Shown here: one piece after another, positions 1-64,000 of the stretch | How positions within the stretch are numbered: position 1 is the stretch's first letter | Layout: every line of letters begins with the position of its first letter | From: an uncultured Spirochaetota bacterium | GTDB lineage: Bacteria; Spirochaetota; Brevinematia; Brevinematales; JAOACQ01 | Assembly: GCA_963835575.1 (NCBI GenBank) | Contig: CAWIGG010000005.1 | Span: 224,001-288,000 of the forward strand | Length of the DNA: 64,000 bases | Direction: 5' to 3' | Program-made: the position numbers and the translations under genes | Notes under the pieces: generated by a model | The model's input: only the letters and a program-made list of their open reading frames with translations | What the model was told of the DNA's origin: nothing | Database searches by the model: none

Positions 1-1
1 A

Positions 2-559
2 GAAGGCAAGATCATCGTCATATCAGGGCCATCCGGCGTCGGCAAGACAAGCCTTTACAAGCGCCTTCTCAGCGACCTGCCGGATAAACTCCAATTTTCA
101 GTATCAGCGACGACCCGCAGTCCCCGCTCGAACGAAATAGACGGGATCGATTATTTTTTTATTACAGAAGAAGACTTCCAGAAAAAAATAAAAAACAATG
201 AATTTGTCGAATGGGCGAAAGTTTATAACAATTACTACGGCACCCTTAAATCGGAGATTACCCGGATCACCCGGGATGGCAAAAACTGCCTCCTGGATGT
301 GGATGTACAGGGCGGAATGAATATAAAAGAATCACTGCCGGAAAGCACCCTTATTTTCATTATGCCGCCTTCCCCCGAAGAGCTTAAAAACAGGATTACC
401 GGCAGGCATACCGATGATATAGACACGATCAAGCTGAGGCTTAAAATCGCCGCGAATGAAATGAACTATGCCGATCAATATAAATTCAGGGTCGTAAACG
501 ACGACATTGAAAGGGCTTATGCGGAACTGAAAAATCTCGTTTTGAAAAACATCGAGTAA
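2..559 (+). CDS. gmk: Guanylate kinase (5' end outside window)
   Basis: Frame 2 reads EGKIIVISGPSGVGKT (P-loop), SVSATTRSPRSNEIDGIDYFF, YYGT, LLDVDVQGG, IFIMPPS. Confidence 0.95.
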   Translation, partial: EGKIIVISGPSGVGKTSLYKRLLSDLPDKLQFSVSATTRSPRSNEIDGIDYFFITEEDFQKKIKNNEFVEWAKVYNNYYGTLKSEITRITRDGKNCLLDVDVQGGMNIKESLPESTLIFIMPPSPEELKNRITGRHTDDIDTIKLRLKIAANEMNYADQYKFRVVNDDIERAYAELKNLVLKNIE

Positions 560-1139
560 ACCGAAATCTCCCGCAGGGCCGCCAAGGTTTTTACAGGAAG
601 GCACGAAGACGGGAAGAGTATAGGGCGAAAGTTGATTATATATTGTCACCTTATTATATAAAAAAAGTAATTTCATTATTTAAGAAACCAATAAATGGAA
701 TTGGAAAATAGATGTTTATATAAAAATTCCCAATTGCTTTTTAATGAGTTTACCAATATTATTTCACATTTTATTCGGGTTTTCTTACTTGAAATATTAA
801 CTTCCCTTTTAAAAAGGGGAATTAAACTATTTAAGCATTTCACTGATCTCTTCCCGCCTTCCTGTGAAATATAAATTTTTTTATAAAAACCTGAGCGGTT
901 TATTCCACCCTATTCCGACAATTAATTGCAAATTTCCCTATTTAGCTTTAGAATAAAACGCAATATTTTCTTCTGACCCGCTGAGCACATGAGACGCAGA
1001 GGCCTTTTATTTTTCACGCTGAGTCACACACTTTTCCTGATTTTTTTACTTCCCGCCTTTGCACTTATTTATTATATTTAAGCTTGTAATGTTATTTTAA
1101 TAGATATGAAATTGAAGATTAAAATTGGAGGATATAAAT

Positions 1140-4004
1140 ATGGCAAAATCAAAGACAAAGTACGTTTATTTCTTCGGCGGCGGAAAGGCCGAAGGTGACG
1201 GTACGATGAAGGAGCTTCTCGGCGGAAAGGGCGCCGGGCTTGCTGAAATGACCGCTATCGGTCTTCCCGTACCAGGCGGATTTACCATCACAACAGAGGT
1301 CTGCGACCTCTTTTATAAAAACGGCAGAAAATACCCTGACGGCTTAATGGAAGAAGTGGATGGGCATGTGGCCAGGCTGGAAAAGCTCATCGGCAAAAAG
1401 CTGGGCGACCCGAAGGACCCGCTTCTTGTCTCCGTCCGTTCGGGCGCGCCCATTTCCATGCCCGGAATGATGGAAACCATATTGAACCTGGGCCTGAACG
1501 ACAAATCGGTCGAAGGCCTTGCCCAGAAAACCGGGAACAAACGGTTCGCACTCGACGCCTACAGAAGATTTATCATGATGTACGGATCGACGGCCATGGG
1601 CATCGAAAGGGAAAAATTCGACCATGCTTTTGATAAAATCAAGAATGAAAGAACAAGAGGCCGGCTCAATATCCAGTTCGGCAAAAAGGTCAATGACACC
1701 GATGTCAACGCCGCGGAACTGGAAGAGCTCATCAGGAATTTCAAGGAACTCTATAAAAGGGAAATCGGAAAAGATTTTCCGCAGGACCCGAAGGAACAGC
1801 TCTGGGGTTCAGTCAGCGCCGTTTTCGGCAGCTGGATGGCCGATAAGGCCGTGACTTATAGAAGGGTTGAAAAGATCCAGGGCATCGTCGGAACGGCCGT
1901 GAATATCGTGCAGATGGTCTTCGGGAACATGGGCGATACTTCCGGTACGGGAGTCTGCTTTACACGCGACCCGAATAACGGCGATAACACATTTTACGGC
2001 GACTACCTGATCAACGCCCAGGGCGAAGATGTCGTGGCCGGCATCAGGACCCCGATTAAATTATCCGATTTCGAAAAGGCCGATCAGAAAGCCTATAAAC
2101 AGCTGGTTGAAGTGAGAAAGACCCTCGAGAAGCATTATAAGGACATGCAGGACCTGGAATTCACGGTTGAAGAAGGCACTCTTTACATGCTCCAGTGCCG
2201 GACCGGCAAACGTTCTCCTTTCGCGGCGTTCAAGATCGCCGTGGATATGGTGGACGAAAAGCTTATCTCGAAAGAAGACGCTCTTATGAGAATTAAAGAT
2301 AAAGACATCGAAGGCATTTTTTACCCGATCATCGACCCTTCCCAGAAAGAAGCCCTCAAAGCGAATTTCATTGTATCGGGCATCGACGCCGTACCCGGCG
2401 CCGCGGCCGGAAAGGTCGTCTTTAACGCGAAAGACGCCGAGGACTGGGCCGGAAGGGGCGAGAAAGTGATCCTTGTCAGAAAAGAGACAAGCCCCGAAGA
2501 CGTCGGCGGCATGCATGCCGCTGTCGGAATCCTCACCGCCACAGGCGGTAAAACCTCGCACGCCGCTGTTGTCGCGAGAGGCTGGGGGAAATGCTGTATC
2601 GTCGGCTGTGAAAAGCTCGACATCGATTACGGCAGTAAATTATTCAAAGTCGGCGATAAAATCGTCAGGGAAGGCGAAGAGATCACGCTGAACGGCACGA
2701 CCGGTGAAGTTTACAAGACCGCTATGAAGCTCATCAAGCCCACGCTGCCGGCTTCCTACAATACAATCATGACCTGGGCGGATGAAACCCGTAAACTCAA
2801 GGTCAGGACGAACGCCGACACGCCTTACGACGCGGCGCACGCCGTGGAACTGGGCGCCGAAGGCATCGGCCTCTGCAGGACGGAGCATATGTTCTTCGAC
2901 ACGGAGGAAAGACGCGAAGCCATTCAGGAAATGATCGTGGCCGACACCGTGGAAGACAGGAGAAAGGCTCTCTCGAAGCTCCTGCCCTTCCAGAAAGCGG
3001 ACTTCAAAGGCATATTCAAGGCGATGGACGGCAAGCCCGTTACCATCCGCTTGATCGACCCGCCCCTTCACGAGTTCGTGCCGCATGACGAGCCCAAGCA
3101 GAGGGAACTCGCGCTGAAGATCGGCGTTCCTTTTGAAAAGGTCAAACATAGAGTTGAACAGCTCCACGAAGCAAACCCGATGCTCGGCCACAGGGGATGC
3201 CGTTTGTGCATCACCTACCCTGAAATCCTGGAGATGCAGGTCACGGCCATCATCGAAGCGGCATGCGAATGCGCCAAAGAAGGTATCGACGTGGAACCGG
3301 AAATCATGCACCCCCTCGTTATCGATAAAAAAGAACTCAAGATCCTCGAAGTCCAGACAAGGAAGATCGCCGACGCCATCATAGCCCGGAGCGGCAGGCC
3401 GGTGAAATACTTAGTCGGCACGATGATCGAAGTGCCCAGGGCGGCCCTTCTTGCCGACCAGATCGCCGAAGTGGCGGAATTTTTCTCCTTCGGCACCAAC
3501 GACCTCACACAGATGACCCTCGGTATGTCTCGGGACGACGCGGGACGCTTCCTGCCGGATTATGTCGACGAAAAGAAGGCCGGCGTCTTCAAGGACGACC
3601 CCTTCCAGTCTCTCGACCAGTCAGGCGTGGGCCTCCTGGTGAAATGGGGCATCGAAAAGGGCCGGAGCACCAGGCCGAACCTCAAGGTCGGCATCTGCGG
3701 CGAACACGGCGGCGAGCTCAAGTCCGTCAAGTTCTGCCACAGGGTTGGAATGAACTATGTTTCATGTTCGCCCTTCCGCGTACCGATAGCGAGACTCGCA
3801 GCGGCGCAGGCCGTTATTGAAGACAAGAAGGCTGCAAAGCCCACATCCAAACCGGCGGTTAAGAAAGCACCGGTAAAGAAAGCGGCGGCCAAAAAGCCCG
3901 CGGCGAAGAAGCCGGTTGCGAAAAAAGCGACGGTGAGTAAGGCTGTTAGCAAGAGCGCACCGAAGAAGAAGGCTGCTCCGAAAAAGAAGAGCTCTAGAAA
4001 GTAA
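1140..4004 (+). CDS. ppdK: Pyruvate, phosphate dikinase with Lys/Ala/Pro-rich C-terminal extension
   Basis: LLGGKGAGLAEM, LLVSVRSGA, GGKTSHAAVVARG (phospho-His), GIGLCRTEHMF, FSFGTNDLTQ, GICGEHGG; GGAGG RBS before ATG 1140. Confidence 0.97.
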   Translation: MAKSKTKYVYFFGGGKAEGDGTMKELLGGKGAGLAEMTAIGLPVPGGFTITTEVCDLFYKNGRKYPDGLMEEVDGHVARLEKLIGKKLGDPKDPLLVSVRSGAPISMPGMMETILNLGLNDKSVEGLAQKTGNKRFALDAYRRFIMMYGSTAMGIEREKFDHAFDKIKNERTRGRLNIQFGKKVNDTDVNAAELEELIRNFKELYKREIGKDFPQDPKEQLWGSVSAVFGSWMADKAVTYRRVEKIQGIVGTAVNIVQMVFGNMGDTSGTGVCFTRDPNNGDNTFYGDYLINAQGEDVVAGIRTPIKLSDFEKADQKAYKQLVEVRKTLEKHYKDMQDLEFTVEEGTLYMLQCRTGKRSPFAAFKIAVDMVDEKLISKEDALMRIKDKDIEGIFYPIIDPSQKEALKANFIVSGIDAVPGAAAGKVVFNAKDAEDWAGRGEKVILVRKETSPEDVGGMHAAVGILTATGGKTSHAAVVARGWGKCCIVGCEKLDIDYGSKLFKVGDKIVREGEEITLNGTTGEVYKTAMKLIKPTLPASYNTIMTWADETRKLKVRTNADTPYDAAHAVELGAEGIGLCRTEHMFFDTEERREAIQEMIVADTVEDRRKALSKLLPFQKADFKGIFKAMDGKPVTIRLIDPPLHEFVPHDEPKQRELALKIGVPFEKVKHRVEQLHEANPMLGHRGCRLCITYPEILEMQVTAIIEAACECAKEGIDVEPEIMHPLVIDKKELKILEVQTRKIADAIIARSGRPVKYLVGTMIEVPRAALLADQIAEVAEFFSFGTNDLTQMTLGMSRDDAGRFLPDYVDEKKAGVFKDDPFQSLDQSGVGLLVKWGIEKGRSTRPNLKVGICGEHGGELKSVKFCHRVGMNYVSCSPFRVPIARLAAAQAVIEDKKAAKPTSKPAVKKAPVKKAAAKKPAAKKPVAKKATVSKAVSKSAPKKKAAPKKKSSRK

Positions 4005-4021
4005 ACTATAGAATTGATTAT

Positions 4022-4055
4022 AAGCCCCGTTTCTGTAAGGGAACGGGGCTTTTTT
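4022..4055 (+). terminator. Intrinsic terminator after ppdK
   Basis: AAGCCCCGTT-loop-AACGGGGCTT followed by T run. Confidence 0.9.
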
Positions 4056-4142
4056 ATGGCATCTCTTTTTTAATTCATTCGGGGCTTATTGATATCTGAC
4101 TAACCTGGTAATTTTACCACAAGGGCACGGAGGGAGTTCTAA

Positions 4143-4232
4143 AGGTGGGCTACGCCCGGCAGATAAAAGATTTTGATTGAGAATCCTTTCTTGATTTATT
4201 AAAAGCCTTTTGAACGACACCAATTCCACACG
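4143..4232. repeat. Dispersed ~90-150 bp non-coding repeat (other copies ~20512-20640, ~20876-21030)
   Basis: Shared blocks GGTGG(G)CT(A/T)CGCC, GATTTTGATTGAGAATC, ATTAAA(A)GC, CGAC(A/C)CCAATT. Confidence 0.8.
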
Positions 4233-4325
4233 ATGTTATGATAAAAAGTCAAAAGAAATATTGACGGGTAAGGGAGATGGCATTATACTGCCTGAAATAC
4301 ACAAGAGGGGGTTAGTGCCGCTGAA

Positions 4326-4895
4326 TTGAGATCAACAAAATATATTATTGAAAGTTTTACTAAAATTTTGAAATATAATCCTCAAATTACTAGTGACTAT
4401 GATATTAAGCATAAATTAGATGTTTCTTTTATTTCAATGGGAGAACCTGTTGGAAATTTTAAATCAGAAAATATAATCATTAATGATGCAAATGAATTAA
4501 TCGTTTTTGATGGCAATGATTTTAAATCAAAATTATCTAATATTAGTATTAAGTTTAAAAAAGAAAGTAATTATGATTATGGAATTATATTAAAGATTAA
4601 TCCAAAACAATTCCCCAATAGAAATTGGTTTCTTTGTGCTGGTCTAGGAGAATATGGAACCTCTGGAGCAGCATGGTTTCTAAGTAATAAATGGAATCAA
4701 TTATATAAAGAATTTAAAAATACTAATTTTGCTACCATTGTTAAAGTTAAACCAGGGCAAGATGAATCTGCACTCATGGTTTTTGCTACAAATGATAAAA
4801 ATGACTATCGATTAAAAAAACCAGAAGATATAGAAATTATTCTTCCTGATATAGATGTTGAAAATTTAATTCCTAAAATTAAAAAGAAAAAATAA
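4326..4895 (+). CDS. Hypothetical AT-rich protein, start uncertain (possibly 5'-truncated)
   Basis: 189-codon ORF, much lower GC than ppdK, no recognised family, no clear RBS. Confidence 0.45.
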   Translation: MRSTKYIIESFTKILKYNPQITSDYDIKHKLDVSFISMGEPVGNFKSENIIINDANELIVFDGNDFKSKLSNISIKFKKESNYDYGIILKINPKQFPNRNWFLCAGLGEYGTSGAAWFLSNKWNQLYKEFKNTNFATIVKVKPGQDESALMVFATNDKNDYRLKKPEDIEIILPDIDVENLIPKIKKKK

Positions 4896-5217
4896 AATTA
4901 AGGAAGATTTCATTAATATTGGCCACCGCATAGCGTTCAATAGCACCTATTACATTGCGGTGCTCGCCGTTAATGACAGATATGGAAAAAACCTTGATTT
5001 TTCCATTAGTATTCGCCCTGCGTCGGGCAGACTGGAGGAGAAAACTCAGGTCAACCACATATGCTTGTCAAGAACTGTGAGCAGTTCTAAGGCTCTCAAA
5101 TGTCGTGTAGCTGCACTGTTAAATGTAATTGGCAAATTTACCTCCCAAAGTGTCCGGCTCATTAGTAATCAAGTTCCCATCATTATTTGCATTCCCGGCA
5201 GTAAATAAATTATAATT

Positions 5218-6525
5218 CAAGACCTTTGCACGGTTACTTCATGGAAACATGAGATTAACTTCAATCTATGCCATAATATATAAGTTAAAGAGGTAAAATT
5301 ATGGCAATAAAAACAAAGCCGGATAGTTGGGCAGATTACGAGATCAGCTGCCGAAAAGAGAAAAAAGTTACATTTTTAGAACAGATTTTAAGACTGATTA
5401 ATTGGACAAGGATAGAAAGAATTATCAGGAAGAAATACAAAAAGTTCTTCAACGCAGTAGGAAGTCCGGCTTAACCGAGTCTGGCTATGTTCAAAATCCT
5501 GTTATTACAAACATGGTATGATCTTTCTGATCCGCAGATGGAAGAGGAATTGATTAATAGAATATCTTTTGTCCGCTTTGCGGGCTTATTACTTACGAGC
5601 GACGTGCCTGATCACAGTACCATCTGCCGGTTCAGGAATGAATTGAAGGATTTGGGAGTTTACGAAAAGCTTTTAAATGAAATCAATATACAGTTAGAGG
5701 GAAATCAAATATTAATCAAGAAAGGCGCAATTGTGGATGCGACAGTGGTGCAATCATCACGCCGTCCGCGCAGGGTTGTGGAAACGGAAAGCATACCGGA
5801 AGATCGCAAAGAGGAAGAAAAGCAGGATGTTTCATATCCGGAAGTCAGCTATTCTGATGATACAGACTCAAAGTGGCTGGTTAAGGGGAAAAAGGTATTT
5901 TATGGATATAAAGTGCATATGGCGGTAGATGACCGGAATGGTTTTATTCTGGGCGGGCATGTCACAGGAGCGAATGTGTCAGACATGAACGAAATCAAAC
6001 AGGTTGTAGAGGAAATCGGATTGAATGAAAAATCATCGGTGGCGGCGGACAAGGGGGAATGCAAGCCAGGATAACCGGGATATGCTTAAAGAGAAGAAGA
6101 TGAAAAGCAGAATAATGAGGAAGGCCGCGCGAGGACGGGAATTGACGGAACGGGAAAAAATTTTCAACCGGTTGATTAGCGGATTTCGTTATCTTGCGGA
6201 GCAGACCATCGGAACACTCAAACATCATTATGGATTTGACCGGATGCGTTATCTGGGATGTGAAAAAGGTGAAATGGAGTTTTATTTAAAAGCGATGGCG
6301 TTCAACTTAAAGAAAGCCGCAAGAATCTGTTTTGAGGTATAGGGCGAACTGCGTTCAGAATCCCTTTTTCAGCGGGTTAAAGCTGAAAAAAGCCCTAAAG
6401 AGGGGACCAAAACCCGTAAGGCCGGGGCATTGGCTATAAATGTTATTATTTTGAGTTTAACCCATCCCAAAAATTTTTAATTTATGTCGGATGGCTGGAA
6501 TTTATATAATTGTGCAAAGGTCTTG
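5218..6525 (+). mobile_element. IS5-family insertion sequence, inactivated
   Basis: Terminal IRs CAAGACCTTTGCAC / GTGCAAAGGTCTTG; flanking ATT duplication, supported by the uninterrupted homologous site near 14276-14318. Confidence 0.9.
5301..6342 (+). pseudogene. IS5-family DDE transposase pseudogene
   Basis: LSDPQMEE, VPDHSTICRFR, IVDATVV, YGYKVH, ADKG; in-frame TAA at 5472-5474 and frameshift near 6052-6060. Confidence 0.9.
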
Positions 6526-6555
6526 ATTTTGATATATCCGTCAAGGAGCTATCTA

Positions 6556-6615
6556 TGAATTTTCTGAACAACTGCTCAATAGAGAAAATCAACGCCGATT
6601 CCTTCAGCATCTCGG
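6556..6615 (+). pseudogene. 5' fragment of DUF1349-family gene
   Basis: MNFLNNCSIEKINADSFSIS matches MNFLNGCKIEKIGGDSFSIS at 14335; upstream DNA also homologous. Confidence 0.75.
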
Positions 6616-6720
6616 ACAGCTTTCACCTGTGCCAAGGATTATAAAATTAATATCATAATATTTAAGAAATAGTTATTCTTGTGCCACAGGGAATTTCATT
6701 TTTTTGTCATATCATAAGAT

Positions 6721-6756
6721 AAGCGGCGAATGGTAATATGCCATCCGCCGCTTTTT
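6721..6756. terminator. Terminator-like hairpin downstream of the GH27 gene
   Basis: AAGCGGCGAATGG-loop-CCATCCGCCGCTT plus T run. Confidence 0.7.
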
Positions 6757-6775
6757 ATTGAATTTTCCCAGGTTT

Positions 6776-8650
6776 TCAATAAGTTGTGCAGGAGCTCCCG
6801 TTCAGGGTGAATACGGCCGGTTTGGAATTCGCGCCGCTGTAGGTCATGTTAAAGCCGAAAGCCTGGGTTCCGCCGTTCGCACCGATGATGTTGTTATAAG
6901 ATAAATTATTTACTGTCACAGTCGCTCCGCTTGATGTCTGTGTGGCGTTCCATATTTGCGTGATCGCCTGATTACCGGCAAAAGTCCAGACCAATGTCCA
7001 TCCATTAACAGCTGTTGCGCTGTTGTTCTTAATGGTCACTGTGCATGTCGCTCCGGCCCCCCAGTCATTATTGACGGTATAGTTTACAGCATAACCGCCG
7101 GATATGCTGGATGCGGAACTCGAAACGGTGCTGCTGGCAGCGGATGATGCGGTACTTGAAGTCATGCTGGAACTCGCTATGGAAGACACGGCGCTGGAAG
7201 AACGGGAGCTCAGCGCTGATGATGCGATGGAAGCAATGCTGCTGGAGCGGCTGGAGCTCGCCGGGGAGGACGCAATACTCGAGACGGCAGAAGAAACAAT
7301 GCTCGACGACCGGCTGGAGCTTGTCGGCACCGATGAGAGCGTGGATGATGCCATACTGGAATTCCTGCTGGAACTAATGGAGGAGGATGCCGGGCTCGAG
7401 GAAGCGATAGAGCTGCTGGAGGCGCCGCCCGTTCCGGTCACCTTTATCATAACCACTCCATGAGAGGGAACTGAGGCCGAGTAGGAACCGTTGAATGAAC
7501 CGAGATCGGCATGCGCCCAGAGATCACGGACTGACGCGCTGCCGGAAAGCCCGATGTCGGTCCAATTGACCGATATTGCGGCGCTCGAGCTTCCGCGGTT
7601 CAATAAAACCACGGCTTTTTCAGCGCCGTTCATGCTTCCCAGGGGCTTCATCCAGACTTCCAGGTTTCCGTTTGTAATGATCTTATGTCCCTGGATGCCG
7701 GCCGTGTCCTGATCGACGACGACCACTTCATTATTCAGGAGGATATTGGTGATAGTATTGGTCATTGTCCGGATATCGTTGCCGGCGATCAGCGGGGCCG
7801 CCATAATGGACCAGAGGCTGAACTGGCTTTTGTATTCGTCGTAAGTGCAGCCGGAATTCCCCACTTCCAGCATATCCGGGTCGTTCCAGTGGCCGGGACC
7901 GGCATTGGAATAGAGCGCCTGATTGACATCGGCGATATTCAGGAAAGAGCCGAAGTTGTCGTTGACATCGCTGGTCGTCCGCCAGAGATTGGCGGCGTCA
8001 ATCATCCAGGGCCCCACATAGTACCAGCAGCAGATGGCGAATACGATGGGGCGGCCGCAATTGGTCAGGCATTGGCTCATCAACTGGTACTGGGTCTGCA
8101 AGTCCAGAGAAGCATTACAGCTGTCTTCCTTCAGGTAATCGACGCCCCAGGAGGCGTATGTCGCAGCATCCTGCGCTTCATGGCCCTGGCTTCCGCTCAG
8201 CGGGATACCGCCGCATGTCGCCGTGCCGCGGTCGCCGTAAATCCCGAACTTGAGCCCCTTGGAGTGGATGTAATCGCCCAGGGCCTTCATGCCGCTCGGA
8301 AAGCGATTGGTATCGCCCATCAGATTGCCGTTCGCATCGCGGGCGGGGTTGTTCATCCAGTTATCGTCCAGGATCAGGTAGATATAGCCGGCGTCTCTCA
8401 TCCCGGAGCTGACCAGTGCGTCGGCTATCTGCTTGATTTTGGATTCGTCGATAGCGTAGCCGAAGCAATTATAGCTGTTCCATCCCATGGGCGGCGTCAG
8501 GGCAAGCCCGTTTGCCATCCTCGTGCTCATGAAATTACCTTTATCCGGCGCTCCGCCCCCGTTTTCCGTAATGATGCTGCAGCCCAGGGCAAAGAAGAGA
8601 AGAAAGCCGATAGAAGCCGTAAGACCGGAATACTTTAACCATTTTCTCAT
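6776..8650 (-). CDS. GH27 alpha-galactosidase-like lipoprotein with Ser-rich linker and C-terminal CBM2
   Basis: Lipobox-like ALGC; LALTPPMGWNS, LDDNW, WGVDYLKED, WRTTSD, WNDPDMLEVGN; ~100-aa Ser linker; NDWGAG...WTLVW...QIWNA. Confidence 0.92.
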   Translation of the reverse strand: MRKWLKYSGLTASIGFLLFFALGCSIITENGGGAPDKGNFMSTRMANGLALTPPMGWNSYNCFGYAIDESKIKQIADALVSSGMRDAGYIYLILDDNWMNNPARDANGNLMGDTNRFPSGMKALGDYIHSKGLKFGIYGDRGTATCGGIPLSGSQGHEAQDAATYASWGVDYLKEDSCNASLDLQTQYQLMSQCLTNCGRPIVFAICCWYYVGPWMIDAANLWRTTSDVNDNFGSFLNIADVNQALYSNAGPGHWNDPDMLEVGNSGCTYDEYKSQFSLWSIMAAPLIAGNDIRTMTNTITNILLNNEVVVVDQDTAGIQGHKIITNGNLEVWMKPLGSMNGAEKAVVLLNRGSSSAAISVNWTDIGLSGSASVRDLWAHADLGSFNGSYSASVPSHGVVMIKVTGTGGASSSSIASSSPASSSISSSRNSSMASSTLSSVPTSSSRSSSIVSSAVSSIASSPASSSRSSSIASIASSALSSRSSSAVSSIASSSMTSSTASSAASSTVSSSASSISGGYAVNYTVNNDWGAGATCTVTIKNNSATAVNGWTLVWTFAGNQAITQIWNATQTSSGATVTVNNLSYNNIIGANGGTQAFGFNMTYSGANSKPAVFTLNGSSCTTY

Positions 8651-8840
8651 AATAACAGTTCCTCCTTTTTAAATATCCGCATAAAAAAGTTTTCTATTTA
8701 TATTATAAATCAGCAGGAAATGAGTCATCCCAGACCTGCGGTGCTAATTTAACAGTACCTTGAGTATGGTTTTGTTTTGATAAAATCTGAAGAGAGATTT
8801 ATTTTTACATCAAATTTGACAGGCGCATCCAAGTAAGGGA

Positions 8841-10088
8841 TTACTCTACTTCATAGGGCCACCGGTTTATGCCGCCCAGGTCATAGACCCTGGTATATCC
8901 CAGTTTGGCCAATAATTCCGCCGCCCAGCGGCTGCGTACGCCGGTGGCGCAATAGACGATGATTTCCCGGTTCCGGTCGGGCACAAGGCTCTGTATTTTG
9001 TCCCGGATGTCGAATGTCGATAATAAAACGCTTCCCTTGATATGCTTTTCCCTGTACTCTTTTTCCGTGCGGACATCGATCAGGAGAGCGCCTTTTTCCA
9101 TCTTTTCCCGAGCGACCTCCGGCGTGACAGAACGGATATCCGGGTTCAGCAAGGCGGTGAAGACAATTCCGTTCATCCCCACAGCCACGATCCGCCTGCC
9201 GTCGCATGCCGCGGCTTTCAGATCGTCTTCCGACAGGGTTTGAAACTGGATGCATTTCCGGCAATCCGGCAATGTAACGATCGAGCCGTGGCTTCCCGCT
9301 GCAACAGGCTGGGTCCCGTCCCATGCCGCTGTGTAAAGGCGGATGTTTTTGAAGTTATTTTTGTGGATGTATTCCAGGACCTGTACGGACCAATTGACGG
9401 CGTCGGCCGATTCGATGATTACCGGATAGGAGGGTTCCTTATTTATATAACCGACTATGAGGAATTTATTACTCATCCATTGAACGTCTTCCAATATTAA
9501 AGGCCGCGTATTATTCTGAATGACAGCCTTCGAAGGGGCCCAGTTTATTCCGTCGGAAGAAGTCAAAATTGTGGAATCATCCCCCACGGCCGCAAACACC
9601 TTCCCGTTAAAAGCCGCCGAATTGAGTCCCGCGGCTGTTCCGGATTCTGCCGCCTTCCAGCCCGTTCCATCCGCCGAAAACAGGACCGTTCCCTTTTCCC
9701 CGACGATGATGGTCCTGCCCTGACCGCCGACAATGTGCCTGAGCGAATAGCGGGTACCGGAAGGGACATCCTTCCACATCATACCGTCGGGAGAGGCCAG
9801 GATTACTCCATTGCCGCCGACCGCCAGGAACCGGCTTCCATCCCAGGCAACCCCGAAGAGCGGCCGGTCCGTTCCGGAAACACCATTGGTCCATATCAGT
9901 CCATCCCCGGAAGTCTTTACCAGGCCGTTTGCCCCAACCGCAACAAAGGTATTATTTCCGCAGACAATGGCGTATAGATCGCCGCTGCCTTTTACGCTTT
10001 GCCAGAATAAGTCATTGAATCCGAATGCGGGTGCCGCCGAGAGGAAAATTATAATAAATGATAGACAAGGCAATATTTTTTTAAACAT
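8841..10088 (-). CDS. Secreted BNR/YVTN-like beta-propeller protein with C-terminal rhodanese domain
   Basis: Signal peptide; repeated FVAVGxxGxIxxSxDGxxW blades; LIDVRT..EY..HIKGS..VYCATGVRS..LGG..W. Confidence 0.8.
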   Translation of the reverse strand: MFKKILPCLSFIIIFLSAAPAFGFNDLFWQSVKGSGDLYAIVCGNNTFVAVGANGLVKTSGDGLIWTNGVSGTDRPLFGVAWDGSRFLAVGGNGVILASPDGMMWKDVPSGTRYSLRHIVGGQGRTIIVGEKGTVLFSADGTGWKAAESGTAAGLNSAAFNGKVFAAVGDDSTILTSSDGINWAPSKAVIQNNTRPLILEDVQWMSNKFLIVGYINKEPSYPVIIESADAVNWSVQVLEYIHKNNFKNIRLYTAAWDGTQPVAAGSHGSIVTLPDCRKCIQFQTLSEDDLKAAACDGRRIVAVGMNGIVFTALLNPDIRSVTPEVAREKMEKGALLIDVRTEKEYREKHIKGSVLLSTFDIRDKIQSLVPDRNREIIVYCATGVRSRWAAELLAKLGYTRVYDLGGINRWPYEVE

Positions 10089-10166
10089 AAATCCTTCCTG
10101 AAAAAATTTGCTCAAGGCTTAGTATAGACAATAAAGTTGTATATTCAATATAGTGAACTGTAAGAA

Positions 10167-11504
10167 TTACAAATTGGATATAATTGTACTGAATATACTG
10201 GTGTTGGTCCAAGGTGCAGCGTCATATCCTGTCCCGGAAGCAGGAATGTGAAGTATGCAGCTGGCGACATTGGAAAAACTGTCAGCTGCAATGACTGCCG
10301 GAGCTGTTATGGCCCTTATATTTAAAGATTTCAGGCTAACACAGTCTTTGAACGCCATGGTATTGATGTTCACGACGTTGCTTGACAGGGTCACATTGGT
10401 CAAACCGGTACAGCTGTCGAAAAGATTAGCGTCTATAGTTACAACTTTACCGGGAATAACCATGCTTTTCAGGTCCATGCACCAATGGAAAGCATTATCC
10501 TGGATTGTTGTAACGCTGCCGGGAATAATCAAGTTTGTAAGGCCGCAGGCATAGAAAGCGGAACTTCCGATTGTAGTCAAGCTGTCGGGGAGTGCCAGGC
10601 TTTTCAGAGCGCCGCACGAACCAAAACCGCCCCAGTCAATTCTGGTAATGCTGCCCGGAAGCTTGATGTTCTTTATTCCGGTGCAGAGATAGAATGCACA
10701 CATGGAGATATTGGAAATACTGCCCGGTATGATTAAATTTGTCAGTCTTTGGCAGTCATAGAACGCATAAGCTCCGATTGCAAGAAGACCTTCCGGAAAA
10801 GCGACATTCAATAAATTTGTGTCATACATGAACGCGCTTCCGCCTATATTTGTGACGTGAGCCGGAATTGCTATGTTCGCGATGCCGACGCAGCAGTAAA
10901 ACGCGAGATCGCCGATGGAAACAAGTGCGGATGGCAGCTTCAGGTTCGTTATACAGCAATTGCTGTAAAAAGCGCCGGGGCCTATATTGGTTACGCAGGA
11001 CGGAATGATAATCCCGGCCATCGCGGTCTGGTTGGAAAAACCGCCGTTTGTAACGGATGTTACCGGCAGTCCCAGGTGGGTTGATGGAATCACCGCCATG
11101 ATTCCCGACGTGACGGCCGTTCCCTTGTCTACACAGTATTCGGTACCGCCGTTGATCAGCGTGAAATTCAATCCGGCGGTCGCGGGCAGCCAATAAGCGA
11201 AAACGGTTATATCCCCGGTCACAGGGGTACTGGCCATAAATTCCGAGCCGCCTCCGTTGGTTTGGGTAAACCATCCTATAAAAGCGTACTCGTTTCTAGT
11301 CGGTTCAGCCGGCAAAGCGTCAACTGTTGTTGATGGAGATGAGACCGTTTTGCTGGGAACAGGCGACCCGCCCTGGCTGTCAAAGGTCACGGAATAAGTG
11401 TATTTTTTATCTGTATTGCCTGGTCCTGAAGAGCAGGCGTAGAACGAAAGAAGTCCGAGAATGGAAAAGATCATAACAATGCCTTGAGATATCTTCTGAG
11501 ACAT
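10167..11504 (-). CDS. Surface lipoprotein with InlB B-repeat and BspA-type leucine-rich repeats
   Basis: FYAC lipobox-like; VTFDSQGGS..PTRNEYAFIGWF..TVFAYW; repeated LxxLxIPxSVTxIxxxAFxxC; GGGAGG RBS. Confidence 0.88.
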   Translation of the reverse strand: MSQKISQGIVMIFSILGLLSFYACSSGPGNTDKKYTYSVTFDSQGGSPVPSKTVSSPSTTVDALPAEPTRNEYAFIGWFTQTNGGGSEFMASTPVTGDITVFAYWLPATAGLNFTLINGGTEYCVDKGTAVTSGIMAVIPSTHLGLPVTSVTNGGFSNQTAMAGIIIPSCVTNIGPGAFYSNCCITNLKLPSALVSIGDLAFYCCVGIANIAIPAHVTNIGGSAFMYDTNLLNVAFPEGLLAIGAYAFYDCQRLTNLIIPGSISNISMCAFYLCTGIKNIKLPGSITRIDWGGFGSCGALKSLALPDSLTTIGSSAFYACGLTNLIIPGSVTTIQDNAFHWCMDLKSMVIPGKVVTIDANLFDSCTGLTNVTLSSNVVNINTMAFKDCVSLKSLNIRAITAPAVIAADSFSNVASCILHIPASGTGYDAAPWTNTSIFSTIISNL

Positions 11505-11894
11505 AATAACCTCCCTACTAATAATTCGAGATTTTCCAAACTGCCTGCCGCTTTTGAAAGCCTCTTCACTTCTTTTACAATTATAATAGTACAAAAACAT
11601 TGTGTCAATCCAGTTTTGATTGTCGGCTCATCAAAAACTTCCTCCCTTCTTTATTTCTTCATTATCGGGGCATTATTCATCCTTTTTTTTCATAAAATCC
11701 AATGTCCCGGGCACTTCGGCCCTGCTCAGTGTAAACTCCGTCGAGGGGAAAAGGATGCCCTCTGAGGTTTTTTTTAATCGCTTGTCTTTGTAATTCCGAT
11801 GGGCATTCTTCAGGATATTTTGTAAGTTACCTTCTCTAATATATACCTTTCTCAGGTCACTGTCCATAGCTTTATTCGAAAGGCGGCCATCCTT

Positions 11895-13710
11895 GATACC
11901 GCTGAAAAATGCATTAACATACATTGCTGTAATTATATTAATGTGTCATAATATTTAACATAATTAATTGCAGGGTAATAAAATGAGTTTAAAAAGACAT
12001 AGCCAGGATGAACTATATTCGGTAACTAATTTGATGTCGGATTTACTTGAAGAAACAAACCCATTAAAGATATTTTCCAGGGAAATATATCCCATATTTC
12101 ATGATGGGGATTTTAAACATTTATACTCCAGGAAAGGACGCAATGGAATATCACCGGCATTTCTATCAATGGTTACCATTCTGCAATATTTTGATTCTCT
12201 GTCAGACTCAGAAGCAGCGGAAGCTGTGTATTTGCGGCTGGATTGGAAATACGCATTACATTTGCCGATCGAGAAAGTTTTCATTTTTGACTCTAGCACA
12301 CTCTGTAATTTCAGAAAGCGTTTTCGGAATAATGGAGAAGAAAATAACGCCTTTAAGAAAATGGTGGAGTTTTGCCGGGAAAAAGGTTTGATTAAAAGTA
12401 ATTCACACCAGCGTATTGACGCGACTCATATTGTAAAACATTTAAACCGGATATCAACGACAGAACTACTCTTCAGAACTGTGCGAGTATTACTGGAAGT
12501 ATTAGAAAGAAATAATCCCGTGTGGTATGAAGAAAATATTCCAGCGGATTTGATTGAACGCTACTCAAAGAAATTCAGTTCATTCGGGATGTCAAAGGGG
12601 AAGAGATCGGACAAGCAGGCGGAGATTGTGGAAGATGGCTATCGAATAACGCGGATGATTGAGGGTTCTAAGATAGAAAATGAAGAAGTCTTGAAACAGC
12701 TAAAAATAATGAAAACCGTATTTCAGGAAAATGTGATCATTCGAGAAAAAGAAGTAGGTGAAAAAGTGTTTATAGAAGTGGATGAAATAGAAAAGCCGAT
12801 GCAGAGCGTAATTGACCCGCGGGATACAACCATTCAATTAGGAAAGAAAGGAAAAACAAGCTGGTCAGGCGAGAAATGCCATATCGTTGAAACAGCAAAC
12901 AAAGGCGAGGTGAATTTCATAGTTGATATGATACCACAATCAAACAAGGAAAATGACAATAAAATATTACCGGAATTGGATAGAAGGAATGAAAATTCAA
13001 AATTAAATCCGAAGAAAATCTTTGCGGATAGCAATTATATCAGCAGCAGCGCGATTAAAGAATATGAAGATAAAGACCAGGTACTGATGGGATATATACA
13101 AAAAACTTCAAACGAAGTTCCGGCAGAATTCAGATTGGATAAATTTTCAATAGATATTCAAAACCGGAAAGCTGTCTGTCCGGCAGGAAAGACGAATGAT
13201 TCCTGGAATTTTAGTGAGAAAAGTAATTCGTATCAAGTGTCCTTTCACATGAAACATGCGGAAATTGTATAAATTATGGGTTATGTGTCAGAAGAACAAG
13301 TAAAAAGTGCGGGGGGCGAAAATTATGTATCACAAAAGAATACACAACTTTGTGCAAGCGGAGAGAAGAACAAAAGACCGATAAATTTAAAGAAGAAATG
13401 AAAGTTCGGGCACAAGTTGAATCGACGATAAGCGCACTGGTTCGATTTCATGGTTTAAGAATGATGAAATATAAAGGAGAATCAGGCCGTTCTCAGCAAT
13501 ATTACATGGCAGCCTGTGCTTTAAATTTAAAGAGATTTGTCAAAAAGTTAGTTTTAGAGATGAATTAAGGGAATTATGAAGTAGAATCATCTACTTTTAT
13601 TTGGATTTGGCGTCATTTTTGTTTTTGTGTCTTCAAGTGTTCAATTTTTTAAATCTTGAAGTTATCTAAGGAAATCGGTTTTTGTAAAGGTGCTATTTTT
13701 CAGCGGTATC
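11895..13710 (+). mobile_element. IS1182-like insertion sequence
   Basis: 16-bp IR GATACCGCTGAAAAAT / ATTTTTCAGCGGTATC; 6-bp duplication ATCCTT at 11889-11894 and 13711-13716. Confidence 0.9.
11983..13568 (+). pseudogene. IS1182-like transposase, frameshifted
   Basis: LSDSEAAE, RLDWKYAL, FDSSTLCNFR, RIDATH, ADSNY, CPAGK; frameshift near 13245, then R.QVESTIS..R.HGLR in another frame. Confidence 0.85.
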
Positions 13711-14072
13711 ATCCTTGGCGGCATGTATCTCTCTTCTATAATATATATAGCAGAATGCCATTGTCGATAGATTCAATCTTTAATAACTATTCTAAAAGCT
13801 GGAAAGGGAAAACCGCAGAGGGTTGCTACGTCTGGTAAACGGCTCTTTTATGATTAATTAGGCTCTTGATTGTATGATTATACTTTTTAGAAGTAGTCGG
13901 CCGGTCCCTGAGTAGCCCGAAGGGCGTATCGAAGGACCGGCTGCGGGCAAAACTACGCCCTCTGTGGGATGCCCTGTGTTTCAATCCATAATTTAGGAAG
14001 TACCGCATCCGGAAAAGTTTATTCTATGCCCCGCCGGGGGACAATATTGAAGGAAAAATAAAAAAAAAGTAG

Positions 14073-14140
14073 ATACAAAAGCGTCATTGCGAGCGTCATA
14101 CTTGCTCCTTTGCCGCTGACTTCAGCGCGAAGCAATCTGT
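14073..14140. repeat. 68-bp GTCATTGCGAG...GAAGCAATC repeat (second copy 16088-16155)
   Basis: Two equal-length copies with identical ends and diverged middle. Confidence 0.85.
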
Positions 14141-14334
14141 CGAAAAAATAAAGATGTTTTAATAAAAGAGAAGTACAAAAGCCCGGACACCGAGCGATGC
14201 ACTGAGCAACGTCGAAGTGTGATTTCCGAAGGAAATTGTATCGAGGTGTCCGTATTAAATTTCGCCCCATCAATATTTGCCATCCCGGCGTTAAATAAAT
14301 TATTATTTTGATATATTTGTCAAAGAGAAAACAA

Positions 14335-14541
14335 ATGAATTTTTTGAACGGCTGCAAAATCGAGAAAATCGGCGGCGATTCCTTCAGCATCTCAGCCGGC
14401 GCGGAAACCGATTATTTTATCGACAAACTGACCAGCTATGACATGCATAACGCTCCCTTCTATTATAGTGATGTCGAGGGCGGCTTTATCATCCAGGCCC
14501 GGATTGCGCCGGATTTTATGGAGACTTATGACGCTGGCGGT
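14335..14541 (+). pseudogene. DUF1349-family (concanavalin-like) gene, 5' part
   Basis: AGAETDYF..NAPFYY..EGGFIIQARI.PDF.ETYDAGG; ends at a nested hairpin ~14547-14599. Confidence 0.75.
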
Positions 14542-14752
14542 GATGTGGGGGGCGGCGCTGGCTGCCATGCCTGACGGCAGGCAGGCGCCAGCACCGTCCT
14601 ATTAGACCTCATGCAGAATTCGGAAAAATTGTACGCTCAGGTAACCTCAAGAGACAGAGGGTGCCCTTTAAGACATCCCCTTTGCTTGATAACATTGCTG
14701 GTATCATTACAGCAAGGTCAAGCCCATTGAGCTGGAGTTCCTCACTTCTTTA

Positions 14753-15232
14753 TTACTGGCAGATATAAATAGGACTATAATAATTGGCGACGAACGCGAA
14801 ATTTTCAGGATAAATATTACCGTTAACCACCTCATCTTCGGCATAAACCCAAACATAAAACTGATATTCACCCGCCACCGGGATAGTATATGTAACTGTA
14901 AATGTTCCCCCATTTAAACAATAGATGTTATTAGGAGGAAGTATGATAGAATTGTAGGGAGTATTCATCCACGGGATTGAATGCATATTTAAGAAATTTA
15001 TACCGGGCGCGATATAGTTATTGACAGTCCATGTAAAAGAAACTTGAGTTCCCTTTGATTGTAATGGTATACGGATTATCGGGTAGTTGGTATTAATGCC
15101 GGCTTTGTTTGAATTTGGAACAATTGCTTTAGGCTGAGAATCCGGGGAATTACTTATCCCCGGCTGATTGGAGCACCCTATGCACAAAGCGATTAATAAA
15201 CCGGGGACTAACCAGTTTGACTTGATTTTCAT
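14753..15232 (-). CDS. Hypothetical lipoprotein
   Basis: CIGC lipobox-like signal, AAGGAG RBS, beta-rich body; lies between the DUF1349 halves. Confidence 0.7.
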   Translation of the reverse strand: MKIKSNWLVPGLLIALCIGCSNQPGISNSPDSQPKAIVPNSNKAGINTNYPIIRIPLQSKGTQVSFTWTVNNYIAPGINFLNMHSIPWMNTPYNSIILPPNNIYCLNGGTFTVTYTIPVAGEYQFYVWVYAEDEVVNGNIYPENFAFVANYYSPIYICQ

Positions 15233-15536
15233 AAATCATCTCCTTAAATTTAATTTTTAGGTTAAGAACTGAAATACTTGTATAATAGATGAACAGCAAG
15301 ATATTTTTTACCTCCTTCCCGCCGGGTTTTTAAAAAGTATCCCGTTTATTCTTAACCATTATTATGACTATGTAGAATATCCGCATTCTTTTTTTATATT
15401 ACCTTATCTTGATCCATTCTACTGCCATCGGTCTGAAAAATCTACTTAAGGCCAAAGTAAGGATATATATATTAGTAAAAACCCTTCAAAAAAATGCAAT
15501 TATTTTATAATGAATTGTATTATAATGAATTATGCA

Positions 15537-15776
15537 TAAAATCGGATGCGGGCACGGTGTCCATCCGCGTTTCAAGGAAAGGCGATTACTGGGCCGTTCA
15601 TTACTCCATCAACGGCCTGGATTGGAAAAATGGTGCGGTATTTCCCGCTCGGGCTCAAAAAGAGGGCCGGGGCGGGGGTCTTTGCGCAGTCACCATTGGG
15701 GAAGGGGTGCGGGGTGGTCTTCGAAGGGCTGGTGATAGGGAGGAATGAGTTTAAGGATTTGAGAAAAGTGGTATAA
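15537..15776 (+). pseudogene. DUF1349-family gene, 3' part, frameshifted
   Basis: IRVSRKGDYWAVHYSINGLDWK / MVRYF..AGVFAQSPLGKGC.VVF..DLRK; shift in A5 run near 15626-15630. Confidence 0.75.
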
Positions 15777-16158
15777 TGTTGCCGCTGGGGTATTAACCAC
15801 GAAGAACACGAAGGACACGAAGACACACCAACGGAAGTGGGGAACGGACGGGGAAATCCGCGAATGTACGCGAAGGGAGGATGAGATATAATACTGAAGA
15901 TTTTATACGATTAAAAATATTGTAAGAGAATTTTTTTCATAATATCCGATTTTTCACACAGATTTTCACGGATGAAGGCGGATTTTTGAGGATTTAGTTA
16001 TTGTTTAAGATAGCTGATTAGTAAAAGTATTATTTCAACGCTGAGCCGCAGGATGCGGAGAACAAAAAAGAATACAAGAGCCATTCCATACAAAAGCGTC
16101 ATTGCGAGCGACATGCTCTCTCCTTTGTCTCTGACTTTAGCGCGAAGCAATCTGTTTG

Positions 16159-16236
16159 CTTAAAAATGGGCCGTCGGGTCAAGGCCGGGGCCGCGGTGCA
16201 GTCGCCAATGGGGTGGAGTGCGGAGGTGGACTTTTG
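16159..16236 (+). pseudogene. Second 3' fragment of DUF1349-family gene
   Basis: LKMGRRVKAGAAVQSPMGWSAEVDF aligns with LGLKKRAGAGVFAQSPLGKGCGVVF. Confidence 0.6.
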
Positions 16237-16356
16237 TTCACTTTCTTTGTCCAAGCGGCGACAATGCCTCGACCAGGCTCGGCAACCGCAATTCCTTTAT
16301 TATGTAATAAAAGCCAAGAAAGCGATGTCCCGAGCGAAGTCGAGGGGAAAACAGGT

Positions 16357-16625
16357 CGAGGCCATTTTCATACGAAGCTGTCTGATCGTATAGAGGTGTG
16401 TCATCCGGCTTTTGAAAAACGATGCCTAATAAAAATAGCCTCCTTATTACGCTGTCCATAGCTTTATGCGTCGGTTGCGGCATCCCTTCGATATGCCCTT
16501 TGGGTTACTCAGGGCAGGCCCTGCCGCAAGCATGTATCTCTCTTCTATTATTATGATAACGGATGACACATCAATAAATTGAGATATTTGATGTGCTGAT
16601 TATGGCCATGAGGAAAATGGCCTCG
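16357..16625. repeat. Structured repeat, copy B (34-bp REP-like insert in central loop)
   Basis: Outer IR CGAGGCCATTTTC/GAAAATGGCCTCG, inner IR GTGTCATCCG/CGGATGACAC, central stem TTGCGGCA/TGCCGCAA. Confidence 0.85.
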
Positions 16626-16916
16626 GGAATGGATATTATTTTAGCACTAGAATAAAATTCCTATTGTGAATAAATTATTTTTTGAATAAAATATTGTAAT
16701 GGAAGGAGGAATACTATATTAATTATACAAATGCTTTTTACGAGGAAGGGATCGCTCAAAAAAATGTAATTATTAATATTTTTTCCGAATTTTGCAAAAT
16801 TAAGGATGTTCAAGCGTATTATTAACAGGAACGGAATTTTACTTTACGGCCGCTCAGATCAGTATTCCAGTAGAAATGAGAGTAAGGATTTAAAGATAAA
16901 TTAGCGAGGTAAAATT

Positions 16917-17849
16917 ATGAAAGGATTTATTTTATTTGTTGCCTTTTTATTCGCGTTCAGTTCTGGAGTTTTTTCCGAGAAATATCATGGCGGGGATTAT
17001 TTCGGCGATCTTTCCGATAATGCGATTCTATACGGGAAGTGTGAAAGCCCGACAAACTTCAAGTGGGGATACCTGGACAAAGATCATAAAACGCTCATCA
17101 GTCCCCAGTATCACGCAGCCTCCTCTTTTTCCAACGGGACTGCCTTGATCGAGATGCCGGAAGGCAAATATTTCACTATCGATAAGAATGGTCAGATCAT
17201 AAAGGAGCATTTTCTCAGCGCCAAGGTAGAATACAGCAAAAACGACGATGATATCTATTATAAAAAGGGCGACATTCTCAATGTTCTGGCCTTATCGGGA
17301 TTGAACCTGAGGGAAGAGCCTTCAGTCGGTTCGAAATCGATCGTGAAGGTGAATTGCGGGGAATCCGTGGAAGTCCTGGAACTGCCCTCGGTAAAGTTTA
17401 CCTTCGAGAAAATAAACGGCTACTGGCTGAAAGTGAAATACAGGGAAAAAGAAGGCTATATTTTCGACGGGTATCTTTCAAAATATCCGGCTCCGGAAAA
17501 CAAGGGGAAAGAATGGGATAAAATCTCAGAATATGTTGAAAAACAAGTACAAGTAGGGAAACCGGTTAATTCCATAAGCTTAATAGTAACCCCCCCTTAT
17601 GATGATTACGATTCCTCTGAAGTAGAATATATAGTCGAATTTAAAGGCAATATTTACATTCATTCTATTTCAGGTTATGAGAACAGAACCGAAAAATTCT
17701 ACCTTCCCGATGTCCGGCTGAGCGAGGCCAGGATCATCGGCCTGTTATGCGGCGGGATTCAGGCCCAGGATAAGACCAAGCCTTATTATTTCTATGTCGA
17801 AAGGGATCAGAACGGACATATCTATATAGAATTTGACGTAGCATATTAA
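16917..17849 (+). CDS. Secreted protein with WG repeat and SH3b domain
   Basis: Signal peptide; KWGYLDK..ISPQY..ASSFSNG.A; GLNLREEPS..W.KV.Y..KEGYIFDGYL. Confidence 0.8.
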   Translation: MKGFILFVAFLFAFSSGVFSEKYHGGDYFGDLSDNAILYGKCESPTNFKWGYLDKDHKTLISPQYHAASSFSNGTALIEMPEGKYFTIDKNGQIIKEHFLSAKVEYSKNDDDIYYKKGDILNVLALSGLNLREEPSVGSKSIVKVNCGESVEVLELPSVKFTFEKINGYWLKVKYREKEGYIFDGYLSKYPAPENKGKEWDKISEYVEKQVQVGKPVNSISLIVTPPYDDYDSSEVEYIVEFKGNIYIHSISGYENRTEKFYLPDVRLSEARIIGLLCGGIQAQDKTKPYYFYVERDQNGHIYIEFDVAY

Positions 17850-17867
17850 AGCAAAATTAGAGGAATT

Positions 17868-18449
17868 ATGAATAAGAAATTTGTTTTCGGATTTATTTCC
17901 GGACTTATTCTAGGTGCGATTGCGGCATTTATTACTGATTATTTCTTAATACATTATGATCCCCTCGCTGACAAATCATATTACAAGAATCTCACAATTC
18001 AGAATGATTCGACCAATTCCGAGCTGGCCGCTTATACGATAGATGCAAAGTTTTACGATATAAACGGCACAGGTAAGGATAATCTTGCAATTAAGTTTTA
18101 TAAAAATGAGAATAACGGGAAATTTTATTTGCAATTTATCGGAAATAACAACACCAATTCGATTGACAATCCCGGCATACCGATCGATAAAATCCGGGTT
18201 TCCTACGATTCCAATCTTAATATTTATCATCAATATCTCTATGATAAAAACTATGGCTGTGTCGTGACTTTAGAAAGCCATCTGTTTGACGGCATCAGTT
18301 TCTATAAAATATTATCTTATGGAACAGTTCTGAGCAATAATAATTTACTGGATTATTTTGAAACTAATGATTACAACTATTCCAGATATATTTTTAATGA
18401 ATTCAATTTTTCAGATACCAATCGTTACTATATTGAAAACGATAAATAA
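17868..18449 (+). CDS. Hypothetical membrane-anchored protein
   Basis: N-terminal hydrophobic helix, AGAGGA RBS, adjacent to previous gene. Confidence 0.65.
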   Translation: MNKKFVFGFISGLILGAIAAFITDYFLIHYDPLADKSYYKNLTIQNDSTNSELAAYTIDAKFYDINGTGKDNLAIKFYKNENNGKFYLQFIGNNNTNSIDNPGIPIDKIRVSYDSNLNIYHQYLYDKNYGCVVTLESHLFDGISFYKILSYGTVLSNNNLLDYFETNDYNYSRYIFNEFNFSDTNRYYIENDK

Positions 18450-18571
18450 AATAATACCGGCAGCTTCCTCATCCCAGGGTAATGTTTTATCCTGACAGGC
18501 TGTTGGGGGTTTTACGATATTTCTTTCTTTTCGAAAAGAAAGAAATATCGCGCTAAAGAAAGAAAACAGGT

Positions 18572-18806
18572 CGAGGCCATTTTCATACGATGCTGTCTGA
18601 TCGTGTGGAGGTGTGTCATCCGGTTTTTGAAAAACAATTCCTAATTAAAATAGCCTCCTTATATCGCCGTCCGATGGCTTTATGCGTCGGTTTTGACATC
18701 CGTGTCAAAAGCATGCGCCTCTCTTCTATTATTATAATAACGGATGACACGTCAATAAATCGAGATATTTGATGTGCTGATTATGGCCAGGAGGAAAATG
18801 GCCTCG
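18572..18806. repeat. Structured repeat, copy C (uninterrupted, 235 bp)
   Basis: Same outer and inner IRs as copy B; central stem TTTTGACA-TCCG-TGTCAAAA. Confidence 0.85.
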
Positions 18807-18858
18807 GGAACGGATGGGGTAACCCGATGCACGGAAAATATTTTTTAAAAGAATTCTT

Positions 18859-20378
18859 GTAACTATCCAGCCACTAAAAAATAGTCACATGAAATATTTG
18901 CATTGAGCATGAAACCATGCTATTCTATAGCATGAATGAAGATAGAAGAGAAAAAGACTGTGCGGCCTGCTTAAAACGATTTGAAGGCATCATTGCTGAT
19001 TTACAAAACCAGATAAAGGAGCAGGGTTTAATCATTCAAAGACAAGCGGAAAAGATTAAGAAATTGGAAGAACAGCTTAATAAGGACAGCCATAACAGCA
19101 ATAAACCGCCGTCTTCCGATAATCCATTCCAAAATACAGTAAAGAATTTACGGAAAAAGAGCGGTAAAAAACAAGGCGGCCAGTTTGGACATAAGGGAAA
19201 TACTCTGAAGAAAGTAGAAAGCCCTGATAAGATCATAGAACATCAGGTTGAAAAATGTTCCTGTTGTGGAATTGATTTAAGTTCCGAATCAGTTAAGCGG
19301 ACGGAAAGAAGGCAGGTGTTCGATATACCTCCGATAAAAGTGGAAGTTACCGAACATCGCTCGGAAGTAAAAGATTGTCCGCATTGCGGTGCGAGAGTAA
19401 CGGCGGAGTTTCCGGAAGGCATAACCAATAAGGCACAGTATGGAAAAAACATTAAAGCGCATCTGGTCTATATGAAAACATATGGGTTGATACCCTATGA
19501 AAGGCTTTCGGAATACGCCGAATGTTTATTGGGAGTGCCGCTCAGCAAGGCAACGATTGAAGGATTTATCCGGGAGACCTACAATAAATTAGAAGAGTAT
19601 GAACAGAAAGTCATAGAACTGATACTAAAAGAAGTGGTTCTTCACTGTGATGAAACCGGTATTCGGATAAAAGGGTTATTAAAATGGCTCCATGTTGCCT
19701 CGAATGAACGTTTTACCTATTATTTTTCTCATGACAAACGCGGCACAGAGGCGATGCGTGCGATGGACATTCTCACAAGATTTACCGGTATTATTATCCA
19801 CGATGGATGGAAAAGTTATCTGGAATTCTTATGCCGTCATGGATTGTGTAATGTACACCATTTGAGAGAGCTAATCTGGATACATGAGGAAATGGGTCAG
19901 GAATGGGCTAAGGAGATGGGTAATCTTCTTATAAGGATTAAGAATGATAAAGAGGCAAGTTTTCCAATACCGGCGGAAAGGATTATAGAATATGATACGG
20001 AATATGACCGGATCATCGCGAAAGGATTTGCTGTAAATCCAACGCCTGAAAAGCCGGAAGGACTTGTTAAACGCGGCAGAAAAAAGCGGGGCAAGGTTTT
20101 ATGCCTATTAGACCGATTAAGAAAATATAAAGAATCTGTCCTTTTATTTATGCGGGAAAAAGATGTTCCATTCAGCAACAATTTGGCGGAACGGGATATC
20201 AGAATGATAAAAGTCCAGCAGAAAATATCAGGTACATTCAGAAGCTGGAATGGAGCGGCTGCCTTTTGCAGAATCAGGGGTTATATATCTACAGTAAAAA
20301 AGATGGGCGTCAGTGTTTATCAAGCCCTTATTGACGCGTTGAACGGCTCCGCTATTAAATATGCGGCTGGATAGTTAC
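18859..20378 (+). mobile_element. IS66-family element (single-ORF, ISBst12-like)
   Basis: IR GTAACTATCCAGCC / GGCTGGATAGTTAC; 8-bp duplication GAATTCTT at 18851-18858 and 20379-20386. Confidence 0.95.
18917..20374 (+). CDS. IS66-family transposase, apparently intact
   Basis: NSNKPPSSD, GGQFGHKG, CxxC zinc finger, LHCDETG, IHDGW, CNVHHLREL, NNLAERDIR. Confidence 0.95.
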   Translation: MLFYSMNEDRREKDCAACLKRFEGIIADLQNQIKEQGLIIQRQAEKIKKLEEQLNKDSHNSNKPPSSDNPFQNTVKNLRKKSGKKQGGQFGHKGNTLKKVESPDKIIEHQVEKCSCCGIDLSSESVKRTERRQVFDIPPIKVEVTEHRSEVKDCPHCGARVTAEFPEGITNKAQYGKNIKAHLVYMKTYGLIPYERLSEYAECLLGVPLSKATIEGFIRETYNKLEEYEQKVIELILKEVVLHCDETGIRIKGLLKWLHVASNERFTYYFSHDKRGTEAMRAMDILTRFTGIIIHDGWKSYLEFLCRHGLCNVHHLRELIWIHEEMGQEWAKEMGNLLIRIKNDKEASFPIPAERIIEYDTEYDRIIAKGFAVNPTPEKPEGLVKRGRKKRGKVLCLLDRLRKYKESVLLFMREKDVPFSNNLAERDIRMIKVQQKISGTFRSWNGAAAFCRIRGYISTVKKMGVSVYQALIDALNGSAIKYAAG

Positions 20379-20386
20379 GAATTCTT

Positions 20387-21113
20387 TTTCATAATATCCG
20401 ATTGTTCACGCGGATTTTCAAGATTACAGCAGATTTTGAGGATTTAGTTTTGTGGGGAGGGTCTTGATGAGAGGAAGATTCCTGGTTGTTTGGAGATAGA
20501 ATCGGGGTTGAAGGTGGCTTCGCCTGATTGACAGTGGATTTTGATTGAGAATCACTTCTTGATTTTATTAAAGCTTATTTATCGACCCCAATTTCACGCG
20601 GATTCCACGGATTTTGGCGGATTTTAAGGATTTAGTTTATTTAAAGATGCATTCTAAAATAAATCGGTTCCTTACTGTTATTAGTGCGTTTCGGGGATTA
20701 ACAGGATGGCACCCTTCGATATTACTCAGGGTAAACTCCGGCGGGAAGGAGAACGGACGAGGTAATCCGCGAAGGCACGCGAAGAGACGCGAAGGGGATG
20801 GATTTTGAATTTCGATTCTTTATAAAAGCATTTCATACCTTTTTTTATTCTGGCGCTTTTTAACGGGGGTTTTGGGGTGGGCTTCGCCCGGCAGACAGAA
20901 GATTTTGATTGAGAATCCCTTCTTGGTTTATTAAAGCCTATTGATCGACCCCAATTTCACGCGGATTTTCGCGGATTAGGACGGATGCTTCGGCTTCGCT
21001 CAGCACAAGTTTTGGAAGATTTAGTTTTATTAACCTGATTTGTTTACTCGATGGCTGGAAATGTTAGGGGAATGAGGAGGGATGGGGGAGCAGACACGAA
21101 TTGGCACAAATTG
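20387..21113. repeat. Cluster of degenerate dispersed repeats (9-nt-period units, REP-like hairpins)
   Basis: Similar to 15797-16010 and 4143-4232; e.g. CGCGAAGGCACGCGAAGAGACGCGAA, CACGCGGATTCCACGGATT, CCCTTCGATATTACTCAGGG. Confidence 0.75.
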
Positions 21114-21132
21114 GAATATTTTCACGTGAATA

Positions 21133-21480
21133 CTAAATCTGATTACGATTACCTCGCTCAAATATACAAGTCATTCCTTTAAACAAATTATTTTTATATA
21201 TAGTAATATTATTTCTTATCTTGAATTGAGATTCATTTATAATAATAGGATGAATCAACATTTTATTATTCTTTGAAATATTATATATCATGGAGATTAT
21301 ATCAACATCATTAATTTCATCATATAAGACCACCAAAATATCTATATCTGAATCTCTTCTATAATAATATGCTTGACTACCAAGTAGATATATTTTTTTT
21401 ATCTCAGACTTTGCTTGTGCACTTTCTTCAATTTCTTTTATTATGCTCTTTAATTCTTCTGGGATATTTTTTGATTTCAT
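21133..21480 (-). CDS. Minimal nucleotidyltransferase (MNT / Pol-beta-like) protein
   Basis: KIYLLGSQA...DSDIDILVV motif, 115 aa. Confidence 0.8.
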   Translation of the reverse strand: MKSKNIPEELKSIIKEIEESAQAKSEIKKIYLLGSQAYYYRRDSDIDILVVLYDEINDVDIISMIYNISKNNKMLIHPIIINESQFKIRNNITIYKNNLFKGMTCIFERGNRNQI

Positions 21481-21663
21481 CCACTAACTCCCTTATTTTA
21501 AGTTGCTGTTCAGACCTGTTTAATTCAAGCCGTTTTTCCAGAGATTTTCTATAATCAATAAATTCTTTAATCGCCTGACTAAAGTAATGATCTTCCATCT
21601 GATTTTTATTCAGATTATCTTTCCGTTTTATTTCTTCCAATTGATTATAGTTTTCTTCAATAT
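21428..21663 (-). pseudogene. 3' remnant of an unknown gene, apparently truncated by the transposon end
   Basis: Open frame overlapping the MNT start; its 5' part runs into transposon-end repeats. Confidence 0.5.
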
Positions 21664-21727
21664 TGTTGTATCCAGCCACAATATTTTTCCTTAGCTTAGC
21701 CACGATATTTTTCCAATAATAATAATA

Positions 21728-21753
21728 AAAAAGACGGGATAAATTTCCCGGCC
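21728..21753 (-). terminator. Terminator after ATPase gene
   Basis: Minus strand GGCCGGGAAATTTATCCCGTC followed by T6. Confidence 0.6.
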
Positions 21754-21759
21754 AATTAG

Positions 21760-22557
21760 TCATTTCCATTCTGATTTTGCTTGATCAAATATAAGATCAT
21801 CTACAATTTTTTTGCCATTTGACATAGCTGCTAAAAGGAGTGTAGTGCAGATTCGATTTATTATTCTTGGAATTCCAGAAGATTCGTCATGTATTTTAGA
21901 TATGACTGAATCCGTGAATATAGCTGCGGTACTTCCTGCTATATTTAAATGATGCCGTATATAACCACAGCTATCTTCTAATAGCATTCCTTCCAAATGA
22001 AACTTTACAGTAATTCGCTGCCTTAATGCTTCATTTTCCAAACCCGCAAACCTTTGCATAAGTAGTTTATGGCCTGAAAAAATAAAGTTAACAAGAGATC
22101 TGGTGTCAAAATCAAAATTTGAAAGTAACCTTATCTCTTCCAAAATAAAACCCGGAAGATTTTGAGCTTCATCCAGAATTATAACCGGCGTTATCTTTTT
22201 GATCATAGCTAATTCCCTAAGTGTTTTTTTTAGAATATTACGACATTCACCAGAGCTATATACCGGTCGAACTTGGAACTCTGACAATATAGTTCGATAG
22301 AAATCTTGTTTTTTATCAAAAGCTATATTCAGATAAACAGACTGATGTGTATTAGGATTCATTGAAGAAGTGAAAAATCGCAGGGCTGTACTCTTACCAC
22401 TTCCAACTGGACCAGTAAGTAGAAAAAAACCTCCTTCCTCCAGGAAATATTTTAACCTATGTCTGAGATTTTCAAAATCTTTCCATAAAAATGCTTCTTT
22501 CTCTGAAATATCTCGAGAGAATGGTGTTCGAATAAATCCATAATATTGGTTAAGCAT
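21760..22557 (-). CDS. ExeA-like / TnsC-like AAA+ ATPase
   Basis: YGFIRTPFSR, Walker A GPVGSGKS, Walker B IILDEAQ, ALRQRI, SGIPRIIN; overlaps transposase stop. Confidence 0.9.
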   Translation of the reverse strand: MLNQYYGFIRTPFSRDISEKEAFLWKDFENLRHRLKYFLEEGGFFLLTGPVGSGKSTALRFFTSSMNPNTHQSVYLNIAFDKKQDFYRTILSEFQVRPVYSSGECRNILKKTLRELAMIKKITPVIILDEAQNLPGFILEEIRLLSNFDFDTRSLVNFIFSGHKLLMQRFAGLENEALRQRITVKFHLEGMLLEDSCGYIRHHLNIAGSTAAIFTDSVISKIHDESSGIPRIINRICTTLLLAAMSNGKKIVDDLIFDQAKSEWK

Positions 22558-23917
22558 TAGAATCCTCCTTTTTTATTCTGCTGAAATCAATTTGCCGTCT
22601 CTCTTTTCTAGAAATTTCTAATTCTTTTTGTTTCAGCCTCGAAAAGAATTCCATAGATGATTGCCTTATGATAGATACTGCTGTCTTTTTTTCTTCTGGA
22701 ATATTGCGGAAAACAGGATTTTTTAAATCCCGCGGAAGTGCAGTCTCTGAATATTTGTTTTCTGAATATATAAATACTTTCGACATATCGAAGGGATCAT
22801 ATCGAACTTCAACTTCAGTCCCAAGAAACACATGATTATTAAGACAATAAGTATTCCCATTCAACTTAATACTCCCGTCGGAAGGGTGGACTTTCCGTTT
22901 TTCCCTATATAAAAATATTTCTGTAATTTCCTCGATACTTTCTATAGTCCTTAATTTAACGTTCTTCATATCATTTGTATATCTGTCAAGCGGAGTAACA
23001 CCAATCGCTTGATGTTCCACTCTGTGGTATTCTATTTCTATCCAAGTCTGCAAAAATGAATTCAACTCATCCAAAGAAGATATATCAGCAAATCTGGCTT
23101 CAGACATAAATTCTTTTTGAATACGTTGAAAGAAGCGCTCAATTTTCCCTTTAGACTGAGGAGAATATGGGAGATGGTGCATGAGCCGGATACCGAGCAT
23201 TGCACAAATTCTGCTTAAATGATAAGTATCAAAAATCTTACCGTTATCAACATACAACGCTTTAGGAATGCCCCGTTTTAAAATCGATTTTTTCAAAGTA
23301 TCCTCGAGTCTTGGCAGTTTCTCATCAAAATAAAATTGTGCATGGGGAATAATCCTGGAATAATCGTCAATAAAAGCAAATAGATAAGTCATTTTTCCAC
23401 TACTGCGAAGAGGTATTCCGTCTGTTATATCAGCTTGCCACAATTCATTAATATGTTCTTTTTCAAATGCATAATTAATTCTTTTTTGGCATAAGTTTCT
23501 TCGATTAAGGCCATTATTTTTAAGTACTCGTGAAATTGTTCTCTCTTTGAGAGGTATATTCTGGAATTCCAGTGAAGATTTCAGTAGTTTCATAATTTGT
23601 CTTGCGCTTCGTTTCGGATCCTCTTCTTTCAGATGTTTGATCTTTTTGATAATATTATCAGAATGTTTTTTTGATTTACCTTTGTCTTTTCTGATTTTAC
23701 GATTTAATCCTTCAAAGCCTTTGGATTCATAACGCTTGATGTAATTCAACAAAGTTTTTGACGTTAATTTTTTCTTTATTGAACCGGGAATATTCTGTTC
23801 CTCATTAACAATATTCCGAATAATATTCTGACGCTCCTTTTTATCTTCTATGTGAATCAACCGTGAAATAAGACCAAATTTAAATAAAGACTTTCTCATT
23901 TTCTCATCATCTTCCAT
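22550..23917 (-). CDS. DDE (rve) transposase with Mu-transposase C-terminal domain
   Basis: HTH region, LWQAD, FIDDYSR, LYVDNG, PYSPQSKGKIERFF, VEVRYDPFDMS. Confidence 0.92.
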   Translation of the reverse strand: MEDDEKMRKSLFKFGLISRLIHIEDKKERQNIIRNIVNEEQNIPGSIKKKLTSKTLLNYIKRYESKGFEGLNRKIRKDKGKSKKHSDNIIKKIKHLKEEDPKRSARQIMKLLKSSLEFQNIPLKERTISRVLKNNGLNRRNLCQKRINYAFEKEHINELWQADITDGIPLRSSGKMTYLFAFIDDYSRIIPHAQFYFDEKLPRLEDTLKKSILKRGIPKALYVDNGKIFDTYHLSRICAMLGIRLMHHLPYSPQSKGKIERFFQRIQKEFMSEARFADISSLDELNSFLQTWIEIEYHRVEHQAIGVTPLDRYTNDMKNVKLRTIESIEEITEIFLYREKRKVHPSDGSIKLNGNTYCLNNHVFLGTEVEVRYDPFDMSKVFIYSENKYSETALPRDLKNPVFRNIPEEKKTAVSIIRQSSMEFFSRLKQKELEISRKERRQIDFSRIKKEDSNA

Positions 23918-23991
23918 AAAACATTCTCCAAATTCATTTTATCCATTATAAAAGAAATGTGATATGGAAAAAATCTAATTTTATGTGAAAA

Positions 23992-24609
23992 TTACCCGGA
24001 ATCCAGACTTAAAAGCTTCTTTCCAGAGCAGAAGCTATAAATATAATTCAAAAAATAGTATTTCTCAGACTCAAGAATAGGACCAAAAAGGTACTTTTTG
24101 TGATATATTACACAGAGTTTATCTAAAATGTTAAATAGGATGTTTAATTTATCTATATTAGAATTCTGATCAGGATAAATGTCAGGAATTTTTGTAGAGC
24201 TATCAAGTTCAATTATAAGTTTTGATAAAGTTTTTATTAAATCATCGCATTGTTTCATTAGACAATTGAAATAATTCCGGAAAGTTGAAAGGTTATTAAA
24301 ATGAGTGTCATAATATTTCCAAATAGTTTCTATTTTTTCAAATTTCATATAATGGTTTTGAATCAACCCCAAAAATATGTTAACACATCTTCTTTTTCTG
24401 GAAAGAAGGTATGGCGGAATTACAGAAATTGTTTCACTTTTTTTCCCTGATTCCAAAGGATAATAGAAACGAATAACATCAGTACTAATAGGATATTTTC
24501 TAGGGTATGTGTCATTATATTTATAACCAGGGTGGTCAATTAAAAATCTTTTTTCAACATTTTCTCTTGTATAATCCTCTGGATAAAAATAAAGGCCAAC
24601 TTCTTGCAT
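23992..24609 (-). CDS. DUF6431-like transposon accessory protein
   Basis: Y.R.Y....IRFY....TISVIPPYLL.RKR pattern and position before DDE/ExeA pair; ATG 24609 preferred because the upstream extension lies inside paired stems. Confidence 0.6.
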   Translation of the reverse strand: MQEVGLYFYPEDYTRENVEKRFLIDHPGYKYNDTYPRKYPISTDVIRFYYPLESGKKSETISVIPPYLLSRKRRCVNIFLGLIQNHYMKFEKIETIWKYYDTHFNNLSTFRNYFNCLMKQCDDLIKTLSKLIIELDSSTKIPDIYPDQNSNIDKLNILFNILDKLCVIYHKKYLFGPILESEKYYFLNYIYSFCSGKKLLSLDSG

Positions 24610-24625
24610 TGATTCCAATCCATCA

Positions 24626-25290
24626 CTTATATTTCCAGTAGCCCATAATGACTGACATTGACAGTCATTTTTCAAGTATTGCTAGTTTGTGTCCTCTGAG
24701 ATGTGATGGATTTAAATCATTCACAGATAAAATCTGTCTTTTTTAAAGCAACTCTGAAATAACAGAATATGATGCTATTTTCATAAAACAATGAAAAATA
24801 ACAACCATCGCTTTTTTCAGACATAATATTAGACATAATGAGGACACAATACTAGCAGCTAAGGGAAATATAAGGTAGGGAATTGGAAACCAATCCCTAA
24901 TTTTGCCGGCAGCAGAAGCTACCGGATTTTTTTAGAAGAGTTATATAATAACCCTTCTCTAAATGACACGTTTTCATAAGAAAAGTGTCTTAAAAATAAA
25001 ATGAAAGCTAGATTATTAAGCTTCCATTTTGTGCTGCTTATAGCAGCAATGTGTCGTAATGCTCAACCATAAGAAAAAGTGAATCGTTTCATAGGTCATA
25101 TTCATTATTTGCTCAACTCAATGTCAACCCGGCATGATATTGTCAAGCTGATTTAAGGGAACAAGAGTCAAGCATTGCAAAAATAATGAGTAAGAATAAA
25201 ACCTATTCCAACAAACCCGTGATTTTCCCTTAATTACACAGGAAACTGACTAACGACGTAATTAAATTATCGGTTTTGACCAAAAGGATT
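24626..25290 (-). ncRNA. Putative large structured RNA or leader, family not recognised
   Basis: About 15 helices including nested long-range stems; most mismatches are A-C on plus, i.e. G-U on minus. Confidence 0.7.
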
Positions 25291-25370
25291 ATTAGATCAT
25301 ATTGATTACATTAAAAGTTAAATATCCCGAATAGACATGTTCGACAGAAGTAATAATATGGATTTATATT

Positions 25371-26078
25371 TTAACTTCTAAATAAAGTAATAGATTCACT
25401 AAAGTAATTAGCATTAGGGATTATTTGTTTCCATATTTTATCATTTGTAGATGAAGTTGGTATTGAAAATACACCTGAAGCTCCTATTACATAACTCCAT
25501 TTGTTTGAAGGAAGTTCACCAACACCTCTTATATAGAATACTAAATTTTTCTTAAAACCTAATGCTTTCTTTGTGTCTTTTACTAGAATAGCACTCGGAA
25601 TATTTCTTGTTTTTAGAAGCACAATTGCAGGAAGAGGAGATCTAATTAACAGTTCGCCTATAATAGGAGGAAGGTCTCCTTTTATTTTTACTTTCTTGTC
25701 ATCAATAATAGTATCATTTTCCAATTGTTTTAAAAGATCAAACTTATTAAAATCAGGAGTTCTGCATATATCAAAATCATCAAGATATATTGATCCATCA
25801 ATATTTCTTTCTTCACTCGTTTCCTCTGTCAAGTACTTATTTACCATATCGTAAATCAATTTCAGAGCTGTATCAGTATTATCAGTATTTATATTTACTT
25901 GTAAAAGATTTAAATAATTTTTTAAATCTTCAATATCCCAGATAACACTGTATTTCCTATCCATTACATAACCCGAGGTTTCTCCATAGCTCTTCTTTTG
26001 AACATCTGTCCAAAAAGCCAAAGCGGCGATATCAATAATTAATCTTGGTTCAATTTGAGATTCCATGAATTCCTCCAA
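25371..26078 (-). CDS. Hypothetical AT-rich protein
   Basis: 235-codon ORF, GGAGGA RBS near the second start codon, no family recognised. Confidence 0.65.
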   Translation of the reverse strand: MEEFMESQIEPRLIIDIAALAFWTDVQKKSYGETSGYVMDRKYSVIWDIEDLKNYLNLLQVNINTDNTDTALKLIYDMVNKYLTEETSEERNIDGSIYLDDFDICRTPDFNKFDLLKQLENDTIIDDKKVKIKGDLPPIIGELLIRSPLPAIVLLKTRNIPSAILVKDTKKALGFKKNLVFYIRGVGELPSNKWSYVIGASGVFSIPTSSTNDKIWKQIIPNANYFSESITLFRS

Positions 26079-26562
26079 TTAGAGATTAATTATAATTATA
26101 GCTTAAAATAATGATTTAAATAAATCAATAGTGGATTGTTTTTTGATAAGACACAAAACAGTTAAGACTTGAATTTTTAATTTTACATAAAAGATTGGTT
26201 AAAATTAATGATAATCAATAAATTTCCCATCTTCGAAAATTGTGATTGATTCAATTAATTTTGTATTATCATTAATCTGATTTTCAATATAGATTCTACC
26301 ATTACTCAAATGATATTCAAATATATATTCGATATTATCTTTTAAGCTATATTTATTAGCAATGTTTTTAATACTTTTTTTATTTCAAAAAAATTTCTTT
26401 CCCTTTAAACAGGGCTGTTTCCCCTAATCCTCAATATGTGATTTGCATTTTTGTTGCATCTTATTTGCAATTTTAGAGTAAATATTTTACACTTGAAACA
26501 GCCGTACTGATTCGCTTTAAAATAACAATATGCCTCCCAGGCAGAAATTGGTAAAAAAAAAG

Positions 26563-26964
26563 ATGTCACATTTAAAATTTGTCAGTAAAGTATATAAACC
26601 TGCCCGCAGTTTATTCAAGGTATATTTTAAGAAAATTGTCCTTTTATTTACTTTTATTGCATTTATTTCGATTTCCGTATTTTCACATCACACTCACCAT
26701 AATGAGGATCTTCAAATAAAGAATAACAGCGCCTGTTGTCTTAAAGCGCAAAGCGAGTCTCTTCAAGACAAAGATGGAGATTTTTGTATCGCCTGTTTCT
26801 GGCAGAGCATTGCCCAATCGACAGGCATTTTTGACAAGATCGTGTTAACCTATGAAAATCCTGTCTCAAATATTTTCAAACCGTTACTGAATTTCCATTC
26901 TGAAAAAATTATTTTATCATTCCAGAACAGGGCTCCTCCAACCCGGACTTTTACCGGTTGTTAA
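26563..26964 (+). CDS. DUF2946-like small protein with His cluster, CxxC and C-terminal RAPP
   Basis: Hydrophobic segment then HHTHH, CC, CIAC, QNRAPP; start uncertain. Confidence 0.65.
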   Translation: MSHLKFVSKVYKPARSLFKVYFKKIVLLFTFIAFISISVFSHHTHHNEDLQIKNNSACCLKAQSESLQDKDGDFCIACFWQSIAQSTGIFDKIVLTYENPVSNIFKPLLNFHSEKIILSFQNRAPPTRTFTGC

Positions 26965-27119
26965 AAAAAAATCAATGAATATTTTACTTTTTTGTGTTGT
27001 CTAATGGCTAACTTCAAGATCTTTCAATAGTGTTGGAGGAACACTGAATAAAAAAAGTAATGGATTAAGGCTTTTTTTTAATGGCCTTTCCCTGATAATT
27101 ATTATGGAGGAATAACCCT

Positions 27120-28436
27120 ATGAAAAGAAATATGATCGTTTTTACTGTCGCCGGCATCATGATGTTTTCAGTTCTGTTTACTGGATGCGCCGCAAAAAAG
27201 CAGCCGTTCGGGTTTCATGCCCTAAAAATAAACGGCCGGTTCGTGGAAGTTTCCGTTTTCAGTGAGGAATACGCCCGTTATTACGAAAATAATAAGAGAA
27301 ACGCCCGGGTGATGCGGATGCCGGATAACGAGCGCAGAGCAGCGGTCCTTGATAATGTCATTGAAAGGGAGATTGAAGAAAATTATATCACAAACCGCAG
27401 GGATATAGAAGTTACGGACAATGAAGTGACGGATTTTCTCGACCGTTATGTCAAGCCGGGCATGTTTATGGATATCGATGAGGATGAGCCGGTCCCCTTG
27501 AGTTTTCATGATGCTGCCGTCAGCCAGAAGGTGTTTTCCTCTATAAAACCCTATCTGCTGAGGCTGAAAATCATACCTGAAATAGCCTCAAAGTATAATA
27601 TTAAAGCCGACCCAAAAGAGGTTAGAGAGGAATATAAGCGGCAGCTTAAGAATAATTACCTTGTCTTCGGGAGGCATATAGTCCTGCCGAAGGGGCAGAT
27701 GAAGCTCGCCGGCGAGCTCGCTGAAAAGATGAAGAAAGAATCCGATGTAATGGACCTTGTCAGGAGATATTCCATCGATGCTGACACGAAAGATAAAGGC
27801 GGGGCAATGGGAAATATCGCACAGGCCTTGATAACGCCCGATTTCGCGAAAAAGATGCAGTCCGTCAGGCCCGGCGATGTCATCAAGCCGTTCCAGGCCG
27901 CATACGGAATAGAGATCATCCGGATCGATGATGTCATCCATTTTAATCACCCTGAAAATGAGATTGAAAAAATCATTCTAATGCGAAATTTTCACTCTTC
28001 CCCGGTTTATCATGATTGGATGGATTCTCTGAAAGCTGGTGTTAAAATAGAAATCACCGATCCGGTTTTAAAAGCATACTATCTTTTCAAAACCGGAAAA
28101 TACGCGGATGCCGCTCCGCTGTTCATTAAATTATATCAGTCCGGAAAATCCCGCGATGAACTGGAACTGGCAATAGTCTGCTTTATAAAAGCCGGTAACG
28201 GGAAAGAGCTTGTCCGCTGGAGCGGGGAAGGATTGAGGGTGTTTCCCGGGTTCAGTCTGAACTATTATTTATCCCAGGCTTCCGGTTTCATGATGCTTCA
28301 AAAAACAAACGAGTGCCTCCTGGCCATGAAAAACGCGGAGAAAGCGGCCGGTGATGCAATCCTGAAAGAAATAGCCGATCAATATTTTGATTTAGGATTG
28401 ACTAATGAAGGAAGCAAATATACAAACAGGCGATAA
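27120..28436 (+). CDS. PpiC/parvulin-type foldase (PrsA/SurA-like) lipoprotein with TPR-like C-terminus
   Basis: FTGC lipobox-like; RHIVL..YSID..TKDKGGAMG..PDF..PFQAAYG.EII; helical C-terminus. Confidence 0.8.
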   Translation: MKRNMIVFTVAGIMMFSVLFTGCAAKKQPFGFHALKINGRFVEVSVFSEEYARYYENNKRNARVMRMPDNERRAAVLDNVIEREIEENYITNRRDIEVTDNEVTDFLDRYVKPGMFMDIDEDEPVPLSFHDAAVSQKVFSSIKPYLLRLKIIPEIASKYNIKADPKEVREEYKRQLKNNYLVFGRHIVLPKGQMKLAGELAEKMKKESDVMDLVRRYSIDADTKDKGGAMGNIAQALITPDFAKKMQSVRPGDVIKPFQAAYGIEIIRIDDVIHFNHPENEIEKIILMRNFHSSPVYHDWMDSLKAGVKIEITDPVLKAYYLFKTGKYADAAPLFIKLYQSGKSRDELELAIVCFIKAGNGKELVRWSGEGLRVFPGFSLNYYLSQASGFMMLQKTNECLLAMKNAEKAAGDAILKEIADQYFDLGLTNEGSKYTNRR

Positions 28437-28486
28437 TATCCGGCTGAACTCATGCCGTTCCAAGAGGAGGTCAGGAATGGCGGGTT

Positions 28487-28807
28487 TTAAAACGTTAAAG
28501 TTTTATCCGCCCATTCAACCATTTTTACACAATCTATCATTGTTGATATAGGGCAAGCCTCAGAGCCTTCCATATTTCTTGATTTTAAACATGTACCGCA
28601 AGCTAGTATTTCACCACCCTCCTGGAGAAACTTTTTTAACTGTTCATCAACATTGAATTTTTCATGAGTTAATCCTTCACATTCGACCGCTTCACCCATA
28701 AGAAAGACTTTAACTTCATGCCCGTTCTTTTTTGACGTTACGGCAAAACGGAAAGCATTCCAGGCTTTTTCAAATTCTTTGGTTTCAAGAATAATCCCAA
28801 ATTTCAT
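28487..28807 (-). CDS. DsrE-family protein
   Basis: WNAFRFA, VFLMGEAVE, ACGTCLKSR, WADK.LTF. Confidence 0.85.
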   Translation of the reverse strand: MKFGIILETKEFEKAWNAFRFAVTSKKNGHEVKVFLMGEAVECEGLTHEKFNVDEQLKKFLQEGGEILACGTCLKSRNMEGSEACPISTMIDCVKMVEWADKTLTF

Positions 28808-28890
28808 ACTTTACTCCTATGCTCATTATAAAATAAGATGCTGTCTTATTGATAGCATCTTAATATGTTAATCTTTCCTGAAATCATTGA

Positions 28891-30165
28891 TCAATAAGCA
28901 GGCGTTGGAACGTTTTCCCAGGCTGTCGCTTTTTTAACAATTTTCAGGTTTATGATTTCACCTGTTCTCGTATCAATATCAGCAAAAAAAGAAGGTGTCT
29001 TAACGGTGTCAAATGCCAACAGCTGCCTTCCTTGAATATGTTTCATGCTGCTATTTTGCACTTCCGTAAAGATCACTCTTCTGTAAGGACAATTATCGCA
29101 ATCCAAAGACGGGTCGTTGATGCCCAGCGGACAATGATGCCTCCTTGCGACTTTGGGATCGACATGATTCATTTGAGCCATATTCAATACCGGCGATGCC
29201 CTTAAATGCTGGAAGGGATGTAAAATCCAGTCGTTTATCAAAGAAACAGTGTGATGCTGTTTGAATAAGTGATAATTTTCCTCGGTATCGGCTATCATGC
29301 CCTGCATGATATAATCAACGGGCATGAGATAGCCCAGGTACTCTTTATTGTTATCCAATGGATCGAGCTTTCCGTTATTATGGTCGTTTTCTATTTCCAG
29401 GGCGACAGCCGGCATTAATGCCGAATCTTCAGGCAGCATCGATACCAGGCTGAAATTATTCTTAACATCGATTGCAATGGAGTTCAAGGTAATATTATAA
29501 AGCGCAAAACCTGAAATCATAACGATAAGTATAAGCAATAAAGAAACACTTATGTTTTTTATGATTTTATTCGGGATCAATGCATCAACAGGCTTGAACC
29601 ATTTATCGATGAACTTTGGGAAAAACATACCCGTATTTTCCATATATTTCATATAGCTGTCCCCGTACTGGCTGAGCATCCGCCGTTCCTCATCTTTCGC
29701 GAGGAAATAATACAGGATAAGCATAATGGATAATGTCGCCAGAACAATAAATCTCGGCCACAATATGCTCATGCCGATCCCCCACAGGGCGAGTGAAAGA
29801 TACTGCGGATGCCGGATTATTTTATATATCCCCTTGTCCGCAATACCCCATTTAAATATTTTTCCCAGATAAACCTGCAGCGCGCAGATTATGAAAGATA
29901 CAAAGCCGAGAACAAATAGAATGGAGCCGCTGACACGGATAATTTTCAAGAAAAGGGTCGGCGGCAATATCATATGAGGCAAAAAGAAGGAAGTAAGCCA
30001 CCTGGTTGCCGGGAATTGCCCCAGCCAGTTAAAAACCGGATTAAACACGGAGTAAAAGAAAAACGCGAACGGACTTATCATGATCATAATTTCAAAAGCC
30101 ATGATAAAAAACACGATTATACCGCCGCGGGCTATAATCCTGGCGATAATCCCTTTGTTGTTCAT
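28891..30165 (-). CDS. ICMT/PEMT-like membrane methyltransferase with His/Cys-rich C-terminal domain
   Basis: GIYKIIRHPQY, EERRM..YG..Y..Y...GMFFP; tail with HHCPLG..CDNCPY. Confidence 0.75.
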   Translation of the reverse strand: MNNKGIIARIIARGGIIVFFIMAFEIMIMISPFAFFFYSVFNPVFNWLGQFPATRWLTSFFLPHMILPPTLFLKIIRVSGSILFVLGFVSFIICALQVYLGKIFKWGIADKGIYKIIRHPQYLSLALWGIGMSILWPRFIVLATLSIMLILYYFLAKDEERRMLSQYGDSYMKYMENTGMFFPKFIDKWFKPVDALIPNKIIKNISVSLLLILIVMISGFALYNITLNSIAIDVKNNFSLVSMLPEDSALMPAVALEIENDHNNGKLDPLDNNKEYLGYLMPVDYIMQGMIADTEENYHLFKQHHTVSLINDWILHPFQHLRASPVLNMAQMNHVDPKVARRHHCPLGINDPSLDCDNCPYRRVIFTEVQNSSMKHIQGRQLLAFDTVKTPSFFADIDTRTGEIINLKIVKKATAWENVPTPAY

Positions 30166-30201
30166 ACGAAACCTCCTGAAATTTAATAACAATATTGCAG
30201 C

Positions 30202-30590
30202 TTATTTTGATAATTTCATGAAAGAAGTCCATGTAATATATATACCCATCATTATTACAAATAAACCGAATGCAAATCTGAGATAATTGGTATTTATTTT
30301 CAAAGCGATCCTGGAAAAAAACCAGGCGGAAATAAGAAGCGTGATCGCTATTATTATTGCGGCCCTAATGTCAACGTTGCCGTTCCGGTAGTATTCAATA
30401 GCGGAAGCAATACTGACCGGCAATAAAAGGATAAAGAGGTTTGTCCCTGTCGCCGTCTGCTGTGAGAAGCCGACAAGTATACCAAAGCCGGTATAATAAT
30501 TAACCCTCCCGCAAGACCAAAGAAACCGGTTACAGCACCCGAGACCGCTCCGATCAGTATAAATAAAGGAATAGACGCTTGAAAACTCAT
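30202..30590 (-). pseudogene. Half-size TauE/SafE-family permease, frameshifted
   Basis: GFFGLAGGLIIIPAL then GFSQQTATGT..YYRNGNVD in another frame; shift near 30470. Confidence 0.8.
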
Positions 30591-30613
30591 TATTTGCCTC
30601 TATATTATAATAT

Positions 30614-31897
30614 GGGCGGTTTTAAAAACCGCCTAATTTATCAACACTTCCCTGATAATAGAAAATATTTTAAAAATATTTCTGCCAACAGGTTAAAAAC
30701 TGTTTCTATTACCAAAATTCAGCCAAACACGGGCAATATTATCCATATCTTCTGTATTTTAAGCCGCACAAGACGCAATTCGACCTTTTACCACAACATA
30801 CCGTGCTAAATTATAAACCAGATTCATCAGCCCGATTTGGCTCTCTGCCCTTTCTTTTCCTATCGATCGTATTGTACTGCCGTTCATACTATTTTCAACA
30901 AAACCAAAAACATGCTCAACACGAACTCGGATGCGGCTCTTTCTTCTATTTTTTTCTTTCTGCTTCTCCGTCAATGGCTTATTTCTGTATCCTTTTTCGT
31001 GAATCCGGTTTTTCATCTCAAATTTTTCTAATATTCCTGCTACCGTTGGGCCAACATATGCGCTGTCCGCGTAAAACGGCTTCCCTTTGTCTTTCTCATT
31101 CAATAGAGGTTCAACTACCTGTGAATCGTGAACGCTCGCATCTGTCGTGACATAAGAACGAATAAGTTTTGACTTCACATCAACCTTTGTATGGTTTTTG
31201 TATCCGTAATGCCTCTCTTTATTCTTGGTCATCCAGCGCGCATCCGTGTCTTTATGGGAAAGCTTATGCGTATTATCTTTCCAATCTTCCGGAACCTCGC
31301 CTTCTTTTATTTTCTTGTTTTCTTCGCGGCTGTTCCTCTGCCGGGGAACATCCACAAAACTTGCGTCTACCATAACGCCCGCTTTCCCTATCACACCTTT
31401 ATTCTCAAGATTCTCATCGAATATTTTAAAAAGTTTCTCTATTGCTTTCGCTTTCGTCAGTTTTTCCTTGAATTCCCAGATTTTACTGTAGTCCGGAACT
31501 TTGTCCGAAAGTGTTATCCCAAGATATCGCTGAACGGATAACCTGTCATTGATCTGAAATTCCGCTTGCTCATCGGAAAGATTGTAATACCTCTGGAATA
31601 TCAGTATCTTGAACATGAAAACATAGTCATAATGTGGCGCTCCGCCCGGCGCCTTCTGCTCTTTCGGCGCCAAAATCTCTGTTAACAGCGGCCGGAACAT
31701 CTCAAAGTCTACAACCCTGTTAAGCTTATCCAGCGGTGTTTTTACGCCGCTTAGCTTTTCCATCCGCTCCTGATATTCAAACAAGTTACGGTCTTTCCGC
31801 TTAATTTTTGTCATAGCCTTACCTCTGTTTTCTTTGACTATGATTATATGTTTTTATATACTATTTGTATATGATACGTGGGTTTTTCAAACCGCCC
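30614..31897 (-). mobile_element. IS5-family insertion sequence
   Basis: IR GGGCGGTTTTAAAAACC / GGTTTTTCAAACCGCCC; 4-bp duplication ATAT. Confidence 0.92.
30759..31814 (-). CDS. IS5-family transposase, apparently intact
   Basis: LSDEQAEFQINDRLS, VDASFV, DTDARW, YGYKNH, ADSAY, RVRVEHVFG. Confidence 0.95.
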   Translation of the reverse strand: MTKIKRKDRNLFEYQERMEKLSGVKTPLDKLNRVVDFEMFRPLLTEILAPKEQKAPGGAPHYDYVFMFKILIFQRYYNLSDEQAEFQINDRLSVQRYLGITLSDKVPDYSKIWEFKEKLTKAKAIEKLFKIFDENLENKGVIGKAGVMVDASFVDVPRQRNSREENKKIKEGEVPEDWKDNTHKLSHKDTDARWMTKNKERHYGYKNHTKVDVKSKLIRSYVTTDASVHDSQVVEPLLNEKDKGKPFYADSAYVGPTVAGILEKFEMKNRIHEKGYRNKPLTEKQKEKNRRKSRIRVRVEHVFGFVENSMNGSTIRSIGKERAESQIGLMNLVYNLARYVVVKGRIASCAA

Positions 31898-31971
31898 ATA
31901 TAATAATATAATCTCAAATAAAGATGCAATATTAAAAATATATATTTAACATATAAAGTATGCCGGGGATT

Positions 31972-32772
31972 TTAAATTTCGATCGTATTCCCTGTAAAAT
32001 TATAAAACACTTTGTCTTTTAAGGACTCTTTCATAATCGCGTATTTTTCTATGCCAGTACAGTGACAAACGCCGATTTTACCAATATTGTATTTTAATAG
32101 TTCGCTTATCAATTTTCCGGTCAGATCATTGTCCGCGTCTTTCAGATGAAAGCCTCCGAGAACAAGGTCTATCGGGATTTGAAAAACAGTCCTGGCGGAT
32201 TGAATGATATTTGAAATTCCCCTGTGGGAACATCCGCTTATGATATTCATTTTTTTATCTCTGATGATGACGATAAACTGCTCATCCGTAAAAGTATCTT
32301 CAAGAAAACCACTGCTGTCTTTAATGAACATATTTGTAAAATGTGTATCCCAGACGTTTTTTATATCAATATTTGGAATAACAAAAAAACCGGGGTATAT
32401 TTCGGTGACATCTTTTACAAACCTGATTCTATGACTGAATAGCGCCTTATCATTTTTTATACCGATGAATTCTTCTTTATTTTTATATTTTGGGGTAAAA
32501 AAGCCTTCTTTGATATAAATCGATGCTTTTTGATTTATCCGGCAGAACGGCTCAAGCCCTCCAGCGTGGTCGTAGTGCCCATGGCTTATTATGACCCTAT
32601 CAACCTGCGACATATCAATGCCGAGGTTCTCCGCGTTTTTTATAAAATTTCCATCCTGCCCGGTATCGAAAAGGATTTTTTTACCGTCCATTTCTATCAG
32701 AAGCGACAATCCATGTTCCGCTGTCAAATTTTTACTGAAAACAGTATTTTCTATTAAGACGGTGATCTTCAA
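31972..32772 (-). CDS. Metallo-beta-lactamase-fold hydrolase (COG1237-like)
   Basis: AEHGLS, LFDTG, ISHGHYDHAGG, GCSHRG, GGFHL, HCTG. Confidence 0.9.
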   Translation of the reverse strand: MKITVLIENTVFSKNLTAEHGLSLLIEMDGKKILFDTGQDGNFIKNAENLGIDMSQVDRVIISHGHYDHAGGLEPFCRINQKASIYIKEGFFTPKYKNKEEFIGIKNDKALFSHRIRFVKDVTEIYPGFFVIPNIDIKNVWDTHFTNMFIKDSSGFLEDTFTDEQFIVIIRDKKMNIISGCSHRGISNIIQSARTVFQIPIDLVLGGFHLKDADNDLTGKLISELLKYNIGKIGVCHCTGIEKYAIMKESLKDKVFYNFTGNTIEI

Positions 32773-32792
32773 GAAACCTCCTCTGGAGCTGT

Positions 32793-33446
32793 TTATTTCC
32801 TGGCAATGACCATCATATGTTCCACTTCTTTTTTCTGCCAGGGGCTGTATTCCATAATATTTTCTACAGATACTTCGCCGTAATTTTTTAATAAAAGCCT
32901 GACCTCTTCTTCAGTGAAAAAATGGTGGACGATATCCCCGTCGGGAGCGTCGATGTGAAGAAAGGAGTTTTTTTCCACCTCGATGGTTTCCGACCCGGAC
33001 ACATATTGATAAAATTCAACAGGGGTTATGATTAAAAACAAAATGCCGCCGTCTTCAATTATATTCTCGATTTCATAAAACATTTTCTCGATTTCCCGGT
33101 ACTTTCCATGGCTCAGCACATTGACGCATACCGCGAAATCATATTTCTCTTGAATGCCGGACAGGTCCTTCAAGTCAAATTGCGACACCTTGATATTATA
33201 AGCCGGTTTGATATTTTGCTTAAGGATTTCCAGCGCGTTTATCGATGAATCGACGGCATGGACAAAATATCCTTTTTCAGCAAAATAGATGGAATGCCTG
33301 CCGGTCCCGCATCCCAGGTCTATGATTTTTCTAATGCTGTTTTTTTTTAAGGCTTCAAAATATTTCACGAGGTTTTCGTTGGGTCCGCTGATCACCAGTT
33401 CCCGGTTTTTAAATAAATCGTTCCAGTCTGCCATTTTATTCTCCAC
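32793..33446 (-). CDS. Class I SAM-dependent methyltransferase
   Basis: IIDLGCGTGRH, AVDSS, GGIL. Confidence 0.85.
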   Translation of the reverse strand: MENKMADWNDLFKNRELVISGPNENLVKYFEALKKNSIRKIIDLGCGTGRHSIYFAEKGYFVHAVDSSINALEILKQNIKPAYNIKVSQFDLKDLSGIQEKYDFAVCVNVLSHGKYREIEKMFYEIENIIEDGGILFLIITPVEFYQYVSGSETIEVEKNSFLHIDAPDGDIVHHFFTEEEVRLLLKNYGEVSVENIMEYSPWQKKEVEHMMVIARK

Positions 33447-33451
33447 ATATA

Positions 33452-33895
33452 TTATAACATTTTATTTGTAATCCAATTTTTCGCGTCTTCGGAAATTTTC
33501 ATTTTATTTAAAATATCTTCCGGGATTTTAACAGGCTTTTTCGTTTCTTTCAGGATAAAGCAATGTTCCGTATAGCCGTAACAGAGCAGTTCATTTTCAT
33601 CTCTGAAAATCAGATAATCCACACGGATTTTAGCGCGGGTGATTTTTGTAAAAGCCGCATGGACCCTGATTTCATCGTCAAAGTAGGCCGGAGAAACATA
33701 TTTTGTAAACACTTTTGTCACCGGCAGCAGGATACCTTTTGTTTCCAGTTCCCTGTAATTGACCCCGCAATCACGGAATAAATTCATGCGCGCCAGTTCC
33801 ATCCAAATGGTATGATTGGAATGATGTATAAACCCCATCTGGTCGCTTTCTTCGTAGCAGGCGCGGATTTTAGTGATATTTATCATATAATTCAC
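33452..33895 (-). CDS. YbgC/FadM-family acyl-CoA thioesterase
   Basis: ESDQMG.IHHSN...W.ELAR, Y.SPA.FDD. Confidence 0.85.
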   Translation of the reverse strand: MNYMINITKIRACYEESDQMGFIHHSNHTIWMELARMNLFRDCGVNYRELETKGILLPVTKVFTKYVSPAYFDDEIRVHAAFTKITRAKIRVDYLIFRDENELLCYGYTEHCFILKETKKPVKIPEDILNKMKISEDAKNWITNKML

Positions 33896-34626
33896 CTCAA
33901 TTTTAATATAAATACCATAATAAAAATTCCCGCCATCATAAAAATAATCTGATGGGGAAGTTTCATTCTGGTATGATGATGGGTCATGGGAATCAGATCG
34001 CCGATTGCGATATAGATAAAACTTGAGGCGGCAAGAGCGATGATATAAGGAATGGCCGTCTTAACCTGAGAAAGAAAATAGAATCCCAGGATGCCGCCAA
34101 GCAGGCTGGTTGCCCCGGACAGTAAATTATACCAGTAGGCCTTTTTTGGGGAAAACCCGCTCTTGAGTAGAATAACAAAGTCGCTGATTTCCTGCGGCGC
34201 CTCATGAGCAGCGACAGACAGGGCGATTATCAATCCCTGTTCAAAACCCATGAGAAAACCGGCCGCGATAGCGGCTCCGTCCATGAAATTATGAACCCCG
34301 TCGCCGACCAATACAAGGACGCCGCTCTGCGTATGCGCCTCGCATTCAGGATTATGGCAATGTTTCAGTATTAAAAGCCTTTCAAGCAGATAAAACAATA
34401 AAATCCCGAACAATAAAACTGCCATGATAATGCCGGTATTGCCTGAAGCCAATGCTTTAGGAATCATGCTGATAAAAGCCGTCGCCAGCATAATGCCTAT
34501 AGCGAATGAGATTAATCCTTCGGTGATGACCGGATGGTTCAATTTTTTGGCGATAACAATAAAAAACGCCAGGCTGATTGAAACTAATGTGGATAAAACA
34601 ATGAATAAAATTATCCAGAACAGCAT
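33892..34626 (-). CDS. ZIP-family metal transporter
   Basis: HCH loop, GDGVHNFMDG, HEAPQEISDF, FIYIA.GDLIP. Confidence 0.9.
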   Translation of the reverse strand: MLFWIILFIVLSTLVSISLAFFIVIAKKLNHPVITEGLISFAIGIMLATAFISMIPKALASGNTGIIMAVLLFGILLFYLLERLLILKHCHNPECEAHTQSGVLVLVGDGVHNFMDGAAIAAGFLMGFEQGLIIALSVAAHEAPQEISDFVILLKSGFSPKKAYWYNLLSGATSLLGGILGFYFLSQVKTAIPYIIALAASSFIYIAIGDLIPMTHHHTRMKLPHQIIFMMAGIFIMVFILKLR

Positions 34627-34666
34627 GAATTTTTCTCCTCTATTTGTTTATTCAATAAAACGATAA

Positions 34667-35719
34667 TCACGATTGTCTTTCTAAATTTATTTTACAATGC
34701 GGACACTTCAATGTAGAGCAGGGTATGCCGGGCCGGTGGTCGATTTTATAACCGCATTGCGGACATGCGCAATAGCCACCCGGGCCTTTACCGGACAGTT
34801 CTTCGGTTTCTTTTTTGAACCTGCCTCTTTTCTGCCAGCCGAAACCTCTGCCGAAGGACGGACTGTAAAATCCCGTCGAAACATCGTGGCTTTCTATCTG
34901 GATCACGACAAAAATGAGATTCCTGATTTCTTTAATAAGCTTTTCCCTTAACATACCGGAAACTTTCGCGGCGTTCTCCACGCTTAAATTGCCCGGAAGT
35001 TTTATCGCCAAATTGGCGGTTATTACAGCGCCTTTTTTCTGTGTCTTTAAAGAGGCGATTTCTATCTTATTTTCTCCGGCTATCGATTTTATTTTTTGCT
35101 CTATTTCCCCGCCCGCGGAAACATCGAGTAATGAATCGACCGCTTCTTTGCCGAGAGAAATAGACTCCTTGATGATATAAAGGCCGATCAGCAAAGCCAG
35201 CGCCGGATCGGAATATGTCCAGTATTTTGCCAGGAACAAACCGGCCAGAACCGCTAAAGAAACAAAAACATCAACCCTGGAATGGATCCCGTCCGATAGC
35301 AGGGCAATGGAATTCTCTTTTTTCCCGAAATGTATTTTCAACCGCGCCATAATTTCATTAATGACCGCCGAAAAAATCATAACTATAAATGCGAGATTAT
35401 CTATTTTCATTTTTTGGGGTTTAATGAATCCCTGATAAGCGTTATAAATAATCCCCAAACCTGTGCCGAGCAATATCAAAGTGATAATGGCGCCGGCTAA
35501 AACCTCGAACTTATAATGACCGTAAGGATGTTTTTCATCGACCGGTTTTTTGGAAATTTTAATTCCGATAAATCCGATGGCTGAAGCGAAAATATCCATG
35601 AAAGAATGCAGTCCTTCAGCTAAAACCGCCGCGGATTTTGTCATGATTCCCGCCGCGATTTTTCCGCCGGCTAAGATTATGTTTATAAAGATTGAAATGA
35701 CAGCCATTTTTTCTTTCAT
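34667..35719 (-). CDS. Cation diffusion facilitator with Cys-rich C-terminal domain
   Basis: AEGLHS..D, HPYGH.K.E, SDGIH.R.D; tail GPGGYCACPQCG..PC....CPHC. Confidence 0.9.
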   Translation of the reverse strand: MKEKMAVISIFINIILAGGKIAAGIMTKSAAVLAEGLHSFMDIFASAIGFIGIKISKKPVDEKHPYGHYKFEVLAGAIITLILLGTGLGIIYNAYQGFIKPQKMKIDNLAFIVMIFSAVINEIMARLKIHFGKKENSIALLSDGIHSRVDVFVSLAVLAGLFLAKYWTYSDPALALLIGLYIIKESISLGKEAVDSLLDVSAGGEIEQKIKSIAGENKIEIASLKTQKKGAVITANLAIKLPGNLSVENAAKVSGMLREKLIKEIRNLIFVVIQIESHDVSTGFYSPSFGRGFGWQKRGRFKKETEELSGKGPGGYCACPQCGYKIDHRPGIPCSTLKCPHCKINLERQS

Positions 35720-36690
35720 ATCAATTCCTTATTATAATGAACCAGGTAATATAAAACGTTGTTTTCCGCCCTGGCGATGACCTTGCCTTGACTTATCAAA
35801 TCTTCTATGTGTTTTAAAACCTCGTTTCTGTGAATATGGAGACCGGCCGCGATACCGTCAATGGAACAGGGCCGCCTTTTCAGAAGATTGAAAATCTCAT
35901 CTTTACTTGCATTAAAGTACAGGTCTTTATGAATCTCATTAAAATCAGCGATTATTTCCACTTCCCCCTTAAAAAGCTTTTTTATCTCAATCATTTGTTT
36001 CATCGGGACAGGATATGCGTAAGACTCGGCGGGAGGGCGGGTTACCGTGTTCAATTGAATTTTATCCGGGTTTATTTTTTCCGCCAAGGCCGAGATTTTA
36101 TTTATTTCCGATTCAATCGCGGTCACGCCTCCCAGGAGAAAGACCTCAAGCCATAACTCGTTTGAAAATTCGCTTTTAAAGCCGGCTATTCCCTCCCCCA
36201 TTCTTTCCAATGTTATGTCATTATGAGGCCTGTCCACATATTTAAATAAATCGTCATTTCCCGCGTCTAAAGAAGGAATGACCAGGTCCGCTTCCTTCAG
36301 GCCCTCCTGAACGTCCTTATCCCATAATAAAGAACCGTTTGTCAATACCGCCACGGGAAAATCCGTTCTTGATTTTATTCCCGCAATTAACTCTTTCAGT
36401 CTGAGATATAAGGTCGGTTCGCCCGAGCCGGACAGGGTTATATAATCAATGATGCAGTCCTCTCGCAGCTTCCGGTCAATTTCCTTCAAAATATATTCCA
36501 GCGGCGCATACTCTTTCCTCTCAGTGGTTTTATTTGTTGTCCGGCCAAGCTGGCAGTATATACAATCATAAGAGCAGGTTTTATAAGGAACCAGGTCAAC
36601 TCCAAGCGAATGTCCCAGCCTTCTTGAGGGAACGGGACCGAAAACGTACCGGTATGTTTTTTCTTTCAAAGCGTTCTCCTTTTTTTCCAT
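35716..36690 (-). CDS. Radical SAM protein (COG0731-like)
   Basis: FGPVPSRRLG.SLG, CSYDCIYC, SGSGEPTL. Confidence 0.9.
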   Translation of the reverse strand: MEKKENALKEKTYRYVFGPVPSRRLGHSLGVDLVPYKTCSYDCIYCQLGRTTNKTTERKEYAPLEYILKEIDRKLREDCIIDYITLSGSGEPTLYLRLKELIAGIKSRTDFPVAVLTNGSLLWDKDVQEGLKEADLVIPSLDAGNDDLFKYVDRPHNDITLERMGEGIAGFKSEFSNELWLEVFLLGGVTAIESEINKISALAEKINPDKIQLNTVTRPPAESYAYPVPMKQMIEIKKLFKGEVEIIADFNEIHKDLYFNASKDEIFNLLKRRPCSIDGIAAGLHIHRNEVLKHIEDLISQGKVIARAENNVLYYLVHYNKELI

Positions 36691-36904
36691 CCCGTGTTTC
36701 CTTTAAAAACACAGTATGGAATAAAAACATAGCCGCGCTAAAACCTCAAAACAGCCGCCCATCAATCTAAAGCCGTATAAATAAAGCGCAATCCAATAAA
36801 CGGCTTAAATATATTTATCGAGGAGAGGCCTTTCCGGGCGTACGGACTGAAGTCCTGCAATAAGGCCGGAAGAATAATCACATTTGTCCTGTAAACTGAA
36901 GCTT

Positions 36905-37213
36905 TCAGCCTTTTTTAATTTTTCCTATTTCTTCTTCCACTTCGGCGGCGCCCCTGTCGTAAAATTTCTCCTCATCCGGCGCGAGATGCTTTAAAAGCCT
37001 CAGAAATTCCCCGGCGTGCACCCGCTCCTCATCCGCTATGTCCTTTAACACTTCACGCGCCAGCTTATCATCGGTTGACTCCGCGAGCTGCATATAAAGC
37101 TGGACGGCCTCGTACTCCGCGGCAATCATAAATCTCACCGCGCGGACAAGTTCTTCATGGTTCAGCTTGCGGTCATTCGCAAGCCCCGAAAATGCTGTAC
37201 TGAATTCAGGCAT
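36905..37213 (-). CDS. Small ferritin-like (rubrerythrin/EncFtn-like) protein
   Basis: AEYEAVQLY, IADEERVHAGEF. Confidence 0.85.
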   Translation of the reverse strand: MPEFSTAFSGLANDRKLNHEELVRAVRFMIAAEYEAVQLYMQLAESTDDKLAREVLKDIADEERVHAGEFLRLLKHLAPDEEKFYDRGAAEVEEEIGKIKKG

Positions 37214-37299
37214 AGCCTGCCTCCTGCGATTGATTGTTTTTTAATACGGACTTAAGTGATATTTATCATACCCGGCCTCTATTATGTTATCCGGACTCT

Positions 37300-38253
37300 T
37301 TATTTATCATCCGGTTCCGGCGTCGTTAAAGTATCGTAATATTTCACAAAATTGTCTTTTTCAGCAGAATCCCTGAAAGCTATAGCGCTGCGCGGGTGCT
37401 CATTGAGCATGCCCGATATCATATAGGGAATGATATATCCCCATTCCACCTGCCTGCCGAGCGGCAGGTAATGGTCCTGGATCAGCCTCAATACGGGCCT
37501 TAAATCGAATTTCGGGTTTTTTAAAAAATGAAGGAGCAGTTCCAGGGGGCAGTTGCCGGGGCCTCTCCCGATCCCGTAAACGGAAGCGTCCAGAATATTC
37601 GAATTGTCGATAATGGCCTGAATGGTATTCGCGAACGCGAGCTGGCGGTTATTGTGAGTGTGGATACCGATCGTCTTGCCGGGCAGGGCCTCCCTGTATT
37701 TTTTAACGAGATATGTCACATCTTCGCTGTACATGTTGCCGTAGGAGTCCACCACATAAACATAAGGGATTTTTGTTTTGCTTAAATCCAGCAGGGCTTC
37801 GTCAATATCTTTTTCAAGGTTTGTGGATACCGCCATCAGATTGATCGTTGTTTCATAACCTTTACCCATGCAATGTTCCGCTAAAGCGATGCCTTTATCG
37901 ATATCTTTGATATAACAGGCCACCCTGATCATATCAAAAATCGACTGCTCAACCGGCAGGATATCTTTTTCCTCAACCCGGCCTATATCCACCATACAGG
38001 CGAGTTTTATACCGGACTCAATGCCGTCTATGACTTTCTTTACATCGTCTTCTTCGCAAAAACGCCATTTGCCGAATTCTTTGGGGTCAAACTGGCTTTT
38101 CGATGCCTTATAGCCGATTTCCATATAATCAACGCCGGCTTCCGACAGCGCCTGATAGGTGGCCCTGACAAACTCGTCGCTGAATTGCCATTTGTTAATC
38201 AGCCCGCCGTCCCTGATCGAGCAATCGAGCACTTTAATTTCCGGTCTGAACAT
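37300..38253 (-). CDS. DRE-TIM (HMGL-like) aldolase, 4-hydroxy-2-oxovalerate aldolase-like
   Basis: LDCSIRDGG, VDSYG, GIHTHNN, GRGPGNCPLE. Confidence 0.85.
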   Translation of the reverse strand: MFRPEIKVLDCSIRDGGLINKWQFSDEFVRATYQALSEAGVDYMEIGYKASKSQFDPKEFGKWRFCEEDDVKKVIDGIESGIKLACMVDIGRVEEKDILPVEQSIFDMIRVACYIKDIDKGIALAEHCMGKGYETTINLMAVSTNLEKDIDEALLDLSKTKIPYVYVVDSYGNMYSEDVTYLVKKYREALPGKTIGIHTHNNRQLAFANTIQAIIDNSNILDASVYGIGRGPGNCPLELLLHFLKNPKFDLRPVLRLIQDHYLPLGRQVEWGYIIPYMISGMLNEHPRSAIAFRDSAEKDNFVKYYDTLTTPEPDDK

Positions 38254-38348
38254 AGTGATATCTCCTTCATAATTTGAAATAATTAGTGTAAAAAAAACAC
38301 CGCGGGGGATCCGGTGCCCGGATTTTCCCCGTGATCCTTATGCCCGTC

Positions 38349-38717
38349 TTAATGACAATGGCTGTGCCGGCAGGCGTTTTCCGCCGATAATTCACCGAGT
38401 TCATTCTTTTTGTATTTCATAATTATCTCATCGACGGACAGCGCGTTTTCGGCATAATAAACTTTCATTCCAAGGGCGTTCAGTTTTTCAACGGCGCGGA
38501 TTCCCATGCCGCTGCAGACAACAGCTTCGACTTGATTTTCTATTAATCCGTCCGCCGGCTGGCATTGGCCATGTTCATGTTCCTTATTGCCGTTGTCAAT
38601 AAAGCTTAAAACGCCGGTTTGAGCTTCAAAAACGGCATAATAGGGAGCGCTGCCGAAATGGCCGTAAACAATGGATTTCAATCCATTCATGTTTTCTGTG
38701 GGGATTGCGACTTTCAT
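38349..38717 (-). CDS. NifB/NifX-family protein
   Basis: MKVAIP, HFGSAPY, HEHGQC, GMG..A, CRHSHCH tail. Confidence 0.88.
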   Translation of the reverse strand: MKVAIPTENMNGLKSIVYGHFGSAPYYAVFEAQTGVLSFIDNGNKEHEHGQCQPADGLIENQVEAVVCSGMGIRAVEKLNALGMKVYYAENALSVDEIIMKYKKNELGELSAENACRHSHCH

Positions 38718-38742
38718 AATATATTCCTCCAATAGAATACTT

Positions 38743-39366
38743 TTATTTTTTATAACTTTTTAATACGACAAATCCGCCCGTGTCATGCCCTCTTTTAAAG
38801 GGCTGTATTTTGTTTTTAAATTCAAACAGCGTTTGCTTTGACTCCAGTCCTGTAAAACCGGCGGATTTTAACAGTCCCATGACCTCCCGGACCCGGTAAA
38901 ATTTCGCCTGTTTATAAAACCGGCTTTTATCTTTATTCTCAAAATAAAACCGGCCTATCTTACTTTCCAGCGGTACAAAACCAATCAGGATAAAACCGCC
39001 GGGTTTGATTACCCTGAAAGCTTCCTTTAAAGCACGCGCCGGGTTGTCCAGAAAGCAGATGGTCGTAATCAGCGCCGCGAAATCAAAGGCATTATCCGGC
39101 AGGGGTAAGTTCTCGGCGTAAGCCCGGATGACCTTCAGCCCTTTTTTTAGAGAGAGTTTCGCCATTTCCTTTGAAGGTTCTATGCCCATTTTAATTCCAA
39201 GGGGCAGGGCGAACCTGCCGCTGCCGCTACCGATTTCAATCCCGTTTAAGCCATCGGGAATAAAACTTTTAATCAGCCCCAGTTCGGAAAGGAAAACGGC
39301 TTCATTCCTTTCAAACCATTTCTCATAATCGTCAGAATATTGATTAAAAGTTTCAACTCCTGGCAT
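38743..39366 (-). CDS. Class I SAM-dependent methyltransferase
   Basis: EIGSGSGRF, AENLP, TICFLD, RVIKPGG. Confidence 0.88.
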   Translation of the reverse strand: MPGVETFNQYSDDYEKWFERNEAVFLSELGLIKSFIPDGLNGIEIGSGSGRFALPLGIKMGIEPSKEMAKLSLKKGLKVIRAYAENLPLPDNAFDFAALITTICFLDNPARALKEAFRVIKPGGFILIGFVPLESKIGRFYFENKDKSRFYKQAKFYRVREVMGLLKSAGFTGLESKQTLFEFKNKIQPFKRGHDTGGFVVLKSYKK

Positions 39367-39670
39367 CCGGTTCTCCCCACAAAGGATCATTGCCGAATTT
39401 TTTATTCCAGAACTCTTCCGGTGAAATTAGCCTGTCAACATCATCCCGGGAGAAAGAAACAGGGTATTGATTGCAGTAATTTATCAATAATTTACCCGCG
39501 TATAATATGTCCCTTGTTTTTTCTTCGCATAGTCTTTTATCTTCCCCACACCTGTCCGGATGCCATTTTTTCAGCAAGTCTTTATATTTCTGGGTTACGG
39601 TGCTGATACTAGCCTGTTCCGGAATGTCCAGAATCTGCCTGGCCTTTGTTATTTCTTCATATAATCCCAT
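39353..39670 (-). CDS. Small J-domain protein
   Basis: ARQILD..KKWHPD. Confidence 0.85.
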   Translation of the reverse strand: MGLYEEITKARQILDIPEQASISTVTQKYKDLLKKWHPDRCGEDKRLCEEKTRDILYAGKLLINYCNQYPVSFSRDDVDRLISPEEFWNKKFGNDPLWGEPDARS

Positions 39671-39678
39671 ACAGGTTC

Positions 39679-40029
39679 CTATTTAGACGGTTTTTCCGGC
39701 AGGCGGCAGCAGCCGTCATCCTTTAAATCCGTTCCTTTTGCAAGAACTCCGGAATATTCTTTATGACGCCGGTAAAATGTGACGGCGTAAGAACAGGACG
39801 GATTGACCTTCAGCCCTTTTTCCCGCACGAAATCGGAAAATCCGGTCAATAAGGCTTCGGCGATCCCCTGCCCGCGAAGGTCCGGGTGGACATAGGTCTG
39901 GAACAAATCAACGGTCGAAGAATCGATAAATTCATAAACCGCTTCGCAGTGATACCCGTCATGGTCGCAATAAAAGCTTTTTGTCGTTTCATCATGGATA
40001 ATGGCGAACTTTTTTGTTTTTCCAATCAT
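39679..40029 (-). CDS. GNAT acetyltransferase, YjdJ-like
   Basis: TYVHPDLRGQGIA, PSCSYA. Confidence 0.85.
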   Translation of the reverse strand: MIGKTKKFAIIHDETTKSFYCDHDGYHCEAVYEFIDSSTVDLFQTYVHPDLRGQGIAEALLTGFSDFVREKGLKVNPSCSYAVTFYRRHKEYSGVLAKGTDLKDDGCCRLPEKPSK

Positions 40030-40079
40030 AAGAATTATGCCTCCCTGGAAATTATTTTGTATGTATATCTGCGACCCTG

Positions 40080-40547
40080 TTATTCTGATTTTTCCATTTG
40101 CCGGTGGCCGCATCTTCCGCCCTGGCGTGAGCATCCCCTATCATCCGGGTGCCGGTGAATATTGGCGCTCCGGCATTGCGGGCATATTGCAGGATGTCCC
40201 GTGCCGAAAGGTAAAGACCATACATGTTTGCAATCATAACAGAGAAATTTTCTTTCCGACATATTGACATGACCTCCTTCGATTTTTACGGCTTTGCCGT
40301 TAATGAGAGCGTCCGCGACTTTTTTCCTTGCCGATTCGATAATATTGCCGAAAGTCTGCCGGGAAACATTCATTTTTTGGGCGGCTTCTTCCTGATACAG
40401 GCCCTCCAGGTCGGCCAGGCGCAGGGCTTCCAGTTCATCCAAATTTAATGCAACTATATCAAGATTGGATACCGGAATTCCGGCAGGTTTGAAGAACAGG
40501 GTATCGGGACTGAAATCGACTTTTCTGCATTTCATCGGTCTCGGCAT
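40080..40547 (-). CDS. DUF134 (UPF0251) HTH protein with C-terminal zinc ribbon
   Basis: MPRP.KCR, FKPAG, DELEALRLAD..GLYQEEAA..MNVSRQT; CYDC..CPQC. Confidence 0.9.
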   Translation of the reverse strand: MPRPMKCRKVDFSPDTLFFKPAGIPVSNLDIVALNLDELEALRLADLEGLYQEEAAQKMNVSRQTFGNIIESARKKVADALINGKAVKIEGGHVNMSERKFLCYDCKHVWSLPFGTGHPAICPQCRSANIHRHPDDRGCSRQGGRCGHRQMEKSE

Positions 40548-40583
40548 ACTGCCTCCCTATTTAATTTATGTTAATATAATATT

Positions 40584-40853
40584 TCAGATTAAAAAGTCGA
40601 TCATATCCCTTTCACGAAGCATCCTTCTTTTCCAGGCTGATATTCCCGGAACGCTGTAAGGAAGCAGGCGGAGGGAATAATAGGACGGAATGACAGGTAT
40701 TCCAATCATATTCCCGGCATTTATCAGCATAAACAGGTGATCCGAGTCTATTCGGGCTTTTAAAGCAAAACCGGCCATGCCGTACCCTGACAATCCGTAA
40801 AAGAAACCCTTTAAAAAATTTAACGCTTTATAAACTCTTTTCAGACTCAGCAC
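40584..40853 (-). CDS. Small protein resembling the family usually found beside cstA/arsA-like genes
   Basis: LFML..G.MIGIP.IPSYYSLRLLPY...WKRRMLRE; GGAGG RBS before GTG. Confidence 0.6.
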   Translation of the reverse strand: MLSLKRVYKALNFLKGFFYGLSGYGMAGFALKARIDSDHLFMLINAGNMIGIPVIPSYYSLRLLPYSVPGISAWKRRMLRERDMIDFLI

Positions 40854-40914
40854 TTTATACCTCCTGTGAAAGATCATGATCATTTATTTCACAGCTCTTT
40901 ATCCTGTTCTTCAT

Positions 40915-42717
40915 TCAATACACCCGGTCATTCCAGGTCTTTTTATTCACCTCAAAAATCAGCGTCTTTTCAGCGATCTGCCTGATGTTCCTGCCCTCGC
41001 AGCCGCGGGGGACCATCCAGCAGACAGCCCTTTCGCCTTTAAAATATTTCATCGCGCAAGCCAGGGCTTTTTTAATCGAATAAGGCTTTGTTGAAACAAT
41101 ATTGATCATAATCATAAGCCAGTTGACGGAATAGTGGCTGATATTGGAGCCCTGTTTTAAAAGCTGGGTGACGGACGGGCCGGACGTCTTCTTTTTCGCG
41201 TGGCCGAAATCAGGCGCTTCCGCTTTTCCGACAGGGTTGAGCTTGGTTGCCCTGCAGAAATCGACAGTCGCCCACCGTGCAATTGCTTTTGATGAAGCGA
41301 TTTTTGAATAATTACAGCCGTAGATATCGATGATCAATTCAAAAGCTGACGAAAAACCCTCTTCCATCGGAAGCTTAAAATCCTTTAAAAAGATTTTTGA
41401 GCATTCTGTCATTTTAGGGAGCAATACCTCGCTAGAAGGCAGAAGCTTTCTGTTGTCCTTAGCCAGCCTTGCTTGATAGATCAGGCTTTTCCTGCGGATC
41501 TCCCTGATGTCGGAAAATGACCCGCGGGGGACATGCCAGCAAACGCTGTTCACGGCCCCGTAATAAGACAGTGTATAGGAAACGGCGTCTTCCACCGGAA
41601 GAGAGGCGCATGTAAAACAATTGGCGCATCCTGTCGCGCCGTACTGCCTGTAATTGATTGCGCTGGTTTCTATATACTGGACAAGCGTATCGCCCTCGCC
41701 GAAGTCCCGGTTTGAGACCATCGGTTCGCCATAAGCGATCATATTGATGGCCTCGCAGGTTTCCCTACTCCATCTGGCTATTTTTGAAACCGAAGGGATT
41801 TTTTTGCTATTCAGTGCGATGTCCATAACGACTTCCTCGCCGTATTTGTCCTGTTCGAGCCGGCCCTGGAATTCCGGGTAAACAACTGTGGAAATATCCG
41901 GCGAATACCACCTGCTTTTGATCCCTGAGATTTTATACGCCTTCCTGGCGTTTTGAGCGGCTTTCGTGAAGACCTTGCGGCCTTTTGATCCGGCCGTCAG
42001 GCTGAAAGGCCCGCCGATGTAGCTGACGTTTGACAACTGGATGACCCTGACGTCGTCAAATGTGCGTTCAATCTGCCGCCAGCTTCCGGGGCATTCCGAA
42101 GGCTGAAGGATGAGAGAACCGGTTTGATGAATAGCTATTCCTCCGTCCACCAGGGCATCGTAAACGCACTGGTAAAAATCGGTGCTGAAGAGGCTTTTTG
42201 CCGGTCCTATCGGGTCCGCCGAGTCGATGATCACCAGGTCGCATTTGCCCTTCATGGAGCGGATGTCTTCCGCACCGTCGCCGATGATCAGGCGCAGGCG
42301 TTTATCATCCCAGATGCCTTCCGAAACAGACGGCATGAATTCCCTGCATTTATCGATCACCATCCTGTCGATCTCGACCATGGTGACGGTTTTTACAGAT
42401 TTATGTTTGAGGACTTCCCTGGCCGCGCCACCGTCGCCGCCGCCGATGATCAGAACATTTCTGGCCGGCTTTAAGAGCAAAAACATGGGCCAGTGTACGA
42501 TCCATTCGTGGTAAATGCCTTCGTCTTCCTCCGTCAGCTGAACAATATTGTCGAGTATCAAAACGCGGCCCAGCCGTTCAGTTTCCAGGATCATTATTTT
42601 CTGATGGCCGGTGTCCGTTTCCGGGACAAGGACTTTGGAAACTTTAAAGCCGTAATTAATATCCGTATAAAGGTCTTCATAAAACCAAAATTCGTTTCTC
42701 TTTTTTATCAATCCCAA
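40915..42717 (-). CDS. speE: Spermidine synthase (aminopropyltransferase) fused to two AdoMetDC-like domains
   Basis: LILD..VQLTE.DE..YHE, VLIIGGGDGG..RE, VEID, IIDS.DPIGPA; then two SpeD-like repeats ending WHVPRG and WMVPRG. Confidence 0.85.
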   Translation of the reverse strand: MGLIKKRNEFWFYEDLYTDINYGFKVSKVLVPETDTGHQKIMILETERLGRVLILDNIVQLTEEDEGIYHEWIVHWPMFLLLKPARNVLIIGGGDGGAAREVLKHKSVKTVTMVEIDRMVIDKCREFMPSVSEGIWDDKRLRLIIGDGAEDIRSMKGKCDLVIIDSADPIGPAKSLFSTDFYQCVYDALVDGGIAIHQTGSLILQPSECPGSWRQIERTFDDVRVIQLSNVSYIGGPFSLTAGSKGRKVFTKAAQNARKAYKISGIKSRWYSPDISTVVYPEFQGRLEQDKYGEEVVMDIALNSKKIPSVSKIARWSRETCEAINMIAYGEPMVSNRDFGEGDTLVQYIETSAINYRQYGATGCANCFTCASLPVEDAVSYTLSYYGAVNSVCWHVPRGSFSDIREIRRKSLIYQARLAKDNRKLLPSSEVLLPKMTECSKIFLKDFKLPMEEGFSSAFELIIDIYGCNYSKIASSKAIARWATVDFCRATKLNPVGKAEAPDFGHAKKKTSGPSVTQLLKQGSNISHYSVNWLMIMINIVSTKPYSIKKALACAMKYFKGERAVCWMVPRGCEGRNIRQIAEKTLIFEVNKKTWNDRVY

Positions 42718-42784
42718 TTTTTCCCTCCTTTTCTGAAACCGGCAGAAGATGTATTTGTAAGCATTTCAATAATACTTCAAACAT

Positions 42785-43543
42785 TTATTTAATAGTCTGA
42801 TCAAGAGCTTTTTCAATCTTTTCGGATAATTCCCCCAGCAATCCTCGCGTTATTTCGCTTGATAAGTCAAGTCCCTGTGAAGGTATGGACGCTATTTCCT
42901 TTGTCATTGGAAGACGCATCAATATATTCTCCTGCAGAATGGACTCTTCCGGTTCCGGAAAGAATGAAAAGCTCTTGCCGCATTCAGGGCAGACAATGGC
43001 GCTCATATTTTCAATAACACCCAGTATCGGGATACTCAGCATCTCCGCCATCTGGACGGATTTATTCACGATCATGGAAACCATATCCTGAGGGGTGGTC
43101 ACTACCAGAAGTCCGTTCAGCGGGATTTTCTGCATGACGGTCAGCGCCACATCAGCCGTACCGGGAGGCATATCCACTACAAGATAATCAAGTTCTCCCC
43201 ATTCCACATCCGTCCAGAACTGTTCGATGGCTTTTGTCAGAAGCGGCCCCCGCCAGACAACCGGTTTGTTTTCATCTTCCAGCAGCAGATTCATCGAAAC
43301 AACCGATATCCCCTGCTGTGTTTGAAAAGGCAGGAGTTTGCCGCCGTCGGTGAGAATTCTGCCCAGTTTTAATTGAAATAACCGTGGAATACTCGGGCCG
43401 GTTATGTCCGCGTCCAGTACGCCGACTTTATAACCTTTCAGGGCCAGCGCGTTTGCCGCCAGAAAAGTAACGGTGGATTTACCGACCCCGCCTTTCCCGC
43501 TCATGACCCCGAAAATGCTTTTTATCTGACTGGTATTTTCCAT
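42785..43543 (-). CDS. mrp: Mrp/ApbC/NBP35 Fe-S carrier ATPase
   Basis: SGKGGVGKST, LDADITGPS, WRGP, DMPPGT.D, ENMS..CPEC. Confidence 0.93.
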   Translation of the reverse strand: MENTSQIKSIFGVMSGKGGVGKSTVTFLAANALALKGYKVGVLDADITGPSIPRLFQLKLGRILTDGGKLLPFQTQQGISVVSMNLLLEDENKPVVWRGPLLTKAIEQFWTDVEWGELDYLVVDMPPGTADVALTVMQKIPLNGLLVVTTPQDMVSMIVNKSVQMAEMLSIPILGVIENMSAIVCPECGKSFSFFPEPEESILQENILMRLPMTKEIASIPSQGLDLSSEITRGLLGELSEKIEKALDQTIK

Positions 43544-43563
43544 GAATTTATTTCTCCTATAAA

Positions 43564-43604
43564 TAGCATATGCTAATTATAGTTAAAAATTTGGTTATTG
43601 TCAA
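43564..43604 (-). promoter_or_regulatory. Consensus sigma70 promoter with adjacent palindromic operator candidate
   Basis: Minus strand TTGACA (43604-43599), N17, TATAAT (43581-43576), then palindrome TAGCATATGCTA (43564-43575). Confidence 0.8.
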
Positions 43605-44168
43605 ATGCTAATAATGAAAGTGTCTATTTTTGCGATTGATGTTAATTTGAGAAAAAGATATACAGTAAGTTTAACTTTGATATTTTTGCACATCCAGACA
43701 AAAATGTATATTAAGGAGTCCCGCCAATATTTCCGACAAAATCCCCTCTAAGGAATTATTGGATAACATGGAAATGATAAACTAATTTCCCGGGGTAGCA
43801 ATAAACGAAATTCCCATACGTGTCAAAAACAGATCCCTCATAGGGGAATATAACGATTACCTTTAATGAAAATTAATTAAAGGATGGCAGAAATGGTGAA
43901 AAGTATTATGTATCTGGAAACAAAAAAACTAAAGATTTCAGGCAAAAGTAAGAAGAACAGGCGAAGGCTGTAAAGAAGTAGAAATTAATAACCAGAAATT
44001 CTTCTGATCAATATAGATGCCGGCTAATGTTCCAAGCGTCTTGTTGTTCCGCGCGCCTGAATAATTTACGATTCATATTTCAAAACTTCAAACTAAAGTG
44101 AAGTATTTTTCAGGCATTTTTATCTCTATTGAAACTATTTATCAATCCATTCATAGAAAAATGAATAA

Positions 44169-44192
44169 CCCCCGTTGGACACCCAACGGGGG
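44169..44192 (-). terminator. Terminator hairpin after PepSY gene
   Basis: CCCCCGTTGG-ACAC-CCAACGGGGG perfect stem. Confidence 0.75.
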
Positions 44193-44227
44193 CTGAAATT
44201 TGATCTTGGGGTCAAAATGAAGTTCCT

Positions 44228-44650
44228 TTATTCGTTTTCTTCTTTGTCGTTTTCAGATTTACCTTCTTTATTTTCATCATTTTCTTTTTCACTTTCTTTC
44301 TTTACAACTTGTCCATTTACTGGATCAATTTTTAAATCAATCATACTTTTATCAATTGCTATTACTTCAATGGAATAAATCAGATATCCATTCTTGACTT
44401 CCAGCCTCGCTTTTAAGGCCTTACCTGGAGCGTTAGTTAAAGCTATATTTATGGCTTCTATAAGACTTAGTTTTGCCAGGTCAGCCATTTGCACTTCTTT
44501 TTCGTCTTTCTTTCCTGATGAGGGGAATTTTACTGAACTGATAATTGAAATACCTTGCTTATCCTTCCCTTTTTCTTTAGCAGAAGATACTACCGACAAG
44601 CCGCTTACCAATCCTACCGCGATAAATAGGACTACACACACTTTAATCAT
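44228..44650 (-). CDS. Secreted PepSY-domain protein
   Basis: Signal peptide; AKLSL.EA..IAL...PGK.....LE...YSIEV...IDP..GQV. Confidence 0.85.
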   Translation of the reverse strand: MIKVCVVLFIAVGLVSGLSVVSSAKEKGKDKQGISIISSVKFPSSGKKDEKEVQMADLAKLSLIEAINIALTNAPGKALKARLEVKNGYLIYSIEVIAIDKSMIDLKIDPVNGQVVKKESEKENDENKEGKSENDKEENE

Positions 44651-44717
44651 AAATATCCTCCTTTGGATAAAATATGATATATTATAGATGTTTCAATATG
44701 AAGAAACTATGAAGGAC

Positions 44718-46124
44718 TTAAATATTTTTGAATAATGGCAGAACAATTGTAAAAATTGAACCATTATTCATCTGGCTTTTAACGGTTATAGTTCCGCCAA
44801 ACATTTCAATTATTTTTTTGGAAATAGATAAACCAATCCCGGTTCCAGAATAAGCCGGGGTCATATTGTCTTTAACTCTGAAGAAACGGTCGAATATTCT
44901 GAACAAGTTTTAATTACTTATACCGATACCTGTATCAACGATTTCAATTATTATCGAATTCAAATGAACTCTTGAATGGATGAATATGGTTCCACTTTTT
45001 GTATATTTAATTGCATTTTCAACAATATTAAATAAGGCAATGTGAATCAACTCCTTATCAGACAGAAACATGACACCAGACAGATCCCCATCCCGGTTAA
45101 AAGTTAATCCCTTGCTTTCAGCAAGAGGAACCAGTGCTTCATAAATTTTATCGATACACTCCTGTAAATAAATTGGTTCTTTTATAAAATACTTGCTTTC
45201 ATCCAGCCTTGCCAGCAGGAGTAATTTATTGATAAGTGTCTGAAGATACGCACTGGATTCCAGGATTTGATATAATTCTTCTTTTAAATTATCGTCAGAA
45301 ATTTGAGAATTAATTTGATTTTCAATTTTAATCCGGATGATTGAAAGGGGGGTTTTCAGTTCATGAGCCACATCTGAGATAAATTGTTTTTGGGTTTCAA
45401 ATGATTTTTCAATACGGGATAAAAGACTGTTAATTTCCATAGTCAGCTGTCCCAGTTCATCATGCGCATTTTGAATAGGCAACCTTTCATGAAGATTTTG
45501 GGAATTAATCCGATTGGTTAATCGAGTGATCCTATTGATAGGCTTAAGAATCCGTTCACCGAAGAAATACCCGATAATTCCAATGAAGATCAAAAACAAT
45601 ATAATGCCAATAATTTCAGCAATAGAATACGTTTGAATCTGTTTTAAGAAATCGCTTATATTAACTGCCGTGATTATATAATAGAATATTTCATCTTTGA
45701 TTTTAACCGGTTCAATATGAGTCCTCAGATATACTATTCTTTCCGGTATTTTTGAGGCATTATCATTGGTTCGATTAATACTATTTTTTATCAAATAGTA
45801 TTTATTAAGATTATTAAAATCCATTGCAACCTGGTATTTCTTTGCATAGGTTGATATATAAAGGACTTGATTGTTGGAAGAAAGAATTATAACCCATTTG
45901 TCATCGACTAATGACAAATCATCATTTTCATTAAGCATGGTAAATGTTTTTACGCTATTCAATTCAAAAATGCTTTCCACTTCTTTTGAAAGATAGGATA
46001 ATTCCTTGTCCGCAGAATCATATGAGAACTTTACGACTAAGGCCAGAATGAAAATGCTGAATATTATCAAAATTGAAGCGCTTAATACAATGTATAGAGT
46101 AATGATTCGAGTTCTAACTTTCAT
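44718..46124 (-). pseudogene. HAMP sensor histidine kinase with internal stop codon
   Basis: DELGQL, SDVAHELKTPL, NIVENAIKY, DTGIGI; in-frame TAA at 44912-44910, frame continues IFDRFFR..GTGIGLSI. Confidence 0.85.
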
Positions 46125-46807
46125 TTCAGATCCTTATCTGTCAATATAAATCCAAACCCTCTTTTTGTATGAAGCAACAATTTATCATGTCCGTTGTCCA
46201 GTTTTTTCCTGAGATTTTTTATATGAACATCAATAAAATTCGACATAGTAAAAAGGTCCAGCGATTCACCCCAAATGTGTTCTCCAATTTCGATTCTGGT
46301 CACCAGCCGGTCTTTGTTATATGCCAGGAATTCCAGAATTTCATATTCTTTCGGGGACAAGTTTAAAGGATACCCTCTTCTGCTTGCCTTTTTAACGGAT
46401 GTATCGATCTCCAGATCCAGAATTTGTATGGTATTTTGGCTGATATTATGTTTTCTTCTTAAAAGCGTTCGGATTCGTGCTAATAGCTCTGAAACTGCAA
46501 ATGGTTTTGTTAAATAGTCCTCAGCCCCAAGGTCCAGGCCCTTCACCCGGTCTTCTACCAGGCCCCTCGCGGACAGTACAAGTACTGTTACAGGTACGGA
46601 CATCCCGCGTAAAGTCTTAAGGACCTCAAAACCATCTATTCCCGGAAGCATAATATCAAGAAGAACAATATCATAATCCGCTTCATGGATCTTGTCCAGG
46701 GCGTCTTCACCGCTTTCAGCCCGCTCTACCAGATATTTTTCCTTTGTCAGCGAAGCGGAAATACTTTCCGCTAATTGATTGTCATCTTCTATTAATAATA
46801 TTTTCAT
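46121..46807 (-). CDS. OmpR-family response regulator
   Basis: LLIEDD, LLDIMLP, GAEDYLTKPF, LSPKEYEIL, TKRGFGF. Confidence 0.95.
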   Translation of the reverse strand: MKILLIEDDNQLAESISASLTKEKYLVERAESGEDALDKIHEADYDIVLLDIMLPGIDGFEVLKTLRGMSVPVTVLVLSARGLVEDRVKGLDLGAEDYLTKPFAVSELLARIRTLLRRKHNISQNTIQILDLEIDTSVKKASRRGYPLNLSPKEYEILEFLAYNKDRLVTRIEIGEHIWGESLDLFTMSNFIDVHIKNLRKKLDNGHDKLLLHTKRGFGFILTDKDLK

Positions 46808-47108
46808 AATATTTTAAATCATTCCTGCCGGAAATAACTTCGGATTTATTTTAAAGCATATTATAAGATACCGCCAGATATTTTCCCGCTAATAAAAAAA
46901 ATATTTGCACATTCTTCATCATTTCTTCATTTTGTCTATGATATAATTGATGAAAAGAAGGCTGAATGAAAGAAATAAATATCTTCAAGCAAATTAAAAC
47001 CGGAAATTTACTGCTTTTGAAAGAATTATTATGAAGATAGTATTTTATTACTATTAACATTTGATTTTTTTATGTGGTTTGAGTAATTTAGTTTTAATGA
47101 GGATAAGC

Positions 47109-47705
47109 ATGAACAATAAAGTTATCATCATTCTGGTATTGACGGTTCTTTCATTATTACTATTGACTTTGATCTCATTCGGGCCATTGTCGAATCTCAG
47201 GGGCCGGACATTTTATAATCCAGAGTCTCTTTTAAAAAGGACCGGCGCAAACGGAGGTTTGACAGCGGATTACATCAATAAAGACATAAAAGAAAACTAT
47301 TTCGAAATATTGCTGCCTGTAGAATGGATTGTCAAAGCAGGCGATAAACCGGGAAGTTATAATATAAGTTTTCCCGGCGGGCACGGTTTGATCAATTTGA
47401 TGGATGTTCCCGACAATACAACCCTTGAGCTTTTTATTTTAAGTCAGGTAGAACCGCGTTTAAAAAAAAGCGCGGCCGGATACCGGCGGCTGGATTATCA
47501 GAAAATCAAAGTAAATGGAAATGACGCTTATATCTTATTATACGATGAAAAAGCCGGAAAAGCGGATTACCGGACAATGACCGCGTATATCAGTGGAGCG
47601 GACCAGGCTGCTGTGATTAAATTGAGCGCCGGAAAAAATGATTTTAAAAACCTCGAGTCATCTTTTTACTCCTTGATAAATAATTTTAATTGGAGAAATC
47701 CATGA
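47109..47705 (+). CDS. Hypothetical exported or membrane-anchored protein
   Basis: N-terminal TM helix; first gene of tightly packed plus-strand run. Confidence 0.6.
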   Translation: MNNKVIIILVLTVLSLLLLTLISFGPLSNLRGRTFYNPESLLKRTGANGGLTADYINKDIKENYFEILLPVEWIVKAGDKPGSYNISFPGGHGLINLMDVPDNTTLELFILSQVEPRLKKSAAGYRRLDYQKIKVNGNDAYILLYDEKAGKADYRTMTAYISGADQAAVIKLSAGKNDFKNLESSFYSLINNFNWRNP

Positions 47706-47905
47706 AGCAGATATTATTATTTATATCCATGGCCGTCATCGGCATTGGGCTTTATCTGAAATTATTTTATGATGTGCCGGATTCCCAGGCCCAGATTAAT
47801 TTTTTTGTCAGCTGGTTCTTTATTATTATTGGTACAGGAAGCCTATTGAGTAATATATTCTGGGGAAATAAAGCGGATAAAAACAGTAGGAACAAAAATG
47901 AATGA
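47702..47905 (+). CDS. Small two-TM membrane protein
   Basis: Two hydrophobic segments; ATGA overlaps at both ends. Confidence 0.65.
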   Translation: MKQILLFISMAVIGIGLYLKLFYDVPDSQAQINFFVSWFFIIIGTGSLLSNIFWGNKADKNSRNKNE

Positions 47906-48624
47906 ATAGCGTAATAAAAACCGAAAACCTGACCAAACTATACGGCAAGACAAAAGCCCTGGACAATCTTTCGCTTGAAGTTAAAAAAGGGGAGTTTTTC
48001 GCCTTTCTGGGGCCGAACGGCGCGGGTAAAACAACCACAATCAGGATCCTAACAGGTATAATCAAGCCTGACGAGGGAAAGGTTTTAATAAATGAAGAAC
48101 TTCAGGCTGACTCAACGAAAGCGAAACTGATCGCGGGAGTAATGCCTGAAAGCCGCGGATTGTACGAATGGATGACTGCCGGCGAGTATATTTCTTTTTT
48201 TGCCCATCTTTACCGTATTCATGATCCGGTTAATGTAATCGCTGAAAAATTATCGATTGTCGGACTTATCAATGAAAAAAACAAAATTATCGGAACTTTC
48301 TCCAGAGGAATGAAACAGCGTATCAGTCTGGCGCGTTCTCTCATCAATAAACCGGAAATATTGTATCTTGACGAACCTACGCTCGGACTTGACCCGAAGG
48401 GCCAGGAAGACATTCAAAATCTATTGAAAAATTTAAATGCCGGCGGTGTGACTATCTTTTATTCATCCCACCTGCTCAACGAAGTGGCCCAGCTTTGTTC
48501 AAGGATCGCCGTCATCCATCATGGAAAACTGATCGCACAGGGCACGATTTCCCAGCTTCAGGAACAAACCGGTTTACAGAACAACAGTTTAAAGGATATT
48601 TTCCTTAAATTGACAGGAGATTGA
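47902..48624 (+). CDS. ABC transporter ATP-binding protein
   Basis: GPNGAGKTT, FSRGMKQR, LYLDEPT, SSH. Confidence 0.95.
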   Translation: MNSVIKTENLTKLYGKTKALDNLSLEVKKGEFFAFLGPNGAGKTTTIRILTGIIKPDEGKVLINEELQADSTKAKLIAGVMPESRGLYEWMTAGEYISFFAHLYRIHDPVNVIAEKLSIVGLINEKNKIIGTFSRGMKQRISLARSLINKPEILYLDEPTLGLDPKGQEDIQNLLKNLNAGGVTIFYSSHLLNEVAQLCSRIAVIHHGKLIAQGTISQLQEQTGLQNNSLKDIFLKLTGD

Positions 48625-48625
48625 A

Positions 48626-49396
48626 ATGTTCAAGTATATTTTGGCGAATGAATTAAAGGCTTCGCTTTATACCTGGAAAAGTATGGTCTGGTTTTTAATC
48701 ACAGCGGTCATATTCAGTTTTACCAGTTATTTATTTCTAACGGATAAAGAGCTGAGCCTGCTAGACCAGACGGAAATGCTCTGGCTGATATCAAAGGTAA
48801 TCATAGGAACTGCTTTGCTGATAATTACAGTTGACGCCTCCAATACCATCAATACTGAATTCGAAAAAGAAACGGCGGAAAGTCTTTTTCTGACCCCGCT
48901 TTCCATGAAAGATTTTGTTTTTGGAAAACTGCTCGCTTCCCTGACATTATGGCTGGCGATTTATCTCATATCAATTCCATATATTATTGTCACATCCGCC
49001 GGGAGCCGTCTCACTATCGCTTTTCTGGGTTATGTCCTCATGCTGGGCACTATGATCGTTCTCGGGTTTCAAATGATGATATTCGGCATTTCGTTCCTGT
49101 TCCGTTCCAGTAAAAACACGCTGACGACCTCACTCATTATTTTATTGGCCTCAGTCCTTCCTGCGATATTCCCGACTGTTCTTAAAAATAATCCGTTTAG
49201 CCAGGTTCTTTCCGTCATAAACCCGGCAGACAATGTCTTTTCATCGCTGGATAATGTTCTGGTTGATTATAAAACCGCGATCGGCGCTAATTTACAGTAT
49301 ATTATTCCTGTTTTGATATTTTGTCTGACTGCTTTGGTTTTTATGCTTTACAGTATAATTAAATTCAAACGCAGCGGCATAATTAAAAATGATTAG
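48626..49396 (+). CDS. ABC-2 type permease
   Basis: Multiple TM helices; E.E..T.E.L.LTP.S....V.GK. Confidence 0.85.
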   Translation: MFKYILANELKASLYTWKSMVWFLITAVIFSFTSYLFLTDKELSLLDQTEMLWLISKVIIGTALLIITVDASNTINTEFEKETAESLFLTPLSMKDFVFGKLLASLTLWLAIYLISIPYIIVTSAGSRLTIAFLGYVLMLGTMIVLGFQMMIFGISFLFRSSKNTLTTSLIILLASVLPAIFPTVLKNNPFSQVLSVINPADNVFSSLDNVLVDYKTAIGANLQYIIPVLIFCLTALVFMLYSIIKFKRSGIIKND

Positions 49397-49405
49397 GGGT
49401 TTCTT

Positions 49406-49960
49406 TTGAAAATGAATATTTATAAATTTCTCATTCTGATAATAATTGGAAGCCTCGCTTCAATAAATTCGATTTGGGCCGGCTCCAGTAAAGGATTACC
49501 GCTTTTAGACATCAGGATATTATCAAGTCAAAATCTGAATGGAACAGCGGGCGATTACGTTACCGTATCGGCGGAAATAATGAATGTTTCCCGGAAAACA
49601 ATTACCAATATTACAACTTATCTGTCGCTGGCAGATGAAGGAACAAAGCTTCCAGTCGATCTGGAAGACTGGAGCGCCGAGAAAGGACTTTTTGTCGGCG
49701 TGATAGACGGCGGACAGAATTTGCCCCTTGACTGGAAAATTCATTTTGTAAAAGCGGGAAAATATTCACTGATAATTATCGCCGAAATCAACGGCGTACC
49801 CTATCCTTTAACAAGCAGTATTACGCATTTTGCCGTCAGTCCCAAGCATAATCTCAATCCGGGACAGGTCCTGCCGGTTGCCCTTGGAATGCCTTTATTT
49901 CTTCTTATTATTATGATATTCGCCGCTCAAATAAGAAAATCCAGACTGATGAAACAGTAA
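49406..49960 (+). CDS. Exported beta-rich protein with C-terminal membrane anchor
   Basis: Signal peptide, PVDLEDWS, C-terminal hydrophobic helix plus basic tail. Confidence 0.65.
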   Translation: MKMNIYKFLILIIIGSLASINSIWAGSSKGLPLLDIRILSSQNLNGTAGDYVTVSAEIMNVSRKTITNITTYLSLADEGTKLPVDLEDWSAEKGLFVGVIDGGQNLPLDWKIHFVKAGKYSLIIIAEINGVPYPLTSSITHFAVSPKHNLNPGQVLPVALGMPLFLLIIMIFAAQIRKSRLMKQ

Positions 49961-50030
49961 TAAAAGACGCCGACGGTATCCGTGCCGCCTGACAATAGAT
50001 TTATCTGTATTAAATTTAGGAGGAAGACAA

Positions 50031-51236
50031 ATGGAAATGAGCAAACAAAGTTCGCAAATGCTGAGCAAGGTCCCGGAAATTACAATTTTTTTCTGGATTA
50101 TCAAAGTTTTATGCACAACTGTAGGAGAGACAGCATCAGATTTCCTGAACATCAGTCTTGGTCTCGGCTTGACCGGCACCTCTATTGTTATGGGAGTCAT
50201 TCTACTTATAGTTATCTTCTTTCAGTTCAAATCGAAAAAATATATACCCGGTCTCTATTGGCTGACAGTAGTTTTGATTAGTATATTTGGAACTCTTATT
50301 ACAGATAATCTGACAGATAAAATGGGTGTCTCTCTTGAAATCAGTACTGCGGTTTTCAGTATCGCTCTGGCGCTGACTTTTATCATATGGTACGCTTTTG
50401 ATAAAACACTATCCATTCATTCAATTTTTACCAGGCGGAGGGAATTATTTTATTGGCTTGCAATTCTTTTCACCTTCGCGCTGGGAACAGCTTCGGGAGA
50501 CTTAATGGCGGAGAAACTGGGCTTCGGTTACCTGGTAACAGGAATCATAGTATTCGCGGTTATTGCTTCTGTGACAGTCGCCTGGCGATTTAAGCTGGAT
50601 CCTGTTCTGGCATTCTGGATTGCATATATTATGACGCGTCCTCTTGGCGCATCACTTGGGGATTTTCTGTCGCAGCAGGTAACAAACGGCGGACTGGGGC
50701 TGGGAGCAACCATCACGAGCGGCATTTTCCTCCTAGCGATCCTATTGACAGTCTTGTTCCTTTCAATAACCCGACGGGACATGATTACAAAACCATTGAC
50801 GGTATCAGATACAGGAGTGAAAAGGTATGCCACCATGTGGCAAGTTGTGGTAGTCCTGGCAGTAATACTGATAGGGGCCGGATCAGGCTACAACTTGAGG
50901 CATTCCTGGCTTCAGAAGAAAATATCTGCGGCCGCTTCCACAGTATCGCCACTGGGAGATCTATCCGGCTTCAGGATAATAGCGGAAGATACTCTGGGCT
51001 TAGTAAAAAAAAACCGCCTAGATGATGCCAAGAACCGAATTAAAGATCTTGAGACCGCATGGGACAACGCCCAGGCGCAGCTCAGGCCAATGAACCCGGC
51101 AAAATGGACCGAGCTGGACAAATCCATCGATCGTGTTCTCCGGCAATTGCGCGCTTTACGCCAGGATGGTGCAGCGTGCCAGGAGACACTGGAATCATTG
51201 ATTACGGAAATCGATACCCTCGATAACCCGAAGTAG
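50031..51236 (+). CDS. DUF347 (COG4705) membrane protein with C-terminal helical domain
   Basis: KVPEIT..FWIIK...TTVGET..D, FALGTA.GD, AFW.AYI.TRPLGA. Confidence 0.88.
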   Translation: MEMSKQSSQMLSKVPEITIFFWIIKVLCTTVGETASDFLNISLGLGLTGTSIVMGVILLIVIFFQFKSKKYIPGLYWLTVVLISIFGTLITDNLTDKMGVSLEISTAVFSIALALTFIIWYAFDKTLSIHSIFTRRRELFYWLAILFTFALGTASGDLMAEKLGFGYLVTGIIVFAVIASVTVAWRFKLDPVLAFWIAYIMTRPLGASLGDFLSQQVTNGGLGLGATITSGIFLLAILLTVLFLSITRRDMITKPLTVSDTGVKRYATMWQVVVVLAVILIGAGSGYNLRHSWLQKKISAAASTVSPLGDLSGFRIIAEDTLGLVKKNRLDDAKNRIKDLETAWDNAQAQLRPMNPAKWTELDKSIDRVLRQLRALRQDGAACQETLESLITEIDTLDNPK

Positions 51237-51321
51237 AATGGATTATTCGTCAAAGATAGGGGCACGCAATAAGTGGGTCGGCTTATGAAACGGATATTTT
51301 AAAGTAAATAGTTAATATGCT

Positions 51322-51492
51322 ATGACATGGCTAAAATTTATGATTACTCCGGTAATCGGGGGAATAATCGGGTTTATCTATTATAAGACGGTCGGGTGCG
51401 CTTCAGGACATTGTCCGATCACATCAAACCCGTGGATCAGTTCTATTTACGGCGCTGTAATGGGACTTCTTTTTTCATTTAGCTGGAAATAA
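51322..51492 (+). CDS. DUF6132-like small membrane protein (not in ORF track)
   Basis: GGIIGFIYYKTVGCASGHCPITSNPWISSIYG, 56 aa. Confidence 0.8.
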   Translation: MTWLKFMITPVIGGIIGFIYYKTVGCASGHCPITSNPWISSIYGAVMGLLFSFSWK

Positions 51493-51540
51493 GTTGAAAG
51501 ATTGATTAACTTTGGTTATTGGAATATTTGAGAGGATAAC

Positions 51541-51699
51541 ATGAATTTTAGAAAAGTTATTTATGGATTGCTGGCATTAGCGGGAATAGGTATTTTTCTA
51601 TCCACTTTTATGCAGGAACCGGGGTCCCGGGAAGTTTATAGCATGAAAGGAAACTTGATCTCATGGGAAAGGGATAACAATCCTTTGGTCAGGCCCTGA
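51541..51699 (+). CDS. Small hypothetical membrane peptide (not in ORF track)
   Basis: 52 aa, GAGAGGA RBS, N-terminal hydrophobic helix, stop abuts next ATG. Confidence 0.45.
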   Translation: MNFRKVIYGLLALAGIGIFLSTFMQEPGSREVYSMKGNLISWERDNNPLVRP

Positions 51700-51700
51700 T

Positions 51701-52288
51701 ATGCGGTTCATCGATCCGCCTAAAAAAACGCCATTCTGGGTCAGACTATTGATTCGGATCGGCGACGTTGCTGCCGGCAGGAAGTTGACCCCGCCCAGGA
51801 TACTGGCCCATTATCCGAAGGCATTGGTCAGTTCCGGCATTTTTGAAGGCCTGATTACCCACAAAGACAGGCAAATCAGCCATAGGCTCCTTCAACTGAT
51901 CCGAATGCAAGTTTCGTTTACCGTGTCCTGCCCATTCTGTATCGATATGAATTCAAAAGAATTCCAGCGGAGCAGCATTTCCGATGAAGAGATTGAGGCC
52001 CTGCAGGGAGAGCACCGGCTGGATGAAATAAAATCTTTTAGTGAACGTGAGAAAACGGCGCTGGAATATACCCGCGCCATCTGCAGGACGCCAATATTGA
52101 TTGAACCCGAACTGGTGAAAAAAGTAAAGGAAGCTTTCACTGAACGGGAAATGGTCATTATCGCCTCAACGGCAGCGCAAGTCAATTATTGGACGAGACT
52201 GATCCAGGCTTTTGGAATATTACCGGACGGTTTTAATGAAAATTGCCCAATACTCAAACTGGATCAATATTCAAAAAAGAAACAATGA
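51701..52288 (+). CDS. AhpD/carboxymuconolactone decarboxylase family protein
   Basis: R..VS....CPFCID, FSERE..AL.Y, F.E.E.V, N.W.R. Confidence 0.85.
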   Translation: MRFIDPPKKTPFWVRLLIRIGDVAAGRKLTPPRILAHYPKALVSSGIFEGLITHKDRQISHRLLQLIRMQVSFTVSCPFCIDMNSKEFQRSSISDEEIEALQGEHRLDEIKSFSEREKTALEYTRAICRTPILIEPELVKKVKEAFTEREMVIIASTAAQVNYWTRLIQAFGILPDGFNENCPILKLDQYSKKKQ

Positions 52289-52353
52289 ATTATTATGTTT
52301 GAGAAAATAAGAAAGGTGCTCCCTTAACAAACAAAAGAAGCACATTTAAAGGA

Positions 52354-52557
52354 TTAAGCTTTCTTTTTTGTTGAAATACCGAAAGGCATGTAAAGCGGGC
52401 AGATGCCGATAACACCGGTCAGTATGAACACTACAGCGATGACCCCGAGAATGATTGCGGCTACACCACTGATCAGATGGGTGAAATAGAGCACAGCAAC
52501 TGCTATCGCCAGTAATACACGTATAATCCGGTCAATGACCCCCATGTTCTGTTTCAT
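52354..52557 (-). CDS. DUF2892 (YgaP-like) membrane protein
   Basis: NMG.IDRIIR, TG..G.CPLY..FGIST. Confidence 0.9.
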   Translation of the reverse strand: MKQNMGVIDRIIRVLLAIAVAVLYFTHLISGVAAIILGVIAVVFILTGVIGICPLYMPFGISTKKKA

Positions 52558-52714
52558 AAATTCCTCCTTTTTCACTATTCAATCTAATTATCATAATAAT
52601 ACAATATATTGCAAACGGCAAGTATTTTTGAATATATATTTTCTGATAAATGAAATAATCATTTTGAGTTCAGGCTGGAATTGATTTTTCCCCTGGTTTC
52701 GGCCAGTTTCGCAT

Positions 52715-52847
52715 TCAGGGGCAGCGCGTTTGCCGCCAGAAAAGTAACGGTAGATTTACCGACCCCGCCTTTCCCGCTCATGACCCCGAAAATGCTTTTG
52801 ATATGACTGTTATTTCCATGAACTTATTTCTCCTTTAAATGGCATAT
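52715..52847 (-). pseudogene. Diverged duplicate of the mrp 5' end and RBS
   Basis: Direct repeat of ~43437-43571 encoding IFGVMSGKGGVGKSTVTFLAANAL. Confidence 0.85.
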
Positions 52848-53019
52848 TAGACCCGCCTGACACTCATATTTCAGGCAGGACATTTGTTGACTAATTATCA
52901 AAAAGTTACTAACTTAAGCTAAGATTTGAATTGAGAGAGGTTAGGATATAGATATATCATAAAAAATAACATGAATAGTAGTAAATTGAGTGTTTTAAAA
53001 GCGAAGAGGAATTTTAGCT

Positions 53020-55440
53020 ATGGATTTAAAAGTTAAAAGAACTTCAGATTATGAAAAAATATCTTTGAAAGAAACCTTTGAATTTTTAGAAACAACATCT
53101 GACGGCCTATCCGGAGTACAGGCTGAAAACCGCCTTGCACTATTTGGAAAGAATGAAATAACAGAAAAAAAGACTAATTATTTATTGGAATTTTTACTGC
53201 GATACTGGGGGCCGATGCCCTGGTTGATGGAACTTGCCATGGCGCTTTCGTTTGTATTGAAGCATTATACTGAAGGAATAATTATTTTTTCGCTGCTTAC
53301 GATTAACGCCATTATCGGGCAAATGAATTCCAGAGGTTCGCGTAAAGCAATCGAACTGCTGAAACAGAAGCTGGCTGTTAATTCAAAAGTATTACGTAAT
53401 GGGAAGTGGGTAATTGGACTTGCAAAAGAAATAGTACCGGGTGATATTGTTGTGGTTAAGCTTGGTGATATAGTACCTGCTGATGCAAAAATCATTAACG
53501 GGGAATTATCGGTAGATAAATCCGCTTTAACAGGAGAATCGCTGTCTGTTAATCTTAAAGAACTGGATGTTATTTATTCAGGGTCCATAGTAAAACGCGG
53601 GGAAACCAAGTGCGTTGTCATCAATACGGGCGCAAATACTTTCTTCGGCAAAACCGCTGAATTAGTCAAGCATGCCGAGCCTGTGTCGCATCAGAAAAAA
53701 GTTATGCTGGATGTGGTTAAATATATGCTGTATTTGAGTCTTATCGCGGTGATCGCTGTTTCAATATACGCTTTGTTTATCCATGTTACTTTTTTGTCCA
53801 TACTGACTCTTGTTGTGATTTTTTTAATGGGCGCTGTTCCGGTTGCTCTTCCGGCTGTTCTTACCATAGTTCAATCTGTCGGCGCAATGGAGTTGGCAAA
53901 AAAAGGAGTGCTGGTAACCCGACTGGATTCAATTGAGGATTCGGCTTCTGTAGATGTGCTTTGTTTTGATAAGACCGGAACCATAACGCAAAATAAGTTG
54001 TCGGTAATAGACAGCGCGGTGTTTTCCGGTTATAAACAGGAAGATGTCGCTGTCTTGGCGGCTCTGGCATCACAGGAGCAGGGAATGGACTTGATAGACC
54101 TCGCGGTTATTAAATATGCCAAAAGTATTAAAGCGGATTTGACAGGATATAAACAGATTGAATATATACCGTTTAATCCGTCAAAAAAAAGCACACAGGC
54201 CGTTATTGAAAATGACGGTAAGCGTTTTAATGTTATTAAAGGCGCGGCCCAAATAATAATGGCCATGTGCCCTGAAATAGTCAAAGAAAGCGCTGATAAT
54301 ATTATTAAAGCTATAGAGGAATTTTCTCAAAAAGGGTACAGGACAATTGCGGTTGCAAGGTCGCATGACGGCGATATGAACAAACTTGAATTTGCCGGAC
54401 TGATGGCATTAGCGGACCCTCCGCGGCCGGATTCGAAAAGCATGATAGAGGAGGCAAGAAAGCTCGGAATAAAACCAATGATGCTTACCGGGGACAGCCT
54501 TTCCATTGCTAAAGAAATAGCCCTGCAAACGGGTATTGGCGGTAATATAATCCGGTTTTCAGATATTAAGGATTTAAGCGGAGATGAGCGGACCAAGGTT
54601 ATAAGTGAAATTGACGGGTTTGCGGAAATATATCCTGAAGATAAATACCGGATAGTAAAATTACTGCAGTCAACAGAACATATGGTTGGTATGACCGGCG
54701 ATGGGGTGAATGATGCTCCTGCGCTTAAACAGGCGGAAATGGGAATAGCCGTAAGCAACGCTGCTGATGTGGCTAAAACTTCGGCAAGTGTGGTCTTAAC
54801 CGGTTCAGGGATAGGATTGGTAATTGAAGCGGTTAAAACAAGCAGACGGATTTATCAACGGATGCTGACATGGGTTTTAAATAAGGTCACGAAAGTAATA
54901 GAAATTGCGGTGTTATTAACGATTGGTTTTTTTTGGCTGCATGATATGGTGCTCTCGCTTTTGGGCATATCATTGCTTGTATTTGCAAATGATTTTGTCA
55001 CCATGTCGCTGGCAAGCGATAATGTGAAATCTACGATGAACCCCAATAAATGGAACGTAAAAAATATCACTTTAGCATCCTTACTTCCGGGTTTGCTGTT
55101 AGTTGCCGAAGATTTGATTGTGATAATAGTATGCAGAAATTATTTTCATCTGGATTGGGAAAAAATGCGCGTTTTGATTATGTTAAATCTTGTATTTAAC
55201 AGCCAGTTCAGGGTGTTGATTATAAGGGAAAGAAGGCACTTCTGGTCTTCGATGCCCGGTAAAGGATTGATTGTTTCCAGCCTTGCGGCAATAACAGTGT
55301 TTTTAATGATATGCTTATATGGTTTTATTGTCCCGGTAATTGCTTTAAGTCAAATTCTCGTTGTTTTGGGATTCTCGGTATTGTTTGTCTTTTTTGTTGA
55401 TTTCCCTAAATACTATTTATATAAGAAATTTGGGTTATAA
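53020..55440 (+). CDS. P-type H+-ATPase (type IIIA, PMA-like)
   Basis: YWGPMPW, LTGES, VPVALPAV, DKTGT, DPPR, MTGDGVNDAPALK, ANDF. Confidence 0.9.
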   Translation: MDLKVKRTSDYEKISLKETFEFLETTSDGLSGVQAENRLALFGKNEITEKKTNYLLEFLLRYWGPMPWLMELAMALSFVLKHYTEGIIIFSLLTINAIIGQMNSRGSRKAIELLKQKLAVNSKVLRNGKWVIGLAKEIVPGDIVVVKLGDIVPADAKIINGELSVDKSALTGESLSVNLKELDVIYSGSIVKRGETKCVVINTGANTFFGKTAELVKHAEPVSHQKKVMLDVVKYMLYLSLIAVIAVSIYALFIHVTFLSILTLVVIFLMGAVPVALPAVLTIVQSVGAMELAKKGVLVTRLDSIEDSASVDVLCFDKTGTITQNKLSVIDSAVFSGYKQEDVAVLAALASQEQGMDLIDLAVIKYAKSIKADLTGYKQIEYIPFNPSKKSTQAVIENDGKRFNVIKGAAQIIMAMCPEIVKESADNIIKAIEEFSQKGYRTIAVARSHDGDMNKLEFAGLMALADPPRPDSKSMIEEARKLGIKPMMLTGDSLSIAKEIALQTGIGGNIIRFSDIKDLSGDERTKVISEIDGFAEIYPEDKYRIVKLLQSTEHMVGMTGDGVNDAPALKQAEMGIAVSNAADVAKTSASVVLTGSGIGLVIEAVKTSRRIYQRMLTWVLNKVTKVIEIAVLLTIGFFWLHDMVLSLLGISLLVFANDFVTMSLASDNVKSTMNPNKWNVKNITLASLLPGLLLVAEDLIVIIVCRNYFHLDWEKMRVLIMLNLVFNSQFRVLIIRERRHFWSSMPGKGLIVSSLAAITVFLMICLYGFIVPVIALSQILVVLGFSVLFVFFVDFPKYYLYKKFGL

Positions 55441-55482
55441 TGGAGCGACGGTCTCTTTGATAAAAATTAAAAACATTCCGGT

Positions 55483-56322
55483 TTAAATTTCCATATACCT
55501 GACATCGTTTTTAGAGCTTTTTTTTATTTTAAACATCAGCCTGTCGACGGTATGGATGATATCTTCCGGTTTTTTGTCCCATTTCCTGAATATACCGACA
55601 CCCATACTGATGGAGCTTTTCCATTTATTCTTTTCCATTAATCTGCCGGACATTTTTTTTATTTTGTCGAAAACCTTTCGCGCTTTGGTGAGGTTTGTGT
55701 CGGGCAGCAATATGATGAATTCATCCCCGCCCAATCTCGCGAGTATATCGGATTTGCGTAAATGCTTTTGTATAAGCGCGGTCAGGTTCTTCAGCAGCCT
55801 GTCGCCCGAGGCATGCCCTAAATCGTCGTTAACTTTTTTAAAATCATCTATATCCAGGTAAGCGATTGCCAGAGACCGGCCGTACCTCTTCATATTATAT
55901 AATTCGAGCTCAAGGAACTCGAAAAACCCCTGCCGGTTGTAAACGCCGGTCAAATAATCGCATCTGGCCGCTTTCTTTTCTCTCTCAAGGCTTATTTTCA
56001 ATCTGGACAAAATATAAACGACAAATATATATATGGCCAGTTTTGTAATGAAATCAAATGCGAATAGAATATAGTTCCCGGGCACAAAGCGATAGCTTTG
56101 AAGAATTGCCCATTCAACGGTGCATGCAACAGATAGTATGATCCCGGGCCACATACCGGAAAACCAGCAGACCAGCACGATCGGAAGCAGATAGACTAAA
56201 TTAAAAGTTAAGGCAGAGCCTAAAATTTTATAATCAATGTAGAATATTAAGAGAGACATAATAAATCCTGATAAAAAAATAATTATTTTAAAGGAATGAC
56301 GGCTGTTTTTTAAAACCGGCAA
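55483..56322 (-). CDS. Membrane-bound diguanylate cyclase (GGDEF)
   Basis: N-terminal TMs; D.LTG.YNR, DIDDFK.VND..GH..GD, RKSD..ARLGGDEF. Confidence 0.92.
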   Translation of the reverse strand: MPVLKNSRHSFKIIIFLSGFIMSLLIFYIDYKILGSALTFNLVYLLPIVLVCWFSGMWPGIILSVACTVEWAILQSYRFVPGNYILFAFDFITKLAIYIFVVYILSRLKISLEREKKAARCDYLTGVYNRQGFFEFLELELYNMKRYGRSLAIAYLDIDDFKKVNDDLGHASGDRLLKNLTALIQKHLRKSDILARLGGDEFIILLPDTNLTKARKVFDKIKKMSGRLMEKNKWKSSISMGVGIFRKWDKKPEDIIHTVDRLMFKIKKSSKNDVRYMEI

Positions 56323-56523
56323 AAATCGCCTCCTTAAATATTTGATTCTTTACTAAACAGTAAAATTATTTAACAATTAACCGATTGAAAAAAGTATAAT
56401 GTATAACCGGACGACCGTCAATAGGTATAAGAAAAGTTGAATTCAATATGTTAAGGCTATAAAGTGGTCAGCTCATGAAACGGAAAAAATCGTACTCTAA
56501 GGATCAGAACCCTATAGATCTAA

Positions 56524-56856
56524 TTATTTTTCCAGATTATCACGGTGGATAGTAAGCACTTTATTCATTTCCTGATCAAATTGGTCCTTATCATGTATAT
56601 AAAGTTTCATTTGTTCCATCAAAGTTCTGATAATCTCATTTTGCGACAGAAAATATTCCACCCATTTACCATCTTTTTTGTAATTCACTATTCCCGCTTG
56701 CCTTAACTGTTTTAAGTGGCTTGAAACGGTTGCTTGTGTCAGTTTTAGAAAAGAGGCCAATTCACACACGCAAGCTGGTTTCTTTTCCAAAGCATAAATT
56801 ATTTTCAGCCGGCTTTCATCTGCCAGAACTTTAAGTAAATCAACTAATTCACGCAT
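56524..56856 (-). CDS. ArsR/SmtB-family repressor
   Basis: KVLADESRLKI, CVCEL, VSSHL..LR.AG.V...K.GKWV.Y. Confidence 0.92.
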   Translation of the reverse strand: MRELVDLLKVLADESRLKIIYALEKKPACVCELASFLKLTQATVSSHLKQLRQAGIVNYKKDGKWVEYFLSQNEIIRTLMEQMKLYIHDKDQFDQEMNKVLTIHRDNLEK

Positions 56857-56896
56857 TTTCTTCAACCTCTCAAAATGATAGTATAATGCAAAACAC

Positions 56897-56940
56897 TTGA
56901 CAAAGCAAATATTTAATTATACACTTAGATATATGTCTAA
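56897..56940 (+). promoter_or_regulatory. Sigma70 promoter with probable ArsR operator
   Basis: TTGACA (56897), N17, TACACT (56920); palindrome TTAGATATATGTCTAA at 56925-56940; divergent ArsR gene. Confidence 0.7.
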
Positions 56941-56977
56941 ATGACGAAATATTCAAAATCAAAGTGAGGATTTAAAT

Positions 56978-57928
56978 ATGTGGAAAGCGTTTGTAGACTG
57001 GATAGTCTATGGAATTATCGGATTATCACCGGAATCGCACATCGGATCCGCGCTAAATTTCTTCATTTACGATACAGTAAAGATAATCTTTCTGCTGGCG
57101 ATAATTATTTTTATAATCGCAATTATCCGGAGTTTTTTCCCGCCGGAAAGGACAAAACAAATACTGGAAAAAGTGCCGGAGTTTGTTGGCAACATTCTGG
57201 CAGCTCTGTTGGGGATTGTAACTCCTTTTTGTTCATGCTCTGCTGTGCCTTTGTTTATCGGTTTTATAGAAGCCGGAATCCCTTTGGGTGTAACATTTTC
57301 GTTTCTTGTCTCTTCGCCGATGGTCAATGAAGTCGCCCTGATTATGCTCTGGGGGCTTTTCGGGTGGAAGGTCGCCGTTATTTATATCATAAGCGGTATT
57401 GTTATTGCAATTGTCAGCGGATTGGCGATTGGAAGAATGAAACTGGAAAAACAGGTTGAGGACTATGTTTATAAGATCAAATCCGGGAACGCGGTAATTG
57501 AAAAACAGACCTGGAAAGACCGGTTTCTTTATGGAAGGGATTATGTCGGTGAAATCATCGGCAAAGTCTGGCCTTATGTGCTGGTTGGTATAGCTATCGG
57601 CGGGTTTATGCATGGTTATGCTCCGGCTGATTTCCTGTCAAAAGTAGCGGGTCCCGGTAACTGGTTTGCTGTCCCGATTGCTGTTTTAGTCGGTGTTCCC
57701 CTTTATTCTAATGCCGCCGGAGTTATTCCGATTGTGAAAGTCCTTATGGACAAAGGAATGGCAATAGGAACTGCTCTGTCGTTTATGATGGCGGTTACAG
57801 CTTTGTCTTTACCGGAAGCCATTATTTTAAGAAAAGTTTTAAAACCGCGCCTGCTCATTATTTACTTTAGTGTGGTGGCTGTCGGGATTATGCTGACAGG
57901 GTATTTGTTTAACTGGATTTTAAAATAA
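56978..57928 (+). CDS. ArsP-like (DUF318) permease
   Basis: TPFCSCS.VP, SPMVNE, GVPLYSNAAG..P, ALSLPE. Confidence 0.9.
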   Translation: MWKAFVDWIVYGIIGLSPESHIGSALNFFIYDTVKIIFLLAIIIFIIAIIRSFFPPERTKQILEKVPEFVGNILAALLGIVTPFCSCSAVPLFIGFIEAGIPLGVTFSFLVSSPMVNEVALIMLWGLFGWKVAVIYIISGIVIAIVSGLAIGRMKLEKQVEDYVYKIKSGNAVIEKQTWKDRFLYGRDYVGEIIGKVWPYVLVGIAIGGFMHGYAPADFLSKVAGPGNWFAVPIAVLVGVPLYSNAAGVIPIVKVLMDKGMAIGTALSFMMAVTALSLPEAIILRKVLKPRLLIIYFSVVAVGIMLTGYLFNWILK

Positions 57929-57945
57929 AAAATAGGAGGAAATTT

Positions 57946-58725
57946 ATGTTGATGTATCTGGTTTATCTTGTTGTCGGTCTGGTTGCCGGTGTAGTTGGCG
58001 GTCTTCTGGGAACAGGGGGATGCGCCATTATGATGCCGGTAATCCGTTTCGGTTTTCATTTTGATCCTTCGTTCGCGGTTGGGACGACCCTAATGGCCGT
58101 TGTTTTTACTGCCGGTTCCGGGGCGGTGCAGCATATCAGACTGAAAAACGTGGATAAAAACACCGCCCTTCTCACTGCTTACAGCGGTGTATTGGGTGTT
58201 ATTATCGGATCAATTGTTTTTGAATTTATCAAGGGTTACGGGAAAATAATTGATTTGATCATCGGGATCGCTTTTATCGTTGTAGCAGTCAGGATGCTTT
58301 ACGAAGGTATTTTTTCAAAAGGAATGCAGACAGCCCCGCAATCGGAAATACCCGGAAAACCTCTTTCAAAAAATATACTGGGTTCAGTAATCGGGTTTTT
58401 AACCGGTATAATCGGTTTGGGCGGGGGCTATGCGCTGGTTCCTTCCTTTATATATTTTCTAAAAACCCCCGTTAAGCTGGCGATTGGTACATCCATGGCG
58501 ACTTTTGTATGGATTGCTTTAGTAGGAGCTTTTTTTAAGTTCTTTCAAGGGGTCGTAAACGTGCCTGTTGGTATTACACTAGGCATAGGGGCTTTGATAG
58601 GTGCAATATTCGGCGCGAAACTTGTGACAAAGTTTAAGCCGAATATTTTAAAGGCGCTTTTCGGCATCCTGTTTCTCTACGTGTCTTTGAAATATATCCT
58701 TATATTTTTTGGAATCAGCATTTAG
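57946..58725 (+). CDS. TauE/SafE-family permease
   Basis: GGLLGTGG, AVGT.L, G..GLGGG..LVP, AIGTS. Confidence 0.88.
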   Translation: MLMYLVYLVVGLVAGVVGGLLGTGGCAIMMPVIRFGFHFDPSFAVGTTLMAVVFTAGSGAVQHIRLKNVDKNTALLTAYSGVLGVIIGSIVFEFIKGYGKIIDLIIGIAFIVVAVRMLYEGIFSKGMQTAPQSEIPGKPLSKNILGSVIGFLTGIIGLGGGYALVPSFIYFLKTPVKLAIGTSMATFVWIALVGAFFKFFQGVVNVPVGITLGIGALIGAIFGAKLVTKFKPNILKALFGILFLYVSLKYILIFFGISI

Positions 58726-58738
58726 CAGAAAGAAGCTT

Positions 58739-58828
58739 TTAAAGCCTCGACTTCTCATTATTTATTTCAGTGTGGTAGCGGTTGGAATAATGCTGACAGG
58801 GTATTTGTTTAACTGGATATTGAAATAA
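58739..58828 (+). pseudogene. Orphan 3' tail of a second ArsP-like permease allele
   Basis: Same 29 aa as 57839-57928 with 13 synonymous codon differences. Confidence 0.9.
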
Positions 58829-58843
58829 TACAGAGGAACATCT

Positions 58844-60235
58844 ATGACAGAAAATAAACCATCAAGGGCCATTTTATATACTATTATGATCGGCGCTTTC
58901 TTCTCTATGTTTGATGCCGGTATGGTTAATGTCGGACTTCCGGTCATCGCGGGCGAGTTTAAGACAGGAATCCAGACAGTGCAATGGACATCTTCAATTT
59001 ACCTGCTTGTTATGTCGGCGTTACTGCCGATTTTCGGATCGCTCGCTGATCGTTTAGGACGCGGAAGAATCTATAATGCCGGATTCCTCACTGTATCAGT
59101 TTTTACATTGCTTTGCGGATTTGCGCCGAATTTTACGGTATTAATAGTATTCCGTATCTTGCAGGCCATTGGCGGAGCAATGGTAATGGCAAACGGGATG
59201 GCAATTGCCACAGAAAGTTATCCTCCATCGGAACGGGGCAGAAATATCGGCATTCTGGCTTCCGCAATGGCGGTTGGAAGCATAGCCGGTCCTTCACTGG
59301 GAGGATTAATCATCGGTCTGTCGGGATGGCGTTCGGTGTTTTATGCCACTTTCGCGTTGTCTTTCGCGGCGTTTGCCGTCTCTTATTTTACTATACCCAG
59401 GCAGAAAAAACAGCCCACTCAATATCATATTGATATCATGGGTTCAATTTTGCTAATTGTAACGATAGTATCTTTCATTTACGGCTTTTCAAACCTGAAT
59501 AATATTGTAGGTCATAATTATTCTATTTTATTTATTGTGGGACTATTTTTACTCACAGCTGTTGCTTTGATTTTATGGGAGCTAAAGCATAAACATCCGG
59601 TTTTCGATTTGCGCTTATTCCGGAACTTAACTTTTAGTTCCTCCATTATTTCGGCTTTAATATCTTTCGCGACTATGTACTCACCCACGGTTCTTGTTCC
59701 TTTTTATCTTCAAAAAACTTTGGGCTTTTCTCCCATCATAACCGGCTTATATATGATGGCGTTTCCGGTTGCAATGGCGCTTTTGTCGCCTTTAAGCGGG
59801 TCATTGTCAGACAAGATCGGTTCAAGAAGCCTCGCAATCGCGGCGTTGGTACTTAACGGGATAGCATTAATAATATTTGCTTTTATTCCCGCCGACTTGC
59901 CATCCTGGTTTATCATGATTCCTCTCTCTGTTATGGGAATCGGGCTTGGAATGTTCCAATCTCCCAATAACAGCACTATTATGGGAAGTGTACCTAAAGA
60001 GCGGCTGGGAGCGGCAAACGGTATTACCCAGCTTGTAAAGAATCTTGGAATGGTTATCGGAATTACTTTTTCGACCATGGTTTTTACAATGGCTATGGGG
60101 CAGAAACCCTATCAGGATAAATCCGTCTTTCTGGCAAGCGCGCGCTGGGTTTATCTGGGTTCGGCTATATTGAGTTTTATTGGCGCATGGGCCGCTTCGA
60201 TGCGTGAAAAAGAAATGATGAAAACATCTCATTAA
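58844..60235 (+). CDS. MFS drug:H+ antiporter (DHA2-like)
   Basis: D..MVNVGLP, G.LADR.GR, R.LQA.G, GP.LGG, FQSPNN. Confidence 0.9.
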   Translation: MTENKPSRAILYTIMIGAFFSMFDAGMVNVGLPVIAGEFKTGIQTVQWTSSIYLLVMSALLPIFGSLADRLGRGRIYNAGFLTVSVFTLLCGFAPNFTVLIVFRILQAIGGAMVMANGMAIATESYPPSERGRNIGILASAMAVGSIAGPSLGGLIIGLSGWRSVFYATFALSFAAFAVSYFTIPRQKKQPTQYHIDIMGSILLIVTIVSFIYGFSNLNNIVGHNYSILFIVGLFLLTAVALILWELKHKHPVFDLRLFRNLTFSSSIISALISFATMYSPTVLVPFYLQKTLGFSPIITGLYMMAFPVAMALLSPLSGSLSDKIGSRSLAIAALVLNGIALIIFAFIPADLPSWFIMIPLSVMGIGLGMFQSPNNSTIMGSVPKERLGAANGITQLVKNLGMVIGITFSTMVFTMAMGQKPYQDKSVFLASARWVYLGSAILSFIGAWAASMREKEMMKTSH

Positions 60236-60262
60236 TAAAACGAAATTTTTTAGGAGGATAAA

Positions 60263-60658
60263 TTGATGAATTTACTAAAGTTTTCAGGTTCATTTTTATT
60301 CATTGGACTGGTTTTACTGACCAGTTGCGTAAAAAAACAAAGCACAGAAGGTACTTTAAAAACCAATGGTTCCGGCACAAAAGTTACTTTCATTGAACTG
60401 GGCTCAGTCAACTGTGTGCCCTGCAAAATGATGCAGCCGGTCATGAAACAGATTGAGGAAGCTTATAAAGAACAGGTCAAAGTAGTATTCTATGATATCT
60501 GGACAGAAGAAGGGAAACCGTTTGGCCAAGCTTACGGTATCCGTGCTATTCCGACACAGGTTTTTCTGGATTCTGAGGGTAAAGAATTTTACCGGCATGA
60601 AGGGTATTTTCCTTATGAAGAATTAGTTCAAATTTTAAAACAGAAAGGTGTCCAGTAA
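60263..60658 (+). CDS. Exported thioredoxin-family protein
   Basis: LTSC lipobox-like; CVPC; IPTQVF. Confidence 0.88.
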   Translation: MMNLLKFSGSFLFIGLVLLTSCVKKQSTEGTLKTNGSGTKVTFIELGSVNCVPCKMMQPVMKQIEEAYKEQVKVVFYDIWTEEGKPFGQAYGIRAIPTQVFLDSEGKEFYRHEGYFPYEELVQILKQKGVQ

Positions 60659-61362
60659 TGGATATCTTAATCTCATTATTTAACTGGCTTAACAGTTTGT
60701 TAAAGCTCAATCCCGCCATTGTGCTTTCCGCGGCGTTTATCTGGGGGGCATTGAGCGTTGTATTAAGTCCCTGCCACCTTTCGAGCATTCCGCTGGCGAT
60801 TGGCTATATCAATGGCAAAGGGAAAATGAAACATTCGCGGGCGCTGGTTTTGTCGCTCTTTTTCGCTTTAGGAATATTGATATCCCTTTTTGTTCTGGGC
60901 CTCATAACATCTTTGATTGGGAGGATGCTGGGCGATGTCGGGAAACTGACAATTATCATAGTCGGAGTGGTTTTTATCCTGGTGGGTATCTCCCTTTTCG
61001 ATCTGATAAAATTGCCGGAAATCCCAATTTGGAAGGCAAAAGTCAAATCAGGCAGCCTGGTTGGCGCGCTCATATTGGGGCTTTTCTTCGGTGCGGCCCT
61101 CGGCCCCTGCACATTCGGGTTTATGATGCCGATTCTCGCCGTCGCTTTTAAGACTGCAACGGCACATCTACTTTATGCGATAATCATAATTCTTGCTTAT
61201 GCAATCGGGCATTCCTTGGTGATAGTTTTCGCGGGTACTTTTATCAATTGGGTGCAGAACATCCTGAACTGGGAGGAAAACTCAAAAGGTATCGTCTGGT
61301 TCCGTCGAATTTGCGGTGTATTGATAATATTCACCGGAATATATCTGATAATTTCAAAATAA
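60658..61362 (+). CDS. CcdA/DsbD-type transmembrane electron transporter
   Basis: LSPC.L..IPL and GPC motifs, multiple TMs. Confidence 0.88.
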   Translation: MDILISLFNWLNSLLKLNPAIVLSAAFIWGALSVVLSPCHLSSIPLAIGYINGKGKMKHSRALVLSLFFALGILISLFVLGLITSLIGRMLGDVGKLTIIIVGVVFILVGISLFDLIKLPEIPIWKAKVKSGSLVGALILGLFFGAALGPCTFGFMMPILAVAFKTATAHLLYAIIIILAYAIGHSLVIVFAGTFINWVQNILNWEENSKGIVWFRRICGVLIIFTGIYLIISK

Positions 61363-61374
61363 AGGAAGGTTTAT

Positions 61375-61608
61375 ATGAAAATCGAAATTTTGGGTACAGG
61401 CTGCCCCAAATGTAAAATGCTGACAGAACTTGCTCAAAAAGCTGTCAGCGAATCCGGCGTTACTGCCGAAGTAGTAAAAGTTCAGAATATTGAAGAAATC
61501 ATGAACTACGGCGTGATGGTCACACCCGCTCTGGTGATTGACGGCGTGGTCAAATGCGCCGGAAAAATACCCTCAAAAGTTGAGATTATTAAATGGATTA
61601 AAGGTTAA
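61375..61608 (+). CDS. Small redox-active disulfide protein (MTH895-like)
   Basis: ILGTGCPKC, YGVM.TPALVIDG. Confidence 0.92.
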   Translation: MKIEILGTGCPKCKMLTELAQKAVSESGVTAEVVKVQNIEEIMNYGVMVTPALVIDGVVKCAGKIPSKVEIIKWIKG

Positions 61609-61614
61609 GGAGAT

Positions 61615-61845
61615 ATGAAAATGAAGATTCCTAAAAAATTTGCCCCGTTATTCCGTTCGTTTCTAATGGCGCTTATACTGCCGTTTGTGATGATATTTTT
61701 CATAACGCTCATTAATGTGGGTTTGAAAGATGGTTTTGTGTTTATCTGGATGAAAAGCTACTTGATCGCTTTTGTAATAGCTTTTCCCTTAATAATCCTG
61801 ATTGCGCCGAGGATTCATAAATTTGTTGAAAAGATTTCTGAATAA
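61615..61845 (+). CDS. DUF2798-like small membrane protein
   Basis: Two TMs, F..W..S..IAF..AFP. Confidence 0.75.
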   Translation: MKMKIPKKFAPLFRSFLMALILPFVMIFFITLINVGLKDGFVFIWMKSYLIAFVIAFPLIILIAPRIHKFVEKISE

Positions 61846-61859
61846 GTGGAGGCAAAAAT

Positions 61860-62243
61860 ATGGCAGAATGCAGTTGTTCCTGTGGTTCAGACAATAAAGT
61901 TAATCTGATTTACGCCTGCTCGGGTGCTTCCAATACCGGCTATCTGGCCGACCAAGTTGCGCGTGGCCTTTCAAAAGACAATGTGGGAAGTATGACTTGT
62001 CTGGCTGCGATGGGAGCGAACCTTTCCGGCTTTATTGAATCGGCGAAAAGCGCTAATAAAAATATTATCATCGACGGCTGTCCATTGGTATGCGGTAAGA
62101 AGATATTTGACAATCTGGGAATTTCAAATTACCAGCATTTAATTGCAACCAAATATGGTGTAGAAAAAGGCAAAACGGCGATAACCGGGAAAGTGATTGA
62201 GGCTGTGAAAGAAAAAATCCGTGATGCTATTTGCGCAGGCTGA
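61860..62243 (+). CDS. DGC-domain putative zinc-binding protein
   Basis: YACSGASN.G, CLA..G, IDGCP..C. Confidence 0.88.
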   Translation: MAECSCSCGSDNKVNLIYACSGASNTGYLADQVARGLSKDNVGSMTCLAAMGANLSGFIESAKSANKNIIIDGCPLVCGKKIFDNLGISNYQHLIATKYGVEKGKTAITGKVIEAVKEKIRDAICAG

Positions 62244-62254
62244 AGATCAGAGAA

Positions 62255-62289
62255 AAGAACCGGAAGGCTCGAAGCTTCCAGTTCTTTTT
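62255..62289 (+). terminator. Intrinsic terminator of the ArsR-linked cluster
   Basis: AAGAACCGGAAG-loop-CTTCCAGTTCTT plus T run. Confidence 0.75.
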
Positions 62290-62634
62290 GTTGCTACAGT
62301 CAAATATTTTTACATGAATTGCTATCAAGAGGCTTCAGCTTGTTTAAATCATCCTGATAAATTTTATGTTTCCTTATGACATTGATTATCAGGGAATTCA
62401 GATAATCTGGCATCGACGTTTTATCCAGAGAATGATAGTTCCACTGAGCTGACCCCATATATATCGGAATTGTTCTTTTTCTTCCGTTTGCACTTTCAGA
62501 AAAATCGTTATATTGATCAGCTCCAGGTGTGAATAGCCCTGCGGAGAATTGCCCGGCAGTTCGCGCATTCGAAATCCAAATCCTCTCTGTAGAGCCCGAG
62601 ATGCCTGCCGGAAATTGCCATATTCCCCCATCCA

Positions 62635-63414
62635 TTAAAAACCGAAGGGGCTAAAAAAGCTGATAAGAAAAAAGGGCTGTATTAAAACACAGCCCTTTTT
62701 CGTCAATGGCATGGATTTATTTATACCGTCCCGGGTATCCATCGGAACCAGCTCGACAACGATCCTTCTGTTCTGGGCCCTCCCCTTTTCAGTGTCGTTT
62801 GATGCGGCAGGATTATACTTACCGTAACCCGCGGCTTTCAAGACATCGGGACTTATTCCTTTGTCCTGCAGATATCTGACGATCGCGTCGGCCCTCGCCG
62901 TTGAGAGTTCCCAGTTGGAAGGGTATTTCCACTTGAAGGAATCCTTGATCGGCACGTTGTCGGTGTAGCCTTCCACCCTGATAATCTTTTCCTTTAAGTA
63001 TTTTAGGATCGGAATAAGTTTGTCGAGGGATTTTTTACCATCAGCTTTGATTTCGGCACTCCCTTCGTCAAAGAAAATATTGTCCAGGAATGTTACCCTG
63101 ATTGAATTCTCTGTCTGATTTACTTTCATGTTGCCGGCTTCCACTTCCTGGTTCAAATTCCGGATCAGATTGCTTAATGTTTGGATTTGATTCTTCTGGG
63201 ACTCAATGGTATTAGAAGATTCCATCGATAAGCTCATAAGTTTTTCATTCAAGGCTCCAATCTGAGCGTCTTTTTCGCCTAGCTGTGTTGTCAGGTTCTG
63301 GTTTTCGGCCTTCAGCTTATCCATTTCGTCTGGCTTTACCGTACTTGGAGATGAACATGAGACTAAAAAGAATAAACCCAAAGCAAAAAAACTAGTTTTC
63401 ATCAGATTTTTCAT
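62635..63414 (-). CDS. OmpA/MotB-family lipoprotein with coiled coil
   Basis: LVSC lipobox-like; FFD.GSA, RVEGYTDNVP, SNWELSTARA, GRAQNRRI. Confidence 0.88.
   Translation of the reverse strand: MKNLMKTSFFALGLFFLVSCSSPSTVKPDEMDKLKAENQNLTTQLGEKDAQIGALNEKLMSLSMESSNTIESQKNQIQTLSNLIRNLNQEVEAGNMKVNQTENSIRVTFLDNIFFDEGSAEIKADGKKSLDKLIPILKYLKEKIIRVEGYTDNVPIKDSFKWKYPSNWELSTARADAIVRYLQDKGISPDVLKAAGYGKYNPAASNDTEKGRAQNRRIVVELVPMDTRDGINKSMPLTKKGCVLIQPFFLISFFSPFGF
62671..62700 (-). terminator. Terminator-like hairpin inside the 3' end of the OmpA/MotB ORF
   Basis: AAAGGGCTGT-loop-ACAGCCCTTT with T run on both strands. Confidence 0.65.
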
Positions 63415-63486
63415 ATCTACCTCCTCTGATTATATTATTTCTAATATCTTACCGATACCGGCAGATGTGTCCGTAAGACATTGATT

Positions 63487-64000
63487 TTACTTATACTTCG
63501 ATCTTTCATCCAGCGGGACAAGCAGTATGACAATTCTCCTGTTCTGGGCCCTTCCCTCTTCGGTATCATTAGAGGCGAAGGGATTATACTCACCGTAGCC
63601 TGTGGCCTTTAATAGAGACGGGTCAATGCCCTGGGACTGGAAATAGCGCACAATTGTAGTGGCCCGCGCGGTGGAAAGCTCCCAATTTGAAGGGAATTTC
63701 CACATGTAGCTTTCTGCGATAGGCACATTGTCGGTATAGCCTTCCACCCTGATCTGCTTGTCTTTAATATTCTTCAAAATGGCAACCATTTTATCCAGAA
63801 CTTTTTTCCCGTTTTTCTTGATATCCGAGCTTCCGGAATCGAAGAATATCTTGTCTACAAAATCAATGTTAAGGACATCCCCCAGCTGTTTGATTTTCAG
63901 CTCGCCCGATTTTATCTCCTCTTCCATGGCTTTTGCCATATTATTCTGGGCCATGTTCAGGTTTGATATTTCAAGCTCCTTGGCCTGCATCAGCTTATTT
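63487..64000 (-). CDS. OmpA/MotB-family protein (5' end outside window)
   Basis: RVEGYTDNVP, SNWELSTARA, GRAQNRRI; paralogue of neighbour. Confidence 0.88.
   Translation of the reverse strand, partial: NKLMQAKELEISNLNMAQNNMAKAMEEEIKSGELKIKQLGDVLNIDFVDKIFFDSGSSDIKKNGKKVLDKMVAILKNIKDKQIRVEGYTDNVPIAESYMWKFPSNWELSTARATTIVRYFQSQGIDPSLLKATGYGEYNPFASNDTEEGRAQNRRIVILLVPLDERSKYK

Follow-up and report, generated by a model that had tools for sequence, protein, structure and literature searches.

A long folded segment upstream of an IS481-like transposon operon in a Spirochaetota bacterium, possibly an expanded transposase leader

Positions 24600–25300 of the window (the whole stretch of DNA analysed, 64,000 nucleotides from an uncultured Spirochaetota bacterium) form a real secondary structure. 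It lies directly upstream of an operon encoding a DUF6431-like protein, a DDE transposase and an AAA-ATPase; ORF and profile evidence places it there, as had an earlier reading of the DNA made from its letters alone (the sequence-only reading). The fold is in register with the start of the first gene, orfA. Leaders in the family are normally short, the closest relatives lack the long form, and this copy displays no recognizable left end. The preferred interpretation, held tentatively and at a little under an even chance, is that a structured segment of about 630 nt was gained in the leader of this copy and that it would damp orfA translation in cis.

Fold and coding content of the segment

The minus-strand fold of positions 24600–25320 has an energy of −213.3 kcal/mol (z −10.37) and the plus-strand fold one of −188.5 kcal/mol (z −7.52). 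The proposed structure folds beyond shuffled controls, i.e. none of 20 dinucleotide shuffles is as good on either strand. Sliding 200-nt windows limit the folding signal to positions 24600–25300.

All 296 ORF-free regions of at least 550 nt in the genome were scored with a regression-based z, and the segment ranks 19th. Only two of the top 45 folding regions are wholly unique, and among ORF-free regions that hold no repeated sequence none in the genome folds better than the segment. Chance folding of AT-rich spacer DNA could be argued from the 18 of 296 regions that fold better by the same measure. However all 18 contain sequence repeated elsewhere in the genome and the segment contains none. 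Because of this and of its strongly negative z (about −10), the segment is neither a chance fold nor one of the genomic palindromic repeats; chance folding is largely refuted and its probability is close to nil. Strong folding was also seen in two further ORF-free regions that are single-copy or nearly so, G000:C4:1055094-1055694 (minus strand, z −11), which has three similar long hairpins, and G000:C3:72708-73308.

Two low-coverage contigs of run X1 are identical to positions 24644–24797 and 25116–25328. These parts are therefore not assembly errors, since the contigs match letter for letter. X1 is possibly the source sample, and the match is not independent support. No joints were seen in the X1 contigs.

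Positions 24626–25290 are ORF-free as previously described, with no ORF of 60 aa or longer except a TTG extension of orfA. The biggest small ORF within the segment is 52 aa, and no convincing type I toxin candidate was found among its small ORFs.

The domains are listed in Table 1. Four of the stems previously proposed are present: 24626–36/24864–74 with 11 of 11 pairs, 24680–96/24840–57 with one bulge, 25091–96/25201–06 with 6 of 6 pairs, and 25111–19/25165–73 with seven Watson-Crick pairs and a tandem G-U on the minus strand. Five of the six consecutive hairpins have pair probabilities of 0.94–1.00, and the sixth, 24876–99, is weaker at 0.52–0.59. Stems 25124–31/25144–51 and 25230–37/25258–65 are complementary as claimed, but alternatives compete with them and they are absent from the minimum free energy (MFE) structure; the MFE helices that replace them have p 0.2–0.7. 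The description "almost fully pairable" is too strong: about 35% of the bases are unpaired. The hairpins of the middle domain are not repeats of one another, and no tandem array was found in the segment.

Table 1. Features of the folded segment, the transposon and its flanks (window coordinates)
Feature	Positions	Strand	Remarks
Putative cut gene and nucleotidyltransferase, outside the right end	21133..21666	-	77-codon open frame overlaps start of the 21480-21133 gene
Right end	21667..21748	.	TGT-terminated 24-nt repeat 21667-21690; alternative start 21664
AAA_22 (ExeA-like) ATPase	21760..22557	-	265 aa
DDE transposase	22550..23917	-	455 aa; rve and Mu-transpos_C; D163, D224, E260 intact
orfA	23992..24609	-	205 aa; diverged DUF6431-like accessory protein
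3′ multibranch domain (minus reading)	24626..24874	-	11-bp closing stem, 16-bp inner stem, inner hairpins; helix probabilities mostly 0.74-1.00
Six consecutive short hairpins	24876..25048	-	3-9 nt loops; pair probabilities in text
Long compound stem	25084..25214	-	Carries tandem G-U on minus
Weakly determined 5′ part	25215..25291	-	Includes 19-nt L080-like stretch and 6-bp arm
Upstream orphan ORF	25371..26066	-	231 aa from ATG; no usable model

The sequence-only reading had also proposed that the structure is strand-specific, from about a dozen mismatches that are wobbles on the minus strand against about two in the other sense. A count in strand-neutral helices does not reproduce this: the helix-adjacent mismatches are 12 G-U and 7 A-C on the minus strand, and composition alone predicts a G-U share of 0.63 (p 0.59). 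Mismatches internal to helices lean to the minus strand, 5 versus 0 by reading of the mismatch list; all three single mismatches do so, plus one tandem pair. The energy gap between minus and plus is −23.5 versus −16.6 ± 7.1 in shuffles, where 21 of 121 are as extreme. Hairpin loops on the minus strand are U-rich (32 U versus 16 A, p 0.03). Two control stretches, which we take from a 16S end to belong to an rRNA operon, have about twice as much unpaired A as unpaired U; by this comparison loop composition points to the plus strand. Strand specificity is not confirmed: wobbles lean minus, loops lean plus and the energy gap lies within the shuffles. Wobble pairs cannot tell RNA from single-stranded DNA.

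The segment could be a DNA-level element, i.e. a non-autonomous foldback or hairpin array (MITE-like or resembling a single-strand origin) that was inserted into the left end or replaced it and has no function as RNA. Strand-neutral Watson-Crick pairing dominates (−174.6 versus −172.3 without G-U), and the segment also folds as DNA (−107.6/−97.8). Its loops are tiny, with no GNRA or UUCG loop found on the minus strand, and palindromic repeats abound in the genome. According to the available part of one publication (PMC11109978), motifs linked to transposases may function at the level of DNA. However the segment is single-copy and unlike the genome's repeats in sequence, and it has short branched helices with internal wobbles where the repeats have long perfect hairpins. 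It shows no terminal inverted repeat across its whole length, and no duplication was found. A DNA-level element is improbable.

The segment belongs to no Rfam family: there are 0 hits at gathering threshold in the 64 kb (Rfam 15), and in E-value mode the best matches fall well short of the threshold and involve families of no relation to it. Searched as an 851-nt stretch, it finds only itself in its own genome by blastn and nhmmer, three short chance pieces in plasmids and three in phages. Of 400 genomes of the phylum, 59 contain short matching pieces, which score no more than 44.6 bits and do not exceed about 60 nt. Two exact patterns from the segment gave 0 matches in viral contigs. Covariance models of three domains (R1–R3), each built from one sequence and thus of low power, find only themselves in the own genome. 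In 100 relatives each they give 0, one weak match and 0; the weak match (L174, E 0.033 per genome) is treated as chance. In 100 transposon-family loci each they give one match at E 0.35, 0 and 0. The match at E 0.35 is that of the six-hairpin model to L188:3644-3784, where consecutive hairpins lie close to the right end of a distantly related element of the family. No second sequence of the long structure was found in the collections tried, hence there is no covariation.

A further candidate is an ORF-less self-splicing intron, either degenerate or atypical, that sits in the leader as an insertion. The size of the segment fits ORF-less introns. No intron family of Rfam matches the segment at E up to 10, no group II 5′ GUGYG or catalytic domain V pattern was found on either strand, and the group I R and S core motifs gave only chance-level matches with two mismatches and no convincing core pair. 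Work on IStrons called for custom models of group I introns in addition to the standard set, as stated in the accessible part of PMC10690162. An intron is nevertheless very improbable.

The host transposon and its surroundings

orfA begins at the ATG at position 24609, the start proposed earlier, which is conserved in alignment with a close relative (L080); the last stem closes 17 nt before it. The protein is without the cysteines of the DUF6431 family and no Pfam match was found for it. It is placed near DUF6431 clusters in the Atlas, and a profile built from 96 ORFs that lie upstream in related loci (L029 and L080 among them) matches it with E 1.6e-8; two of these 96 ORFs match DUF6431 below the curated cut-off. 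A fold search with a confident orfA model gave no clear match, RNA-binding or other (best Z 5.7).

The transposase has IS481 as its best NCBIfam model, at 186 bits, which is below the cut-off of 224; judged by sequence, the host element is IS481-like only. IS481 family ends are given as TGT...ACA in the available part of PMC11406308, and the right end here fits. Sub-terminal sites of the right end are at 21699 and about 21733. The right end has one copy in the genome, and the element is single-copy. No left end was found for the right-end repeat; the best TGT pair, 13/22, is not credible. An exact target duplication that would place the segment inside the element was not found either. At 25306–25299 five of six bases agree with the right flank and TG comes next, with a rough chance estimate of 0.1–0.2. 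Promoter predictions inside the segment are not in excess (34 versus 30.0 ± 5.6 in shuffles), and no terminators are called there. None of the adjacent ORFs encodes a RuvC/HNH nuclease, a DEDD recombinase or a Cas protein.

The orphan ORF sits 80 nt upstream of the structure and is a possible source of read-through transcription. No homolog was found among 292 candidates of similar length, and it has no Atlas or family match. Just upstream of its ribosome site, positions 26088–26165 share 81% identity with 80 nt that lie sub-terminally in a genomic element of eight copies, which is also in run X1; they may be a shared promoter or operator.

On the other side, the right end seems to cut a gene that lies before a minimal nucleotidyltransferase (21480–21133), which is MntA-like (PADLOC PDC-S09, E 3e-12). 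The two, at 21133–21666, are possibly a disrupted toxin-antitoxin or defence pair. The region of 21–27 kb is a low-GC island, whose edge is likely marked by positions 26459–26990, which are 90% identical to G000:C4:145647-146175. Palindromic repeats, some in as many as about 50 copies, are dense at 15750–18950 and 20350–21030, where they flank small genes and an IS66 transposase at 18917–20374.

These surroundings bear on another reading, i.e. that the segment is an independent and undescribed non-coding RNA gene, on either strand, which abuts a left-truncated transposon. It might work together with the orphan protein encoded upstream, or it might be an antisense RNA to the operon. The missing left end, the A-rich loops on the plus strand, and the low-GC island with its nearby orphan ORF are in its favor, as are a size and multi-domain shape like those of large orphan RNAs, e.g. 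the 659-nt ROOL (available part of PMC12286853). However the structure stops right at the ribosome site of orfA and the gene itself is undamaged, an outcome that would be rare for a random deletion. In addition, no kissing loops or loop-loop pairing stronger than −4.4 kcal/mol were found in the segment, and the three models find no homolog in the own genome or in 100 relatives. An independent RNA gene is possible but rather unlikely; if it were one, it would be a candidate new class of large bacterial RNA.

Leaders of related elements

The close clade of the transposase comprises 47 of the 120 matches listed, with 49%–69% identity. The locus set has 133 loci (51, the best 80 of 567 from metagenomes, and 2), of which two are in the close clade. 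These, L080 and L029, are the two closest relatives retrieved and the 2 of 47 close-clade members whose DNA was read. L080 has 66% transposase identity, inverted repeats of 24 nt that match perfectly, and a leader of 114 nt ahead of orfA; L029 has 50% identity, both ends and about 100 nt before orfA. An 86-aa ORF without Pfam match lies between the ATPase and the right end of the latter (L029:2967-3227). Neither relative has the long structure.

Paired TGT ends were found in 35 of the 77 loci long enough to test. In 29 of the 35 the left end is at most 465 nt from the orfA anchor; here it is 870 nt from the anchor to the far edge of the structure. Of the six loci with longer leaders, L032 and L045 carry an extra ORF and five are without strong folding; L125 has one strongly folding 200-nt window only. 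The extra ORF, of 115–145 aa, lies between the left end and orfA in a Bacillota subgroup (L045:197-541, L048:106-537 and L032); it has an internal repeat and no Pfam match. Exact 6-bp target duplications are present in L038, L040 and L083, and the family relatives have both ends.

The sequence-only reading had offered, among other options, an elaborate translational leader, which is the best fit, and a targeting or scaffold RNA. A general RNA cofactor of the DUF6431/DDE/ExeA module is not supported: the same structure was expected upstream of homologous operons, and since it is absent in the closest relatives and 29 of 35 paired-end members have short leaders, the long structure does not serve the family at large as a cofactor. 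A family-wide role as transposon RNA is contradicted by those relatives whose DNA was read.

Further close relatives were sought. The orfA profile yields no further close-clade loci in 400 genomes of the phylum, and the transposase profile none new in 300 genomes of the L029 phylum and five distant matches in 150 genomes of the L070 class. Plasmid transposase matches have less than 39% identity. The contig span of the 47 close proteins was rejected as a proxy for element length; one cluster ranges from 2967 to at least 3675 nt.

A tree places the window transposase as sister to the L080 clade (SH-aLRT 82), with L029 outside their 99-supported group; the tree is a quick search with 39 database proteins, the two close loci and five outgroup rows, partial proteins being omitted. 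The branch of the window transposase is long (0.41). Because L080 and L029 are short-leader elements in this tree, the long structure would most simply be a gain on the branch of the window or in this copy.

The leaders of the relatives also fold, i.e. about 200 nt before orfA do so in many of them. In alignment A8 (L087-L158 group, 34 sequences) a hairpin just before the start codon is 97% paired and shows nine double changes, a result reached in 0 of 500 shuffles. A purine-rich stretch is upstream of this hairpin and the start codon is downstream, in a region of about 250 nt before orfA. Alignment A9 (L034-L090 group, nine sequences) displays two hairpins with double changes in 12 of 24 pairs (0 of 500 shuffles). 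Kinship of sequences can beat shuffles in both tests, and slid controls are much lower. These conserved, partly covarying hairpins are possibly an undescribed translational control motif.

The L080 leader, in which a 10-bp hairpin ends beside the ATG, is collinear with both edges of the segment, with 14 of 19 identities at positions 25273–25255 plus bases before the ATG. The ungapped match has p 0.02 near the boundary and 0.12 over the whole segment, and the alignment ranks 133 of 2552 overlapping windows. Other L080 scores have p 0.10–0.48; the gapped scores for L080 together with those for L029 have p 0.10–0.99, L029 not being significant. A 6-bp arm at 25291–25286 can pair with 24621–24616 beside the ATG (p 0.0–0.7, depending on the window folded). 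Because the L080 leader is collinear and this arm echoes the L080 ATG hairpin, these similarities hint that about 630 nt were inserted into the loop of the leader hairpin of the family.

Resemblance to known systems and possible function

Several RNAs have been described beside transposition genes, and the segment shares their non-coding structure and position: the IS110 bridge RNA, the TnpB/IscB omega RNA, the CAST guide RNA and IStron introns. Unlike these, it has no adjacent RuvC/HNH, DEDD or Cas gene, its loops match neither target nor donor, and it is not conserved in its family. Of the features that mark guide, bridge and group II RNAs, those looked for here are absent.

A guide or scaffold RNA peculiar to a sub-lineage is a separate proposal. 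Here an unsampled IS481-like sub-lineage would have exchanged its left-end repeat region for a 650-nt RNA of a new class that guides the transpososome or is its scaffold, perhaps replacing lost left-end binding sites, with the modelled orfA protein as binding partner. All three genes are intact, as is the right end, whereas no left repeat is present and the structure stands where the left end would be; the long transposase branch, the small number of close-clade members read and the partial flank match at 25306–25299 agree with such an origin. However complete relatives with paired ends lack the structure. The sequence-only reading had asked whether loops match insertion sites, and exact matching to the target flank and transposon end, which would miss split or short guides, gave none beyond chance: the longest match is 8 nt, a length that 69% and 79% of control stretches reach. 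The failure of orfA to match an RNA-binding or other fold and the single genomic copy also argue against it. CRISPR guide-directed transposition has so far involved Tn7-related elements according to the portion of PMC11406308 at hand. A guide or scaffold RNA is quite unlikely; if true, it would mean a DDE transposon that depends on RNA yet has no CRISPR or TnpB parts, with potential as a tool.

The large RNAs ROOL, GOLLD and OLE, as described in the accessible part of PMC12286853, are alike in size (ROOL env-120 is 659 nt), in their many helices and in mobile-element context. In contrast to them, the segment has no Rfam match and no detected pseudoknots or kissing loops, and its structure is at present that of a single sequence. 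The likeness to ROOL is in size only.

The tnp leader of ISPpu9 (Asr9/Ssr9) is likewise a long folded leader before the first transposition gene with predicted burial of the ribosome site, and the ISPpu9 transposase is repressed by this structured 5′ UTR, so far as the available text of PMC8450116 reports. Its transposase is of another family, however, and the putative leader here is about 650 nt, multi-domain and absent from the closest relatives. The short leaders of the DUF6431-DDE-ExeA family (IS481-like, TGT...ACA, 6-bp duplication) are in the same position, have a hairpin at the orfA start and, in L080, share the weak edge similarity with the segment. They measure about 100–250 nt, compared with about 680 nt here, and the relatives have a left inverted repeat where this copy has none. 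By analogy, the segment is most likely to resemble a translation-repressing transposase leader, several times longer than the leaders of its family.

The preferred reading, an expanded cis leader, may be outlined as follows. This copy of a DUF6431-like/DDE/ATPase insertion sequence, or an unsampled sub-lineage, would have acquired the segment in its 5′ leader, possibly by capture of an older RNA gene or of a mobile segment. Minus-strand transcription would start at a residual leader promoter near 25270 or read through from the upstream orphan gene. The structure would act in cis on the operon mRNA, keeping the weak ribosome site and the ATG of orfA paired, and its U-tailed hairpins may pause or stop transcription. 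Expression of the transposase operon would be damped because of the paired start region and these hairpins, and the structure would not be needed for transposition. In the predicted ensemble, positions 24621–24608 are mostly paired (unpaired probability mostly 0.03–0.3 and up to 0.6 at three positions), i.e. the ribosome site and ATG are predicted paired, with a partner that shifts with the window folded.

Several observations stand against this expanded cis leader. A length of 630 nt far exceeds the need for burying a start codon, and loop composition favors the plus strand. Neither a left inverted repeat nor an exact target duplication sets the segment within the element. The lack of homologs and of covariation, the promoter count without excess over shuffles and the lack of called terminators also count against it. 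The leader homology to L080 is borderline (p 0.02–0.12), and none is significant for L029.

Published literature within the coverage of the search, which took in few subscription papers, contains nothing on an RNA of the DUF6431-DDE-ATPase transposon family, and the main text of a 2026 preprint on non-coding clusters makes no mention of IS481, ATPase or DUF6431 in the part available. The three-gene family has almost no literature. If the segment is an expanded cis leader, an insertion sequence would have acquired a large RNA module where its left end should be. Such a leader would also point to an apparently undescribed and testable short-leader motif across this widespread transposon family.
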